From the IMG/VR virus record IMGVR_UViG_3300001533_002366, positions 1 to 56,832 of that record: a DNA stretch of 56,832 bases; one strand, 5' to 3'. This document shows positions 1 through 56,832 of this stretch, in pieces. Source of the DNA: a virus. Its lineage: Duplodnaviria; Caudoviricetes. The stretch's first letter is position 1. Each line of letters begins with the position of its first letter. Below the pieces are notes generated by a model. It worked only from the letters and a program-made list of their open reading frames with translations, was not told the origin of the DNA and made no database searches. The position numbers were made by a program, and so were the translations under genes.

Positions 1-45
1 AATAAAAAATAGTCCAGAAATCAGAAAGTATATAAAGGAGAAATA

Positions 46-555
46 ATGTGGTTAGAACCAAGAGAAATATCAGAATGGGCTTATTGGTATTGTAAAAACA
101 TGAAGGATGATCCAGAAGTAAGAAAACATATTACTGATTCGAAATGGGCTTATTGGTATTGTAAATTTGTAAAAGATGATCCAGAAGTTAGAAAATATAT
201 TAATAGATCAATGTATGCTTATTTGTATTGTAAACATATAAAAGATAATCCAGAAGTCAGCAAATATATTACTGATCCAGAATGGGCTTATCGTTATTGT
301 GCAATTATAAGAGATGACCCAAATGTAAGAAAACATATTACTGATTCACAATGGACATATTATTATTGTAAAGAAATGGGGAATGATTCAGAAGTCAGAA
401 AACAAATTACTAATTCATACTGGGCCTATCGTTATTGTAAAACCGTAAGAGATGATCCAGAAGTCAGAAAATATATTACTGATTCAATGTGGGCTTATTG
501 GTATTGTAGAGATGTAAAAGATGATCCAGAGGTGAGAAAATATATAAAGGAGTAA
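46..555 (+). CDS. 23-aa tandem-repeat protein (MWLEP leader + 7 repeats)
   Basis: 8-aa leader followed by 7 copies of SxWAYxYC[KR]x[IV][KR]DDPE[VI]RK[YHQ]ITD; AAGGAG RBS upstream. Confidence 0.9.
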   Translation: MWLEPREISEWAYWYCKNMKDDPEVRKHITDSKWAYWYCKFVKDDPEVRKYINRSMYAYLYCKHIKDNPEVSKYITDPEWAYRYCAIIRDDPNVRKHITDSQWTYYYCKEMGNDSEVRKQITNSYWAYRYCKTVRDDPEVRKYITDSMWAYWYCRDVKDDPEVRKYIKE

Positions 556-557
556 GA

Positions 558-929
558 ATGTGGTTAGAACCAAAAGAAATATCAAAGTGGGGATACTATT
601 ATTGTAGAGATGTAAAAGATGATCCAGAAGTCAGAAAACATATTACTGATTCATACTGGGCATATACTTATTGTACAGATGTAAAAGATGATCCAGAAGT
701 TAGAAAGTATATCACTGATTCACAATGGGCATATAATTATTGTAGATATATAAAAGATGATCCAGAAGTTAGAAAACTCATTGTTGATTCATCATGGGCT
801 TATTGGTATTGTAGGAAAGTAAGAAATGATCCAGAAATCAAAAAACAAATTACTGATTCATATTGGGCACATCATTATTGCAAAGATATAAAAGATGATC
901 CAGAAATCAGAAAATATATAAAGGGGTGA
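558..929 (+). CDS. 23-aa tandem-repeat protein (5 repeats)
   Basis: Same leader and repeat; 8+5x23=123 aa. Confidence 0.9.
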   Translation: MWLEPKEISKWGYYYCRDVKDDPEVRKHITDSYWAYTYCTDVKDDPEVRKYITDSQWAYNYCRYIKDDPEVRKLIVDSSWAYWYCRKVRNDPEIKKQITDSYWAHHYCKDIKDDPEIRKYIKG

Positions 930-959
930 AAATGTGGCTAGAACCAAAAGAAATGTCAA

Positions 960-1865
960 ATGTCAGAATGGGCTTATTATTATTGTAGAGGTGTAAAGGA
1001 TGATCCAGAAATTAGAAAACATATCACTGATTCAAAATGGGCTTATTGGTATTGTAAATTTATAAAAGATAATCCAGAAGTTAGAAAATATATTAATAGG
1101 TCAATGTATGCTTATTTGTATTGTAAACATATAAAAGATGATCCAGAAGTTAGAAAACACATTATTGATCCAGAATGGGCTTATCGTTACTGTGTAATTG
1201 TAAGAGATGATCCAGAAGTAAGAAAACATATTACTGATTCACAATGGACATATTATTATTGTAAAGAAATGGGGAATGATTTAGAAATCAGAAAACAAAT
1301 TACTAATTCATACTGGGCCTATCGTTATTGTAAAACCGTAAGAGATGATCCAGAAGTCAGAAAATATATTACTGATCCAGAGTGGGCACTTGATTATTGT
1401 AAAAATATAAAAGATGATCCAGAAGTTAGAAAATATATTACTAATTCAAATTGGGCTTATCATTATTGTAGAAATGTAAGAGACGACCCAGAAGTAAAAA
1501 AACATATTACTGATTCATACTCTACATATTTATATTGTAAAGATATAAGAGATGACCCAGAAATTAGAAAGTATATTACTGATTCATATTGGGCATATGC
1601 TTATTGTAAAGAGGTAAAAGATGATCCAGAAGTCAGAAAACAAATTACTAATTCATACTGGGCCTATCGTTATTGTAAAACCGTAAGAGATGATCCAGAA
1701 GTCAGAAAATATATTACTGATCCAGAATGGGCTTATTGGTATTGTAATGGTATAAAAGATGATCCAGAAATCAGAAAACAAATTACTGATTCACATTGGG
1801 CATATAATTATTGTAAAAATATAAAAGATGATCCAGAAATCAGAAAACATATAAAGGAGAAATAA
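960..1865 (+). CDS. 23-aa tandem-repeat protein (13 repeats); its MWLEP leader at 932 is out of frame
   Basis: 13 repeats; a 7-nt duplication AAATGTC at 951-964 separates the leader (ATG 932) from the repeats. Confidence 0.8.
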   Translation: MSEWAYYYCRGVKDDPEIRKHITDSKWAYWYCKFIKDNPEVRKYINRSMYAYLYCKHIKDDPEVRKHIIDPEWAYRYCVIVRDDPEVRKHITDSQWTYYYCKEMGNDLEIRKQITNSYWAYRYCKTVRDDPEVRKYITDPEWALDYCKNIKDDPEVRKYITNSNWAYHYCRNVRDDPEVKKHITDSYSTYLYCKDIRDDPEIRKYITDSYWAYAYCKEVKDDPEVRKQITNSYWAYRYCKTVRDDPEVRKYITDPEWAYWYCNGIKDDPEIRKQITDSHWAYNYCKNIKDDPEIRKHIKEK

Positions 1866-2236
1866 TGTGGTTAGAACCAAAAGAAATATCGGAGTGGGCA
1901 TACTATTATTGTAAAGAGATAAAAGATGACCCAAATGTAAGAAAACATATTACTAATTCATACTGGGCATATAATTATTGTAGAGAGATAAAAGATGATC
2001 CAGAAATCAGAAAACATATTACTGATTCATTATGGGCATATAATTATTGTAAATATGTAAAAGATGACCCAAAAATCAGAAAATATATTACTGATTCATA
2101 CTGGGCATATAATTATTGTAAAAATATAAGAGATGACCCAAAAATCAGAAAATATATTACTGATTCAAATTGGGCATATAATTATTGTAGATATATAAAA
2201 GATGACCCAAATGTCAGAAAATATATAAAGGAGTGA
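1865..2236 (+). CDS. 23-aa tandem-repeat protein (5 repeats)
   Basis: Same leader and repeat; TAATG overlap with the previous gene. Confidence 0.9.
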   Translation: MWLEPKEISEWAYYYCKEIKDDPNVRKHITNSYWAYNYCREIKDDPEIRKHITDSLWAYNYCKYVKDDPKIRKYITDSYWAYNYCKNIRDDPKIRKYITDSNWAYNYCRYIKDDPNVRKYIKE

Positions 2237-2781
2237 TAATGTGGTTAGAGTCAAAAGAAATATCAGAATGGACTTATCGTTATTGTAAATTTATAAAAGA
2301 TGACCCAGAAGTGAGAAAACATATTACTGATTCAAAGTGGGCTTATCGTTATTGTAGAGATGTAAAAGATGACCCAGAAATTAGAAAACAAATTACTAAT
2401 TCATACTGGGCTTATCGTTATTGTAAATTTATAAGAGATGACCCAAAAATCAGAAAATATATTATTGATTCAGAATATGCTTATTGGTATTGTCTAGATG
2501 TAAAAGATGATCCAAAAGTTAGAAGAAATATCACTAATTCAGAATGGGCATATTGGTATTGTAAAGATATAAGGAATGATTCAAAAGTTAGAAAACGTAT
2601 CACTAACTCAGAGTATGCACATTATTATTGTAGAAATATAAAAGATGATCCAGAAGTTAGAAAATACATTACTGATTCAGAATGGGCATATCATTATTGT
2701 GATCAAATAAAAAATGACCCGGAAATTAAAAAATATACTACTGGTACAGTGTGGTGGGTAGTATTGAATGATGAGAAATAA
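2233..2781 (+). CDS. 23-aa tandem-repeat protein (7 repeats, divergent C-terminal tail)
   Basis: MWLES leader (likely start 2239), 7 repeats, then a unique GTVWWVV tail. Confidence 0.85.
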   Translation: MIMWLESKEISEWTYRYCKFIKDDPEVRKHITDSKWAYRYCRDVKDDPEIRKQITNSYWAYRYCKFIRDDPKIRKYIIDSEYAYWYCLDVKDDPKVRRNITNSEWAYWYCKDIRNDSKVRKRITNSEYAHYYCRNIKDDPEVRKYITDSEWAYHYCDQIKNDPEIKKYTTGTVWWVVLNDEK

Positions 2782-2871
2782 TCCAGAAATTAGAAAATAT
2801 ATTAATGATAAAAAATTGTAGAGATATAGTACATAAGATATAAAAGGATTCAGGGAGGAACAAATAAAAAA

Positions 2872-5418
2872 ATGATACAACACATAATAAAAGACATAGA
2901 ATTTGTAGAATGTCCTTATTGTGAAAAAGGACCGAATAATAGATATAAACTACTACATTGGAAACATTTAAGAATTCATAATAAAACACTTGAAGATGTA
3001 ATTAGGGAGTTTCCCGATCTTCCAACAATAACCTTAGTTGAATCAGAAAAAAGAGAAAGAATTAGAGAACAGCCAAGAGAGGATAAAAAACAAAAAGAAT
3101 TCACAAATACAAAACGAGTTAATTGCTGTATCTGCGGTGGAGAATATGAAGTAAACATAAATATTTCTAATAAATATTTTGTTTGTCCTAGTTGCAAAGA
3201 GAAAGGACATAAAAGTCCAATATCTAAAAAAGTTTATGAAAAACAAAAAGAGGGAATGTTAAAAAAGTATGGTGTTTCTAATCCGAGTAATTTAAACCAA
3301 GTAGTAGAAAAAAGAAAACAGATAGTTGAAGAGAAAAAGAGAAATGATCCAAACTATTTTGACGAAATTCAAGAGAAGAGAGAAAAGACTATGTCTAATA
3401 AGTTTGGGGATAATTGGACAAAGAAAGTTAATGAAATATCTAAAGAGGAAATGTTAGAAAAATATGGAGTAGAACATGCACTTCAAAAAGATGAGTTTAA
3501 AGAAAAAGCTAAAGATACATATAAAGAAAGAACTGGATATGATAATGCTATGCATAACCCAGAAATTGTAGAGAAGATGAGGGAAAATAATATTAAGAAG
3601 TTTGGTGTCGACAATCCAATGAAGAGGGAAGATATAAAAGATAAAGTTGTTAAGACCAATGTAGAAAGATATGGAGTAAAATATCCTACACAATCTCAAG
3701 AAATTAAAGATAAATTAAAAGAAAAACAAACAAAAAGTTTTTTAAATAGATTAGATAAACTTCTCGATTTATATAAACTAGAAATTCTAGATAGTTATAA
3801 AGATGCGTATACTAAATATCAATTTAAATGTAAAGTTTGTGGTAATATATTTACTCAAAATTGGAATTCTATTCAACAAGGATATAAATGTCCTATTTGT
3901 TATCCAAGAATACAAGGAAAGAAATCTCATGGTCAAGAAGAGGTTGAAACATTTATATCTAATTTAGGAATAGAGTTTAAGAGTAATGAAAGAGAATTAA
4001 TACAACCACAAGAACTAGATATTTTGATACCAGAACATAGAATTGCAATAGAATATTGTGGTTTGTACTTTCATAACTATCATATATTACAAGAGACTAG
4101 ACCAAATATAAAAGACATTAAATTATATCATTATAATAAATGGAGAGATTGTAAAAACAAAGGGTATCAATTAATTACTATATTTGAAGATGAGTGGTTA
4201 TTCAAAAATAAAATTGTAAAAGAAAGGTTGAAATACTTACTAAAAATAAGTGATGCAACTAAAGTGAATGCTAGAGAATGTATAGTAGAAGAGATAGATC
4301 CAACTACTAAAAATGATTTTTTAGATGAATTTCATATCCAAGGAAAAGACTCTTCTAATATAAAACTTGGAGCATTTTTTAATGATGAATTGGTTTCTGT
4401 GATGACTTTTTCTCACGGAAGCAGATCTAAAGGAATAATTCAAATAGATGAAAGTGTATGGGAACTAAGTCGTTTTTGTACCAATTATAATTATAATGTT
4501 AGAGGAATATCTTCAAAATTATTAGAGTGTTTTAAAAGAAATTACAAATGGGAAGAAATATTTTCTTATGCAGATCTTAGATGGTCTAATGGTAATGTAT
4601 ATAGACAACTTGGATTTCAAACAAATGAGAAGTCATTATTAAATTACTGGTATATTGACGTAAATAAGATAAAAAGAATACATAGGTATGAATTAAGAAA
4701 GAGACCAGATGAACCAAAAGATATTACTGAAGTAGAATTAAGAATTAATGAGGGTTATCTTATTATATGGGATTGTGGAAATTTAAAGTTTGTGTTAAAT
4801 AATCCCACTATAGTTAAGAAAAGTAGAGAGGAGGAAAATAGTGAAGAAGATGTAAAAATTGAAATACCAAAGATTAAAAGACAATATCAAAAAGAAAATG
4901 TTCAAGAAAGGAGGAATAGAACTAGTACAAAAAGATATGGTGGAATTGGTTTTCAATCTAAAGAGTTAAGGGATAAAGCTAAAAGTTCTATGAAAGAAAA
5001 ATATGGTGATACCAATATTATGAAAACTAGTGAAGGAAAAGAAATTTTCAAGAAGTCTATGGTTGACAAATATGGTGTTGATAATCCAATGAAGATACCA
5101 GAGATAGGAAAAAGAGCATTAGAAAAATTAAAGGGACAGGAATCAAAATTAAAAAATAGAACTTATGAAGATATTCATGGAACAGAAAAAGCTGAAGATA
5201 TTAAGAAAAAGAAGAGTTATATTCTTCGAGAAAGATTCAAAGAGAAAGATATACCAAAGACATTAGATCCTCGTGGTTGGGAATTCTTGGATGATGAATA
5301 TTTTGGAAGGGAATTTGAACATAGATATAGATGCAAGAAATGTGGAACAGAGTTTAAATGTACATGGGAAGATATAAAACATGGATTTACTTGTCCTGGT
5401 TGTTTTCCAAGAATTTAA
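2872..5418 (+). CDS. Hef-like free-standing homing endonuclease with Zn ribbons, YGV-N repeats, a PD-(D/E)xK nuclease and a GNAT/Mom-like domain
   Basis: CxxC pairs; KYGVxNP repeats; ELDIL...AIEYCGLYFH; IFEDEW; ELSRFC...SKLL...SYADLRWS..G; WDCG. Confidence 0.75.
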   Translation: MIQHIIKDIEFVECPYCEKGPNNRYKLLHWKHLRIHNKTLEDVIREFPDLPTITLVESEKRERIREQPREDKKQKEFTNTKRVNCCICGGEYEVNINISNKYFVCPSCKEKGHKSPISKKVYEKQKEGMLKKYGVSNPSNLNQVVEKRKQIVEEKKRNDPNYFDEIQEKREKTMSNKFGDNWTKKVNEISKEEMLEKYGVEHALQKDEFKEKAKDTYKERTGYDNAMHNPEIVEKMRENNIKKFGVDNPMKREDIKDKVVKTNVERYGVKYPTQSQEIKDKLKEKQTKSFLNRLDKLLDLYKLEILDSYKDAYTKYQFKCKVCGNIFTQNWNSIQQGYKCPICYPRIQGKKSHGQEEVETFISNLGIEFKSNERELIQPQELDILIPEHRIAIEYCGLYFHNYHILQETRPNIKDIKLYHYNKWRDCKNKGYQLITIFEDEWLFKNKIVKERLKYLLKISDATKVNARECIVEEIDPTTKNDFLDEFHIQGKDSSNIKLGAFFNDELVSVMTFSHGSRSKGIIQIDESVWELSRFCTNYNYNVRGISSKLLECFKRNYKWEEIFSYADLRWSNGNVYRQLGFQTNEKSLLNYWYIDVNKIKRIHRYELRKRPDEPKDITEVELRINEGYLIIWDCGNLKFVLNNPTIVKKSREEENSEEDVKIEIPKIKRQYQKENVQERRNRTSTKRYGGIGFQSKELRDKAKSSMKEKYGDTNIMKTSEGKEIFKKSMVDKYGVDNPMKIPEIGKRALEKLKGQESKLKNRTYEDIHGTEKAEDIKKKKSYILRERFKEKDIPKTLDPRGWEFLDDEYFGREFEHRYRCKKCGTEFKCTWEDIKHGFTCPGCFPRI

Positions 5419-5424
5419 CAATGT

Positions 5425-5468
5425 AAAAAAATCCCTGAAGTCTCTTACGAGATCCAGGGATTTTTTTT
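5425..5468. terminator. Bidirectional intrinsic terminator
   Basis: A-run, ATCCCTG...CAGGGAT stem, T-run, between convergent genes. Confidence 0.75.
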
Positions 5469-5483
5469 GTTTAAAAGTTAATA

Positions 5484-6935
5484 TTAACCACCAATGGTCA
5501 ATGAAGCTATACCATTACTCCGAATCAAACTTGTCGCGTACCTACTCAGAATAGTTAAACTTGGCGTATATCCTAAAGGATATGGATGAAGTACCGCAGG
5601 GACATAAGGAGCATAAATATAGACAGCCTTAAGATCTTCTACAGGTTTGTATATAACTATCATCTCTCCCTCAGGAACAACAGCACTTGTAAGAACTCTC
5701 CATTTTCCACCAGCAACCGTTGCAGTTCTATAACCAAGATCACCGTCCATACTAGATGTTCCAGTATAATTGAATGTCTGTAAGTCTTCAAGTATAGAAA
5801 CATCAAGAGGATTAGCAAGAATAGTATTTCCACCATCCATGTTTGTGTCTTGATAAATCTGCGCAGATAACTGATTAAGAACAGGAGTAATATTCTCATG
5901 CCAATACTTAACGCCCCAAGTATATGCATCAGGTGGTGTCCTGTCAAAATTGGATGTATGAGTAGCAGCATTTAATCGAGTATTACCAGTCAGTAATGCA
6001 TTTACAATTTCCCTATCTATATCAAGAGCGATCTGCTGTCCAAGAAGATTTACAATCTCTGCTTGCATAGACAAATCAAATAAGGATCTCATATCCTGCT
6101 CCATATTAATGGACCATTTTGAAGAGATCTGACGATCTTTAGCATAAAGTCTTACCTTATCTACAGTAAGAGTTACTTGAGGATTAATTCTATTCTCTTC
6201 TAATGAACATGTCACTGTATATCTAATATAAGTGGCACCACCAGTAGCACTAGAAACAGCAACAGTACCTGCAAGATAATTTACTTGACCAGATATAACA
6301 TCCGCTACTCCACCAATATCTACACTTGAAGAAAAATGACCTTCTACAGCGGGTATAATAGATACATCTGTATAAGCTGTACCATCTGAAGAAACGCCAG
6401 TAATTTCGAAGTCTCTTTCAAGATGAGCTTGTTCAGATGTAATATCAGCAACCTCAAGTACATTATAAGCAGTACTTCCAATAGGCATAGTAGCTGTAAT
6501 GGGAGTACCAATACTTGGTCCACCAGAAATATCTGTTCCAGTAACAGGTGCAGTGTATTCAGTAGTACTATTTGCTGGACTAAAAGATGCCCGAATAAAA
6601 GCTTTTACTGTTTCTGGTTTGTCCATTGGAGCAACAGTTACTGCTTCTTTGGCTATTAGTTTGGGATAAAAATATCTTAAAATTGGAAGAGTTAGTGTTT
6701 CATATGGATTAATTTGAAACATAGAATTTTCCAAAAGATTTACCCTAGTATTTTCAGCCAATTGTACAAATACATTTCTAACCTTTTTATCTTCAATAGA
6801 CTCTGCAAGACCAGTAACATATGCCTCAAATGCAGTATCGTCCACGAGAACCGCTTTTAAATTTCCAGGTTTTCCAGGATCAATACCAGATACTTTTTTG
6901 GTAGTCCTATAAACCTCAGTTAGTAATTCCTTCAT
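5484..6935 (-). CDS. Major capsid protein (T4 gp23-like, HK97 fold)
   Basis: Motifs LPILR..YPKLIA, R...KWS.NMEQD, I.LDIDREI, YAPYVP, T..SRYA; lies downstream of the portal and protease genes; strong RBS. Confidence 0.9.
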   Translation of the reverse strand: MKELLTEVYRTTKKVSGIDPGKPGNLKAVLVDDTAFEAYVTGLAESIEDKKVRNVFVQLAENTRVNLLENSMFQINPYETLTLPILRYFYPKLIAKEAVTVAPMDKPETVKAFIRASFSPANSTTEYTAPVTGTDISGGPSIGTPITATMPIGSTAYNVLEVADITSEQAHLERDFEITGVSSDGTAYTDVSIIPAVEGHFSSSVDIGGVADVISGQVNYLAGTVAVSSATGGATYIRYTVTCSLEENRINPQVTLTVDKVRLYAKDRQISSKWSINMEQDMRSLFDLSMQAEIVNLLGQQIALDIDREIVNALLTGNTRLNAATHTSNFDRTPPDAYTWGVKYWHENITPVLNQLSAQIYQDTNMDGGNTILANPLDVSILEDLQTFNYTGTSSMDGDLGYRTATVAGGKWRVLTSAVVPEGEMIVIYKPVEDLKAVYIYAPYVPAVLHPYPLGYTPSLTILSRYATSLIRSNGIASLTIGG

Positions 6936-6988
6936 ATTTATTTTCCTCCTTGTTTATAAGATAACTAAACGAATAATATTTAATTTAC

Positions 6989-6998
6989 TATTTGTTCT
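6989..6998 (-). promoter_or_regulatory. Motif A (AGAACAAATA), putative phage late/middle promoter, upstream of the MCP gene
   Basis: Recurs in intergenic DNA oriented toward genes: 12937, 16118, 18931, 22230, 25042, 50965, 52948 (-); 25448, 25909, 39523 (+); variants at 2858, 9057, 29784, 43178, 47979, 56177. Confidence 0.75.
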
Positions 6999-7077
6999 TA
7001 GTAGTAAATAAGATTAGTAATAATAGAACAGTTCTATTAATAATGGGAACTGTTCTTCAAGGAAATTTTAAATTATA

Positions 7078-7488
7078 TTATGAAAATCTTTTGTTTATTA
7101 TTCTCATGGTTTCTTGGAGGTGAAAGTCCAATTTTTCATCATTTAAAGAATCTATTACTTTCAATAATATTAATGTTTCATTTTTTAATGAACCATCATA
7201 TAATAGACCAGAATTTAAAAGTTTTGCTATTCTAATTAACAACTTTTTAACTTTCTTTTCTCTTGTATAAACTTTAAAAAGTTCCTCTATTTTATTTTTA
7301 TTTTCAATAATTCTCTCTTTCTTCTTTTCTAATTCCCCTTTTAATTGCTTTAACTCAGAAGATTTTTCAGAATATATTTCATCGAACAAGGGATATACGT
7401 TTTGAATAATAGAATTTGCTAATTCCACCTTTGATAAATCAATATTAAATTCGTTAATTGCTGGAATGTTTGTTTCAACTATTTTCAT
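7078..7488 (-). CDS. Hypothetical coiled-coil protein (head module)
   Basis: ORF between protease and MCP; GGAGG RBS. Confidence 0.6.
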   Translation of the reverse strand: MKIVETNIPAINEFNIDLSKVELANSIIQNVYPLFDEIYSEKSSELKQLKGELEKKKERIIENKNKIEELFKVYTREKKVKKLLIRIAKLLNSGLLYDGSLKNETLILLKVIDSLNDEKLDFHLQETMRIINKRFS

Positions 7489-7490
7489 TT

Positions 7491-7790
7491 CTATCCCTCC
7501 AATGATTCTATTAATTTAACTTTCTCATCATTATTCTCTGAATGTAATATATTTACTCTTCTATTTATATCTTTATAAATTGTATTTGCTTGTTCTAATA
7601 ACTTATTCTGCTTATCAATTCTTTCTCTCTTATTTTTTAATTTATTTTCAATTTCTTTAGTCTGTTCTTTTAATTGAAAGTTCTTATCTGTTTTACATAT
7701 TAAGAATATTCTGTTTATAATATTAGACATTGACTCTGTTTGATTTGTCTTCTGTTCTAATATATTCTTCTCTGTACTATGTATTCTCAT
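7491..7790 (-). CDS. Hypothetical coiled-coil protein
   Basis: ORF co-oriented within the head module. Confidence 0.55.
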   Translation of the reverse strand: MRIHSTEKNILEQKTNQTESMSNIINRIFLICKTDKNFQLKEQTKEIENKLKNKRERIDKQNKLLEQANTIYKDINRRVNILHSENNDEKVKLIESLEG

Positions 7791-7814
7791 ATTTGAATTA
7801 TTCCTTACATTAAT

Positions 7815-8474
7815 TTAAACCCATTTATCAAAAAATTCTATTAATTTTGTTTCTACTAATTTGTCAAAATAATTTGGAAGATAACATCTACCATTTAAAC
7901 ATACTAAACCACTTTGTTCTGTCAAAACTCCAGATTCAAATTTCATTTCATTAAAATCAACCACTGCTGACTCATGAGAAGGAAATGATACACTATCATA
8001 GGATACAATAGTTAATGGACCTTTTACAGTATTATACTCATTACCACGTTCGAGTTCTGCTAATCCTCTCATTGAAAATCCAACTCCAGATTTATCTCTT
8101 AAGAGACCTAGAAGAATCTTCCCATTTGGGGTACTACTAGTTTCGATTTCACTTACCAAATGATTTCCTCGAAATTCATAATCTCTTATTATATGAGATA
8201 CATTTGCTAAAAGAACTGTAGTTTGTCTAATTACATCACATTTTTCCTCTCCAGTTGGAATTGGGTGATCTAATTCTCCAAGGAATGCTCTTCTTAACAT
8301 CCTTGATCTACAAGCTTCTATTCCCTCAGAAATTACACTTTTTGGATATAATCTATGATTTTGATTTACTTCATCAACTGTTTGAATTGCACAACGGAAA
8401 ATTGCTTTACCCGGATCATTTTTAATTATCTGGGCTTCTTGAAAAATTGGGCTTTCAATAATAAAAGAGCTCAT
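7815..8474 (-). CDS. Prohead core protease (T4 gp21-like)
   Basis: N.N.RLYP, LGELDHP, SH, TPNGKIL, GFSMRG, YD.V..PS motifs. Confidence 0.9.
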   Translation of the reverse strand: MSSFIIESPIFQEAQIIKNDPGKAIFRCAIQTVDEVNQNHRLYPKSVISEGIEACRSRMLRRAFLGELDHPIPTGEEKCDVIRQTTVLLANVSHIIRDYEFRGNHLVSEIETSSTPNGKILLGLLRDKSGVGFSMRGLAELERGNEYNTVKGPLTIVSYDSVSFPSHESAVVDFNEMKFESGVLTEQSGLVCLNGRCYLPNYFDKLVETKLIEFFDKWV

Positions 8475-8501
8475 TATACGTAATCTCCTTTTAAAAAAGT
8501 A

Positions 8502-9035
8502 TTATTTATTTTCTTTTTTTTCTTTATCTATATAATATTTAGAAACTACAGAATAGATTACATCTATAAATTTATAAAATAATACAATAATTGTTGTTAA
8601 TTTATCTTTGAATTTATCTAGATTCGAAGATATTAGTTCAAATAGTTCAATAGCTTGTAAAGTATAGTTTCTAACTTTTAATAAATTTATATTACTACTA
8701 TCCGCTAAATGTGACTCTATAGACACAAGTCTTGAGTAAATTTTCTTTAACTCATAGATTCTACCCAAAGTAGTTATATCAAAATCGTTCTTTTCTTCAC
8801 CGCCCATTCCATATCCCATTCCCCCCATTCCACCTGCTTCATCTCCCATTCCACCTGCTTCATCTCCCATTCCACCTGCTTCATCTCCCATTCCACCTGC
8901 TTCATCTCCCATTCCTTCTTCACCACCACCTCCTGTTTCATCCTCACTAGGAGGTGCATCTTCTTCTTGTTCCAACATTATAACCTTAAAAATAGAATCA
9001 AGTTGATTAATAATATTTTTTGTTTTTGTTGTCAT
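8502..9035 (-). CDS. Hypothetical protein with GMGDEAG repeats (possible head core protein)
   Basis: ORF between portal and protease; low-complexity acidic/Gly-rich region. Confidence 0.65.
   Translation of the reverse strand: MTTKTKNIINQLDSIFKVIMLEQEEDAPPSEDETGGGGEEGMGDEAGGMGDEAGGMGDEAGGMGDEAGGMGGMGYGMGGEEKNDFDITTLGRIYELKKIYSRLVSIESHLADSSNINLLKVRNYTLQAIELFELISSNLDKFKDKLTTIIVLFYKFIDVIYSVVSKYYIDKEKKENK
8824..8915. repeat. 21-bp tandem repeat, about 4.4 copies
   Basis: CCCATTCCACCTGCTTCATCT repeated exactly. Confidence 0.9.
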
Positions 9036-9076
9036 TATTTTTATCCTAGAAATTTATATTTTGTTCTATATTATAA

Positions 9077-10939
9077 TTAATATGTTGGCATTCCACCCAT
9101 TCCACCCATTCCTCCTGATTCCTCTTCTTCATTCGTTCCTTTCTCCAAATTCGTTTCAACTTCATATTTTTTAACTTCATCCCAATCAATAGATGAAAGA
9201 TATTTCTTTTTACTATATTCCCTCGGTATTCCAATTCTTTCTAATGTTTCTACTAGTGTTGCTAATTCACCCAAATATCTTGCCTCACGTTCATATTGTA
9301 ATGATTTGGGTGATGGAAGAGAAATAGATACATTATCTAAAATGTTTAGTGATTTTTCTGGTTCTATTATCCCATATACTTTTTCAATTAATTCATTAAT
9401 TTGTTGTGTAAAATATTTTTGATGAGAAACAACAGTCCTTGCAAATAAAATTGATTCTTCACTTAAAGCTGCTTTATTAGATATATTTTCTTCTAATCCA
9501 ATAAAACTCGGAGGTACTTGTAAACCAGCAATAATAGAATCTCTTACATATTTTAACTCATCTACTTTACTTCTAACATCTACATTTCCTTCTGTAAAAC
9601 CTGCTACATCTACATATGCTTTTCCATCTTTAGTGGGAATATATATATCTTCAAATGTACCAATCATGCTAGGAATTGTATCTACTGTACCAAAAGAATC
9701 CAAAGTTATTTTTCTAGAATTAAATGTTCTCTTTAAATCTTCTATTAACTTTCTGGCATCCCTTGGAAGACCCATTTCCACTGATATTTTTCTTTTTTCA
9801 GTAGATCTAGATAACCTTTGAATAGTTAGTGCTGTCTCCAAAGCAATTAACATTTTTGCCGAGAATTGAGCTGAATCAAATATAGATTCTCCATAAGGAA
9901 AGAATTTTGTAGATGGAATTTTAAAATGGACCATTTTATCTGGGGGAACATATCTAACTTTCAGAGATTTGTAGGAATCTTTAGTTGTTATCAGGATTCG
10001 AAGAATATCTTTTATATCATCAGTATTTTTAAGATTATCTAATTTAAGAGTTGGAATTTTCTTCTCTACATTTTGTAATATAGATAAACATAAAGAATTA
10101 ATCATTTCATCTTCAATAGTACCATACGGTGTAGAAATCTCTGGATATGGAAATACTAAATAACCAAAACAAATTGGAACTGTAGAACTTTGAAGTCTTA
10201 CTACCCTTTTTGGTTCATGATATAATAATGAAATATTATTAAGTTTTGTTTCCCCACTTTCTTTCTTAGATTCATCAAAACTTGAATAGTCAATACTTGC
10301 TTTAAGACCGCTATCTGTTATTATATTTTCAATACTGTTTTCTTCACCATTTGCATAATTAATAAGTGTTTCAGAAATCATTGATCTACTCGTAATAGCT
10401 GTTTTATGATCAGCAATTTCGCTAAAGAAATCTCCATATAGTAGAGTATTCTTTACAATCATATCTAAATATGATTCCAATTTCAGTGTTTTAATTACTT
10501 GTTGTACATGTCCCAATTCTGCTTCTGTTTCATCTTTATCTTCCAAAAATGATAGAGGTATGACATTGAGAGATACCTTTGTTATATCATCAGGGGAAAG
10601 AATATTATCTCTAAGAACATTAAGTGCTCTATTACAATAATTAATATTTGCTAAAATTGATTCATATGCTTTATAACGTCTAAGTCGATCTCCTTGACCA
10701 AGAGCTGCTGGACTAGATCCTTGACCTGACATTCCAGTAATACCACCAAGATCTATAGATGACGATATCGCAGATTTAGAAATAATAGTTTTTACAAGTT
10801 CTATATATCCATTACGTCCACTTTGTGTTTTATATGAAGAAATTCCTTTTATTGCATCATTTAATCTATCATCTATTTTTTTCGTAGTAGAACCAACTAC
10901 TGTTCTTTTTAAGTCATCAAATATATCTTTTATACTCAC
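9077..10939 (-). CDS. Portal protein (T4 gp20-like)
   Basis: YGD.F, HF.....PYGESI, LE.AL.I.R..R..E.R, EDIYIP, L.VP.S.I motifs; position in the head module. Confidence 0.85.
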   Translation of the reverse strand: MSIKDIFDDLKRTVVGSTTKKIDDRLNDAIKGISSYKTQSGRNGYIELVKTIISKSAISSSIDLGGITGMSGQGSSPAALGQGDRLRRYKAYESILANINYCNRALNVLRDNILSPDDITKVSLNVIPLSFLEDKDETEAELGHVQQVIKTLKLESYLDMIVKNTLLYGDFFSEIADHKTAITSRSMISETLINYANGEENSIENIITDSGLKASIDYSSFDESKKESGETKLNNISLLYHEPKRVVRLQSSTVPICFGYLVFPYPEISTPYGTIEDEMINSLCLSILQNVEKKIPTLKLDNLKNTDDIKDILRILITTKDSYKSLKVRYVPPDKMVHFKIPSTKFFPYGESIFDSAQFSAKMLIALETALTIQRLSRSTEKRKISVEMGLPRDARKLIEDLKRTFNSRKITLDSFGTVDTIPSMIGTFEDIYIPTKDGKAYVDVAGFTEGNVDVRSKVDELKYVRDSIIAGLQVPPSFIGLEENISNKAALSEESILFARTVVSHQKYFTQQINELIEKVYGIIEPEKSLNILDNVSISLPSPKSLQYEREARYLGELATLVETLERIGIPREYSKKKYLSSIDWDEVKKYEVETNLEKGTNEEEESGGMGGMGGMPTY

Positions 10940-10965
10940 AAAAGGAATCCTCCAATCTATTTATA

Positions 10966-11403
10966 CTATGAATTATTTTCTGCCAAATTATCCACTGCTG
11001 TTTTTCTAATTTCGTCGGTTTCAAATCTTGAGTTAAAATATTCAATAACATTAAACATAAGAGTTTCTTCGTCACCGAAAAAGTTTATTAAATTATTGTG
11101 TATAAATGGACCAATCATTCGTAAAAATAATAATCCAAACTGTTTTGAAACATTATTAAATTCCGAATCATTCATTTTTGTAGCTTCTAATGAATATATT
11201 AAAACACTATCTTTGTAAACAATATCATATGCTTTTTCAAGAAAATAATTAAAGAGAGTCAAAGTCTCTTGAGAATTATTAATATTCGCTAACTTTTCCT
11301 TATAATTAATAAACCTGATTAAAAATATAGAAAAACTAACAGAAGAAATAAATAAACAAAATAATGCAGTTATATATATTATTAGATTCATTTTTTTATT
11401 CAT
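10966..11403 (-). CDS. Hypothetical membrane-anchored protein
   Basis: N-terminal hydrophobic helix. Confidence 0.6.
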   Translation of the reverse strand: MNKKMNLIIYITALFCLFISSVSFSIFLIRFINYKEKLANINNSQETLTLFNYFLEKAYDIVYKDSVLIYSLEATKMNDSEFNNVSKQFGLLFLRMIGPFIHNNLINFFGDEETLMFNVIEYFNSRFETDEIRKTAVDNLAENNS

Positions 11404-11689
11404 CGGTTATTACACCAACTAATTCCCCCCCTTCAATTGTTGTACTTTGAACTTCTTTGTCTTCTATTGTAACCTTTTTCTCTTCTTTACTTTCTAAATC
11501 TTTTATCACAAATGACAGAATTGATCCTGGTTTTCCCACAAAACACCCAGACGTAGTTTCTATAATAAAAGTATTTGTCATCATAAAAGTTTTAGACAAC
11601 TCTTGAGAATATGAAAATAAATCAGAAGAATCATCATCTATTAATATAACATTTTCTTTTCTTCCCAAGACTATAGTTATTTCCTTCAT
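11396..11689 (-). CDS. Hypothetical protein
   Basis: ORF with RBS, operonic. Confidence 0.55.
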   Translation of the reverse strand: MKEITIVLGRKENVILIDDDSSDLFSYSQELSKTFMMTNTFIIETTSGCFVGKPGSILSFVIKDLESKEEKKVTIEDKEVQSTTIEGGELVGVITDE

Positions 11690-11711
11690 TGTTCAATTTC
11701 CTTTAATCTTC

Positions 11712-11987
11712 TTATAATTCTTCAACAATTACATCATGTTCATTAACTTTTATATCCTCTATAATAATATCTATCATTTTCTCTGACTTTTGATTTCCAG
11801 TATTAGATTTATTTATTTCTCTAATTGAATACCTAGAAATTCCCTCACTGTATAACATAACTTTTATCAAATTTAATTGTTTTAAATTAACAGTAGCTTT
11901 TAATGGAGTTCTTACTACCTTATTGTTTATGTATAATACATGGTTTGGTTCTTTTACATAAATTTCAAAATATTGTTTATTAGTCAT
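11712..11987 (-). CDS. Hypothetical protein
   Basis: ORF with RBS. Confidence 0.55.
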   Translation of the reverse strand: MTNKQYFEIYVKEPNHVLYINNKVVRTPLKATVNLKQLNLIKVMLYSEGISRYSIREINKSNTGNQKSEKMIDIIIEDIKVNEHDVIVEEL

Positions 11988-11999
11988 ATATTCCCTTAG

Positions 12000-12041
12000 A
12001 ACAAACGATCTTTAATAATATAAAATTAAAGATCGTTTGTT
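12000..12041. terminator. Inverted repeat / terminator
   Basis: AACAAACGATCTTTAAT...ATTAAAGATCGTTTGTT. Confidence 0.6.
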
Positions 12042-12067
12042 AAACTCATTATATTAATGTTAATAAA

Positions 12068-12889
12068 TTAAACTTGAATTTTTTCAGAATCTATTTCAAC
12101 TGGTTCCTCTTCTTCTTCCTCATCCTCATCCTCATCCTCATCCTCATCAATTTGTTCACTAAATATCTTAAAAGATTCTTCTACTTCTCCCTCTAATTCC
12201 TTATCTACGTCCAATTCCTCTTCTTCTTCCTCATCCTCATCTTCCTCTTTATCTGCTTGTTCTTTTAATTTGTTTACTTCTTCTTCCTCATCCTCATCCT
12301 CATCCTCATCTTCCTCTTTATCTGCTTGTTCTTTTAATTTGTTTACTTCTTTTTCTGTGACACCTGATCCTTCCCCATCATCTTCTCTATCAGGAATTGC
12401 TTTTTCGTCATCACCAGTTCCAGCTGCTTTTGTTCCAGCGCCCTCATCACCTTCTTCCTCCATTTCAGCTACCAGTTTCTCAATTATAGAATTCTCTATT
12501 TCTGTAGCTTCCGAAACATCTTCTTCTTCCTCTGCATCTTCTAAATCTTTTGTAGCCTTCTTAGGTGTTTCTTCTTGCTCCTGAACTGCTTTTTCTATCT
12601 CTTCCTTTGTCTTTTCAATATCTTCATCTGGAACTTCATCAATATCATTAGATTCAGCAGGTGGAGTATCCACTTCAATAGTAATACCATCGTCATTATC
12701 TTCATTGAAGTAATACCTTTCTAGAATACCTGATGCATCCTTGTGAGTAGGGAGTTCCCCACCACCTTTATATGATACTATTCCATCTACAAACGGACCT
12801 TTCAGATCTACAGTATCTGTAGTATCACCATCAGTCGAACCATTTATAGCTTCTTTCAGTAAGTCTATATATTGTTTTTTTCTTGACAT
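12068..12889 (-). CDS. Highly acidic protein (possible prohead scaffold/core)
   Basis: D/E-rich; internal duplication of EVNKLKEQADKEEDEDE; preceded by the AGAACAAATA motif. Confidence 0.65.
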   Translation of the reverse strand: MSRKKQYIDLLKEAINGSTDGDTTDTVDLKGPFVDGIVSYKGGGELPTHKDASGILERYYFNEDNDDGITIEVDTPPAESNDIDEVPDEDIEKTKEEIEKAVQEQEETPKKATKDLEDAEEEEDVSEATEIENSIIEKLVAEMEEEGDEGAGTKAAGTGDDEKAIPDREDDGEGSGVTEKEVNKLKEQADKEEDEDEDEDEEEEVNKLKEQADKEEDEDEEEEEELDVDKELEGEVEESFKIFSEQIDEDEDEDEDEEEEEEPVEIDSEKIQV

Positions 12890-12978
12890 AATTAAATTCC
12901 TCCCTTATTTACGAATTACTATCCTTTTAAATTTTTTATTTGTTCTGGGGAAAAATACTAATTAACGACGGAACTGTT

Positions 12979-14469
12979 CTAAATTCCCTTTCCCCTTTTT
13001 CCTAATGAAATCATATCACCAGTATCCTCATTTTTTCCCATTGATGAAAATGATAAATTTATAAATTTATACTTATTAAAATCTACTTTAAATTTTAATG
13101 AAACATTTGATTTTCCAGATCTATTTTTACCAACTCTCATATGTACAATACTATCATCTGAAACATCTTTCCCTAAAAGACATACAAAATCAGAATGTTC
13201 AATCTTTTTAATTGATTCACCAACTTGATCTACATTTAATTTTTCTGCTCCATCTATTCTATAAGCTGACCGTCCTAACTGAGTTGCCGTAATTACAGGA
13301 ATATTATATTCTACCGCCAATACTTTTAATGATAATGTTATATGACCTAATTCTAATCTATACATATCATATTTAGTATCAACAGAGAGTAAATCCAAAT
13401 AATCGACATATATTCCTTTTATTGCATCTTTTCCATATTCCATGATTGCATCATCAATGACCATTGCTAAATCTACAGCACTAATTGACATTGCTGGAAA
13501 ATACTTCATTATAATAGTAGCTCCATTTTTTCTTAATTCATCTTTAATTCTACTTTGTATATTAACTTTAGCAGCAATATCCTGTACAGCTTCAGTTGTA
13601 GTCTTATTAAATAGTGGTTGATACGTTCTCATTATTAATGATTCTTCTATTGTATTCTCTAATGTTATATAAATATAAACTTTATTTATCCCATCTTTAT
13701 TTGTTAAATCCATATTATCATTACGAACTAAAGTTGGTTGTAGAGCAGAACGAATAATCATATTATTTATAAGAGTGGATTTCCCTGAACCAGATCCTCC
13801 AGCAACTAAATATAATCTGGATGGTTCAAATCCTCCATGGAGAACTCCATTATCAAGAGTTTTAAAACCAGTAGATGTAGAATTAGACCTATCATATTTC
13901 TTAATAAATGTTTCAATTACTGAATTATAATCATCTTTTGTTAAGTCAATAGATGATACAGATTCAATATTAATAATTCGATTACTTTCTGCAAGATTAG
14001 AATACATCTTTTTAACAACGACTTCATAATCCTCTACTAAATTATCAATAGAATCAAACGAACCATCTTTAATTGATTCTAATAAAGTTTCCATTTCGTC
14101 ATAATTAGAAAATAAAAAGTTTACTTTCTTTCGTAATCTAACTTGCCGAACTAAGCTATCAAGAGTTATATCGTTTAATTTTTCTTTTGATTTCTGTTCC
14201 AGAAATCCTCTATATTGTTTAAATTTTTCACTAAAAGTTACACTATCAAGAATCGAATCTATTTGTTTATTTTCCAAAAACATAGTACAAATTTGCTGTA
14301 AACATTGAGTTTTATTTTTTACGGCAAGTGGTATATCTATCTTTTCCTTATTTTCGTAATATTGAAGGATCGATAGTATATCCCGAAATAATGTTTTATC
14401 CCGTCTAATTTTTGGATTATCTGTTAATATTAAAGAAAAGCAAGAATTCAAAAAGAAATCTGTAATCAT
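12979..14469 (-). CDS. Replicative DnaB/gp41-like helicase
   Basis: TGF..LD, Walker A GGSGSGKS, ITLE, VDYLDL, TATQL.R, KNRSG. Confidence 0.9.
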   Translation of the reverse strand: MITDFFLNSCFSLILTDNPKIRRDKTLFRDILSILQYYENKEKIDIPLAVKNKTQCLQQICTMFLENKQIDSILDSVTFSEKFKQYRGFLEQKSKEKLNDITLDSLVRQVRLRKKVNFLFSNYDEMETLLESIKDGSFDSIDNLVEDYEVVVKKMYSNLAESNRIINIESVSSIDLTKDDYNSVIETFIKKYDRSNSTSTGFKTLDNGVLHGGFEPSRLYLVAGGSGSGKSTLINNMIIRSALQPTLVRNDNMDLTNKDGINKVYIYITLENTIEESLIMRTYQPLFNKTTTEAVQDIAAKVNIQSRIKDELRKNGATIIMKYFPAMSISAVDLAMVIDDAIMEYGKDAIKGIYVDYLDLLSVDTKYDMYRLELGHITLSLKVLAVEYNIPVITATQLGRSAYRIDGAEKLNVDQVGESIKKIEHSDFVCLLGKDVSDDSIVHMRVGKNRSGKSNVSLKFKVDFNKYKFINLSFSSMGKNEDTGDMISLGKRGKGI

Positions 14470-14486
14470 ATATTTTATTCCTTCAT

Positions 14487-15872
14487 TTAAATTTTAAATA
14501 ACTTATCATCCATCTGTTCTAATGAAGAAAATTCATCCTTAGCTAAACGTTTCATTACAACATCTTTACAATTATCTTCATCCAATGATGTTAGTAAATC
14601 CATACTACGTCGAACACTTAATGATTTAACCATATGTTTTCTTGATAATTTTCCTTGGTTTAGAATTTTTGTGACTTGATCTAGACGACTAACAAATTCT
14701 CCAAAATCACCACTCTCATAAAATTCATATATTTCTTCAGATGCTCCCTTTAAAAAGTTTTGTACTACACTATAAAAATCTAACATATATAACATAGAAT
14801 AAATTTTTACATCATCATAAAATGTTTTAGTCATGGGATCATATACACCTTTTAAATCAATCTTCTTTAAATTCCATTTATTTGCTAATGTATTTAATAT
14901 CTCACTATAAACATCTATGACTTTTAATTTATTTGAAAACCTAGAATTTAAATTGTTACTTCTAAGGTCTATTTTCTTTAGAAGTCCATTATCAAATAGA
15001 TTTAGATATCTTCCAATCATTAAACCTTTAAAAAGTCCAGAAGAATCATATGAAAATGTTAAATCAATATCATGAACTTTTTTTACATGGAGTTGAAATA
15101 ATTCATAAAAGAATACATCTCTATAACTAGCTCCACCAAGAATGTGGAAATTAAAATGTTTTCTTCCTCGTTCCTTTGCTCTTCTTAATAATGGAACAAG
15201 TGGCAATATATAAAGAATATATGGAATTCTTGTATCAGATGCCATATTTGCAACAATTCCACCAGTTGAAAAGTTTTCAAATTTATCAAACATATCATCA
15301 CTATCCAAAATTTTGGTAAATATATTCCATAAAACTGGACTTCTAAAATGATGAATATAAACCATTTTTTGACGAATATGATCTGGTAAATTTTTTGCAA
15401 GGGTATATGTTTGAAAATTCCAATCCTCTATTTCACCATAATTTTTAAATATTTTACAACCTGGACCTGGTGGTAAATCAAGAACGAATGCTCTATCGAA
15501 TAATTCATATTTTTCATTTAAAAATTGATGATATATTTTAATTAAATTACTTGTTTCATCTCTATTAATTTTTCCAATACTAGCTTGAAATCCTCCACTA
15601 TCTATTATAAATAAAGAATCTTTAAAATAACCAAAATCTCTACACTTCTTTATAAGCTTTCCTTCTTGCTCTACATACTTATCATATGTCTTTTTACCAG
15701 TAAAGTTTTGACCAAATCCATGAAGAAAACCATAACATGTATTACTTAATAAATTCGCTATATCTTCTGTTTTAAAATGATTGTCAAAACTATCTCTTAC
15801 AGTATTATATTGAAAATTATAAAGTAATGTTGCAAGGGTTTCAAAACCCGCTAAAACATATCCCGATTTCAT
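14487..15872 (-). CDS. tRNA-guanine transglycosylase-like protein (DpdA-like DNA 7-deazaguanine insertase)
   Basis: TGT-fold motifs IIDSGGFQ, VLDLPP, GG, FHILG, SYDSS; queE and queC homologs in the same window. Confidence 0.7.
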   Translation of the reverse strand: MKSGYVLAGFETLATLLYNFQYNTVRDSFDNHFKTEDIANLLSNTCYGFLHGFGQNFTGKKTYDKYVEQEGKLIKKCRDFGYFKDSLFIIDSGGFQASIGKINRDETSNLIKIYHQFLNEKYELFDRAFVLDLPPGPGCKIFKNYGEIEDWNFQTYTLAKNLPDHIRQKMVYIHHFRSPVLWNIFTKILDSDDMFDKFENFSTGGIVANMASDTRIPYILYILPLVPLLRRAKERGRKHFNFHILGGASYRDVFFYELFQLHVKKVHDIDLTFSYDSSGLFKGLMIGRYLNLFDNGLLKKIDLRSNNLNSRFSNKLKVIDVYSEILNTLANKWNLKKIDLKGVYDPMTKTFYDDVKIYSMLYMLDFYSVVQNFLKGASEEIYEFYESGDFGEFVSRLDQVTKILNQGKLSRKHMVKSLSVRRSMDLLTSLDEDNCKDVVMKRLAKDEFSSLEQMDDKLFKI

Positions 15873-16099
15873 TATGCCTCCCTAAATACTCTTGGTTTCA
15901 CACTTATTGTAATGTATCTATTTTCCCCTGGTTCTTTTTCCATAAAACCATCTCTCTGTGTTTCCTTTACATCAACAGATGTAATAAGTTCAAGATCCAT
16001 GTTATCATTTTCCACTACTTCTTTAAAAAACTTTTTTACTATTTTATATACTTGTGCTTTGCGTTTTCGAACTTCTATTATATCTTCTTTGCTTTCCAC
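15872..16099 (-). CDS. Hypothetical protein
   Basis: GTG-start ORF with GGGGT RBS and promoter motif A; TAATG-coupled to the next gene. Confidence 0.55.
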   Translation of the reverse strand: MESKEDIIEVRKRKAQVYKIVKKFFKEVVENDNMDLELITSVDVKETQRDGFMEKEPGENRYITISVKPRVFREA

Positions 16100-16158
16100 T
16101 CTAATTACCCCCTTTTATATTTGTTCTTAATAATTGTATTACGTTCATATTTTTTATT

Positions 16159-16545
16159 TTATTCTATTTGACGGATCTGTCGAAATATTGTATTTTCAAG
16201 TGTTCTAACTATATAATGAAGAGATTCTTGTACTCTATCCTCTGGATGAATTTCATTCACTAAACATGTCAAAGGAGCTAATAGTAGTTCAGTCACTTCA
16301 TGAAATGCAGACACCCTAATCATAAATTCTGCTGAGTTAAGATCATAAGTATCATTCCATTCTGTATTTAAGGATATAGCAGCAAATCTATTAGAAACAT
16401 TCCACACTATTGAAGCCCGAGTAAGATTACCATTATCTATAAATTCCCAATTCGTAGAAACATACCAATCTTTTAATCCATAATAATCTAACCAAAACAT
16501 AACCTCTTCTTGAAATAATTTAAAATGCTCTTCCGTTGTTTTCAT
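16159..16545 (-). CDS. Hypothetical protein, possible metallopeptidase-like fold
   Basis: AFHEVTE (HExxH-like) motif. Confidence 0.45.
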   Translation of the reverse strand: MKTTEEHFKLFQEEVMFWLDYYGLKDWYVSTNWEFIDNGNLTRASIVWNVSNRFAAISLNTEWNDTYDLNSAEFMIRVSAFHEVTELLLAPLTCLVNEIHPEDRVQESLHYIVRTLENTIFRQIRQIE

Positions 16546-17245
16546 GAATGTCTTCCCCTCTTAATTCTGTTTTGAATTGTTGTATTGTTTTTCCAGTTCT
16601 TAATTCGGCAAGTTCCCATGTATATTGATATAAATGCAATCCCTTTGAATAGCATATAAAAGGTCCTGGTTCTACTCCAATTTCCATTGCCATATATTCT
16701 TTTAACATTTGAATACCACCAAGATTAGCTGGAAAACCAGCCCATAAATCCCAACTTCGAAAATATGTATAAAAAATTAATTTATTATCTTTAATCCTCA
16801 TATCTATATGTCTAAGACAAGGTGGATCATTTAATTTATAATCTTCTGGTCTTGCAACCTGTAAAATAGCTTGATTTGTATTTGGTGTTTTCTTTAATAA
16901 TTCTATAAAATGTGGAATTTGAGAATAGATTCTTTCACCATATGTATAATCTTCATTCTCAGCCTTATTTGGTGTCATAAGATATGGAAGATATTGTTCT
17001 ATATATCCTTCTTGAACTGGATTCGGAATTCCATATTGTGAAGGTATGTCTGGTTCAAGTGGTCTTGTTTCTGGATGTTTAATATAAACTGTAATAGAAT
17101 CAAACTCTAATCTTGATTGTCCAACCCAAGAACCATGTTGAATTTTATAATTAAATCCACTATCTAATATTTTATAAATGCAAGTAAACCATGCATCTGG
17201 AATATCTCTACATGTTACCTCTACTATTTTCATAAATCTCCTCAT
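16520..17245 (-). CDS. thyA: Thymidylate synthase (short, archaeal-type ThyA family)
   Basis: YTYGERI, catalytic PPCL, FRSWD, FPAN (Asn, dUMP specificity), HLY. Confidence 0.8.
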   Translation of the reverse strand: MRRFMKIVEVTCRDIPDAWFTCIYKILDSGFNYKIQHGSWVGQSRLEFDSITVYIKHPETRPLEPDIPSQYGIPNPVQEGYIEQYLPYLMTPNKAENEDYTYGERIYSQIPHFIELLKKTPNTNQAILQVARPEDYKLNDPPCLRHIDMRIKDNKLIFYTYFRSWDLWAGFPANLGGIQMLKEYMAMEIGVEPGPFICYSKGLHLYQYTWELAELRTGKTIQQFKTELRGEDIHENNGRAF

Positions 17246-17249
17246 TTAT

Positions 17250-17606
17250 TTATTTACGTTTATTCCATTTAATTTGATTACTAATAGCAAATCCCCAATT
17301 TACAGTACCATACGTTGCTAATAGTGCCTTTCTATATTCTGGAAAAATGTGAGCAATTGTTAACCCCAAAATCGTAGTAAAAGAAAAGTAGAAAGCTAAT
17401 TTTAGATCTGAAGGATGTTTATCTAAAATTGGATTTATTTCATACCACCCATCTCTATCTAAATTTCTTTCTGTAGTTAACATATCTGCAGCATGTCCCA
17501 AAAGAAAATATCCAGCATATATTTTGTCTTCTTTTGTCCATTTAATTGGAGTTGCACAACTTGTAAACAAAAAAATACATAATATAATTATTACTAATTT
17601 TTTCAT
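17250..17606 (-). CDS. Predicted lipoprotein / membrane protein
   Basis: Lipobox FTSC after a hydrophobic signal; further hydrophobic segments; E.NP motif. Confidence 0.55.
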   Translation of the reverse strand: MKKLVIIILCIFLFTSCATPIKWTKEDKIYAGYFLLGHAADMLTTERNLDRDGWYEINPILDKHPSDLKLAFYFSFTTILGLTIAHIFPEYRKALLATYGTVNWGFAISNQIKWNKRK

Positions 17607-17908
17607 GATGAAACACTTACTCCTGTAAACTCATTCTCATCATACTCATCGAGAACTCCATAGATCTCATCAAATTTTAATACTTTCATTATATTTCTAT
17701 CTAATAAAATATCTTGACCAGCAAATTGTGCAAAAAGAACTACATCTCCAACATTTAATCCCTTGATATCAGTACCAATAGATACAACTTTTCCATAACC
17801 CTGTGGTTCATTAATAACATTCTCTGGTATGATAATTCCTCCTTTGGTCTGATCCCTTTTTATAACCTTTACTATTACTTTATCACTCAATGCCAAAATT
17901 GATTTCAT
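17603..17908 (-). CDS. groES: Co-chaperonin GroES
   Basis: L.DKVIV...TKGGIIIP...G.VV.IG...VGD.V.F..FAG. Confidence 0.9.
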   Translation of the reverse strand: MKSILALSDKVIVKVIKRDQTKGGIIIPENVINEPQGYGKVVSIGTDIKGLNVGDVVLFAQFAGQDILLDRNIMKVLKFDEIYGVLDEYDENEFTGVSVSS

Positions 17909-17911
17909 ATT

Positions 17912-18145
17912 CTATTCTCCTTTTTTTGGTTTTAAATTTAATTTTCTCTCCTCTCTTAATCGTCTTAATTTTGCAATTGCCATTTTTCTTTTCTTTCTAT
18001 CACTTGGCTTTCTGTAGTACATATTTTCTCGAACATCTATTAGAATACCACTTTTCATATACTTTTTTCTAAATCTCTTAAATAATTGACCAATAGGTTC
18101 CCTATCTCTTAATACTACAGCAACCCCATTTAACATTTCCTCCAT
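17912..18145 (-). CDS. rpsU: Ribosomal protein bS21
   Basis: E.I..L.KRFRKK..KSGIL..VRE..YY.KPS..KKRK. Confidence 0.85.
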   Translation of the reverse strand: MEEMLNGVAVVLRDREPIGQLFKRFRKKYMKSGILIDVRENMYYRKPSDRKKRKMAIAKLRRLREERKLNLKPKKGE

Positions 18146-18155
18146 TTACTCCTCC

Positions 18156-18851
18156 TTATATAAATCCATATATTATATGACTTCTTGTAGAAAAATTTAC
18201 TTTATATTTCTCACACATATCAAATACTTCTCCTGAATGTTTTATTAACTTTTCTATCGTATCTCCTTCTGGCATTAAATATATATGTTCTGTATTACCA
18301 TTATTAATTCTTATTAATTCCTCCAAATATTGATGTATAAGATCATTATTTTCATATACAATTTTAAAATAAACTCTTTTATCTTTTAGAACTGCTTCAG
18401 ATAATTCCAAATTAGTTTTTAATTCCTCAGAACTAAATATCTTTGGTGAATATATAAATTTTATATTATCTTCTTGTGTATCTTTAATAAATGAAGTTAA
18501 ATTACACCCATTTGTTTCTACATTTGCATACGGATAAATAAGTTCATTTAACATTAATAATGATTCATTGTAATTGTTACTATAACCAGGTTCTCCTCCT
18601 GTAATCATAATTCCACATTTAGTATTATACAATGTTGTTTGTAGATCTTGTAATGTAAGTGACATTTTATTAGAGATAGACATGGTAACTAATGTATCAC
18701 AATATTCACATGGATGACCATTTGCAACTCTATCACATTCCTTAAATCTTATTAACATCATTCTTCTACCAGCATCAGGTCCCTCTCCCTGCATAGTAAT
18801 AAATGAATGAATTGGATGAATAGTTTGATCTTCATTAAATTCTACACTCAT
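18156..18851 (-). CDS. queE: 7-carboxy-7-deazaguanine synthase-like radical SAM protein
   Basis: F.T.QGEG...G, IRF..C, C..CDT, ITGGEP, VETNG, SPK, LMPEG, R.H. Confidence 0.8.
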   Translation of the reverse strand: MSVEFNEDQTIHPIHSFITMQGEGPDAGRRMMLIRFKECDRVANGHPCEYCDTLVTMSISNKMSLTLQDLQTTLYNTKCGIMITGGEPGYSNNYNESLLMLNELIYPYANVETNGCNLTSFIKDTQEDNIKFIYSPKIFSSEELKTNLELSEAVLKDKRVYFKIVYENNDLIHQYLEELIRINNGNTEHIYLMPEGDTIEKLIKHSGEVFDMCEKYKVNFSTRSHIIYGFI

Positions 18852-18944
18852 TTTTCACTCCTTTCTATTATTGTTAAAATTCAAAAAATTTACAAAAAAA
18901 GAAGACCATTTAGTCTTCTTTTTATATGATTATTTGTTCTCCTA

Positions 18945-21900
18945 TTATATGGTTAGTATCCTTTCATTGACATCAAACACGTGTTCTAATAATTGTTCAT
19001 ATCTTTTTTCCCATGCAAATTCGTACATAGCTTTTGCATCAATAATAAAATAATCCGGAAGTTTTATTTCCTCATTAGGAACACATATTACATCTAATTT
19101 CTTTCCATTATCTAAATATTCTTTTCTATATCTCTCAACAACATCTTTCGGAGCCTTATCAATATCAATCCCATTGATTTTAAATAAATAACCCCTATCT
19201 CCAACTACAAAAGCTTTATATACTAAATTATTCCAAGCTAAACACCCCCTAACACTTTGAGGCACAGTCTTGTAGCTTTTTAACTCTTTAGTAAATGCTG
19301 CTGGTTTTGCTATAGATTTTTCTCCTCTTTTAATTTTCGTTATAAATTCTTTTTTCTTTCTCTCAATAAATTGATAAATTTTTGGTAATGATAATAATTC
19401 ACTATTCAATAATAAATCTAGTAATTCCTCAAGACTTGATTTTGTATCAACAGAAAAATCTGATCTCTTTGTTTCCAATCCCATAGATCTAATTTCATTT
19501 ACTTCCCTTCCCTCTTGTGAAATAATCTTATTGGCATAATGTTTCTTTGATATATATAATCCTCTTTTAATTACCAATTCATTTTTCAAAGACAATCTAT
19601 TAGATCTTTCATTTACATTATGTTGTTTTACAAGATCTTTGATATAGTTATTTAAATGATCTTGTATTGTATTACAATATTTTTCTATTTTTATCATTTT
19701 ATCTTCAGATTTTTCAGATATAATAAGTTTATCTAATTTTGCAAATAATGAATCAGTATCTCCTGTTATAACATATTCAGTCTCTCTATCCATTTTTCCA
19801 TACATTTCACTTTTTGTAAGTATCTTTTCTTCTTTTACTTTATTATGAATAAGATTATATATATAAGAGTTTGCTTCTAAAATTGCCGACTTAATTGCTT
19901 GTTGTCCAGATAATGTAATTGATCTACTCATATCAACACTAAAATATCTAAATATTTTATTCCCAAGTACACCATATAATGCATTTGAAAAAATCTTATA
20001 TACTTGCTGTCTTGTATCATACATTGATTGTAAGTCTGTCTCATTCTTTTGTTTTGCTTCAAACATCTTATCTTTATATTCTTTTCGAGAAGTTAATAGT
20101 GAAGAAAGAATTTCACTATAATAAGAAGTTTCCTCCTTATGATTTCGAAAGAAACAACCAGTTATTGTATATACTAAATCTTCCTTCTTAACTTTCTCAA
20201 TTAATTCTTCTTTAGTAAATTCTTGTTCTTTTGATGAATATAATGGATCCATTACCATTGTAACTTTATCTGGGAAAGAATCAAAATCATATACAAAATC
20301 ATATCCAAGTTCATAATCTTTAAATTTCATTATAAATGTATTAATTCCAATATTATATGTAATAATAATACTTGGATACAGAGATGTAAAGTCAAAGTCA
20401 ACAATATAATCATGAAGGCCAACAATGGGCTCCTTGACATATGCACCAGGAAATTCCACTTTCTCTCTATGCATGTCTGCATCCTTTGAAGCAAATCCCT
20501 TGTTTTTCATAAAAGAGACCATGAGTGAATCAAGCATTCCCATACTTGAAGAAGATCCTCTAAAACTACTATTACTTATTTTCTTCACCTCATCTTGAAG
20601 AGAAATATGTTGAAGCTTTTCCTCCAACTTTTCTACAATCTGGACGTCTCTAATATTATACTTAATAGCATCATTTATATTTTCTCTAAACATATCAGAA
20701 AAACTTGAACCAACCCCCAACTTTTTCATTCCAAGTTCTATTTCTCCAATAGTATCAAGCTTGTAATTTTCACGACTCCCCTGAACAAAGTTCCTATATA
20801 ATACATATTGATCCAGAATTACAATACCATTTATTTCTGCATAATTTCTACTTGTATCTACATATACTTCTCCTAATTCAGAAAACATATTTGGATTAAT
20901 TCCAATTTTTATACATCTATTATAATTATATGGAATATCAAAATTTACTATATTCCACCCAGCCAAAATATCAATTTTCAATTTCTTTAAATCTCTTGCA
21001 AAAGTAGTTAATAGTTCTCTTTCATTTTTACATATAATTACTTCTGAAAGTGGATTATCTTTTATTTCTTCAACATCTTTCCTTTTTAACACCTCTTTAT
21101 TATCTACAACCAATGTAACAAATTTACCATGAAAAGAATATGTAATCATACAAACCATATGTTCTGCTTTATCCACTAATGGAAATCCCCTCTCTTCAGA
21201 ATATGTTTCAATATCGAAAAACATTATATTTAAATCATATTTTGTGGGTTCCCCCTTTGAATAAAAATAATAATCTTGGGAATGTTTTACAGGAAGTTTT
21301 AAATCTCCCTCGTATGTTATAACTGGATCTAATAATGTTTTCTGTTTATATGGTATTTTTACTTGAACAAGATCTTCATATTTCACGAGATATCTCATTT
21401 CAGTTTTACTATCTTTTGGAATTTGATAACAATAATAATCATCATTTTCTTTATGGAAGATTTTATTATTTTCATTATCCCTAAAGATATATAATATTTT
21501 TTTCTCTTTTTCAAGATATTGAATATCAACTAATCTATAAAGATCTGAATAAAACTTGTCAGGTATTTTATATCTGAATACTTCATTTTTTTGTAAAACA
21601 GTTCCAATTTTATTTCTAATTATTCCCTGAGTAGAAGATCCCATATAAGTAGATATATCTTTCATATCTTGTTCAAACTTGGGTTCAAATGATCTATTTC
21701 TATTCACAAAGGAGGGATGTACTGTAAGATATACATTATAATTATTCCACTTATGAAATCCCCTTAAATTTGTAATTCCACTCTTTGCAATTCCAAAAGC
21801 TTTCATTGGGGTTCCACCCATCAATACTATTAGCTTTGGTTTGCAATATTCAATAATTTTAAAACAATTTTCTTTACATATATCAATTGTTTCATCAGTT

Positions 21901-22190
21901 GGATTTCCTGTAGTACCGTCTGGATTTAAAGTTTGACATAATACAACATTCGTAAGGAGATATTTAAGTTTATTTAATCCAAACGATTTAAAATATTTTC
22001 GAAACATTTCTCCAGCTCTTCCAATTAATGGTAATTCTCCTTTAACTTCTTTTTCACCAGGATTTTCTGCTACAAAAACTATGTCAACTTTTGATAAATC
22101 ATCTTTACAATTTGTTTCTAAAATACAGGAATTTGATTCTAATAAAGGACATGCTGCACAATTCGCGAACGAACTTTTAATACTAAACAT
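18945..22190 (-). CDS. Family B DNA polymerase with an N-terminal family-4 uracil-DNA glycosylase domain
   Basis: UDG4 motifs C..CPL, AENPG..E, PL.GRAG, TN.V.C, HPS; exonuclease DIET, WN...FD, YN..D; polymerase DFTSLYPS, K...N.LYG, GDTDS, KKHY. Confidence 0.92.
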   Translation of the reverse strand: MFSIKSSFANCAACPLLESNSCILETNCKDDLSKVDIVFVAENPGEKEVKGELPLIGRAGEMFRKYFKSFGLNKLKYLLTNVVLCQTLNPDGTTGNPTDETIDICKENCFKIIEYCKPKLIVLMGGTPMKAFGIAKSGITNLRGFHKWNNYNVYLTVHPSFVNRNRSFEPKFEQDMKDISTYMGSSTQGIIRNKIGTVLQKNEVFRYKIPDKFYSDLYRLVDIQYLEKEKKILYIFRDNENNKIFHKENDDYYCYQIPKDSKTEMRYLVKYEDLVQVKIPYKQKTLLDPVITYEGDLKLPVKHSQDYYFYSKGEPTKYDLNIMFFDIETYSEERGFPLVDKAEHMVCMITYSFHGKFVTLVVDNKEVLKRKDVEEIKDNPLSEVIICKNERELLTTFARDLKKLKIDILAGWNIVNFDIPYNYNRCIKIGINPNMFSELGEVYVDTSRNYAEINGIVILDQYVLYRNFVQGSRENYKLDTIGEIELGMKKLGVGSSFSDMFRENINDAIKYNIRDVQIVEKLEEKLQHISLQDEVKKISNSSFRGSSSSMGMLDSLMVSFMKNKGFASKDADMHREKVEFPGAYVKEPIVGLHDYIVDFDFTSLYPSIIITYNIGINTFIMKFKDYELGYDFVYDFDSFPDKVTMVMDPLYSSKEQEFTKEELIEKVKKEDLVYTITGCFFRNHKEETSYYSEILSSLLTSRKEYKDKMFEAKQKNETDLQSMYDTRQQVYKIFSNALYGVLGNKIFRYFSVDMSRSITLSGQQAIKSAILEANSYIYNLIHNKVKEEKILTKSEMYGKMDRETEYVITGDTDSLFAKLDKLIISEKSEDKMIKIEKYCNTIQDHLNNYIKDLVKQHNVNERSNRLSLKNELVIKRGLYISKKHYANKIISQEGREVNEIRSMGLETKRSDFSVDTKSSLEELLDLLLNSELLSLPKIYQFIERKKKEFITKIKRGEKSIAKPAAFTKELKSYKTVPQSVRGCLAWNNLVYKAFVVGDRGYLFKINGIDIDKAPKDVVERYRKEYLDNGKKLDVICVPNEEIKLPDYFIIDAKAMYEFAWEKRYEQLLEHVFDVNERILTI

Positions 22191-22396
22191 AAATTACTCC
22201 TTTTAAATTCAAAATATATCTTTCTTTTATATTTGTTCTATTAGTAATAATGATGATCAATTAATTTTTGTATTTCTTCTTATAATTATTTTCTAAAAAA
22301 ATATGTTTCTTTATTACCAATTTATATATATAGTTAATTATCTCTCTTCTATATATATAAATTAATGAAGGAGATAAAATTTAACTAAGGAGGCAA

Positions 22397-22564
22397 ATGA
22401 AATACATACTATTGATAATGGGGGTTGTAATATTGACTCCCATTATCTATGTAGTGGGGGTAAAAATAGGAGGAATAGCATTAATAGGAATAACACTATT
22501 TCTCCTATTAAAGAATAAGAAAAATGATAGTGTCGATGTCTCAGATGATATTGACACTATCTAA
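22397..22564 (+). CDS. Small membrane protein (55 aa) in a motif-B cassette
   Basis: Hand-translated MKYILLIMGVVILTPIIYVVGVKIGGIALIGITLFLLLKNKK...; AAGGAGG RBS; promoter motif B upstream, hairpins downstream. Confidence 0.6.
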   Translation: MKYILLIMGVVILTPIIYVVGVKIGGIALIGITLFLLLKNKKNDSVDVSDDIDTI

Positions 22565-22591
22565 AAAAAAGGTTCTTGGATATAACAAAAA

Positions 22592-23626
22592 TTATATCCA
22601 AGAACCAGTATAAAAACTATTTAAATTTTGTTTACAAATTGCAGAAAACGATAAATTAGTATCTATTAAATCTTTAATTTTTTGTTTGATTATTGTTTGA
22701 TTATTATATACCTCACTTACTTTGTCTGATATATTATTATCATTATATACAAATATCCCATTTTGATTTTTATAATATTTTAAAAGTCTAGTTTCATCTC
22801 TAACAATAAGTGGTGTGCCTGACATTAATATTTCAGTCATAGCACGAGGACAACCATCTTTCATATTAGAATTTACTATTCCACAACAACTTTGATTTAA
22901 GAGAAGATTTAATTGAGACCTATCAACCCATCCAGCAAACTCTACATTTTTTACTGCATATTTCTTACATAATTTCTTTCCAACTTCAGGTTGATTTCCA
23001 CAATGTATTATCTTTGATTTTCTAAGAATACTATTTTGTTGTATCTTTGAAATAAAGTATTCCTGCCCTTTTTGAGTAATCTGACTAAAATTTGCAACCC
23101 AACAAATATCATATTTTTTTGTTTGTTTTTCTAATGGTCTAAATATGTTTGGATTGGCAGTTTTATAGAAAGGAGAACATTGATAATTTTTATTAATATC
23201 TCTTTCATCTTCCAATAAAATTACTTTATATTTCCCACCGTATTGTGGAAATACTCTTTTCCCAGAACCAAGATACATACTAATGCCAAATTGCTTTGGT
23301 TGATCTTTTGTTAATTCATCATATTCTGGGAAACCACCTCTAAATAATGTTATATTTGGTGGATCTAAATTATATGTTTCTTTAAAGGAATCACACCATC
23401 TTTGTATAAACTTCTTTCCATTTACATCAAATACAATCTCTTTTTGTTTTTCTTTTGGATTCAACCTCCATACAGTAACCTCATCAAATACATCATTTTC
23501 TAAATACCATATTCCTTGTAGTAAATAGAAATCATGACAATTATCTTTAAATGTTTGGAGGTCTTTATATTTATGATAATATTCAAGGTTTCTTAAATTA
23601 GTTCTGAATATCCAAAATTTTTTCAT
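22592..23626 (-). CDS. Glycosyltransferase (GT-B, GT4-like)
   Basis: KGQ, F.G.V, DGCPRAMTE.L.SGTPLI (EX7E-like). Confidence 0.75.
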   Translation of the reverse strand: MKKFWIFRTNLRNLEYYHKYKDLQTFKDNCHDFYLLQGIWYLENDVFDEVTVWRLNPKEKQKEIVFDVNGKKFIQRWCDSFKETYNLDPPNITLFRGGFPEYDELTKDQPKQFGISMYLGSGKRVFPQYGGKYKVILLEDERDINKNYQCSPFYKTANPNIFRPLEKQTKKYDICWVANFSQITQKGQEYFISKIQQNSILRKSKIIHCGNQPEVGKKLCKKYAVKNVEFAGWVDRSQLNLLLNQSCCGIVNSNMKDGCPRAMTEILMSGTPLIVRDETRLLKYYKNQNGIFVYNDNNISDKVSEVYNNQTIIKQKIKDLIDTNLSFSAICKQNLNSFYTGSWI

Positions 23627-23845
23627 ACAATTAGTCCTTTCGTTTATATACAGTTTTATATTATCTTTATGACTTTTCCAAAGTCACTTTTTATTTTTTC
23701 AAGGTCTTTTTCTCCCCCATTTTACATCTTTAAAGAACTTCTTTCTATCCTTTTTTGATATTCTTCTTACTCTTTTTTTATCCATTTCAACTCCTTAGAT
23801 ATTAGATTAATCTATATATTTCAATTAATGAAAGGAGGAATTGTC

Positions 23846-23980
23846 ATGAGACAATTACTAATTGATGCAATAGAGCGCGGAAACTTAATCCGTGCTCGAC
23901 AAATCCTCTGTGTCATGAAGGCTCTTGGGAAGGAGCCTCCAAAAAAGGCACAGGATTTAATCAGAAGGCTACTTTCATAG
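23846..23980 (+). CDS. Small protein (44 aa) in a motif-B cassette
   Basis: MRQLLIDAIERGNLIRARQILCVMKALGKEPPKKAQDLIRRLLS; AAGGAGG RBS; two hairpins downstream. Confidence 0.6.
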   Translation: MRQLLIDAIERGNLIRARQILCVMKALGKEPPKKAQDLIRRLLS

Positions 23981-24098
23981 TAGCCTTTTGAGACTACTCA
24001 ATATGGGTAGTCTTTTTTTATTTATTCTATCATTAATTTATGATAACTATATATATTAATTAATGAATAGAAAATTAACTTTTAAATAGGAGAGAATT

Positions 24099-24259
24099 AT
24101 GAGCCAGTATTGGGAAAGACGATTAATTTCCGCCTTCAGTTCTGAGAAATTGGAGGGGGAAATTAAAAAGTTTAAGGAGGGGGGGGAGAAATTAGAACCC
24201 TATCCCCCGAGACAAAGAAAGCGGTGCTGGATTTTATGAATCCAGCACCCAAAAAATAA
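24099..24259 (+). CDS. Small protein in a motif-B cassette; frame depends on a G8 tract
   Basis: As sequenced, 46 aa ending at 24239; one extra G would give ...KKFKEGGGEIRTLSP... ending at 24259. Confidence 0.45.
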
Positions 24260-24323
24260 AATGGTTCCCCCATTTAGGAGAATGGGGGATTCTTTTTTTT
24301 GTATGCTTTTTTCAATCTCCCCT

Positions 24324-25028
24324 TTATATCCGTGCTTGGTTTTGTTGAAAAGCTATTATTCTTCTATTTGGAACTTCCATACACTGCAAACCAACTACTG
24401 ATAATGAATGAAGTGTAATGAAATTTGATCTAAATGCATTCCTTCCAAGATCTAAATTGGGCACCCCAGGTCTTCTTTTTCCACTAATTGTGTACCTCTT
24501 TGATAAATCTGATTCCTTTAAAAACTTCCTTAATAAAAATCGTATTGTATCAACATCCATTGTTTTATTAAAATAACATACAATATGAAAACCTGTCTTA
24601 CCTGTATATCTTATTTCTGCCTCTCTTATAATTGGAATATTAATAATGGTATTATATACATCTGAAGTGGTTGTTTTTGCCCATCTAAATCCATCATTTC
24701 CAACATCTACATCGATAATTCCAAAGTCTTCTTTTCTTTTCATTCCACTATGAATACTAATAGTACGTCCTGTAATTATTGTATCATAGTTAGAATTTGT
24801 TAATTGTATAAACCCAGCATTTGTGTCCTTTCTTTTTATAATTGTTTTATTTAGATCGACCGCTATAAAAAACATAAGATCTCTCCCAACAACCTCTTTT
24901 AATATTTTTGATCTTACTTTTTGATAATAATTCCAAATATCTATTTCTCTCAATCCTTTTGGATAAAATGTATTCTTTACAATAATCGTTTCTGGGTTCT
25001 CAGGGTAAGCCACTTTAATATCCTCCAT
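24324..25028 (-). CDS. AEP-superfamily primase-polymerase (LigD Pol-like)
   Basis: P..II...YP....DI..YY, IIDVD, TGK.GFHI motifs. Confidence 0.7.
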   Translation of the reverse strand: MEDIKVAYPENPETIIVKNTFYPKGLREIDIWNYYQKVRSKILKEVVGRDLMFFIAVDLNKTIIKRKDTNAGFIQLTNSNYDTIITGRTISIHSGMKRKEDFGIIDVDVGNDGFRWAKTTTSDVYNTIINIPIIREAEIRYTGKTGFHIVCYFNKTMDVDTIRFLLRKFLKESDLSKRYTISGKRRPGVPNLDLGRNAFRSNFITLHSLSVVGLQCMEVPNRRIIAFQQNQARI

Positions 25029-25175
25029 TATAAAAATTTAGTATTTGTTCTATTAGTATATAGTTATAATCTTTCATCTATGTATTTTTCACATAACATA
25101 ATATATAATGATTAATATATTGTACTATATATATTAATTAATGAATAGGAGATACAACCTTAAAAGGAGGTAGAA

Positions 25176-25316
25176 ATGACAACTTTAATTGGTATTGGTA
25201 TATTTCTCCTAGTAATAGGGGGGGTAGACTTATTACTAGGAGGAATAGCAATAGGGTTCTCCTGCATAATTGCGGGAGGACTCTGGCTAGTAAATCTCCT
25301 GCGAATACATCCGTAG
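25176..25316 (+). CDS. Small two-helix membrane protein (46 aa) in a motif-B cassette
   Basis: MTTLIGIGIFLLVIGGVDLLLGGIAIGFSCIIAGGLWLVNLLRIHP; AAGGAGGT RBS; terminator hairpin. Confidence 0.6.
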   Translation: MTTLIGIGIFLLVIGGVDLLLGGIAIGFSCIIAGGLWLVNLLRIHP

Positions 25317-25476
25317 GAGATTGAAATAAACCCTGGAACATAAATCTGGGGTTTATTTTTTGATACAAATTATATCATAAGAAAATAAGAATAACCAACA
25401 ATATCTATATATATAAATTATTGGAATGATAATTAATCTTTATTGAAAGAACAAATAACTAAAAAGGAGGTACAAT

Positions 25477-25809
25477 ATGAAAATGAAAAAAGTAATAGTA
25501 ATATTCATAGCAATGTTTATGATGGTGTCATTATCGGCTCCACTATATGCCCGAGGTCATAGGCACTATAATGGACATAGTCACAGGAGTGATATAATAA
25601 CAGGAATAATAATTGGATCTATTCTTGGAGGAATAGCAACCTCCAATTATTATCCACAATATCACCACTACAACCACGACAACTACCACCAACCACGATA
25701 TCACAATCACCACTACAATCATTCATATCACCAACAAGTGTGGCATCCCGGTTATTACGACCGTTGTAGAGGTATATGGATACCTGGATGGTATTCATAT
25801 AGTAGATAA
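25477..25809 (+). CDS. Secreted His/Tyr-rich protein with a glycine zipper and YXWGXW-like tail
   Basis: Signal peptide, GIIIGSILGG, WHPGYY...WIPGWY. Confidence 0.65.
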   Translation: MKMKKVIVIFIAMFMMVSLSAPLYARGHRHYNGHSHRSDIITGIIIGSILGGIATSNYYPQYHHYNHDNYHQPRYHNHHYNHSYHQQVWHPGYYDRCRGIWIPGWYSYSR

Positions 25810-25956
25810 TATTTGTCCTTGAGAACTAAACATAAAGAAGGCATCACCTCCTTTCTTTTAGATGTTCTCAAGGACATTCTATTTTTTTAGAACGAATATA
25901 TAATTAATAGAACAAATAAAAAATAAGAAGTATGAATATAAAGAAAGGAGAATAGA

Positions 25957-26532
25957 ATGGATAACAAAAAGATATTAATTTTATTTAGTGGTGGTGCAGA
26001 TAGTGTTCTGATGTTAGAAATTGCACTTGCAATGGGATATAAACCATATTGTTTGTTAGTAGATTATCAACAATTACATATAGTAGAATTAACATATGCA
26101 AATAACTATTTACAAAAGAAGAAAATTCCATATCAAACATTTAAATTAGATCTTCAAGGAATAAACAGTGGACTTACTGGGAATGGAAAACAAGGAACTT
26201 TTAAGAATGTAAATCCTCATTATGTTCCAGGAAGAAATACTATACTCTTATCTATAGGAGCAAGTATCGCAGAATCAATGGGAATTAATACTATTTGGTT
26301 GGGTGCAGACTATTCTGATATGGAAAATAAATTTCCTGACTGTACTCAAAAATATATATATAAAGCAAATCAGATGTTTAAAACATCTGGGTCAATACCA
26401 ATTAAAATCGAAGCTCCATTATTAGGACTTACCAAAGAAAATGTAATAAAGTTATTAAAACATTTTGGTGTAGAAATAACAGAAATTTTCTCTGGGTATG
26501 GAGAATTCGAAGAACAAGGAAACAAAACATAA
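25957..26532 (+). CDS. queC: 7-cyano-7-deazaguanine synthase-like protein (C-terminal Zn site absent)
   Basis: SGGADS PP-loop, Y.Q....E, YVPGRN, FPDC, APL..LTK. Confidence 0.8.
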   Translation: MDNKKILILFSGGADSVLMLEIALAMGYKPYCLLVDYQQLHIVELTYANNYLQKKKIPYQTFKLDLQGINSGLTGNGKQGTFKNVNPHYVPGRNTILLSIGASIAESMGINTIWLGADYSDMENKFPDCTQKYIYKANQMFKTSGSIPIKIEAPLLGLTKENVIKLLKHFGVEITEIFSGYGEFEEQGNKT

Positions 26533-27059
26533 TGAAAGAAAAAATAATATATACAAAAGAGATGATCGCAGAAAGAGTAAAAGAAATAGGAAAGAGTATA
26601 ACAAAGGAATATACTTCAAATAAAGAAGAATTAGTATTAGTATGTGTACTATATGGAGCCGTCCTTTTCTTTTCCGATTTAATAAGAAATATAGATCTTC
26701 CAATAACAATTGATTTCGTAAGGGCTGAAAGTTATGGTCCAAGAATGAAGTCAAGTGGAGTAGTAAATATAACAAAAGATATTGAAAATAATATTACAAA
26801 TAAACAAGTAATATTGGTGGAAGATATCATAGATAGTGGTCTAACAATAACAAATTTAATTGAACACTTCGAACAGAAAAACCCAGATAGTATCCAAATA
26901 TGTTCATTGATTAATAAAACAGAGAGAAGAGACATACCAATTGATATTGATTATAGTGGATTCAAATTAAAAGAAGGTTTTGTAGTTGGTTATGGACTTG
27001 ACTATAATCAAAAAATGAGAAACTTGGCAGATATATATCTTATTGAGGAGGAAGATTAA
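26532..27059 (+). CDS. hpt: Hypoxanthine phosphoribosyltransferase
   Basis: VL.GA..F.SDL, SYG, LVEDIIDSGLT, FVVGYGLDY....RNL. Confidence 0.92.
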   Translation: MKEKIIYTKEMIAERVKEIGKSITKEYTSNKEELVLVCVLYGAVLFFSDLIRNIDLPITIDFVRAESYGPRMKSSGVVNITKDIENNITNKQVILVEDIIDSGLTITNLIEHFEQKNPDSIQICSLINKTERRDIPIDIDYSGFKLKEGFVVGYGLDYNQKMRNLADIYLIEEED

Positions 27060-27082
27060 TAATTAAAAATCAAGGAGAAATT

Positions 27083-27316
27083 ATGGTCAGTTATGATATG
27101 TTAGAGTTAAATCAGATATTAAAAAGAAGAGATGTGTTAAGAGATAGAATATTAACTTTTATTAAAAGTAGTGATGAAGATAAACAAAAATCATTAACAC
27201 AAAATGAAAGACGATCTATTAAAACTAATAAACTTCATAAGTATGATGATCCAAAATTAATTGAGGTTGCAAGGAAAATTATTAACCCAGAATTTCCAAA
27301 AGAGATGTATCAATAA
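27083..27316 (+). CDS. Hypothetical protein
   Basis: ORF with AGGAG RBS. Confidence 0.55.
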   Translation: MVSYDMLELNQILKRRDVLRDRILTFIKSSDEDKQKSLTQNERRSIKTNKLHKYDDPKLIEVARKIINPEFPKEMYQ

Positions 27317-27350
27317 TAACAATAATTATATTAAGGAGAATATTTGAATT

Positions 27351-27875
27351 ATGGAATGGGATAAATATTTCTACACAATATGTAAAGCAGTATCGTCTAA
27401 TTCGAAATGTTTTTCACGACAAATTGGTGCAATCTTAGTAAAAGACAAAAGTATTATAAGCACTGGGTACAATGGACCTCCAAGAGGAATTCCAACTTGT
27501 GATAAAAGATATAAATTAGACAATAATTTAAGACAAATGTTTATTGAAAAAGGAATAGATATAAACAATGATTCTCTTTTCAAAGGAAAATGTCCAAGAA
27601 GAATTTTAGGATACGGTTCTGGGGAGGGATTACAATATTGTGTTGCTGGTCACGCAGAAAGAAATTGTTTAATTAATGCTGGAAGAAATGGAATTTCAAC
27701 AAAATATACGAAAATGTATATGACCTGTTCTATTCCCTGTAGTCCCTGTCTTGTGGAAATTATTAATGCGGGGGTAGAAGAAATAATAGTTTCAGAATTA
27801 AATTACTATGATGTAAGTGCAAAATATTTAATAGAACAATCAGAATTGACAGTAAGAAAATTTAAATTAGAATAG
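27351..27875 (+). CDS. dCMP deaminase
   Basis: S.C..RQIGA, TGYNG.P, HAE.N, PC.PC. Confidence 0.9.
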   Translation: MEWDKYFYTICKAVSSNSKCFSRQIGAILVKDKSIISTGYNGPPRGIPTCDKRYKLDNNLRQMFIEKGIDINNDSLFKGKCPRRILGYGSGEGLQYCVAGHAERNCLINAGRNGISTKYTKMYMTCSIPCSPCLVEIINAGVEEIIVSELNYYDVSAKYLIEQSELTVRKFKLE

Positions 27876-27884
27876 GAAAAACAA

Positions 27885-28208
27885 ATGGAAACTACCAACT
27901 TAAAAGTAAAAAAAGAAAATTTTCCAACGTTTTCTAAATTAATTGAAAATCAATTTATGCATGCTGGTAAAACAAAATACCAACTAAGTGAAGATAAAGA
28001 AATGACTGATTTAATTTGTGAGTTCGTTCCTGGTGACAGTGGAGTAGATTGGCCATTAGGAACAATATTAAAATATCTTGGTAGATTTAAAAACGAAGGA
28101 ATGGAAAAGGACTTATTAAAGATAGCAACATATTGCTATATAACCTGGTTAAAAATGGGTTTTCATTTAAATAGGGAACATTATGAAGACGTAGGTGAAA
28201 AGAAATGA
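27885..28208 (+). CDS. DUF3310-like (nucleotide-modification-associated) protein
   Basis: G.ILKY..R......DLLK.A.Y motif. Confidence 0.45.
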   Translation: METTNLKVKKENFPTFSKLIENQFMHAGKTKYQLSEDKEMTDLICEFVPGDSGVDWPLGTILKYLGRFKNEGMEKDLLKIATYCYITWLKMGFHLNREHYEDVGEKK

Positions 28209-28723
28209 ATTCAAAAATAGAATTTGTATCAATATATTGTAAAATATATACTGATACATTTGACTCAAAATTAACAAATACATTCGCAACAGGGGATGAA
28301 GTATTTGAATTTTTAATGAAAGATTGCGGTCATTGTTTTGATAAAAATGATAACATAATTCCAGGTGATTCTAATATTTGGTATCTTGGTTGTAATGAAA
28401 AATTTGGAGAGATGAGATATCGGTACCATTCTATTGAATGGGGGCATGGGGAATCATCTTTTGATAACGTTAAATTATTTATAAAAATTATGTTTGAGGA
28501 TAATTTTATAACTAAGAAACAGTATGATATACTTGGTAAAAAAATTGAAGAAGGATTACTAATTAATAATATGTATGATATCGGAGAATATCTTATAAAA
28601 AAACAAAATAATGAAAAATGGGTTACCCATAAAGATTCTAAAACTTTTAGAGAAAACTTTAAGAAAATGATATCTAATGTAAAAAACACATTAGAAAGAA
28701 TGAATTATACTATCTTAAGATAA
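28205..28723 (+). CDS. Hypothetical protein
   Basis: ATGA-coupled ORF. Confidence 0.6.
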   Translation: MNSKIEFVSIYCKIYTDTFDSKLTNTFATGDEVFEFLMKDCGHCFDKNDNIIPGDSNIWYLGCNEKFGEMRYRYHSIEWGHGESSFDNVKLFIKIMFEDNFITKKQYDILGKKIEEGLLINNMYDIGEYLIKKQNNEKWVTHKDSKTFRENFKKMISNVKNTLERMNYTILR

Positions 28724-28736
28724 ATGGAGGGAAATA

Positions 28737-29231
28737 GTGGAAAAAAAACAAACACAAGGAATTGATAATATTATAGAGCAAGTAAAAAAAGATGCTGATG
28801 ATAAGTTTTTGAAAAAAATAAAACAACATACAGAAAGAGAAGGTTTAGTAATTGATAAAGTATCAACTGCTTTACTTGACAAAAACTTTTCTCCATTAAT
28901 TGTCCGAAAATACCAAGTGGAAGGATGGCCATTATATATCGGTCTAATATGTGATATAAGTTTATCCGATTTGGATCATCTTATTTGGAAAATAATAAGA
29001 GATAGTGGACAATTAGAAAATGATATACAAAACATAAGAAATCTAACAGGAATCATTAGTGACAAACTATTAGAACATTATAACAATATAAAAGAAGGAT
29101 GTGTGGAAGGAATTGCAGTAATATATTACTGTGATAAAATGATGGTCTCCTCTTTGTGGGGAGATTTTATGACTCACCTAAGTTGTAAAATGGAGTTATA
29201 TAGCATTATACAAACACTTCCTCACATATAA
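28737..29231 (+). CDS. Hypothetical protein
   Basis: GTG start with GGAGG RBS. Confidence 0.6.
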   Translation: MEKKQTQGIDNIIEQVKKDADDKFLKKIKQHTEREGLVIDKVSTALLDKNFSPLIVRKYQVEGWPLYIGLICDISLSDLDHLIWKIIRDSGQLENDIQNIRNLTGIISDKLLEHYNNIKEGCVEGIAVIYYCDKMMVSSLWGDFMTHLSCKMELYSIIQTLPHI

Positions 29232-29255
29232 TATTTTATATAAGGAGAATAAAGC

Positions 29256-29777
29256 ATGAAGATTATTGAATTATTAAGACAAAAGAAGATTATCAAAAAA
29301 CGAATGGATGACAATATCAGAAGAATTCAACAATATTCTTCGATGGTTTCTGTAGAAAAAGCAATATATGATACAGAACAAAAACAAAAAGAAGAAGTGA
29401 AAAAACTTATCCAATCAAATGTTGATCTATTAAAACAAATAATGAAAGTTCAAAGACAAATTGAAGAAATGAATTTAAAAACAAAAATAGAAATTGATGG
29501 GATATACTATACAATTAGTGACCTCCTTCTTCTAAAAAGAGGTATGATTCAAACTATGGTCAGAACATATGAAGCTCTAAATGACCAAGAAGGAAAAAAT
29601 AGAATGATGTATTATCGATCTGATGGAGGAGGAAAAACATATAATTCTCAACCACAGCTTGTACGTCTATATGATGAAGAAGTAAAAAATAATGGTCTTA
29701 ATGTATGGAAATATTTTGAAGATAATATTAATTCAAAATTAGAGATCGTAAATGCTACAACTGATGTAACAGAATAA
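29256..29777 (+). CDS. DIP1984-like coiled-coil protein
   Basis: Pattern MK..E.L...K....R; I...N..T.I...G...TI.D.L; C-terminal ..L...NATT, recalled as typical of the DIP1984 family. Confidence 0.55.
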   Translation: MKIIELLRQKKIIKKRMDDNIRRIQQYSSMVSVEKAIYDTEQKQKEEVKKLIQSNVDLLKQIMKVQRQIEEMNLKTKIEIDGIYYTISDLLLLKRGMIQTMVRTYEALNDQEGKNRMMYYRSDGGGKTYNSQPQLVRLYDEEVKNNGLNVWKYFEDNINSKLEIVNATTDVTE

Positions 29778-29801
29778 ATAAGTGAACAAATAAAAAAGAA
29801 T

Positions 29802-30095
29802 GGGGTTTGGTTACGTTAAAAAGAGAAAATTTAAGAGCCCAATCTAACAGGGAATGTTAGTTACTTGACATGACTTTTTGTATAGAAATTTAGCAACAAT
29901 TTCTACGCAACATCTAATGTTTAAAGATAGAAAGACTAAAGTATAAGTCGGTCCCACCGATGATAAAACAATGGTTTTAAAGATATTAAGATAAAAGACA
30001 GCAAGATAGGGCAGTTTAAATACTGTAGATAAATCCAAGATTAAGTGGAGTCCCTCTTAAGACTACTCACCACTCTTGGCTGTAACATAAACCCC
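29802..30095 (+). ncRNA. Candidate structured ncRNA with AAG repeats
   Basis: 5' GGGGTTTGGTTACGTTAAAAAGAG pairs with 3' CTCTTGGCTGTAACATAAACCCC; several internal hairpins; GAACAAATA motif upstream and T-run downstream. Confidence 0.7.
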
Positions 30096-30126
30096 TTTTT
30101 AACTTTATTGGAGCATTTATATATAT

Positions 30127-30411
30127 ATGAAAAAATTTAAAAGTGATGGTTGTTCATTTTTCTTTAATGGAAATTGGAAAAAATGTTGCATAGAACATGA
30201 CAAAAAGTATTGGAAGGGTGGTACAAGGACAGAAAGAAAAAAAGCTGATATTGAACTAATGAAATGTGTTCTATTAAATGGACACCCTTTTATTGCATTT
30301 ATAATGTATGTTGGAGTAAGAATAGGAGGATTATCTATATTACCAACTCCTTTTAGATGGGGGTTTGGATATAATTGGCCATTCTCTAAATCAGAAGATA
30401 AAGATATATAG
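30127..30411 (+). CDS. Conserved hypothetical protein (DGC...CC..HD..Y, PLA2-like motif)
   Basis: SDGCS, CCIEHDKKYW.GG...R..AD, RWG.G. Confidence 0.6.
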   Translation: MKKFKSDGCSFFFNGNWKKCCIEHDKKYWKGGTRTERKKADIELMKCVLLNGHPFIAFIMYVGVRIGGLSILPTPFRWGFGYNWPFSKSEDKDI

Positions 30412-30443
30412 AAAATTCATTTTTTAATTGAATAGGAGAAATT

Positions 30444-30926
30444 ATGAATGAAAGTAAAAAACAAACAATTATAGTTGCACCACACCCAGATGATGAAATT
30501 ATTGGATGTTATGAAATTCTAATTAAAGAAAAACCAATAATTATTTATTCAGCATCTACAAGTAAAGACAGAAGAGAAGAATCTATAAGATTAAAAGAAT
30601 TTGTAGATATTAATGTACAATTATTTTTAGAAACAATACCCTCAAATTTCATAAATCCAGACACTACAATCTATATGCCTGATCCAAATTATGAAATACA
30701 TCCACTACATAGACAATGGGGACATATTGGTGAATCAATAGCAAGAAGTAAACAATCTAATATTATCTTTTACAATACTACAATGACTGCACCATATATT
30801 CATGAAGTGGGAGAATCAGAAAACAAAGAAAAACTCCTAAATGATGTATATACAAGTCAAAAATCTTTGTGGGAATATGAAAAGAAATACATACTTTTTG
30901 AAGGATATTGTAAGTGGATATTTTAA
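30444..30926 (+). CDS. PIG-L/LmbE-family deacetylase-like protein
   Basis: APHPDDE..G, R..E, HP.H, Y.SQ. Confidence 0.75.
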   Translation: MNESKKQTIIVAPHPDDEIIGCYEILIKEKPIIIYSASTSKDRREESIRLKEFVDINVQLFLETIPSNFINPDTTIYMPDPNYEIHPLHRQWGHIGESIARSKQSNIIFYNTTMTAPYIHEVGESENKEKLLNDVYTSQKSLWEYEKKYILFEGYCKWIF

Positions 30927-31144
30927 AAGTTGTGGAACTAATATCTACAGTTTTTGTAATGATTGGTGTTCCATTAATTTCAATACCTGATATTCGTGGA
31001 TTATACTTTCTATTACTTGGTCAAATTGGATGGTCCATTTTTGGCTATTTTAATGAATCTTATTTTTTTACAATTCAAAGTATATTTCTATTAATGTTTA
31101 ACTTTATTGGAATTTATAATTGGAGGAAAAAAAGAATAGGATAA
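30914..31144 (+). CDS. Small membrane protein (PnuC/PQ-loop-like)
   Basis: Three hydrophobic segments, G.Y.W C-terminus. Confidence 0.5.
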   Translation: MDILKVVELISTVFVMIGVPLISIPDIRGLYFLLLGQIGWSIFGYFNESYFFTIQSIFLLMFNFIGIYNWRKKRIG

Positions 31145-31187
31145 AACATAAATCGTCATTTAAAATTCTTTTGAAAGGAGAAAAATT

Positions 31188-31925
31188 ATGACAAACACAG
31201 AAATAGAAAAATTAATAAAAACTACATGGGAACAATCACCACACGGACATTTATGGTTCAATAATAGAGATTTTGAACCATTCCATCTTTTAAGTTGGGA
31301 CTATAATCCACATCAAATTACAAAAATAAATAATGATATAATTGAATATTACTTCCCTTACCAAGAATGTTGGTATTGTACTGGGCAATATGGTCCAAAT
31401 AAAATGGAATGTTATAATTCTCCAGAATGTCACTTCAACTTTCGTTGTAGAGACAAACAATCAGAAAAATCATTTCTAAAAAGCGGATGGATCGAAACTC
31501 GTTTTGAAGCAAATGATCCAAGAGCTATCTTAATGACAAGAGCTGCATTATCATTTAATTTCTATTCTTCTTATCCAATAATTGTTAGAACTGGAAATTG
31601 GACTTCTCTAGTTTTACATCACATCAATTGTAATGGATGGGATGATAGAAAAAACAATCATGCATTAACACACATGCCTCTCCATACAGGATACCATAAT
31701 AAAAGAGATGCGTCGAAAAGGAAATTACATAATGCAGAAAAAAAATTAGATCAATTATTAAATAATCCAAGATCTGATAAAAAACTAATTGAAAATATAA
31801 TAGCAGAAATTCAATTAGAAAGACAAATTTTTAAAAGTATTACAGAGATAGATCTTAGGACTGCAGATTATGCCCAAGATCTACTTGCTTATATGATATC
31901 AAAAAGAAATGGAAAGAATAACTAA
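31188..31925 (+). CDS. Cys-rich HNH endonuclease paralog 1
   Basis: C..C...C....C cluster; HHIN.N..DD...N, H..YH. Confidence 0.6.
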   Translation: MTNTEIEKLIKTTWEQSPHGHLWFNNRDFEPFHLLSWDYNPHQITKINNDIIEYYFPYQECWYCTGQYGPNKMECYNSPECHFNFRCRDKQSEKSFLKSGWIETRFEANDPRAILMTRAALSFNFYSSYPIIVRTGNWTSLVLHHINCNGWDDRKNNHALTHMPLHTGYHNKRDASKRKLHNAEKKLDQLLNNPRSDKKLIENIIAEIQLERQIFKSITEIDLRTADYAQDLLAYMISKRNGKNN

Positions 31926-32412
31926 AATGAATAATCATAAGAGTTATATGAAAAAAATCTTTTTAACAGGAATGGAACCTTTATTAAAAGATACAATAGA
32001 AACATTAAAACATGCACACCAGAAAATAGTTTTCACAAATGGATGTTTTGAGATATTACATTGTGGACATTTAGACACACTACTTGCGGCAAAAACAGTT
32101 GGAGATATATTAATAGTTGGATTAAACAGCAATAGATCAGTGATGTTAAATAAAGGAAGACAAATAATAGATGAGAAAGAAAGAAGTAGAATTCTTGCAG
32201 CTATAGAATTTGTGGACTTTGTTATTATATTTAATGAGAAAACTCCATATAAAATAATTAAATATCTAAAACCAGACATTTTGGTAAAAGGAATAGATTG
32301 GAGTGGGAATATTGTTGGTTCTAATTTAGTAGAAGAAACAATAATAGTTCCACATAAATTAGATATTTCAACAACAAAAATTATTAAAAAAATAAAGGAA
32401 GAAATCAAATGA
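31909..32412 (+). CDS. RfaE/HldE domain II-like nucleotidyltransferase
   Basis: VFTNGCF.ILH.GH, LIVGLNS, R, KPD.LVKG.D, STT. Confidence 0.85.
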   Translation: MERITKMNNHKSYMKKIFLTGMEPLLKDTIETLKHAHQKIVFTNGCFEILHCGHLDTLLAAKTVGDILIVGLNSNRSVMLNKGRQIIDEKERSRILAAIEFVDFVIIFNEKTPYKIIKYLKPDILVKGIDWSGNIVGSNLVEETIIVPHKLDISTTKIIKKIKEEIK

Positions 32413-32771
32413 TTAGATCATTACTGCTTTCATGTCTAATTATAATATCATTACTAATAAATCCATTATTTAGTAGTGGGAAGGATAATCATTCATTAAT
32501 AAGCATGAAAAACACAAACAATAAGCTAATGACTTATCTTGTATTTTGGATAGATCACCCATATCCACAAATCAAAGAACCAATAAATGTGGCTGGAGGA
32601 GAACTAAAACCCGGTGAAAAAAACACATTAAATTATGTATATAAAAATGGTCACTATTATATATTATGGTATGATAAATACGGAAAATTTTCTAATAGTA
32701 TTACATTTAAAATGACAGATGAAATTAGAGAAGTATTCTTAACAGATAAAGAAGTTAAGTATTTAAAATAA
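32409..32771 (+). CDS. Secreted hypothetical protein
   Basis: N-terminal signal peptide. Confidence 0.55.
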   Translation: MIRSLLLSCLIIISLLINPLFSSGKDNHSLISMKNTNNKLMTYLVFWIDHPYPQIKEPINVAGGELKPGEKNTLNYVYKNGHYYILWYDKYGKFSNSITFKMTDEIREVFLTDKEVKYLK

Positions 32772-32783
32772 GGAGTCAATTAT

Positions 32784-33776
32784 ATGAAAACAATACTAAT
32801 AACTGGAGGATGTGGATTTATTGGACATCATATAATAGAACATTTCCTAAAGACTACTGATTGGAATATTATTGTATTTGATAAACTAACATACGCATCA
32901 AGTGGATATGATAGAGTTAGAGATATCGAAGCTTTTGACAATAAACGAGTTTCTTTTTTCGCTTTAGAAATGTCAACAGAAATATCTGAGGGAATTTTAA
33001 AAGAAACTGAAGATAAAGTAAATTATATTCTACATCTTGGTGCCGAAACACATGTAGACAAATCAATTATTAATCCAGAACCATTTGTATTATCAAATGT
33101 GGTTGGAACTATGCATATGTTAAATTATGCAAGAAAACTAAATAACCTAGAAGCATTTGTATATTTTAGTACCGATGAAGTGTTTGGTCCTGCTCCTGAA
33201 AATATTCAATATAAAGAATGGGATAGATATAATAGTACAAATCCTTATGCTGCAACAAAAGCAGGTGGAGAAGAACTAACATTATCTTATATGAATACTT
33301 ATAAGCTTCCAGGATTCATTACTCATACAATGAATGTATTTGGAGAACGTCAACATCCAGAAAAATTTATACCAATGACTATAAAAAATATACTAAATGG
33401 AAATACTGTATATATACATTCTAATGTAGCCAAAACGAAGTCAGGAACAAGATTCTATATACATGCAAGAAATGTGGCATCTGCACTTCACTTCTTATTA
33501 AATAAATTTCAACAAAGAGAAAAATATAATATTACAGGATCTAAAGAAGTTAGTAATTTTGAATTAGCAGAAATGATTGCAAAAATCTTAAACAAAGAAT
33601 TAAAATATGAATTTATAGATTTTCATAGTTCTCGTCCTGGTCATGATTTGAGATACTCATTAGATGGTACAAAATTAAAAGAATTAGGGTGGTCACCACC
33701 CATGGATTTTGAAGAATGTTTACAAAGAACAGTAATCTGGATAAAGGAAAGAGACTTCTGGGGAGATTTAAAATGA
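32784..33776 (+). CDS. rfbB: dTDP-glucose 4,6-dehydratase-like NAD-dependent epimerase/dehydratase
   Basis: TGGCGFIG, DKLTYA, AETHVD.S, STDEV.G, YAATK, Q.PEKFIP, RPGHDLRY. Confidence 0.85.
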   Translation: MKTILITGGCGFIGHHIIEHFLKTTDWNIIVFDKLTYASSGYDRVRDIEAFDNKRVSFFALEMSTEISEGILKETEDKVNYILHLGAETHVDKSIINPEPFVLSNVVGTMHMLNYARKLNNLEAFVYFSTDEVFGPAPENIQYKEWDRYNSTNPYAATKAGGEELTLSYMNTYKLPGFITHTMNVFGERQHPEKFIPMTIKNILNGNTVYIHSNVAKTKSGTRFYIHARNVASALHFLLNKFQQREKYNITGSKEVSNFELAEMIAKILNKELKYEFIDFHSSRPGHDLRYSLDGTKLKELGWSPPMDFEECLQRTVIWIKERDFWGDLK

Positions 33777-34066
33777 TCAGATGTACAATAGAGTTAATTC
33801 CCCATGGTAATGAAAAATATAAAGAATCAATTGGAATAATAGAAATTGTAAATGATGGAAGTGGAAATTTTGAGTATGGAAATTATATGGTATTTATTAG
33901 AAATCAAAAACCATATACTAAAATTTCAATTGATGATTTGAAAAAAATGATGATTAAAAAAGAGAAAATAGACGGAATAATTTTAGGGAAAGTAAAGAAA
34001 TTTAAAAGAATTAATAATATTTATGAATTACTTATTAAATCACTTAAATCATGTGGTTTCAAATAA
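33773..34066 (+). CDS. Hypothetical protein
   Basis: ATGA-coupled start at 33773 (MIRCTIELIP.G...). Confidence 0.6.
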   Translation: MIRCTIELIPHGNEKYKESIGIIEIVNDGSGNFEYGNYMVFIRNQKPYTKISIDDLKKMMIKKEKIDGIILGKVKKFKRINNIYELLIKSLKSCGFK

Positions 34067-34091
34067 TTTAGTAATATAGTATGGAGGAAAA

Positions 34092-34496
34092 ATGTCATAT
34101 ATAGTATTATCAAGACACTACTCTCTTAGTGGTGAAGAAAATTATCTTCTTGCAAGTACTCAATTAGAAGATGATTTAAATATTGAAATAGGAGAAATAG
34201 TAAATATTATTCCACGTTATAAAACGATATCACTTAATAAGGATGAAACAGTTGAGTTTAGATCCACTATTTGTAAGACATGTCATGCTGTAACATATGG
34301 TGATTTTATTTATTGTCCTTGGTGTGGAACAAAATATGATTTCAATCCAAAAAAGAAGACTCATAAAAAGAAAGAAGATAAAGATCAAAAGTACGAAAAA
34401 CAAAACAATATTCAATCTACCCTTCTTAAGCTGATTGCACCGTATAAAACTAAGGAGGAGAAAAAAAATGAAGACGAATCCGAAAGAAGTGAATGA
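34092..34496 (+). CDS. Zn-ribbon hypothetical protein
   Basis: CKTC...YCPWCG. Confidence 0.6.
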   Translation: MSYIVLSRHYSLSGEENYLLASTQLEDDLNIEIGEIVNIIPRYKTISLNKDETVEFRSTICKTCHAVTYGDFIYCPWCGTKYDFNPKKKTHKKKEDKDQKYEKQNNIQSTLLKLIAPYKTKEEKKNEDESERSE

Positions 34497-34737
34497 ATTA
34501 ATAAAAGAACAAGAAGAACTCTTTTATAAATGGAAAGATCTTAAATATAGTATAGATATAATTGCTTCTATATTACAAAATCCAATAAATGAATACATAC
34601 TAACAAGTTCGGATAAAATAGAATGGAAAAATAACGTGATTAAATTTACAAAGGAAATAGTAAATTTAACAAATCAGTCTATAAAACTTTTAAACAAATT
34701 TAAAATAACAGAAGGAGAGGGAAACAATGTTAGATAA
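34468..34737 (+). CDS. Hypothetical protein
   Basis: ATG 34468 after AAGGAGG. Confidence 0.5.
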   Translation: MKTNPKEVNELIKEQEELFYKWKDLKYSIDIIASILQNPINEYILTSSDKIEWKNNVIKFTKEIVNLTNQSIKLLNKFKITEGEGNNVR

Positions 34738-35500
34738 TAGAAGCCCAAGAAATCCATTTGATATATCAAAAAGAAGTATATATAATCCATATAATGTACA
34801 AAGAATTGAAGAAACCATAAAGAGATATTTTCTCCCCATGGGTGATAAATGCAAATATTGTAAATTTGAATTAGAAGATCCATTACCCACATGTATTTTA
34901 GATTGTCCATGGAGAGTACATTGGACACCAGGTAATCGATATCCAAAAGGGCATCCGATGATAGAAAGTAAAAGACCAAATCCATTTAGTATTTTTATTA
35001 AGAAAACAAACTTATTATTTTGCTACTACAACAAATTAGATTTTATCTTCTTGGGATCAGTTTTACATGGAATGGAAATTGATCATATTAATTCAGATCC
35101 ATTTGATGATAGAGAAGAAAATCTAGTTCCAATCTTATCACAAGGACCAAATCTAATCAAAGGAAAAGAATATAAAGCATTACAAAAGAGATTTAAAGAA
35201 ATATGGGAAATAAAGAATCAGGGAGTTAAACACTTTACACCAGAAATAGAAACAGAACTAAGAGATATAATAAATAAATTAAACAAATATTCGGATAAGA
35301 TAATTCCAGAAAGATTTTATCACCTAATCATTCATATGCAAAATTCGATAAATCAAAACAAAATATTTGTCCCACCAAAATCATGGTGGGTACACTATAA
35401 TAGTAGTGAACTTTTAGATCATGTAGAAAAGAAATTAAAAGAAGAACCAGAAAAATATTATCATCCAGAAGAAAAGGAGGAAGAGAATGATAGACAATAG
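34727..35500 (+). CDS. Cys-rich HNH endonuclease paralog 2
   Basis: R.PRNPFD, C..C..C...C..H, DHINSDPFDDREENL, IFVPP.SW. Confidence 0.65.
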   Translation: MLDNRSPRNPFDISKRSIYNPYNVQRIEETIKRYFLPMGDKCKYCKFELEDPLPTCILDCPWRVHWTPGNRYPKGHPMIESKRPNPFSIFIKKTNLLFCYYNKLDFIFLGSVLHGMEIDHINSDPFDDREENLVPILSQGPNLIKGKEYKALQKRFKEIWEIKNQGVKHFTPEIETELRDIINKLNKYSDKIIPERFYHLIIHMQNSINQNKIFVPPKSWWVHYNSSELLDHVEKKLKEEPEKYYHPEEKEEENDRQ

Positions 35501-36230
35501 AACACCTAGAAATCCGTGGGATATATCTCAGTATGATATATATAATCCATCTGGACTTGGAGGGGTATCACCTACGCTTATGGAATTATTTTGTCCATCA
35601 GGAATTAAAATGTGTGCAACATGCCCATTAGAATATTCAAATATTATTCCCCAATGTTTCATTCCATGTCTGTGGGGAACACATCTTATGACTCCAACAA
35701 TTAAATATCCAGATGGATATCCTTTTGTAGAAAGCATAATATCTAGAAACCCCTTTAGTTTACATATCAAGAAACCTCATTTTTTCTATACTTATTATAA
35801 AAAATTAGATTTTATGTTTATGAGTAGTTGGCTTCATGGAATTATATTAGATCATCTTGATGGTAATGCATTTAATGATAGTGAAGAAAATTTAGTACCA
35901 ATTGTTAGTTCACAAGAAAATATGCAAAGGGGTAAAGACTTAATACAGCTACAAAAAAAATTTAAAGATTTATGGAAAAATACAAAACGTAATGGAAAAA
36001 TGCCAGAAGAAATCCAGGAGATAATATTAAAGATGAATGAACACTTAAAGAAGGAAGCCGATCAAAGAATATATCAATTAATTGAATATACCAATAAAGC
36101 AATATCAGAAAATAAAATATTTGTACCCCCAAAGTCTTGGTGGGTAAAAAGAAATAATAGTGAAGTACTTATATATGTAGAAAAGAAATTAAAAGAAGAA
36201 CCAGAAAAATATTATCATCCAGAAAAATAA
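35487..36230 (+). CDS. Cys-rich HNH endonuclease paralog 3
   Basis: R.PRNPWD, Cys cluster, DHLDGNAFNDSEENL...EN, IFVPP.SW. Confidence 0.65.
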   Translation: MIDNRTPRNPWDISQYDIYNPSGLGGVSPTLMELFCPSGIKMCATCPLEYSNIIPQCFIPCLWGTHLMTPTIKYPDGYPFVESIISRNPFSLHIKKPHFFYTYYKKLDFMFMSSWLHGIILDHLDGNAFNDSEENLVPIVSSQENMQRGKDLIQLQKKFKDLWKNTKRNGKMPEEIQEIILKMNEHLKKEADQRIYQLIEYTNKAISENKIFVPPKSWWVKRNNSEVLIYVEKKLKEEPEKYYHPEK

Positions 36231-36240
36231 GGAGGATAAA

Positions 36241-36669
36241 ATGAAAGTAAAAGGTAAAATACAAATAGGAAGAGTAATTTCTAATTCGGAAGATGATTAC
36301 ATTATTATAGATTTAGAAGACCAAACATCAAATAAAAACTTTGCTACTGCCAAATTATCACTACAAAATTTTGCAAAAGCTATAACTTCTCAAACTGTAG
36401 AATGTGAAATAGAAGTAAGAAGTTTAGAAAAAGTTGGAAAGAAACGTGAAATAAAATATATACAGATAGATATTCCAAACTCAACAAATGAAGAAGAAAT
36501 AAAAACAATTATTTCTTCTTTTGAAATAGATGGATGGAAAGGAAATTTAAATGATGTAAAAAATCATCATAATCGAATTAAATCAGAAATCACTGGTACA
36601 TATGATTGTTACAAAGTATTATTTGAAAGATATATAAACATAGAGGAAAAAGATGAACAGAAAAGATAA
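36241..36669 (+). CDS. Hypothetical protein
   Basis: ORF with AAGGAGG RBS. Confidence 0.6.
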   Translation: MKVKGKIQIGRVISNSEDDYIIIDLEDQTSNKNFATAKLSLQNFAKAITSQTVECEIEVRSLEKVGKKREIKYIQIDIPNSTNEEEIKTIISSFEIDGWKGNLNDVKNHHNRIKSEITGTYDCYKVLFERYINIEEKDEQKR

Positions 36670-37322
36670 TAGAACTATATTTGATCCTTTAAATAATTTT
36701 GCAAGATTGAATCATAATCAAGGAAGGATAAAAAAAATTACATCAGAAATTTTTTCAAAATATATCATTTCTAGTAAATGTTATAATTGTAAATTACGAG
36801 AAGAAGAAATAATTCCACCATGTTATCTTGACGGGAGATGTAAATTTTATATCCACTACAGACCATCCCCAGTTGTTGTAACAAAGAACTTAAAAAACTC
36901 AATCTATTTAACAAGGGGAACTTTGATTATAAACTATTATCTTCAACTACCATTCATTCTTCGTGCAACTGCAAGTACTGGTCTTGTTATTCATCATAAG
37001 GATTTAAACCCATTTAATGATAATTTTTCCAATTTAGCGGTTATAACAGAAAATGGCGAAAATGGACACGCCAGTATACATTCACATGATTATCTATCAA
37101 AATTAAAAAGGATTACTATCAAATATAAAACAAATATCTAATAAAGAATTAGAAGAATATACTAAATTATATAAAGACATGGAATTATCAAATTCTGAAG
37201 ATATGCCTCCTCTTTGTGAACGGGCATTAAACATATCACATGATATAATAACATCAATTTTAGAGGGACGTATATATGAACCACCACCAGAATGGAATAT
37301 TAAAAAAGGACATATAAAATGA
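36653..37322 (+). pseudogene. Cys-rich HNH paralog 4, frameshifted near 37105-37110
   Basis: HHKDLNPFNDNFSNL; the family C-terminus (RIYEPPPEW) is in the +1 frame and ends in an ATGA overlap with the next gene. Confidence 0.65.
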
Positions 37323-38446
37323 TAAATAAAGCAGCCAGATTGCTAGATACTACAGAAGATCTATTACAGGAATTTACTGAAATAGATCCATTCTCCAATA
37401 ATCAATTATACGGATATATATGTAGAGAATCTACGCATAATTATGGCGCTATGGTGTTATATAAAATAAATGAGGAAAATACTGAACAAGTAATATATTG
37501 CACTCCTAAATTGGAATATCCTTTTGATAAAGGTGGCCATTTTCATTGGCCACCAATTACACAATTAGAAATATGGGATAAGTTAGATGGTACTAATATT
37601 CTTGCTTATCATTATATATACAATAATAAAGATTATGTTACATTTAAAACAAGATTAAGTGTTATTTTAAAAAATGGTCGATTTGGTAATTTTTTAAATT
37701 TATGGAAAGAATGTCTAACTAATAGTAAATGGATTAAAAACACAATTCAAATGAATCCAGAATTTAATTTATCATTTGAATTATATGGTTTTAGAAATCC
37801 ACATACAATTACCTATAATGTTCCATTAGATACTGTATTATTATTTGGTGTAGATAAAGATCATAAAATAAAACCACCAAGTCAATTAAATTTAGATAAA
37901 GATAATGTAAAATTACCAACATATATTCAAAGTGAAAAGAAGAGTGATCTGACATCTACATATGAAAAATTACGTTCTGAAATGTCAGCTATAAATAATA
38001 AACTCAAAGATGAATTTACAGTTGAGGGAGTTGTATTATATGCATTTACAGATGAACATATATGGAGACAATTTAAATGTAAACCAGAAGAAATACAACA
38101 AATACATTGGTCAAATTCTTCTATTCCAAAAAGAGAATTATGGAATACAGCAATTAATTCATTTGAAGAGGGTAATTCATCTATAGAACATTTTACTAAA
38201 TTATTACGAGAAGAATATACAAATCAACAAATAGGGAGAATCGAACAAAAAATTAAGAAAGTATTTTATGAAGCTAAACAACACGTAGAATTCGTACAAA
38301 AAGTAAATCACTGTTGGGATGAAGCCAAAAAACAGGGATTTGATATAACAAAGAATAAAGCAGATACCTTTAGATTTTTGAGTAAATTCTTTGAAAAGAA
38401 AGAAATGAAAAAAGTCGGTCGTGTTGTATTACGTCAAATCATATAA
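37319..38446 (+). CDS. RNA ligase-like nucleotidyltransferase
   Basis: PK, KLDGTN (motif I), TR, FELYG (III), EGVV (IV), K.K (V). Confidence 0.7.
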   Translation: MINKAARLLDTTEDLLQEFTEIDPFSNNQLYGYICRESTHNYGAMVLYKINEENTEQVIYCTPKLEYPFDKGGHFHWPPITQLEIWDKLDGTNILAYHYIYNNKDYVTFKTRLSVILKNGRFGNFLNLWKECLTNSKWIKNTIQMNPEFNLSFELYGFRNPHTITYNVPLDTVLLFGVDKDHKIKPPSQLNLDKDNVKLPTYIQSEKKSDLTSTYEKLRSEMSAINNKLKDEFTVEGVVLYAFTDEHIWRQFKCKPEEIQQIHWSNSSIPKRELWNTAINSFEEGNSSIEHFTKLLREEYTNQQIGRIEQKIKKVFYEAKQHVEFVQKVNHCWDEAKKQGFDITKNKADTFRFLSKFFEKKEMKKVGRVVLRQII

Positions 38447-38525
38447 ATATCTATATGGAAAAATAAATACAAATAGTCTTTATAATAAACAAAAGAATAT
38501 GTAATAATATGAAGGAGAAAAATAG

Positions 38526-38777
38526 ATGAAAACACCACGTGAAAAATACCAACTAGATAGTGATTATAGAGCTTTTGTAGATACATTAGTAGAGTATATA
38601 ACTAAATGTAAATATACACCATCTGAAGTGAGAGAAGCTGCAATACTTGCTTGTATTATATATGAAAAAAATAGAATACGTACTCCTCTAATAAAAGATA
38701 CTTCTAGAGTACATATAATGTTAAATAATTTACATGAATGGTTAGACGAAATAACATATGAATATAGAGGAGATTAA
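38526..38777 (+). CDS. Hypothetical protein
   Basis: ORF with RBS; TPSE.REAA motif. Confidence 0.6.
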   Translation: MKTPREKYQLDSDYRAFVDTLVEYITKCKYTPSEVREAAILACIIYEKNRIRTPLIKDTSRVHIMLNNLHEWLDEITYEYRGD

Positions 38778-38782
38778 TTTTA

Positions 38783-39520
38783 ATGGAAGATTACAGAAAA
38801 CCATACGATCCATTTAATTTTATGGCAGACGGAAATTATAATTTACATAATCATACAAGAATTACTAAGGAATTATATGATCATTATTTTCCTTACGGGA
38901 AAAAATGTGAAAGTTGCAACCTTCTCACTGAAACAATAATTCCAGAATGTTATGAAACTTGTAACATGTGGAATCATTGGGAAGATGGAAAACATTTAAA
39001 TCCGAGAATTGAAACACGACAATTACAAAAAGATGAAAAATCTATTTATATGTCTCGACCAACATTTCTATTTAATTACTATAACAATATTCCATTTATT
39101 TTTAGATGTACTTCAATGAATGGACTTATCATTCATCATAAAAACTTAAACAAGTGGGATGATTCACCAGAAAATATTGTAATAATGACAAGTAGAGAAC
39201 ATTCTTCCCTACATAAAAGATATAACATAATAAGGGAAAGAATAAACAAAATTCTTAAAGAATGTAAGAATAATCCCAGTAGACTAAAAGATGAAGAACT
39301 AAAAATATTAAATTACTATATTGATTTATTAAGACTAATATCAAAAGTAAATCATAGTTTTAGAGTAAATGAAATTATATATGAAGTTACTCTTGCTATA
39401 ACAATAAATCAAATATATATTCCACCCTTAAAATGGGCAGTGAATACAGGTCATACAAAACGTACAAAAGATATATTGAATGAAAAATTTTACAATAAAA
39501 AGGAAACAAGGATCGATTAG
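38783..39520 (+). CDS. Cys-rich HNH endonuclease paralog 5
   Basis: RKPYDPF, Cys cluster, HHKNLNKWDDSPENI...EH...H, IYIPP.KW. Confidence 0.7.
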   Translation: MEDYRKPYDPFNFMADGNYNLHNHTRITKELYDHYFPYGKKCESCNLLTETIIPECYETCNMWNHWEDGKHLNPRIETRQLQKDEKSIYMSRPTFLFNYYNNIPFIFRCTSMNGLIIHHKNLNKWDDSPENIVIMTSREHSSLHKRYNIIRERINKILKECKNNPSRLKDEELKILNYYIDLLRLISKVNHSFRVNEIIYEVTLAITINQIYIPPLKWAVNTGHTKRTKDILNEKFYNKKETRID

Positions 39521-39565
39521 GGAGAACAAATAATAAATAATATAACAACTAAGAAAGGAGAATTT

Positions 39566-39874
39566 ATGAAAACATCATATAACGGGCAATTGGGAAAAGG
39601 TGTAGTTTGGGCATTACAACAATATAATGATTTAACAATCACTGATATATCAAAACTTATTGGTTGGAGATATATGTCAGTAAAAGCGGAGCTTAGAAGA
39701 CTAACTCATAACACTTTATTAGGACATTACATTACAAAAGAAAAACGAGAACATAGGACAATATTCAATATGGATAATGAACTTCGATCTTCTTCAGTTG
39801 AATTTCTAACTGATATTGCAAAAAGGACTTTTCAATTTAACACTCCAATCGTTAAAAGACATGATATCCTCTAG
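39566..39874 (+). CDS. Possible winged-HTH DNA-binding protein
   Basis: LTITDISKLIG....SVKAELRRL pattern. Confidence 0.5.
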   Translation: MKTSYNGQLGKGVVWALQQYNDLTITDISKLIGWRYMSVKAELRRLTHNTLLGHYITKEKREHRTIFNMDNELRSSSVEFLTDIAKRTFQFNTPIVKRHDIL

Positions 39875-40823
39875 ATTAATATTTGTGCCAGCTCTACCTG
39901 TTTATATGAGATATCAACAATGGTATTACTATCTATTTAGAAAAGAATTAAAAAAATATTTTGAAGAAGTAGTTGTTCTTGGTAACTCTGATTCCTATTC
40001 ACTTACTTCTGATTCTGACCAAGGATCATTCTCAAAAATAGATAATGCCATTCAATTCGAATGTAAACAGGTAGAAGAATTTCGTAAAATGGAATTAAAA
40101 GAAGATGATACTTTATTATTGGGTGATCTAAGCTTTCCTGGTATATTCTCAAACATATTATTTCACAAACCAATAAAGAATATGTATGCTATATGTCATG
40201 CTACATCTATTAATAAATATGATATATTTCAACAACAACGAAAATCAAAATGGCAAGTAGAAACTGGTCACTCTAAACTATTTAAAAAAATATTTATTGG
40301 GAGTGAATACCATCAGAAAAAGCTTGGATGGAAAAATACTGTTGTTACATATCTTCCATTTCCACCATCATTCCTTTATTCAAGTATCAAAAAGAATGTT
40401 CAAAAAAATAAACAGATTATTAGTGTTACTAGACCAGGTATACAAAAAACAACTTCTAAACTTGAAAAAGAGGTAAAGAAAAAATTCGGTGCAATATATC
40501 GTAATAATTTTACAACATGGAGTGATTACTATCAATATATTTCTGAATCTAAAATATTATTATCTACGGCAAAAGAAGAAACATTTGGTTATCAAATAGT
40601 AGATGCTATTCTTGGAGGAGCAATACCAATTGTACCAAATTCATTTTCTTATCCAGAATTACTACCAAAAGAATATATGTATAATAATAAAGAAGAGCTA
40701 ATTGAAATTATTCAAAATGCACTGAATGGAAATTTAAAAGTACCAACTTTATTATGCAGAGAACAAATGACAAAGTTTTTTGAAAATATATCAACTATTA
40801 TGATACAAGGATTAATAGAATAA
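39861..40823 (+). CDS. Glycosyltransferase (GT-B)
   Basis: EETFGY..VDA...G..P.VPN..SYPEL. Confidence 0.75.
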   Translation: MISSRLIFVPALPVYMRYQQWYYYLFRKELKKYFEEVVVLGNSDSYSLTSDSDQGSFSKIDNAIQFECKQVEEFRKMELKEDDTLLLGDLSFPGIFSNILFHKPIKNMYAICHATSINKYDIFQQQRKSKWQVETGHSKLFKKIFIGSEYHQKKLGWKNTVVTYLPFPPSFLYSSIKKNVQKNKQIISVTRPGIQKTTSKLEKEVKKKFGAIYRNNFTTWSDYYQYISESKILLSTAKEETFGYQIVDAILGGAIPIVPNSFSYPELLPKEYMYNNKEELIEIIQNALNGNLKVPTLLCREQMTKFFENISTIMIQGLIE

Positions 40824-41371
40824 TGCCGTATAAAACATTTCAAAACTGGTTATTTGATGGAGATAGAAAATCAAAAATACCTCCTCCGAAATTTGACAAA
40901 GATGGAAAAATAATTGTACCAGATATATTAAAATATAATTCACCAATAACACCTGAATACATTTTGACAATGTTTTTAAAAACACCTACAATAAATAGAT
41001 TCTTAAATATCTACTTCAATAATATTGGAGTAAGATATATCAGTAAAGAAGAACTATTTAAATTCATAAAGAAGTGTGTATTTGATTTCAAATTAAGAAG
41101 AGAAAACGTTGTTTACATTCCATATTACAGAGAAAAAGACCAATTATTTAAAGTACTTAGAGACAAGATTAAAACTTTAAAAAATCATGATATTAAATTA
41201 TTATGTAATCTAATTAATGAATCAGATAATAAAGACGAAATATACAAAACATTGGGGGTAACAAAAGTTAAAAAACAAAAAATTAAAATACAAAAAAATA
41301 AAAAGATTGAGGAAAAAATATCAGTTGATGAACTACTAAATAGATTTTTTAAAATTGAAAAGACAGGGTAA
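40823..41371 (+). CDS. Hypothetical protein
   Basis: TAATG-coupled ORF. Confidence 0.6.
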   Translation: MPYKTFQNWLFDGDRKSKIPPPKFDKDGKIIVPDILKYNSPITPEYILTMFLKTPTINRFLNIYFNNIGVRYISKEELFKFIKKCVFDFKLRRENVVYIPYYREKDQLFKVLRDKIKTLKNHDIKLLCNLINESDNKDEIYKTLGVTKVKKQKIKIQKNKKIEEKISVDELLNRFFKIEKTG

Positions 41372-41392
41372 ATTAATACCCTGTCTTTTTTT

Positions 41393-41929
41393 CTATACTA
41401 ACTTTATATTATTGGGGGTCAAGACTTTACTTTCAAATTGCCTTTTTTTAAGTCCAGTTCCACCACATGATGTACATGTAGTTATTTTATGGACTTGAAC
41501 TTTTCTGCGTACCATAACATTTCCGGCCCCCCCACAATAAGTACAAGGAGTTTTAAGATGAATTCCAGTTCCACCACATGATGTACATGTTTTACCATTT
41601 TTTAATCCATTATCACATTTATTACATTTTATAGTAAACGTGCCACTTCCACCACATGCACGACAAGGAATTTGTTTTGTTGCTTGAATATAGGAGACTT
41701 TAACTCCTAGTCCATTACAACTACGACATGCACTAACAGGTGAAACAAATCGAGTTGGATCAAACATTAAATGCTTATTAATATATTCTTTCACTTGTTG
41801 ATTCTTTGCTTCAAGGGCATTTTTATCTTTTGGATCTGGGTTTAATAAAACATAACCCAATATAATATCTCTCATACTAGCATTCTTTTTTATTTTAAGT
41901 ATCTTCCTCGCTTCATCTGATTTCATCAT
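41393..41929 (-). CDS. DnaJ-like protein: degenerate J domain plus CxxCxGxG zinc-finger repeats
   Basis: A.KIL.I...AS..DI, NPD in place of HPD; six CxxC units, most of them CxxCxGxG. Confidence 0.7.
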   Translation of the reverse strand: MMKSDEARKILKIKKNASMRDIILGYVLLNPDPKDKNALEAKNQQVKEYINKHLMFDPTRFVSPVSACRSCNGLGVKVSYIQATKQIPCRACGGSGTFTIKCNKCDNGLKNGKTCTSCGGTGIHLKTPCTYCGGAGNVMVRRKVQVHKITTCTSCGGTGLKKRQFESKVLTPNNIKLV

Positions 41930-41979
41930 AACCCTCCATTTTTAAATTTTTTATTTTTATACTAAAAGGAAAATTTTTT

Positions 41980-42465
41980 ATGATATACTTCACTTCTGAT
42001 CAACATTTTGATCATATTAATGTAATTAAATATTGTGATAGACCATTCAAAGATATAAAGACAATGAACAACACAATAATTAAAAACTATAATAATATTA
42101 TATCAAATGAAGATATCGTTTATATGCTTGGAGATTTCAGTTTATATGGTCCAACACACAAATTGGCAGTCGAAGTATTTGTCCAAAAATTACGTGGACA
42201 AAAACATCTAATCTTAGGAAACCATGATAGACTGTCTCCATCACAATATCTTGAAATAGGATTCTTATCTGTTCATACAACACTAATTTTAGATGACTTT
42301 ATATTGGTACATGATCCCGCATTATCTATCTTAGATAAATCTAAAATATGCTTATGCGGACATATACACAATTTATTTAAACGCATTAACAATGTTATCA
42401 ACGTTGGGGTGGATGTATGGGATTTCAATCCTGTTTCGATAGAAGAAATCAATGATCTACTATAA
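41980..42465 (+). CDS. Calcineurin-like metallophosphoesterase
   Basis: SDQHF.H, LGD, GNHD, GHIH, NVGVD. Confidence 0.85.
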   Translation: MIYFTSDQHFDHINVIKYCDRPFKDIKTMNNTIIKNYNNIISNEDIVYMLGDFSLYGPTHKLAVEVFVQKLRGQKHLILGNHDRLSPSQYLEIGFLSVHTTLILDDFILVHDPALSILDKSKICLCGHIHNLFKRINNVINVGVDVWDFNPVSIEEINDLL

Positions 42466-42595
42466 TTTTCTTTTTTTCTTCCTTTAATTTCTCCATTTCT
42501 GCTTTAAGACAAGTCTCACATAAACTTTGTGAAACACCCCTCCCCTCCTTCTTTCCAATCACCTTCTTACAAACACTACAAATAACAATCATCAT
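42449..42595 (-). CDS. Small Zn-finger protein (48 aa)
   Basis: Hand-translated MMIVICSVCKKVIGKKEGRGVSQSLCETCLK...; GGAGGTG RBS. Confidence 0.6.
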   Translation of the reverse strand: MMIVICSVCKKVIGKKEGRGVSQSLCETCLKAEMEKLKEEKKKIIVDH

Positions 42596-42671
42596 ATTCA
42601 CCTCCAAATTAAAAGATTAAAAATGAAGTTAGAGACTACAATAGAATTCAATCCATTGTAGTCTCTAACCA

Positions 42672-43097
42672 TTATATATCATCAATAGAGATTGATTTGC
42701 GCCAGTCTCTATTGACAACCATGTATGTGAAGCCACGTCCTCCCCCATTGGAAGAAGCCCTCCTGAAGTACAGAGCTCCTTCCTCTTCGGATAGGTCTCC
42801 TCTGTCTCTTCGTTCACCCCACCTCTCCCTCAAAAGGTGGTGTTTTGCCCCTTCCATCGTTGGGTGAAAACATGAGGTCCCCTTTTTGGAGACCCAAAAA
42901 TTTCCAGGAAGAACATCGATTACCCGTCCGTCAATGTTGTAATAGTTCATATGGATTTCTTTCCATGAAAGGAAGTCAATACTCTCATTCATTTCAGTAT
43001 CTATTGGAATCTCGTCCAACACAAACGTCAGATTTGGACGATATTTCCCATAGTCCAAATATAGCCACTGACCATTGTCTAATTTTGTAAAACTCAT
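42672..43097 (-). CDS. Hypothetical protein in a motif-B cassette (GC-richer)
   Basis: AAGGAGG RBS, motif B at 43130-43152, hairpin at 42628-42669. Confidence 0.7.
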   Translation of the reverse strand: MSFTKLDNGQWLYLDYGKYRPNLTFVLDEIPIDTEMNESIDFLSWKEIHMNYYNIDGRVIDVLPGNFWVSKKGTSCFHPTMEGAKHHLLRERWGERRDRGDLSEEEGALYFRRASSNGGGRGFTYMVVNRDWRKSISIDDI

Positions 43098-43201
43098 TTT
43101 TCCCTCCTTAAAAATTAAAGTTAATTACCATTCCAATAATTTATATATATAGAATAGGGATCAATCATAACATAAAGAGAACAAATTTAAAAGGAGTACA
43201 T

Positions 43202-43393
43202 ATGCCATTATATGAATATGAATGTTCTAAATGTAAAAATAAAATAGAATTGTTAGAAAAGTATTCAGAAAATACAACAAAGATTTGTAGTATATGTGGT
43301 GGATTAATGAAACGTATTATGTCAAAAAATACTTTTCATTTAAAAGGAAATGGTTGGTATATTACCGACTATAAGAATAAGGAACAAAAATGA
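43202..43393 (+). CDS. FmdB-family zinc-ribbon protein
   Basis: MPLYEYEC..C...C..CG....R..S...F..KG.GWY.TDY. Confidence 0.85.
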   Translation: MPLYEYECSKCKNKIELLEKYSENTTKICSICGGLMKRIMSKNTFHLKGNGWYITDYKNKEQK

Positions 43394-45153
43394 AAATCAA
43401 ATGTGTGATATGTAATAAAGAATTTACAGAAAAAGGAATAGGAAGACATATTCTAAATAGTCACAAGATAACTGTTAAAGAATACTATGATAAATATCTA
43501 AAGAAGAAGGAAGAGGGAATATGTAAAAATCCCTCTTGTAATAATAAGACTAGATTTATTAGTATTACAAGAGGTTATTATAAATATTGTTCTAATAAGT
43601 GTGCAACAAATGATGAGATTTTAAAACAGAAAAGAAAGAAAACATTATTAGAAAAGTACGGAGTAGAAAATATATCACAATCTTCAATAATTCAAGAAAG
43701 GATTCGACAAACAAATTTAGAAAGATATGGGGTTGAATACTCATCTCAAAATCCAGAAATCAAGAAGAGAATGAATGATACACATAATAAAACAATACAA
43801 GAAAGGGGGAATGAAATTAACGAAAAAAGAAAACAAAACAATTTACAAAAATGGGGAGTTGAGTGGACGACTCAATTTAAAGAAGTAAAAGAAAAGATAA
43901 AACAAACTAATTTAGAAAGATATGGAGTAGAACACAATTCTCAAAATCCACAAATTCAAGAGAAAAGAAAAAAGTCACATAATAAAACAATTCAAGAAAG
44001 AGGTAACGAAATTAACGAAAAAAGAAAACAAACAAACTTGGAAAAATATGGAGTAGAATACCCAACACAATTCAAAGCCTTTATTGAAAGAAGTAGAGAA
44101 ACAACTATTAAATCGTTTAGGAAAAAAGTGGTAGAATGTTTAAAAGAGCAACACATATCACTTTTAGATAAAAATGAATTAGTATATACAAATGATTTAA
44201 TTCATTTAAAATGTGATATATGTGGAAGAGAATATATTAATAGGTGGTATAACATACAAATGGGATGGGGTAGATGTCCAAAATGCTTTCCTAGAAATGC
44301 TCCAAGTAACGGTGAAAAAGAAATAACAGAATTTATTGAATCATTTGGATTAGAAACAAAAAGTGGAGACTTTGATTTAATTAGACCTTTACAACTTGAC
44401 ATTGTAATTAAAGAGAAAAAAGTTGCAATAGAATATAACGGATTATACTGGCATAGTTTTAAAAATGAAAATTATCATTTAGATAAAACGATAAAATGTC
44501 AAGAAAAAGGATATCAACTAATTCAAATATTTGAAGATGAATGGATGTTTAAAAAAGATATTGTAAAGTCAATTTTAAAAAATATTCTAAATATAAACAA
44601 TTCAAAAAGAGTCTCTGGAAGACAATGTTATATTAAGGAAATTTCTCCAAAAGATAAAAATGAGTTCCTAAATAAATTCCATCTACAGGGAGAAGATAAA
44701 TCAATTATTAAACTTGGAGCATTTTTCAATGATGAATTAGTTTCTGTAATGACATTTTCTCATGGGAGTATTTCAAGAGGAAAATTAAAATCAGATCTAG
44801 AATGGGAATTAAGCAGATATTGCTCAAATTACAATTATATTACTCCTGGTGTTGCAAGTAAACTACTAGAACATTTTAAAAGAAATTATAAGTGGAATAA
44901 AATCTATACTTATGCAGATCTAAGATGGACAGTTGGTAATTTATATAGAACACTTGGATTTAAATTTGTACATCAAACAAAACCCGACTATTGGTATTTA
45001 GATCAAACAATGATTAAACGAATACATAGATTTGCTCTAAGAAAAAAACCTGATGAGCCAAAAGATAAAACGGAGTGGGAATTAAGATTAAATGAAGGAT
45101 ATAAAAAAATATTTGACTGTGGGAAGATAAAATATGTTCTAGAAAAAGAGTGA
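43390..45153 (+). CDS. Hef-like homing endonuclease (paralog of 2872..5418)
   Basis: C2H2/CxxC fingers, TNLERYGVE repeats, LDI...AIEYNGLYWHS, IFEDEW, ELSRYC, YADLRW, FDCG. Confidence 0.75.
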   Translation: MKIKCVICNKEFTEKGIGRHILNSHKITVKEYYDKYLKKKEEGICKNPSCNNKTRFISITRGYYKYCSNKCATNDEILKQKRKKTLLEKYGVENISQSSIIQERIRQTNLERYGVEYSSQNPEIKKRMNDTHNKTIQERGNEINEKRKQNNLQKWGVEWTTQFKEVKEKIKQTNLERYGVEHNSQNPQIQEKRKKSHNKTIQERGNEINEKRKQTNLEKYGVEYPTQFKAFIERSRETTIKSFRKKVVECLKEQHISLLDKNELVYTNDLIHLKCDICGREYINRWYNIQMGWGRCPKCFPRNAPSNGEKEITEFIESFGLETKSGDFDLIRPLQLDIVIKEKKVAIEYNGLYWHSFKNENYHLDKTIKCQEKGYQLIQIFEDEWMFKKDIVKSILKNILNINNSKRVSGRQCYIKEISPKDKNEFLNKFHLQGEDKSIIKLGAFFNDELVSVMTFSHGSISRGKLKSDLEWELSRYCSNYNYITPGVASKLLEHFKRNYKWNKIYTYADLRWTVGNLYRTLGFKFVHQTKPDYWYLDQTMIKRIHRFALRKKPDEPKDKTEWELRLNEGYKKIFDCGKIKYVLEKE

Positions 45154-45178
45154 TAAACAAATCACTCTTTTTCTAGAA
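45137..45178. terminator. Bidirectional terminator hairpin
   Basis: TTCTAGAAAAAGAGTGAT...ATCACTCTTTTTCTAGAA. Confidence 0.65.
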
Positions 45179-45189
45179 GTTAAAAGTTA

Positions 45190-47148
45190 TTACTTAATAA
45201 AGAAGTTTAACATAATATGCTCAACAACTCTTGTAGGTTCTAATTCAACATTTACATGAAACGTCTTTGATTTGAGTTCATAATCAGTTGCCCCAACACT
45301 TACATTATAACTATATAAACCTCTCCTAGATCTAAGATCTTCCAAGAATTCAGTAATATCTCCACCAACCTGTCCCCAAGTAATAGCGTCGTTCAGTTCG
45401 AAAATAAAGAATTGACAATATTGCTCTATCGCCCTCTTTATATAAAGTACAAGACGAACAATATTCAAATCTTGAAGTGCACTAGCTTTTGCTTGAGAAG
45501 TCAACTGGCCCCATACAACATAACCAGCATTAAACTGAACAATTGGATTTAATTGTTTCAAATACATTTGATCCCTTTGTCCAGATCTTGGATTAAACCT
45601 CAGTTCTTTAATTGTATCTATTGCAGCTCGATTAAATCCAGCAGCCGCATACCAAATTTCGGCGACTCTATCATTTCTCGGAAGCAAGTAAGACATATGA
45701 TATATGGGTGAGAACCAAACATCCCTTCCAGAAAATATATCATACACCCTATTATAAGATTCATATAATGCAACAAGATAATTATTATATGTTTGAGTAT
45801 CTTGTCTTTCATCCATTGCAGTATCAAAACTAGCATTATCTCCATTATCAAGAATAGCTACACAATCACTTCTTGTAGTAACAAGAGTGACTATACTATC
45901 TTTAACACTTTCATTATATCCACAATCAAATACCATATTAAAATACATTCTTTCAGGATCAAGTATTTCAGGATCTAATGTTCCAGCATAACCATTTGAA
46001 AGAGCACTATCACCTTCCGCACTAACGATGTCACCAGTAGCATCAAGAAGAGCTCCATCAGAACCTCTTTTTAATGGTGCAGGTTCAATTGAAGTAAATG
46101 CATCTGCCACACTTCCATAAGACTTCTTAATTATATATGTAATTTCAGATGTAGGATCAAAACTAGTAGGACTTCCATTCCAAGATTGAGTTGCACCAGC
46201 AAAACTTCTTTCATTCCATACATTTATTGTTTCATTATTTGCATCAGTTGAAGCTCCTAACCAACCCCACACCTCAACTCCCTTTCCATCTTTTGCTATA
46301 ATAACATAATTAGCATCACCATCTTCTGGATCCGTTTCCCATGCACTAAAGTCTTGTTTATTATCCGTAATAGTAGCTGCACCATCTGTCATTACAGCGG
46401 AAAGAGTACCCATTTCTTTATCATATACTCGAGCCCAATTTTCATAACCAGAAGAATAAGCACCACTAGATAATGTCATTTCAGCTCTTAATACTGAAGA
46501 ATAAAGTTGTAAAATATCTGTTATAAATATTGAATCACCAGCAGAATCAATAGCACTCGGATTAAACGATACTTCAAAAGATTCAATAATAACATCATCT
46601 CCATCTGATTGTTTCTCATAAACATCCATTACATATGTATCAAATAATAAGGAATTAGAATGTTCGGTAAATCTTATTCCAAGACCATTATAATATTCTC
46701 CCCTACCTATTGGATATATCATACATAGTGGCCAAAGAGAAACAAGACTCTCCAAAGATGTTTTAATTCCTGCCGTAGTATTTAATCCAGTAACATGTGA
46801 AAAGGATATACCAGCAGTCGTATCTCCATCTCCAAAACTAACATCTAATCTCATATTAGCATAAGCAGCATCATCAGGAAGACATCTCATAAAGTATAGA
46901 GAAGAAGACTCCCCAAGAAAGTTATATGCACAATATAACCCCTGTGAAAAATGCTTTCCATAATCTGTAATATTTGGTTCTCCATATTGACTTGTTAATT
47001 CTGATCTAGAACCAATAAAATTTATCTTATTATCTTCTCCTTTTGGAGTGAGTGCACATATCATTCCAACACTTCCAGGTACAGCTTGAACATATGTACT
47101 TAAATCAACTATTTTAGTATATACACCAGGTGATATAGGATTTGCCAT
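45190..47148 (-). CDS. Contractile tail sheath protein
   Basis: ISPGVY....D.S, W.A.AG..R, NPI, VWGQ.T, LN..RL..YI, FE.ND..T. Confidence 0.9.
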   Translation of the reverse strand: MANPISPGVYTKIVDLSTYVQAVPGSVGMICALTPKGEDNKINFIGSRSELTSQYGEPNITDYGKHFSQGLYCAYNFLGESSSLYFMRCLPDDAAYANMRLDVSFGDGDTTAGISFSHVTGLNTTAGIKTSLESLVSLWPLCMIYPIGRGEYYNGLGIRFTEHSNSLLFDTYVMDVYEKQSDGDDVIIESFEVSFNPSAIDSAGDSIFITDILQLYSSVLRAEMTLSSGAYSSGYENWARVYDKEMGTLSAVMTDGAATITDNKQDFSAWETDPEDGDANYVIIAKDGKGVEVWGWLGASTDANNETINVWNERSFAGATQSWNGSPTSFDPTSEITYIIKKSYGSVADAFTSIEPAPLKRGSDGALLDATGDIVSAEGDSALSNGYAGTLDPEILDPERMYFNMVFDCGYNESVKDSIVTLVTTRSDCVAILDNGDNASFDTAMDERQDTQTYNNYLVALYESYNRVYDIFSGRDVWFSPIYHMSYLLPRNDRVAEIWYAAAGFNRAAIDTIKELRFNPRSGQRDQMYLKQLNPIVQFNAGYVVWGQLTSQAKASALQDLNIVRLVLYIKRAIEQYCQFFIFELNDAITWGQVGGDITEFLEDLRSRRGLYSYNVSVGATDYELKSKTFHVNVELEPTRVVEHIMLNFFIK

Positions 47149-47269
47149 TTAAAATTTTCCTCCATTATTTCTTTTCTATATTTTTATAAACTTTTATTAA
47201 GTCAAATCACCTTTCTTATTAATCTCTAATCTATTAATCTAAATTTTCTAAAATTCCTTTTGTAATTTC

Positions 47270-47944
47270 TTAAAAATAAAGATACCAAACAAAAACCAAT
47301 TGAATAGTAGCAGATTTTATTATAGTTGGAAAAGTAAGTTTTGAAAATAAGTGAAATGGTCCAACATAACCACCAGCATCACTAGCAGCAGTAAATAAGC
47401 CAACTTCATTCACTTCTTGGTCTACAGCATCAGCTACTCCAAAAGTAATTCCTATTTTAGCAATAAGCCAAGCATTATCATTATATCCATCTTGCTCATA
47501 CTCAAGAGTAAATGGAACTTTATGATAATAACCATCATGAAAATCTGCATAAGCTGCATTAGTTGGATTAATTGGAACATCATTCCCCAAAGAAACATCT
47601 TGATTAATTGGTGGATATGGATCAAAAGGATCTGCGGGATTTACACTCCCGTTACCAATACCAGCCCAACAAAGAAATTCTGATATCTCAGGTGATGTGG
47701 ATGCATTTTCTATATTAAAAATCTTCTCACAAATTAATTCTCGAGCTAAATATACAACTAGGTTATTATTTTTATAAATAACTTTATCTTCACCTTTTTC
47801 ATTAATTTCGTGTATCTCTACTTTTCCTTGAGGACGTCTCTTATGTATATTTTTTGAACGACCCCCCAAACTATCAGCAAGACATACATCTCCATAATAA
47901 TCCTTTGCTGAAACAATTATTGTTTTCTTTTTTTCTTCAAACAT
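47270..47944 (-). CDS. Probable virion structural (tail/baseplate) protein
   Basis: NLVV...R, G.G.G, E.GLF, F..I.K motifs common to myophage baseplate/tail proteins; directly upstream of the sheath gene. Confidence 0.55.
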   Translation of the reverse strand: MFEEKKKTIIVSAKDYYGDVCLADSLGGRSKNIHKRRPQGKVEIHEINEKGEDKVIYKNNNLVVYLARELICEKIFNIENASTSPEISEFLCWAGIGNGSVNPADPFDPYPPINQDVSLGNDVPINPTNAAYADFHDGYYHKVPFTLEYEQDGYNDNAWLIAKIGITFGVADAVDQEVNEVGLFTAASDAGGYVGPFHLFSKLTFPTIIKSATIQLVFVWYLYF

Positions 47945-48064
47945 AGATATTTATCCTTTTTAATAATATCCCCATTTTTATTTTGTTCTACTATTGTATC
48001 GAAGTTAGTAAATTGAACTATATATATAAATTATTGGAATATAAATCAACCTTAAAAGGAGGAA

Positions 48065-48523
48065 ATGATGGGACAAATAGAAATAGAAGATGCAAGTGGA
48101 AGAGTCGTTGAAATTGAAGAAGTCAACGACAAAATCTTCGTCTTCCTGAACAGCCAACATAAATTATTGGCTGAGCAGGAGGAAATCCTAAATGCCAGTT
48201 TTGGAACTGGCACTTGGGAAATCTTCGAAGTTCCAGCCGAAGGCTGGACTATTGAGGAAATAGAGAAAGTAGCAGAAAATAATTTCCAAAATGGGGAGAC
48301 GGCAGTATTTGCCTCACCCATTCCAGCACTGATCTCCCGCCTTGCCTTTTCGCGGGGGGCGTGGTCATGGTCAGAGACCATAAACCACCAACCCGACAGC
48401 GTCTTTTGCGGCGCTGTCTGGATATTCCACAACGACCGCCGGGTCTCAAAAGAGGTCCCCGACGGCAAGGGGGGAGTTAGGATAATCAAGACCGTTGCCC
48501 CGACTGGATGGCAACTGGTCTAA
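48065..48523 (+). CDS. Hypothetical protein in a motif-B cassette (GC-rich)
   Basis: Motif B at 48018, AAGGAGG RBS, hairpin at 48530-48569. Confidence 0.7.
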   Translation: MMGQIEIEDASGRVVEIEEVNDKIFVFLNSQHKLLAEQEEILNASFGTGTWEIFEVPAEGWTIEEIEKVAENNFQNGETAVFASPIPALISRLAFSRGAWSWSETINHQPDSVFCGAVWIFHNDRRVSKEVPDGKGGVRIIKTVAPTGWQLV

Positions 48524-48646
48524 CTAGAAGGTTCATTGTGATACAGAGAGATTTGTATCACAATGAACCCATAGAACAAAAAAAAGAAAGGAGGGAAAAA
48601 ACGGTAGGAGTATTTTTTTAATTAATCTTTAAGGAGGAAGGAAAGT

Positions 48647-49321
48647 ATGAAAAAAGTTATTTTAATGAAAAGAGTTATTTTAGTAGTTTTAATGGTAATG
48701 TTTCTAGCATCATTTGGGTGGGCATATACAATAAACGACCACCCAAATGATGCCATAGAGGCATCACCAGGAATTTATGAAAGTCTTGGAATAGACATCA
48801 ATGTCGTAAATGGATTTATGACATTCGATCTGTTTACAGCATTTGATGGATATAATCGGGTTGGCTCTTGGGATACATATGGTGCCGATCTGGCTCTTGA
48901 TTTTAATCGAGATGGATGGTTTGAAACCGCGTTTGGTCTGGATAATCATTCACCCACTTATGGCCACCTGATGACAGGAGTAACATCCTGGTTATCAAGT
49001 ACAGACAGAAAGAACCAAGACGGTGGTGCAAGTGGGAATTACAATTACGGTAATTCTCAATGGATTACAGCAGAGAACTTTACCGACTCGGTATTTTATG
49101 GAGTTGAACATGACACTATAGGATATCATTTCGAATTTCTAACCCCAGTAGACTACAATGGAGAAGATATTCAAATCCATTGGGGCACTGCAACATGTGC
49201 TAATGATATAGTTCAGGGAGATGCAAATGTACCTGTCCCTGAACCAGCAACTATGCTCTTACTGGGAAGTGGATTGATTGGACTTGCGGGAATTGGAAGG
49301 AAAAAAATGAAGAGAAGCTAG
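48647..49321 (+). CDS. PEP-CTERM sorting-domain protein
   Basis: Signal peptide; C.ND; C-terminal VPEPATMLLLGSGLIGLAGIGRKK. Confidence 0.9.
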   Translation: MKKVILMKRVILVVLMVMFLASFGWAYTINDHPNDAIEASPGIYESLGIDINVVNGFMTFDLFTAFDGYNRVGSWDTYGADLALDFNRDGWFETAFGLDNHSPTYGHLMTGVTSWLSSTDRKNQDGGASGNYNYGNSQWITAENFTDSVFYGVEHDTIGYHFEFLTPVDYNGEDIQIHWGTATCANDIVQGDANVPVPEPATMLLLGSGLIGLAGIGRKKMKRS

Positions 49322-49382
49322 AAAAAAAAGTAGATAGGATTTATTAATAATCCTATCTACTTTTTTTTGTAAAAATTTTATT

Positions 49383-49405
49383 CTATATATATAAATTATT
49401 GGAAT
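49383..49405 (+). promoter_or_regulatory. Motif B (CTATATATATAAATTATTGGAAT), putative early promoter
   Basis: Copies or variants at 22349, 23812, 24047, 25125, 25405, 48018 (+) and 43130-43152 (-), each upstream of an RBS and ORF. Confidence 0.75.
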
Positions 49406-49433
49406 GGTAATTAATCTTTAAAGGAGGGGAAAA

Positions 49434-49640
49434 ATGAATATAAAGCGACAACCCGATTATGGGTTCGAGGACTTTATCAGATTCACTCGAACCCATAAGT
49501 CATTCCGACAGTCAGTCGGAATGACATTTCGATTAATAACATGGTCAGTAAAGGGGGCTGACTATGTTATTGGCAAAATAGCTGACCCCTTCTTCAATAA
49601 GGTTGACAAAAAAGTGTCAACCTTATTGAAATTAGAATGA
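49434..49640 (+). CDS. Small hypothetical protein in a motif-B cassette
   Basis: Motif B at 49383, AAGGAGG RBS, terminator at 49642-49683. Confidence 0.65.
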   Translation: MNIKRQPDYGFEDFIRFTRTHKSFRQSVGMTFRLITWSVKGADYVIGKIADPFFNKVDKKVSTLLKLE

Positions 49641-49692
49641 GAAAAATAGGTAGGATTATTAATAAATCCTACCTATTTTTTTTGTAAAATTT

Positions 49693-50922
49693 TTATTCTA
49701 AAATTGGATGATCTAACTTTTCTATCTCTATTAAACTATGATCATAGTTTTTCCAATCATCTTGAATCTCATCAAAACAATAAAATTTTGACTCAAAATT
49801 TAATAGATAACCATTACTTGGTTTCAAATCTGCCTGAATTATCCATCCACCAATTGCCGGTGTTAATCCTTTTCTTTTTAAGTAATTTGTTTTTCCTTCA
49901 AATGTACCACAACATGCTCCAAATATTGGTCCAAACATTGCCTGAACTTCTATATGAAGATGCCCACAAAACACAAATCGAGTAGTTGGTCTTGATTCAG
50001 GACTATGAGTAATTGCTGATAACTCATTTAGAGCAACCTGTTCTACTCCCTTTTGAAGTCTATATGACAAACTATATGGGACCCCTCCACTTGGGTGCCA
50101 TAGTTTTGCAGTAACATTATCTAATAAAGGTATATCAGCCTCATCATAACCAAGATAATGAAAGTCTGGTCTTTTACTAGCAATAGATAAAAGAGGATTA
50201 TGACCCCCACCATTCTTAATAAAAGAATAATCATGATTACCACCAATAGCGTACCATTCAAATCCATTCGGAAGATTTCTTATTGCTGAAGATTCTTGTT
50301 CCTCTGCTGTCATTGCATATATATCAAATAATTGACCTCTATAAACTGAATTCCCAGTTACAACATCTCCTGGACATAAAATATGTTTTATTCCTTTCTT
50401 TCTACATATTTCAGCAAATTCATTTAAAGCTGTTATTTGAACTGAAGTAGAACCAAAATGAGGATCTGATACTACTGCAAATATAATTGACCTCCGTGAA
50501 ATTTGATCTATATATTCTTTTCTTGGGCCGAGTGTAGAAAATATTACATTACCATGACTCGTGTCCATTTCATATCCTTTTTCCCTGAAATAATCTACTA
50601 ATTCATAAACTATATTTGGTGAACAATGTAATTCATTACACATATCAACAATTTTAGCAACTTTTAATTTCGTTATTAAATCTAAGAATCTATTATCTAT
50701 TGGTATACTATCATCAAATTGAGAACTCTCATTAACATGATTATTCTTCCTTTTAAGAATAGAATATATATACTTTCTAAAAGCACTAAGACTTGAATTA
50801 TAATTATAATTAGATACTGCTGTTTTATACATCTCCGAGGCCGGAACTCCTTTTTTATGTGACTTTATAATAAAATTAATAAAATCTTTAAAGTCTTTAT
50901 TGGTACAATAATAATTTGACAT
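49693..50922 (-). CDS. HTH-containing metallophosphoesterase
   Basis: SDPHFG, GD, GNHD, H, GHLH; N-terminal HTH-like segments. Confidence 0.75.
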   Translation of the reverse strand: MSNYYCTNKDFKDFINFIIKSHKKGVPASEMYKTAVSNYNYNSSLSAFRKYIYSILKRKNNHVNESSQFDDSIPIDNRFLDLITKLKVAKIVDMCNELHCSPNIVYELVDYFREKGYEMDTSHGNVIFSTLGPRKEYIDQISRRSIIFAVVSDPHFGSTSVQITALNEFAEICRKKGIKHILCPGDVVTGNSVYRGQLFDIYAMTAEEQESSAIRNLPNGFEWYAIGGNHDYSFIKNGGGHNPLLSIASKRPDFHYLGYDEADIPLLDNVTAKLWHPSGGVPYSLSYRLQKGVEQVALNELSAITHSPESRPTTRFVFCGHLHIEVQAMFGPIFGACCGTFEGKTNYLKRKGLTPAIGGWIIQADLKPSNGYLLNFESKFYCFDEIQDDWKNYDHSLIEIEKLDHPILE

Positions 50923-51072
50923 ACTATCTCCTTTTTAAAATTTATAATGAATTATTTAATTTTATATTTGTTCTACTGTAGTAGAAAGAATATCGAATTA
51001 AACACTTACCAATGTTATATTAGAGTAGTTCATATACAAAAAGATTTGAACAGTTTTCAATAGAAATAATCT

Positions 51073-51678
51073 CTATTTATGTAAATGCTCCAATTTAAAT
51101 TCTTCCATCTCTTTCGTATAAAAACAATAATGAATTATCTTTGATTTTGCTAAAAATCTATTTGTATGATAATCTGGTTTTGGTAATATATGACTTGGAA
51201 AATGTGGAATTGCATAATCCATATAATGTGGAGTAAATGATATGCTTGGCATCCACATAAAAGCTTTACAATGTCTTGCTCTTGGATATTTTATCACTTC
51301 TCTGCCATCTTTCGTTGCCATATGATAATCAAATAACATATAAGGAAGATTACTTTGTTTAAAATTTTCGAAATCTTCTTTGAAACCAGGACCATATTCT
51401 TCATCTTCATCTAAAGTTAATACATAATCAGGTCGAACAAAATCGAGGGCTCTAATCATCACCTCTCTCCAATTCCACCTATTCCACTTTTCCTCATCTT
51501 TAATTACTTTTATATCTTTTGTATGATCACTTATATTACTCAAACATTCATCTAATATATTCTTATCTCCATTATTTTGATCAAAACGAATAACCAAATA
51601 ATCTACTATATCAGATAGTTTCCCAACCATTGTGGGCGCCATAGAAAAATTATTCACTGCTATTGTTCCAGCTATCAT
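51073..51678 (-). CDS. GT-A (GT2-like) glycosyltransferase
   Basis: D...D, R, DYVLTLDEDE (DxD), IIHY. Confidence 0.6.
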   Translation of the reverse strand: MIAGTIAVNNFSMAPTMVGKLSDIVDYLVIRFDQNNGDKNILDECLSNISDHTKDIKVIKDEEKWNRWNWREVMIRALDFVRPDYVLTLDEDEEYGPGFKEDFENFKQSNLPYMLFDYHMATKDGREVIKYPRARHCKAFMWMPSISFTPHYMDYAIPHFPSHILPKPDYHTNRFLAKSKIIHYCFYTKEMEEFKLEHLHK

Positions 51679-52908
51679 CTACTTTTCACCCTCCTTTAAT
51701 AATAGTGGTTTAAATTGTTCATACCATATTTTCTCATAAGAAAATTCCCACAACCCACTTCTATCTGGAAGACGAGGAATAACTTTATCCACTAATTCAT
51801 TAAAATAATCATCTTCAGTTGGATGATAATTTACTAATTGTAAATCCCCAGTATCGCCACTTTGAATTCCGGGTGTCCTAAATGAAGCATCAAAATACAT
51901 TGCTTGTGCCCCACCAAATTCCGCTAAAGATGGAAGTCTATTACTGAGTACTAATAAATTACCAGATATTTTAGCTTCCAACTCCACATTTGGAGATACT
52001 TCAGAATAACTTGCAAACACAAATAAATTTGCAAGTTTATATATATCTGATACGGCCTTTCTTGGGAGTGGTCTATTCTCATTTAAATCAGATGTAAAAA
52101 CAAAATCTTCATTTTCGATTAGACCTTTTGAAGTTGCTAAACTCTTCTTTACCATTATTTCAGATTGTACTCTACTTGCATTTGCATTTGCAAATACTAA
52201 TGCTACCTTCAAGCCCTTTCTTTTTAAAGATGCAAATACATTAATTACAGAGTCTAATCCCTTTGAATCCATTCTTGTAGCACAATGTGGAAGTATTTGT
52301 ATAGCATCCTTCTCGTAAAAATTTAACAACTTCGTAATCTTCCATGATAATGGATGAAAATCATTAAACTCTCTAAAATCTTTTGGGTTATATATACAAG
52401 CTACATCATCAATAGAACAATTGTACATTTTAGCTACACCTTGTCTTTCTGATTTATTCATATATACAATTGTAGATTTTGGTGGGAGATTATATCTAAG
52501 ACTATCTGGATACTGAGGATTTTTGGGTGGGTTTATCCAAGAAGAATGAATCCAATGATACCAGTGAGCTTTTAATTCAGGAGCAGCATTTCTTATTGCT
52601 TGATTCCAACAAAGAAAATTCCCATTTTTTTGGTATATTAAATCTGGAGTAAGAATTGCATCATAATCTTTTAAAAGAGTCTTATATTGATTTGTATAAA
52701 AATCGACCTTTTCTTTAAAATCATTAGAATGTGGTGGTACTAAATTTTTTACCATATGTGGATAAATGTCAGTACTACATCTCGAATCTACTAAAAAATC
52801 AAAATCCTGTTTAAAATAATCTAATAATCTTGCTCTTGCCAACCATCCAACATGAAGAGCATAACCATCCTGAAACGAACCAAAATGACTTAAAATTGCT
52901 ATCTTCAT
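51679..52908 (-). CDS. Glycosyltransferase (GT4-like)
   Basis: R...KG, LFVFAS.SE..P...LEA...G. Confidence 0.75.
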   Translation of the reverse strand: MKIAILSHFGSFQDGYALHVGWLARARLLDYFKQDFDFLVDSRCSTDIYPHMVKNLVPPHSNDFKEKVDFYTNQYKTLLKDYDAILTPDLIYQKNGNFLCWNQAIRNAAPELKAHWYHWIHSSWINPPKNPQYPDSLRYNLPPKSTIVYMNKSERQGVAKMYNCSIDDVACIYNPKDFREFNDFHPLSWKITKLLNFYEKDAIQILPHCATRMDSKGLDSVINVFASLKRKGLKVALVFANANASRVQSEIMVKKSLATSKGLIENEDFVFTSDLNENRPLPRKAVSDIYKLANLFVFASYSEVSPNVELEAKISGNLLVLSNRLPSLAEFGGAQAMYFDASFRTPGIQSGDTGDLQLVNYHPTEDDYFNELVDKVIPRLPDRSGLWEFSYEKIWYEQFKPLLLKEGEK

Positions 52909-52981
52909 AAAACTTCCCTTTCATAATTAATTATATTCATTTATATTTATTTGTTCTTTAAAAATAATGTTAGTTCAAAAA

Positions 52982-54277
52982 TTATTTTACATTCACAATA
53001 GAATTTGAAAATGTGCTATTCATTTCAAATTGTGGATATTTAGATTGCACTTCATTTGGTGAATAAAACATAACATATGACAAATATTTTAATGAAACAA
53101 ATTTTGAATCAAATATTGTTCTATAAAAAGTTTTATTCCAAGTACCAGTATTAAAATAAAAATATTCTTTATCATCAACAATTTTTAATGGAACTTTCTT
53201 TGGTATATGAGTATGACCATAGACAATATATTGGACTTTATCACTCAATGATTGTATTTCTTTTTCTGCTTTTTTTATATAAATATCTTTCCCATTCCAG
53301 AATTTTAGTTTCTCAATTATTTCTAAAAACTTTCTTAATTTAAAAATATTTAAATATTTTAAGAAGAACAATACTAATCTAATTTTATCTGATAAATCAA
53401 AAAATAAATACCAATGATTGTGTTTTTTATGCCAATCTTTTACATAAAAAAGATTATTATAGTCATCTATAATCTCTTTAATTTCATATCGAATAATATT
53501 TTGTATAGATAAGTTATCAGATATTTGATATGTTAACCATTTTATTACACTAGAAATTGGACGAATTTCATCCATCTCTTCAAAATTTCTCCATAACAAA
53601 CTTTTCTCTTTATCACTTAGTATTTGTATATCTGGATTCTTCATTAATTTCCAAGTAAACTTTTCAATTAATTCAGTTGTATTTACATCACCAATTGAAA
53701 CATTTCTATAATCATCAAATCTATGTTCTGACAATCCCTCATAATTAAATGAATCAAACTCATGTCCATGTCTTGCAAAGACTCCATAATTTTCTTCTAA
53801 GATACTAGTTGGAAAAGGTCCCTTTATCTCTGGTATATTTAACCACTTACATACCTTATGCCTTATAGATTCGTATTCATTACATAATCTATCATGATTA
53901 CCTGGTATAAATATTCTTATTGGTTCATAAGGAAAGTTAAATTCATCTTTTAAATTTCTACTTAATAAATCAAATATTTCTTGATTCTCTTTAATAAGAT
54001 TATCAAATATATCATTTGAACGAGATTCAATACTATTATATAGACATCCCCATGGTCTCTCTTCTTCTGAAGCATCTAACCATATACTACTCCTAAATAA
54101 ATCAAAAATATCTCCTAAAAATACTAACTTAATTTCTTCAATATGTCCACCTTGTTTCTCAATTAATTTACACTTACCAGAAAGTATTGAAAGAAAATCT
54201 TTAAACATATTTACATTTATTTTCTTCTTAGTCGTAGTTCCATCTGTAAAATGTAAATCACTAATAAAAGTAATCAT
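52982..54277 (-). CDS. Metallophosphoesterase (LpxH-like)
   Basis: SDLH, GDIFD, GNHD, HGH, GHTH, NTGTW. Confidence 0.8.
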   Translation of the reverse strand: MITFISDLHFTDGTTTKKKINVNMFKDFLSILSGKCKLIEKQGGHIEEIKLVFLGDIFDLFRSSIWLDASEEERPWGCLYNSIESRSNDIFDNLIKENQEIFDLLSRNLKDEFNFPYEPIRIFIPGNHDRLCNEYESIRHKVCKWLNIPEIKGPFPTSILEENYGVFARHGHEFDSFNYEGLSEHRFDDYRNVSIGDVNTTELIEKFTWKLMKNPDIQILSDKEKSLLWRNFEEMDEIRPISSVIKWLTYQISDNLSIQNIIRYEIKEIIDDYNNLFYVKDWHKKHNHWYLFFDLSDKIRLVLFFLKYLNIFKLRKFLEIIEKLKFWNGKDIYIKKAEKEIQSLSDKVQYIVYGHTHIPKKVPLKIVDDKEYFYFNTGTWNKTFYRTIFDSKFVSLKYLSYVMFYSPNEVQSKYPQFEMNSTFSNSIVNVK

Positions 54278-54418
54278 TAATTAATTACTCCTTTTAAAAT
54301 TAACAAAAAGAATGTAAGAACAAAAAATATAAGAAATTTCTTATAATAAAATCAAGTATTTACACACCACTTTTTAACAGTTCTTAGTAAATAATAGGAT
54401 TTTTTAATATATCTATAA

Positions 54419-56152
54419 CTACTTCATTTTATTATATTTTCTCTTAGTACTTTTTTTTGTATTTTCTTCGGTTTTTGGATTAGATTCATCTTCTATAATA
54501 TCGTTCTCTACAGTGACTTCTTCTACTTTTTCTTCAATCTTTTTAACTGGTTTATTTTTTTCTATAGTAATATTAATTTCATTAACATTCTTAATCACTT
54601 CTTCTGGGTCTGGAATATAATCCAACATATCTCCACGAACTATATCAATTGTATCTGGAGAGAAAGATGTAAAATTAATATCTAAATCATCAATAGTTAA
54701 CTTTTTATATAATGCTTTTACTTTATAATCTTGTCTTCCATGTCTGTATGGAATAATATGCCACGGCCATTTTGCTGATGGTATTACAACTAACCAATTA
54801 TCAAATGCCCCAGAAATATGAACTGGACAGGAATCATTTGTAATTGTGATTTTAGCTTGACTTATTATTGCTATTAGTCCTCCGAGAGTTGTTAAATCTC
54901 TAAAATCAACAGCCCCACTTGGGCAAGTTACATCTACATAACCTTGTTTATCATCCATTCTTTTTCCAATAATTCCAACTTTATAACCCTCTTCTACTAA
55001 ATCATCAATTATTTTTTGCCACCACTCAACTGGAAAGGTTTTGCTTGGCCACCATTTTCCTGGGTGTACTAAAACAAACTCTCTTAAATCAGTTATACCT
55101 GCGATTTCTATAATTTCGCTGAAATCCTCTGGATCCACTTCTAATTTTATATCTTTCTCATCTGGTGGAATTGTTTGTTTAATCATAGATATACTTGAAA
55201 AATCTGTTGGATGAAACATTACATGAGATAAATGATGTTCAGAATCTTTATCATCTGGACAGGAATGTAAAACTAATGTTGCATCATCATTTCCTTTATA
55301 TGTATTATAATCTAGTACTTCTACTTCTTTAATATGTTGAAACAATCTTGGATGATGTGTAACCACTTTCATATCAGAATCTGGAAATATATGTTTCTTT
55401 GTATATCTAATTACTGGTTCTGTACATAATTGATCTCCCATTCCAGCACTTACCGATATAACAACATTTCTTTTATGAACCGGATAATTAGGAGTATGTT
55501 CTTTAAAATACTCTATATCTTTTAATAAGATTGGAAATAATTGATCTTCTGGAGCTCCGGCGTAATGAAGGATATATGAATTATATCTAGATATACCAAT
55601 AATTTTATCCATCATACTCATTCTATTAAAATCCCAATGCAGATCCTGAACTTCATACTTATCTTTAGCAAGTCGAAGATTAATATACTGTTGATCAGCT
55701 TCAATAGTTTCACACTTTATTGGAAGTTTAAAGATATGCTTATGTATTCTAGACATTACCATTACACCAGAATTGTAAAATTTTCCATTCCAATTAAATA
55801 CATCTTCTCCATAAGCTTTACTTGCATCACGAATAAATTCTAAACGAGATTCATATCTCCCTTCATCAAAAGCAGCAAACTTATTTTCAGGAACTATATC
55901 AAATAAATCTGGGGTATCATCTCTTACTAATATATCTGTATCAAAAAATATTAATCTTTGATATCTATTTAGTAATTCATGTATCTGAAACTTTTGCCAT
56001 TTTTGAGTAGAAAATTTAGGATTTACTTCATCGATTACTACAAAATCTGCATCTATTTTCTCAGCATATGCTTTCATAAATGGATGAGTTAATTCGGCTA
56101 TCTTTTTATAGTAATCACCAATTGCCACAGTCATAATACATCTTTTATTCAT
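54419..56152 (-). CDS. GT8-like plus GT9 (heptosyltransferase-like) fusion glycosyltransferase
   Basis: FDTD, YNSGV, DQ..IN, HYAG; then GMGD, HPG....K..P, NDS.P.H...A. Confidence 0.75.
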   Translation of the reverse strand: MNKRCIMTVAIGDYYKKIAELTHPFMKAYAEKIDADFVVIDEVNPKFSTQKWQKFQIHELLNRYQRLIFFDTDILVRDDTPDLFDIVPENKFAAFDEGRYESRLEFIRDASKAYGEDVFNWNGKFYNSGVMVMSRIHKHIFKLPIKCETIEADQQYINLRLAKDKYEVQDLHWDFNRMSMMDKIIGISRYNSYILHYAGAPEDQLFPILLKDIEYFKEHTPNYPVHKRNVVISVSAGMGDQLCTEPVIRYTKKHIFPDSDMKVVTHHPRLFQHIKEVEVLDYNTYKGNDDATLVLHSCPDDKDSEHHLSHVMFHPTDFSSISMIKQTIPPDEKDIKLEVDPEDFSEIIEIAGITDLREFVLVHPGKWWPSKTFPVEWWQKIIDDLVEEGYKVGIIGKRMDDKQGYVDVTCPSGAVDFRDLTTLGGLIAIISQAKITITNDSCPVHISGAFDNWLVVIPSAKWPWHIIPYRHGRQDYKVKALYKKLTIDDLDINFTSFSPDTIDIVRGDMLDYIPDPEEVIKNVNEINITIEKNKPVKKIEEKVEEVTVENDIIEDESNPKTEENTKKSTKRKYNKMK

Positions 56153-56211
56153 AACATTTCTCCATTCTAAATTTTTTATTTTGTTCTATATTATATTCAT
56201 CTGATCAAATT

Positions 56212-56439
56212 TTATTCAACAAGAATTGGAACATTAGCTCTATTGATCTCATAATGTTTCTGGGTTCTATAAAATATATCACTATATTTTGAATCTCCAT
56301 AAGAAGCATTTCTTATTATAAATGATTCATTCCGGAGAGAATTAAAATTCTTCTGTGTATTATTTCTTGTTTTCTCATATTTAGATCCAAAGTCAAAACT
56401 AAGTTTTGGTGTTACTTGAACACACTCATAATGTGACAT
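56212..56439 (-). CDS. Hypothetical protein
   Basis: GGGAGG RBS. Confidence 0.5.
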   Translation of the reverse strand: MSHYECVQVTPKLSFDFGSKYEKTRNNTQKNFNSLRNESFIIRNASYGDSKYSDIFYRTQKHYEINRANVPILVE

Positions 56440-56456
56440 AAAAACCTCCCATATCT

Positions 56457-56816
56457 TTAAGTATTAGTCTCACCATTTTCTAATAAACCAACTTTTTCAC
56501 CAGCAAAATAAAAATATCTATATGCTTTATCAGCAATAACAAACTCATCACCCACTGCTGGATTTGATGTCCAATTCTCATCAACTATAATCTGTTCATT
56601 GGTATTTGATAAAATCGTTCTTGTCTGACCAAGACCACTTCCAGATATAATTATAATTGCTTTTCCTGCAAATTCATTTGTAATCCAGTTTTCACCAGTA
56701 CTATCTACAGAATTATTAGAAGATGAAGATACAGTCCCTTCATCACGTTTTTCAACAGCTACCATATCTTCATAGGAGAGCCCAAAAGCAATATATGATA
56801 TTCCTGTATTAATCAT
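56457..56816 (-). CDS. Probable virion/tail-associated protein (may extend past the window edge)
   Basis: W..N.FAG...I..G.G.GQ.R.I.SNT...W...P..GD.F motif seen in tail proteins. Confidence 0.45.
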   Translation of the reverse strand: MINTGISYIAFGLSYEDMVAVEKRDEGTVSSSSNNSVDSTGENWITNEFAGKAIIIISGSGLGQTRTILSNTNEQIIVDENWTSNPAVGDEFVIADKAYRYFYFAGEKVGLLENGETNT

Positions 56817-56832
56817 TGCATGATATAATGCA

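Follow-up and report, generated by a model that had tools for sequence, protein, structure and literature searches.

A structured RNA with two AAG heptad tracts, co-inherited in divergent phages with the gene of a remote DUF6847 relative

Large, intricately folded RNAs without a known job are rare, and most of the major examples proved to be central machines. Two enigmatic RNAs of phage tRNA islands are already known, GOLLD and ROOL, the latter being approximately 580 nt in length. The TRAP binding site consists of approximately 11 (G/U)AG triplets, 2–3 nt apart, that are read by a ring of β-sheet subunits; ToxI consists of 36-nt units repeated in tandem upstream of an endoribonuclease toxin; and the bacterial Ro60–Y RNA (YrlA) has a closing stem and a tRNA-like module and is encoded beside its protein. 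According to the accessible part of one report (10.1101/2024.12.08.627333), GOLLD is phage-encoded, in some cases has tRNAs within a linker and has many members longer than 800 nt; for ROOL, it states, no partner protein has yet been identified. In the hut system, as given in the accessible part of PMC2425495, the hutP gene is followed by an RNA target in which two clusters of XAG triplets in a 7-nt register flank a stable stem, and HutP reads the A and the G of the triplets.

We analyzed a 56,832-nt stretch of phage DNA (hereafter, the window) that contains a gene for a 173-aa protein followed by a structured region. On balance, we judge that positions 29802–30095 encode a discrete RNA of approximately 294 nt, which forms a two-part module with the protein encoded upstream. 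The features of this locus are as follows.

29256–29777, + strand: gene of the 173-aa partner protein (from the ORF list), predicted to be a helical bundle with one β-hairpin
29784–29792, + strand: GAACAAATA, promoter-type motif of the phage, ending 9 nt 5′ of the first stem strand of the RNA
29802–30095, + strand: the whole structured RNA, type 1 (nhmmer profile match at 29801–30098; limits at the ends of the closing stem)
29802–29815, + strand: 5′ strand of closing stem P1 (P1a 29802–29808, unpaired G 29809, P1b 29810–29815)
29831–29837, + strand: TTAAGAG, 5′ strand of the long-range pseudoknot PK-C (partner 30054–30060)
29838–29860, + strand: pseudoknot PK-A (CCC 29838–29840 with GGG 29850–29852; CTAACA 29844–29849 with TGTTAG 29855–29860)
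29861–29914, + strand: variable hairpin region, differing in length and sequence across the alignment; site of the tRNA in type-2 relatives
29915–29947, + strand: heptad tract 1, U-N-A-A-G-N-N (AAG at 29924, 29932, 29939 and 29945; first unit AUG)
29947–29974, + strand: central hairpin (29947–29951 with 29957–29961), ATAAA linker and PK-B (loop 29954–29956 with 29972–29974)
29978–30005, + strand: heptad tract 2 (AAG at 29980, 29988, 29995 and 30003)
30028–30039, + strand: conserved GAUAAAUCC followed by CCAAG (CCAAG 30035–30039 pairs with CTTGG 30075–30079); a block conserved in three alignments
30044–30074, + strand: helix P-x (AGTGG 30044–30048 with CCACT 30070–30074), enclosing a GTC 30050–30052/GAC 30061–30063 hairpin
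30078–30095, + strand: invariant GGCT and the 3′ strand of P1 (TGTAAC 30081–30086, AT bulge, AAACCCC 30089–30095)
30096–30100, + strand: TTTTT run directly 3′ of the closing stem; a possible 3′ end or terminator tail

The gap after the 173-aa gene spans 349 nt (29778–30126) and holds no credible ORF, in agreement with the preliminary description of the locus, which had put it at about 350 nt. In the 24 homologues of the element that were compared, the longest stretches free of stop codons measured 24–102 aa (median, about 49 on either strand), and the element lengths ranged from 281 to 331 nt with differences that were not multiples of three. The minimum free energy of the + strand was −77.4 kcal/mol, compared with −59.4 ± 5.1 kcal/mol for shuffled sequences (z = −3.56; 0/100 shuffles folded as well). 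Upstream of the element, GAACAAATA is one of 13 copies in the window, where 1.9 were expected (0/100 shuffles reached 13); inspection against the ORF list placed most copies just 5′ of ORFs in the matching orientation, and GAACAAA also lies 5′ of the element in three related loci (L007, L009 and L017). The RNA thus has its own copy of the promoter-type motif of the phage, in line with the earlier proposal.

We collected 69 loci that encode proteins related to the 173-aa protein, 59 of them on viral contigs and 10 on MAG contigs; two were too short, leaving 67 evaluable loci. The RNA element was present downstream, on the strand of the gene, in 57 of the 67 (32 of type 1 and 25 of type 2, a distant form described below), and just upstream of the gene in two loci (L049 and L065). 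Type-2 elements were tallied with the nhmmer profile because the covariance model R1, which was built on the 3′ core (the full-length alignment has 454 columns) and matches the window at 29910–30095 with 115.2 bits, detects them weakly. All RNA profile matches lay on the strand of the protein gene. Most homologues of the gene are followed by a similar element, the closing stem of which, P1, covaries in the relatives. By these counts, the RNA is tied in evolution to the upstream protein, as expected of the dedicated protein–RNA module suggested in the preliminary description. The distance between RNA and gene was exceptional in two loci (approximately 1.5 kb in L045 and 429 nt in L018); the element was not seen in L039, L055 and L056; and a tmRNA stood in its place after the homologous gene in L057 and L061.

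Over 313–370 nt, the region following the gene in L007, L009 and L017 was 62–66% identical to its counterpart in the window; the proteins of these loci were only 39–44% identical to that of the window. When 107 genomes were searched with the covariance model only, six matches were obtained, with the gene upstream in five and one lying at a locus end. A pattern scan for the RNA alone returned 38 stretches, of which five were real; the gene was upstream in 5/5, and all five were on contigs already among the protein-derived loci. No third conserved neighbour gene was found, the next largest protein cluster covering 4 of 51 loci (the clustering omitted the duplicates L008, L012, L015, L025, L026, L029, L035, L041 and L056). 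None of the five loci related through the downstream 94-aa protein carried an RNA-like element, and the sole such locus with ORFs listed (L005) belongs to a GC-rich phage in which the gene context differs. As judged from the sequences compared, the RNA and the gene share a strand and are co-inherited in phages that have diverged widely, without a third conserved gene. Given this near-constant co-occurrence, the two probably work together as an RNA–protein particle; the adjacency could also stem from co-expression or regulation, with no stable complex being formed.

A search of 50,697 deposited phage genomes gave no match at E ≤ 1e−3, and hence no cultured phage with the module, and blastn of 29256–30450 against deposited phages likewise gave no match; contigs associated with Synergistaceae offer a lead to where a cultivable host–phage pair with the module might be sought. 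A single-sequence search of viral contigs with the 173-aa protein returned nothing; the relatives were found by an alignment-based search. The RNA–protein family is accordingly known from metagenome-derived sequences only, which may explain why no description of it was found. No Rfam 15 covariance model matched in the whole window, and only chance-level matches appeared in 29600–30300 at E ≤ 10. In 20 related loci, Rfam detected tRNA and tmRNA only, and permissive scans of two loci (L043 and L110) yielded only the embedded tRNA and two sub-threshold matches. The earlier statement that the RNA cannot be assigned to a known family therefore held even at permissive thresholds, and the window RNA represents a previously undescribed family. 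RNase P was considered because GAAAAAUCC...GGCU resembles its P4 strands; this reading was rejected on inspection, as just 45 nt or so separate the two strands, no pairing follows what would be the bulge and no Rfam RNase P model matched. A description of the RNA was not found in the literature searched; the supplementary material of PMC10690425, which lay outside that search, might contain fragments, the RNA candidates in the accessible part of that source being 29–151 bases long.

The secondary structure was evaluated by covariation. The closing stem P1 (GGGGTTT 29802–29808/AAACCCC 30089–30095 and GTTACG 29810–29815/TGTAAC 30081–30086) comprises 13 pairs that covary in the relatives, with compensatory changes at RNAalifold columns 8–14/381–387 and 16–21/373–378. 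The long-range pairing of the ends, as first proposed, is retained for these two segments, whereas its inner extension, AAAGAG with CTCTTGGC, was unsupported; covariation pairs CTTGG 30075–30079 with the local CCAAG 30035–30039, and CTCTTAA 30054–30060 with TTAAGAG 29831–29837. RNAalifold applied to 17 elements revealed compensatory changes in 17 of 22 pairs. With 24 elements, 81.9% of the cells were paired (63.6% in shuffles), 18 of 22 pairs showed compensatory changes, and the covariation score was 0.462, compared with 0.158 (0/500 shuffles), dropping to 0.085–0.125 when the partners were slid by 1–3 columns. In the same 24 elements, the central hairpin was 99% paired (compensatory changes at 4/4 pairs), the CCAAG/CTTGG stem 100% (3/4 pairs) and the GTC/GAC hairpin inside P-x 87% (3/3 pairs); the loop of the last, CTCTTAA 30054–30060, forms the 3′ strand of PK-C.

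We also applied an alignment-free partner-swap test, in which the helix score of each strand with its own partner was compared with that obtained with other partners (2000 permutations; L014, approximately 93% identical to L013, was omitted). Own-partner scores exceeded other-partner scores for PK-C (6.28 versus 4.94), stem 2 of PK-A (5.00 versus 3.52), PK-B (5.06 versus 3.89) and P-x (6.19 versus 4.57), each with 0/2000 permutations; stem 1 of PK-A was weaker (3.31 versus 2.95; 25/2000), and two negative controls gave no signal (1931/2000 and 1417/2000). PK-B was 66% paired by fixed columns, and the copy in the window has just 3 bp of it. Covariation thus supports the closing stem of 13 bp, the three pseudoknots and additional helices. 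P1 contains a G–U wobble at one pair in 17/17 sequences and a U–G wobble at another in 14/17; because P1 keeps G–U pairs and all profile matches lie on the strand of the gene, the RNA is assigned to the + strand.

Two of the small hairpins proposed previously proved real, CTAACA/TGTTAG (29844–29860) as one stem of PK-A and TCGGT/ACCGA as the conserved central hairpin. Others did not survive the comparison: TAAAAC/GTTTTA shares positions with the ATAAA linker, which is conserved and unpaired, and finds no support across the family, and TTAAG/CTTAA competes with the covarying long-range pairing. CAGT/ACTG and TAGAAATT/AATTTCTA fall in regions that vary in sequence.

The recurrence of AAG, which the preliminary description had pointed out, was pronounced. 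AAG spacings of 6–8 nt occurred seven times in the window element, compared with 0.91 in dinucleotide shuffles, and 0/1000 shuffles reached seven. In type-1 elements, 86 of 223 AAG gaps were 7–8 nt long, compared with 9.3 ± 2.9 in shuffles, and in type-2 elements the corresponding values were 91 of 193 and 10.2 ± 3.0 (the type-2 repeat statistics and closing-stem test omit L030, L034, L038, L052 and L053, in which the anchors were mis-picked or atypical). U was found at position −2 of AAG in 114/126 units, and the 3′-core alignment contains invariant T, A and G columns at the 7-nt register, as well as an invariant G, C and T in GGCT. The heptads form two tracts of 4–5 units, between which the central pseudoknot lies; these tracts are conserved and apparently unpaired, and they look like a binding platform. 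Pairing of the AAG units with an anti-Shine-Dalgarno sequence or a tRNA-Lys anticodon was set aside; the anticodon-like loop CUCUUAA covaries with an internal partner.

The distant type-2 form holds a complete tRNA inside the closing stem, in the variable region. A tRNA lay within the span of 12/18 well-anchored type-2 elements, and these embedded copies scored as full tRNAs (41–67 bits). Furthermore, tRNA or tmRNA genes were located near the module in 38/49 loci, with tmRNA detected by ARAGORN or Rfam in L057, L061 and L032; ARAGORN found 0 tRNA or tmRNA genes in the window's 56.8 kb. The RNA is thus linked to tRNA islands. The preliminary description contained neither the three pseudoknots nor the tRNA-bearing variant nor this tRNA-island link.

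Turning to the protein, we obtained 19.3 bits against DUF6847 (Pfam PF20935; cut-off, 27) and 19.5 bits against DIP1984_fam (NCBIfam NF038048; cut-off, 70). Its relatives scored 18.2–26.7 bits with the Pfam model, one of them (P0062) reached 45.9 bits with the NCBIfam model, and PF20935 was reached from the 173-aa protein through a graded series of homologues. The AF2 model (pLDDT 94.8) is a helical bundle with one β-hairpin, and its top PDB match in Foldseek was 3kdq_A (prob 1.00, TM 0.56/0.62, E 2.7e−3; rmsd 7.6 over 172 columns), followed by a match at E 1.5; judging from this model, 3KDQ is the sole meaningful fold match. The protein is therefore a remote, sub-threshold relative of DUF6847/DIP1984 with a 3KDQ-like fold; the name 'DIP1984-like', as originally given, is appropriate for the fold, whereas the sequence scores fall below both curated cut-offs. 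The relatives of the protein comprise 321 cluster representatives at E ≤ 1e−3 (clusters at 50% identity). A sequence search of the PDB with the family profile gave 0 matches, searches of a viral structure library and a protein atlas with the model returned uncharacterised proteins only, and no RNA partner for the DUF6847/DIP1984 family was reported in the literature searched. Two labels were rejected: Siphovirus Gp157, which came from one protein-atlas row (TM 0.69) and was judged uninformative, and the PHROG label 'tail fiber protein' (phrog_1491, E 2e−6), because the match spans the helical N-terminal two-thirds and the related loci have no conserved structural-gene context.

In complex modelling, self-association of the protein gave an ipSAE of 0.66, compared with 0.00 for the best control, with at least 86% contact agreement between runs and a partner pLDDT of at least 82; the interface was symmetric between two chains, identical residues being in contact on both copies. 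The ipSAE mark is reached by 20/30 pair-solved and 1/23 single-chain-solved proteins, counts that hold roughly here because four copies and a custom alignment were used. The run lay outside the calibration, and the pass may partly derive from the solved relative 3KDQ. The model nevertheless supports self-association through a symmetric interface. A ring-shaped binder resembling TRAP or Hfq, as originally envisaged, is not supported by this helical bundle and its two-chain interface.

Taken together, the RNA folds into a closed scaffold, in which the stem joins the ends and the core is kept together by PK-A, PK-B, PK-C and two additional helices. From these observations, we propose the following mechanism. 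The RNA would be transcribed from its own promoter-type motif and would end at the U-run after the closing stem, a run that 9/24 type-1 elements lack. We infer that the protein binds the AAG repeats; as a self-associating protein, it may recognize A and G in each heptad, with one tract serving each half, much as HutP does on two XAG clusters in a 7-nt register, with an unrelated fold. The resulting RNA–protein particle may act in the tRNA and translation support module of the phage. A bolder version, which we put forward only tentatively and hold to be less probable than the two-part module itself, is that the locus represents a new class of phage ribonucleoprotein, in which a dimeric DUF6847-like protein reads two U-N-A-A-G heptad tracts on a triple-pseudoknot scaffold, forming a tRNA-island particle that can hold a tRNA as built-in cargo and would act, during infection, on tRNA supply or host translation. 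If true, this would be the first function for the DUF6847/DIP1984 superfamily, that of a sequence-specific RNA reader, and a new fold for triplet-repeat recognition.

Among the alternatives, the one that survives best, although we consider it unlikely, is an RNA-only machine of the kind proposed for ROOL and GOLLD, perhaps multimeric, with the protein as a co-expressed helper, chaperone or regulator. The elaborate fold with three pseudoknots would suit such a machine, as would the embedded tRNA and the setting in phages and near tRNA islands, features shared with GOLLD as portrayed in the accessible part of 10.1101/2024.12.08.627333. The protein family is also not markedly basic (median pI 6.97; >8 in 34/86 members). 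However, the same part of that source states that a protein partner is yet to be identified for ROOL, whereas here the gene accompanies the RNA in 57/67 loci, and in 2 more with the RNA upstream; it stood beside the RNA in 5/5 evaluable matches found from the RNA first; and the conserved, apparently unpaired heptad tracts resemble a platform for binding. These features argue against an RNA-only machine.

An improbable reading is that the RNA is a HutP-like cis-regulator, in which the protein, bound to the triplet tracts, switches a terminator formed by the closing stem and the U-run and thereby controls read-through into downstream genes, often tRNAs. The layout is that of hutP in the accessible part of PMC2425495, tRNA genes are often next, and at least four T's follow P1 in 15/24 type-1 and 10/18 type-2 elements. 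A simple terminator scan called no terminator at TTTTT 30096–30100. Against such a switch, the genes that follow show no conservation, L049 and L065 have the RNA 5′ of the gene, and no mutually exclusive alternative pairing was found. In addition, a terminator/antiterminator switch would need far less than a fold of 300 nt that includes three covarying pseudoknots and joins its ends by a stem, type 2 contains a tRNA, and the window copy has its own promoter-type motif.

Still less probable is a decoy, sponge or toxin–antitoxin-like pair, in which the RNA titrates its own protein (CsrB-like or type III toxin–antitoxin-like) or a host factor, for example a defence nuclease or a tRNA-targeting enzyme. 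Repeated short motifs, present here in a phage with tRNA context, are typical of sponge RNAs. However, three-unit heptad runs elsewhere in the window numbered 9, near the 6.9 expected by chance, and four-unit runs outside the element were all inside long ORFs; for this reason, no target sites for the RNA were seen in the window. The toxin–antitoxin idea, which had been raised at the outset, is also disfavoured, as TRF found 0 tandem arrays in 29100–30300 and hence no repeats tens of bases long in tandem, the gene precedes the RNA, PADLOC gave no significant match for five proteins (three weak matches on two of them, E 0.0018–0.074, 9.5–15.2 bits), and the fold searches found no toxin-like fold for the 173-aa protein. 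Finally, it is very improbable that the region is a coding sequence in decay or acts at the DNA level, as an origin or as a site of packaging or attachment: short repeats can mark origins and the − strand folds somewhat better than shuffles (z = −2.56), but the covariation retains RNA-type pairs whose G–U would mismatch on the other strand, the orientation to the gene is fixed and no ORF is conserved.

In the protein–RNA module that we favour, the window RNA is a third family from the genomic setting of GOLLD and ROOL, unrelated to either, and has a partner gene dedicated to it. This gene offers a direct experimental handle on the RNA, the module gives an initial clue to what the uncharacterised DUF6847/DIP1984 fold may do, and the regular heptad tracts make the binding hypothesis easily testable by mutation. 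With DIP1984/DUF6847 (PF20935, NF038048; PDB 3KDQ), the 173-aa protein has its fold in common; the sequence similarity is weak, and the protein differs in falling under both curated cut-offs.

Comparison with systems outside that family shows partial likeness in each case. The tmRNA (with SmpB) is also approximately 300–400 nt long, with paired ends, several pseudoknots and an occurrence in phage tRNA regions; however, the window RNA ends without a tRNA-like acceptor and T-arm and has no tag reading frame, and neither Rfam (RF00023) nor ARAGORN matched a tmRNA in the window. YrlA resembles it in the end-joining stem, the internal tRNA-like module and the adjacent protein gene, but no Y RNA model of Rfam matched and there is no Ro-type domain, and the tRNA is optional and complete here. 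Type III toxin–antitoxin systems (ToxIN) likewise place a protein gene beside a repeat-bearing RNA in a phage-related setting, whereas the units here are 7 nt long, lie inside a large fold and are downstream of a helical protein. TRAP differs in that the AAG spacing of 7–8 nt leaves spacers of 4–5 nt in 4 + 4 units and in that our protein model is helical. The HutP/hut terminator of Bacillus subtilis provides an analogy of working, with two NAG clusters in a 7-nt register, a structured linker and a position downstream of the gene. HutP, however, is a hexamer that takes three triplets per site as the antiterminator of the downstream hut genes, and its family or fold was absent from the Pfam matches and the 37 Foldseek PDB matches, whereas the window RNA has 4–5 heptads per tract, a closed 300-nt scaffold, variable downstream genes and a helical protein. 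GOLLD and ROOL, of which no covariance model matched in the window or the related loci scanned, are like the window RNA in being phage-encoded, often near tRNA islands and rich in pseudoknots, and GOLLD, according to the accessible part of its description, may hold tRNAs, as type 2 does; the window RNA differs from both in its length of approximately 300 nt, its dedicated protein gene and its two heptad tracts.

The window is a complete IMG/VR virus record of 56,832 bases. With a CheckV completeness of 18% and ~28% G+C, it probably represents part of a very large phage, and neither a tRNA or tmRNA gene nor an Rfam family at gathering score was found anywhere in it. We analyzed the 349 bases between the 173-aa gene and the next ORF, for which the ORF listing upheld the preliminary description of a gap of ~350 nt without a credible ORF; no conserved ORF was found in the element itself. 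The + strand of the gap folded with an energy of -77.4 kcal/mol, compared with -59.4 +/- 5.1 in dinucleotide shuffles (z = -3.56; 0 of 100 as good), and the - strand gave z = -2.56. The features are as follows.

29256-29777, + strand: ORF of 173 aa (the gene)
29784-92: copy of GAACAAATA before the RNA
29802-30095, + strand: structured non-coding RNA (the element)
29924, 29932, 29939, 29945: AAG tract 1
29980, 29988, 29995, 30003: AAG tract 2
30127-30411, + strand: next ORF past the gap, 94 aa

The closing stem (P1) proposed from the window alone was recovered in an RNAalifold consensus of 17 elements: GGGGTTT (29802-08) pairs with AAACCCC (30089-95). A second part joins GTTACG (29810-15) to TGTAAC (30081-86), and TTTTT follows the stem directly on its 3' side. 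Besides the closing stem, this consensus contains a central hairpin and a CCAG/CUGG stem; compensatory changes were present in 17 of 22 pairs, those of the closing stem among them. One pair of P1 is G-U in 17/17 sequences and another is U-G in 14/17, so the + strand is the RNA strand. Three pseudoknots (PK-A, PK-B and PK-C) were suggested by reading the alignments. These were assessed with a partner-swap test that is independent of column register, in which the best helix of a segment with its own partner segment was compared with its best helix with every other sequence's partner (16 sequences, 240 non-cognate pairs, 2000 permutations).

Partner-swap test: own partner versus partners of other sequences, and permutations reaching the own-partner value
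PK-B (central hairpin loop with the segment after the unpaired linker ATAAA): 5.06 versus 3.89; 0/2000
PK-C (5' UAAGAG with the 3' hairpin loop): 6.28 versus 4.94; 0/2000
PK-A stem 2: 5.00 versus 3.52; 0/2000
PK-A stem 1: 3.31 versus 2.95; 25/2000
Helix P-x (30044-48/30070-74): 6.19 versus 4.57; 0/2000
Negative control 1: 3.03 versus 3.35; 1931/2000
Negative control 2: 4.62 versus 4.74; 1417/2000

In a model-based alignment of 24 elements (A6), scored with an explicit structure including PK-B, paired cells amounted to 81.9%, compared with 63.6% in shuffles, and 18 of 22 pairs were compensatory. The covariation score of 0.462 (0.158 in shuffles; reached by 0/500) fell to 0.085-0.125 when partners were slid by 1-3 columns. 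Fixed-column pairing was lower for PK-B (66%) and P-x (68.5%) since a number of rows are shifted by one column.

The recurrence of AAG reported in the preliminary description was confirmed, with seven spacings of 6-8 nt in the window against 0.91 in shuffles (0/1000 shuffles reached this number), and it extends to relatives of both the window-like form (type 1) and a distant form that often encloses a tRNA (type 2). Gaps of 7-8 nt made up 86 of 223 in type 1 (9.3 +/- 2.9 in shuffles, at most 18) and 91 of 193 in type 2 (10.2 +/- 3.0, at most 24). The repeat unit is a heptad, U-N-A-A-G-N-N, with U found two bases 5' of AAG in 114/126 units. The invariant columns of alignment A5 coincide with U, first A and G of the unit, and some members carry C or U in place of the middle A. 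On either side of the central pseudoknot lies one tract of four to five units.

The protein has 83 homologues of ~170 aa (90% clusters) and 321 cluster representatives at E <= 1e-3 in an exhaustive search. Searches with an alignment of 28 homologues (A1) led to 59 loci on viral contigs; a further 10 came from metagenome-assembled genomes, which carry the labels Synergistaceae, Acidobacteriota, Deltaproteobacteria, Pirellulaceae or unclassified. A gap of ~300-400 nt 3' of the gene is kept in many loci, whose G+C ranges from 26 to 65%; in L007, L009 and L017 this stretch of DNA shares 62-66% identity with the window over 313-370 nt, whereas protein identity is only 39-44%. Recurrence of the element downstream of homologous genes, left as a check on the initial reading, was found by profile in 57 of 69 loci, always on the gene's strand (type 1 in 32, type 2 in 25; 10 have no downstream profile match and 2 end too soon to judge). 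Type 1 occurred in all 23 loci from L007 to L029. Its distance from the stop codon was 4-17 nt in 22 loci and 429 nt in L018, compared with 24 nt in the window. The divergent form is visible by eye in L030, L034 and L035, which have no downstream profile match, and in this tally no element was found next to the gene in L039, L055 and L056. Since type-1 elements in L024-L026 are also matched by the type-2 profile (E 3.6e-16), the two types are, judged by sequence, one family. In L049 (2063-2214) and L065 (934-1090), the RNA is of type 2 and immediately precedes the gene on its strand; the order is swapped, yet RNA and gene stay paired.

In the reverse direction, 107 genomes from one family were searched with R1, a covariance model built on the 3' core, which gave six matches; five had the gene upstream, and the sixth lies ~125 nt from the end of a retrieved locus on a short contig. 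No other protein-coding neighbour was conserved, the next largest cluster covering 4/51 loci. No relatives of either protein type were found at E <= 1e-3 among 50,697 deposited phage genomes. A few of the closest loci, e.g. L009, also encode relatives of a 164-aa ORF preceding the gene (28737-29231) and of a 160-aa PIG-L-like ORF (30444-30926; 20.1 bits to Pfam PF02585, under the cut-off); the wider neighbourhood is therefore common to a small set of related phages and not to the whole family. The 94-aa ORF matches phrog_6098 (E 1.2e-13) and has relatives of 51-59% identity in five viral loci, of which the one inspected (L005) belongs to a GC-rich phage whose context differs; the C-C-x2-H-D-x2-Y motif of the ORF may resemble that of secreted phospholipase A2.

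The motif GAACAAATA, previously read as a phage promoter, has 13 copies in the window where 1.9 would be expected (2858, 6989, 12937, 16118, 18931, 22230, 25042, 25449, 25910, 29784, 39524, 50965 and 52948), and the majority of copies, read against the ORF list, lie shortly 5' of ORFs in matching orientation. Because of this enrichment and placement, it is plausibly a promoter-type signal specific to the phage, of which the RNA owns one copy. GAACAAA also precedes the RNA in L007, L009 and L017. A U-run follows P1 in 15/24 type-1 and 10/18 type-2 elements. By eye, five Synergistaceae-labelled contigs (L104, L107, L110, L111, L113) carry a GC-rich inverted repeat between the stop codon and the 5' stem of the RNA, in the first ~60 nt, which may separate the transcripts of gene and RNA.

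Distant loci keep the 5' block (GAGAUAAAA), both tracts and the 3' block (..CC.GGCUUCC..), and the ends of type 2 pair sequence-specifically (own 7.47 versus others 4.68; 0/2000 permutations; 18 elements). Where type 1 has variable hairpins, 12 of the 18 type-2 elements enclose a full tRNA called by ARAGORN (41-67 Rfam bits for those scanned). The tRNA looks like cargo rather than a defining part, because anticodons vary between loci and some anticodon loops are irregular. Several tRNAs in or beside type-2 elements (L037 1497-1572, L040 3316-3391, L052 3232-3307, L064 3121-3207, L038 3117-3205 and L046 3300-3383) have unusual anticodon calls (ACT, ATT) or irregular anticodon loops that ARAGORN reports as '???'; they may only resemble tRNAs in structure and not work as such. 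Of 49 scanned loci, 38 had one or more tRNA or tmRNA genes within ~5.5 kb, the highest number being nine. A true tmRNA occupies the place of the RNA, ~110 nt 3' of the homologous gene, in L057 (3134-3605; Rfam 125 bits) and L061 (3138-3566); these loci are related (78% identity over ~205 nt downstream), so the two cases are one event. In L032, a tmRNA (1806-2161) lies upstream of the gene.

The DIP1984-like assignment of the protein held for the fold but not for profile scores, which were below the cut-offs for Pfam DUF6847 (19.3 bits; cut-off 27) and NCBIfam DIP1984_fam (19.5; cut-off 70); among relatives, scores go up to 26.7 and 45.9, respectively. The AF2 model (86 sequences; pLDDT 94.8) has five helices and one beta-hairpin, and only one PDB entry matches it meaningfully: 3KDQ from Corynebacterium diphtheriae, itself an uncharacterised protein (prob 1.00, TM 0.56/0.62; next match E 1.5). 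Only uncharacterised proteins matched in a viral structure library and a protein atlas, and PADLOC gave no significant match. No marked basicity was seen for the family (median pI 6.97, against 9.05 for the window protein), and its near-invariant residues are mostly polar (N73, N166, Q44, Q53, D57, T72, E163), which would suit base-specific contacts. A four-copy model of self-association gave an ipSAE of 0.66 (runs 0.67, 0.66, 0.65; best control 0.00), with at least 86% contact agreement and partner pLDDT of at least 82. This mark was reached by 20/30 proteins solved as pairs and 1/23 solved as single chains, counts that are a rough calibration given the own alignment and four copies used here, and the solved relative may help the model. 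The same residues touch on both copies, and the predicted interface is thus symmetric.

With its RNA-level structure, conserved heptad tracts and inheritance together with the gene and nothing else, the RNA most likely forms a self-contained RNA-protein module with the 173-aa protein gene. The RNA would be transcribed independently from the GAACAAATA motif and end at the U-run, a protein dimer would bind both heptad tracts, and the whole might act in the tRNA and translation module of the phage.

As had been stated at the outset, the RNA could not be assigned to a known family: no Rfam family matched type 1 or type 2, even at permissive thresholds, and our literature search found no description of it. 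The candidates reported from the large IMG/VR screen of Fremin et al. are only 29-151 bases (PMC10690425), and fragments of the RNA might sit in its supplementary files. In genomic setting the element comes closest to GOLLD and ROOL, described as phage RNAs near tRNA islands, of which GOLLD sometimes contains tRNAs and ROOL is presented there without an identified protein partner (10.1101/2024.12.08.627333); their covariance models do not match the element. The nearest documented mechanistic analogy is HutP, which is reported to read two clusters of three XAG triplets in a 7-nt register flanking a stable stem, in a target just 3' of its own gene (PMC2425495); HutP and the phage module differ in fold, size, closure and downstream context.
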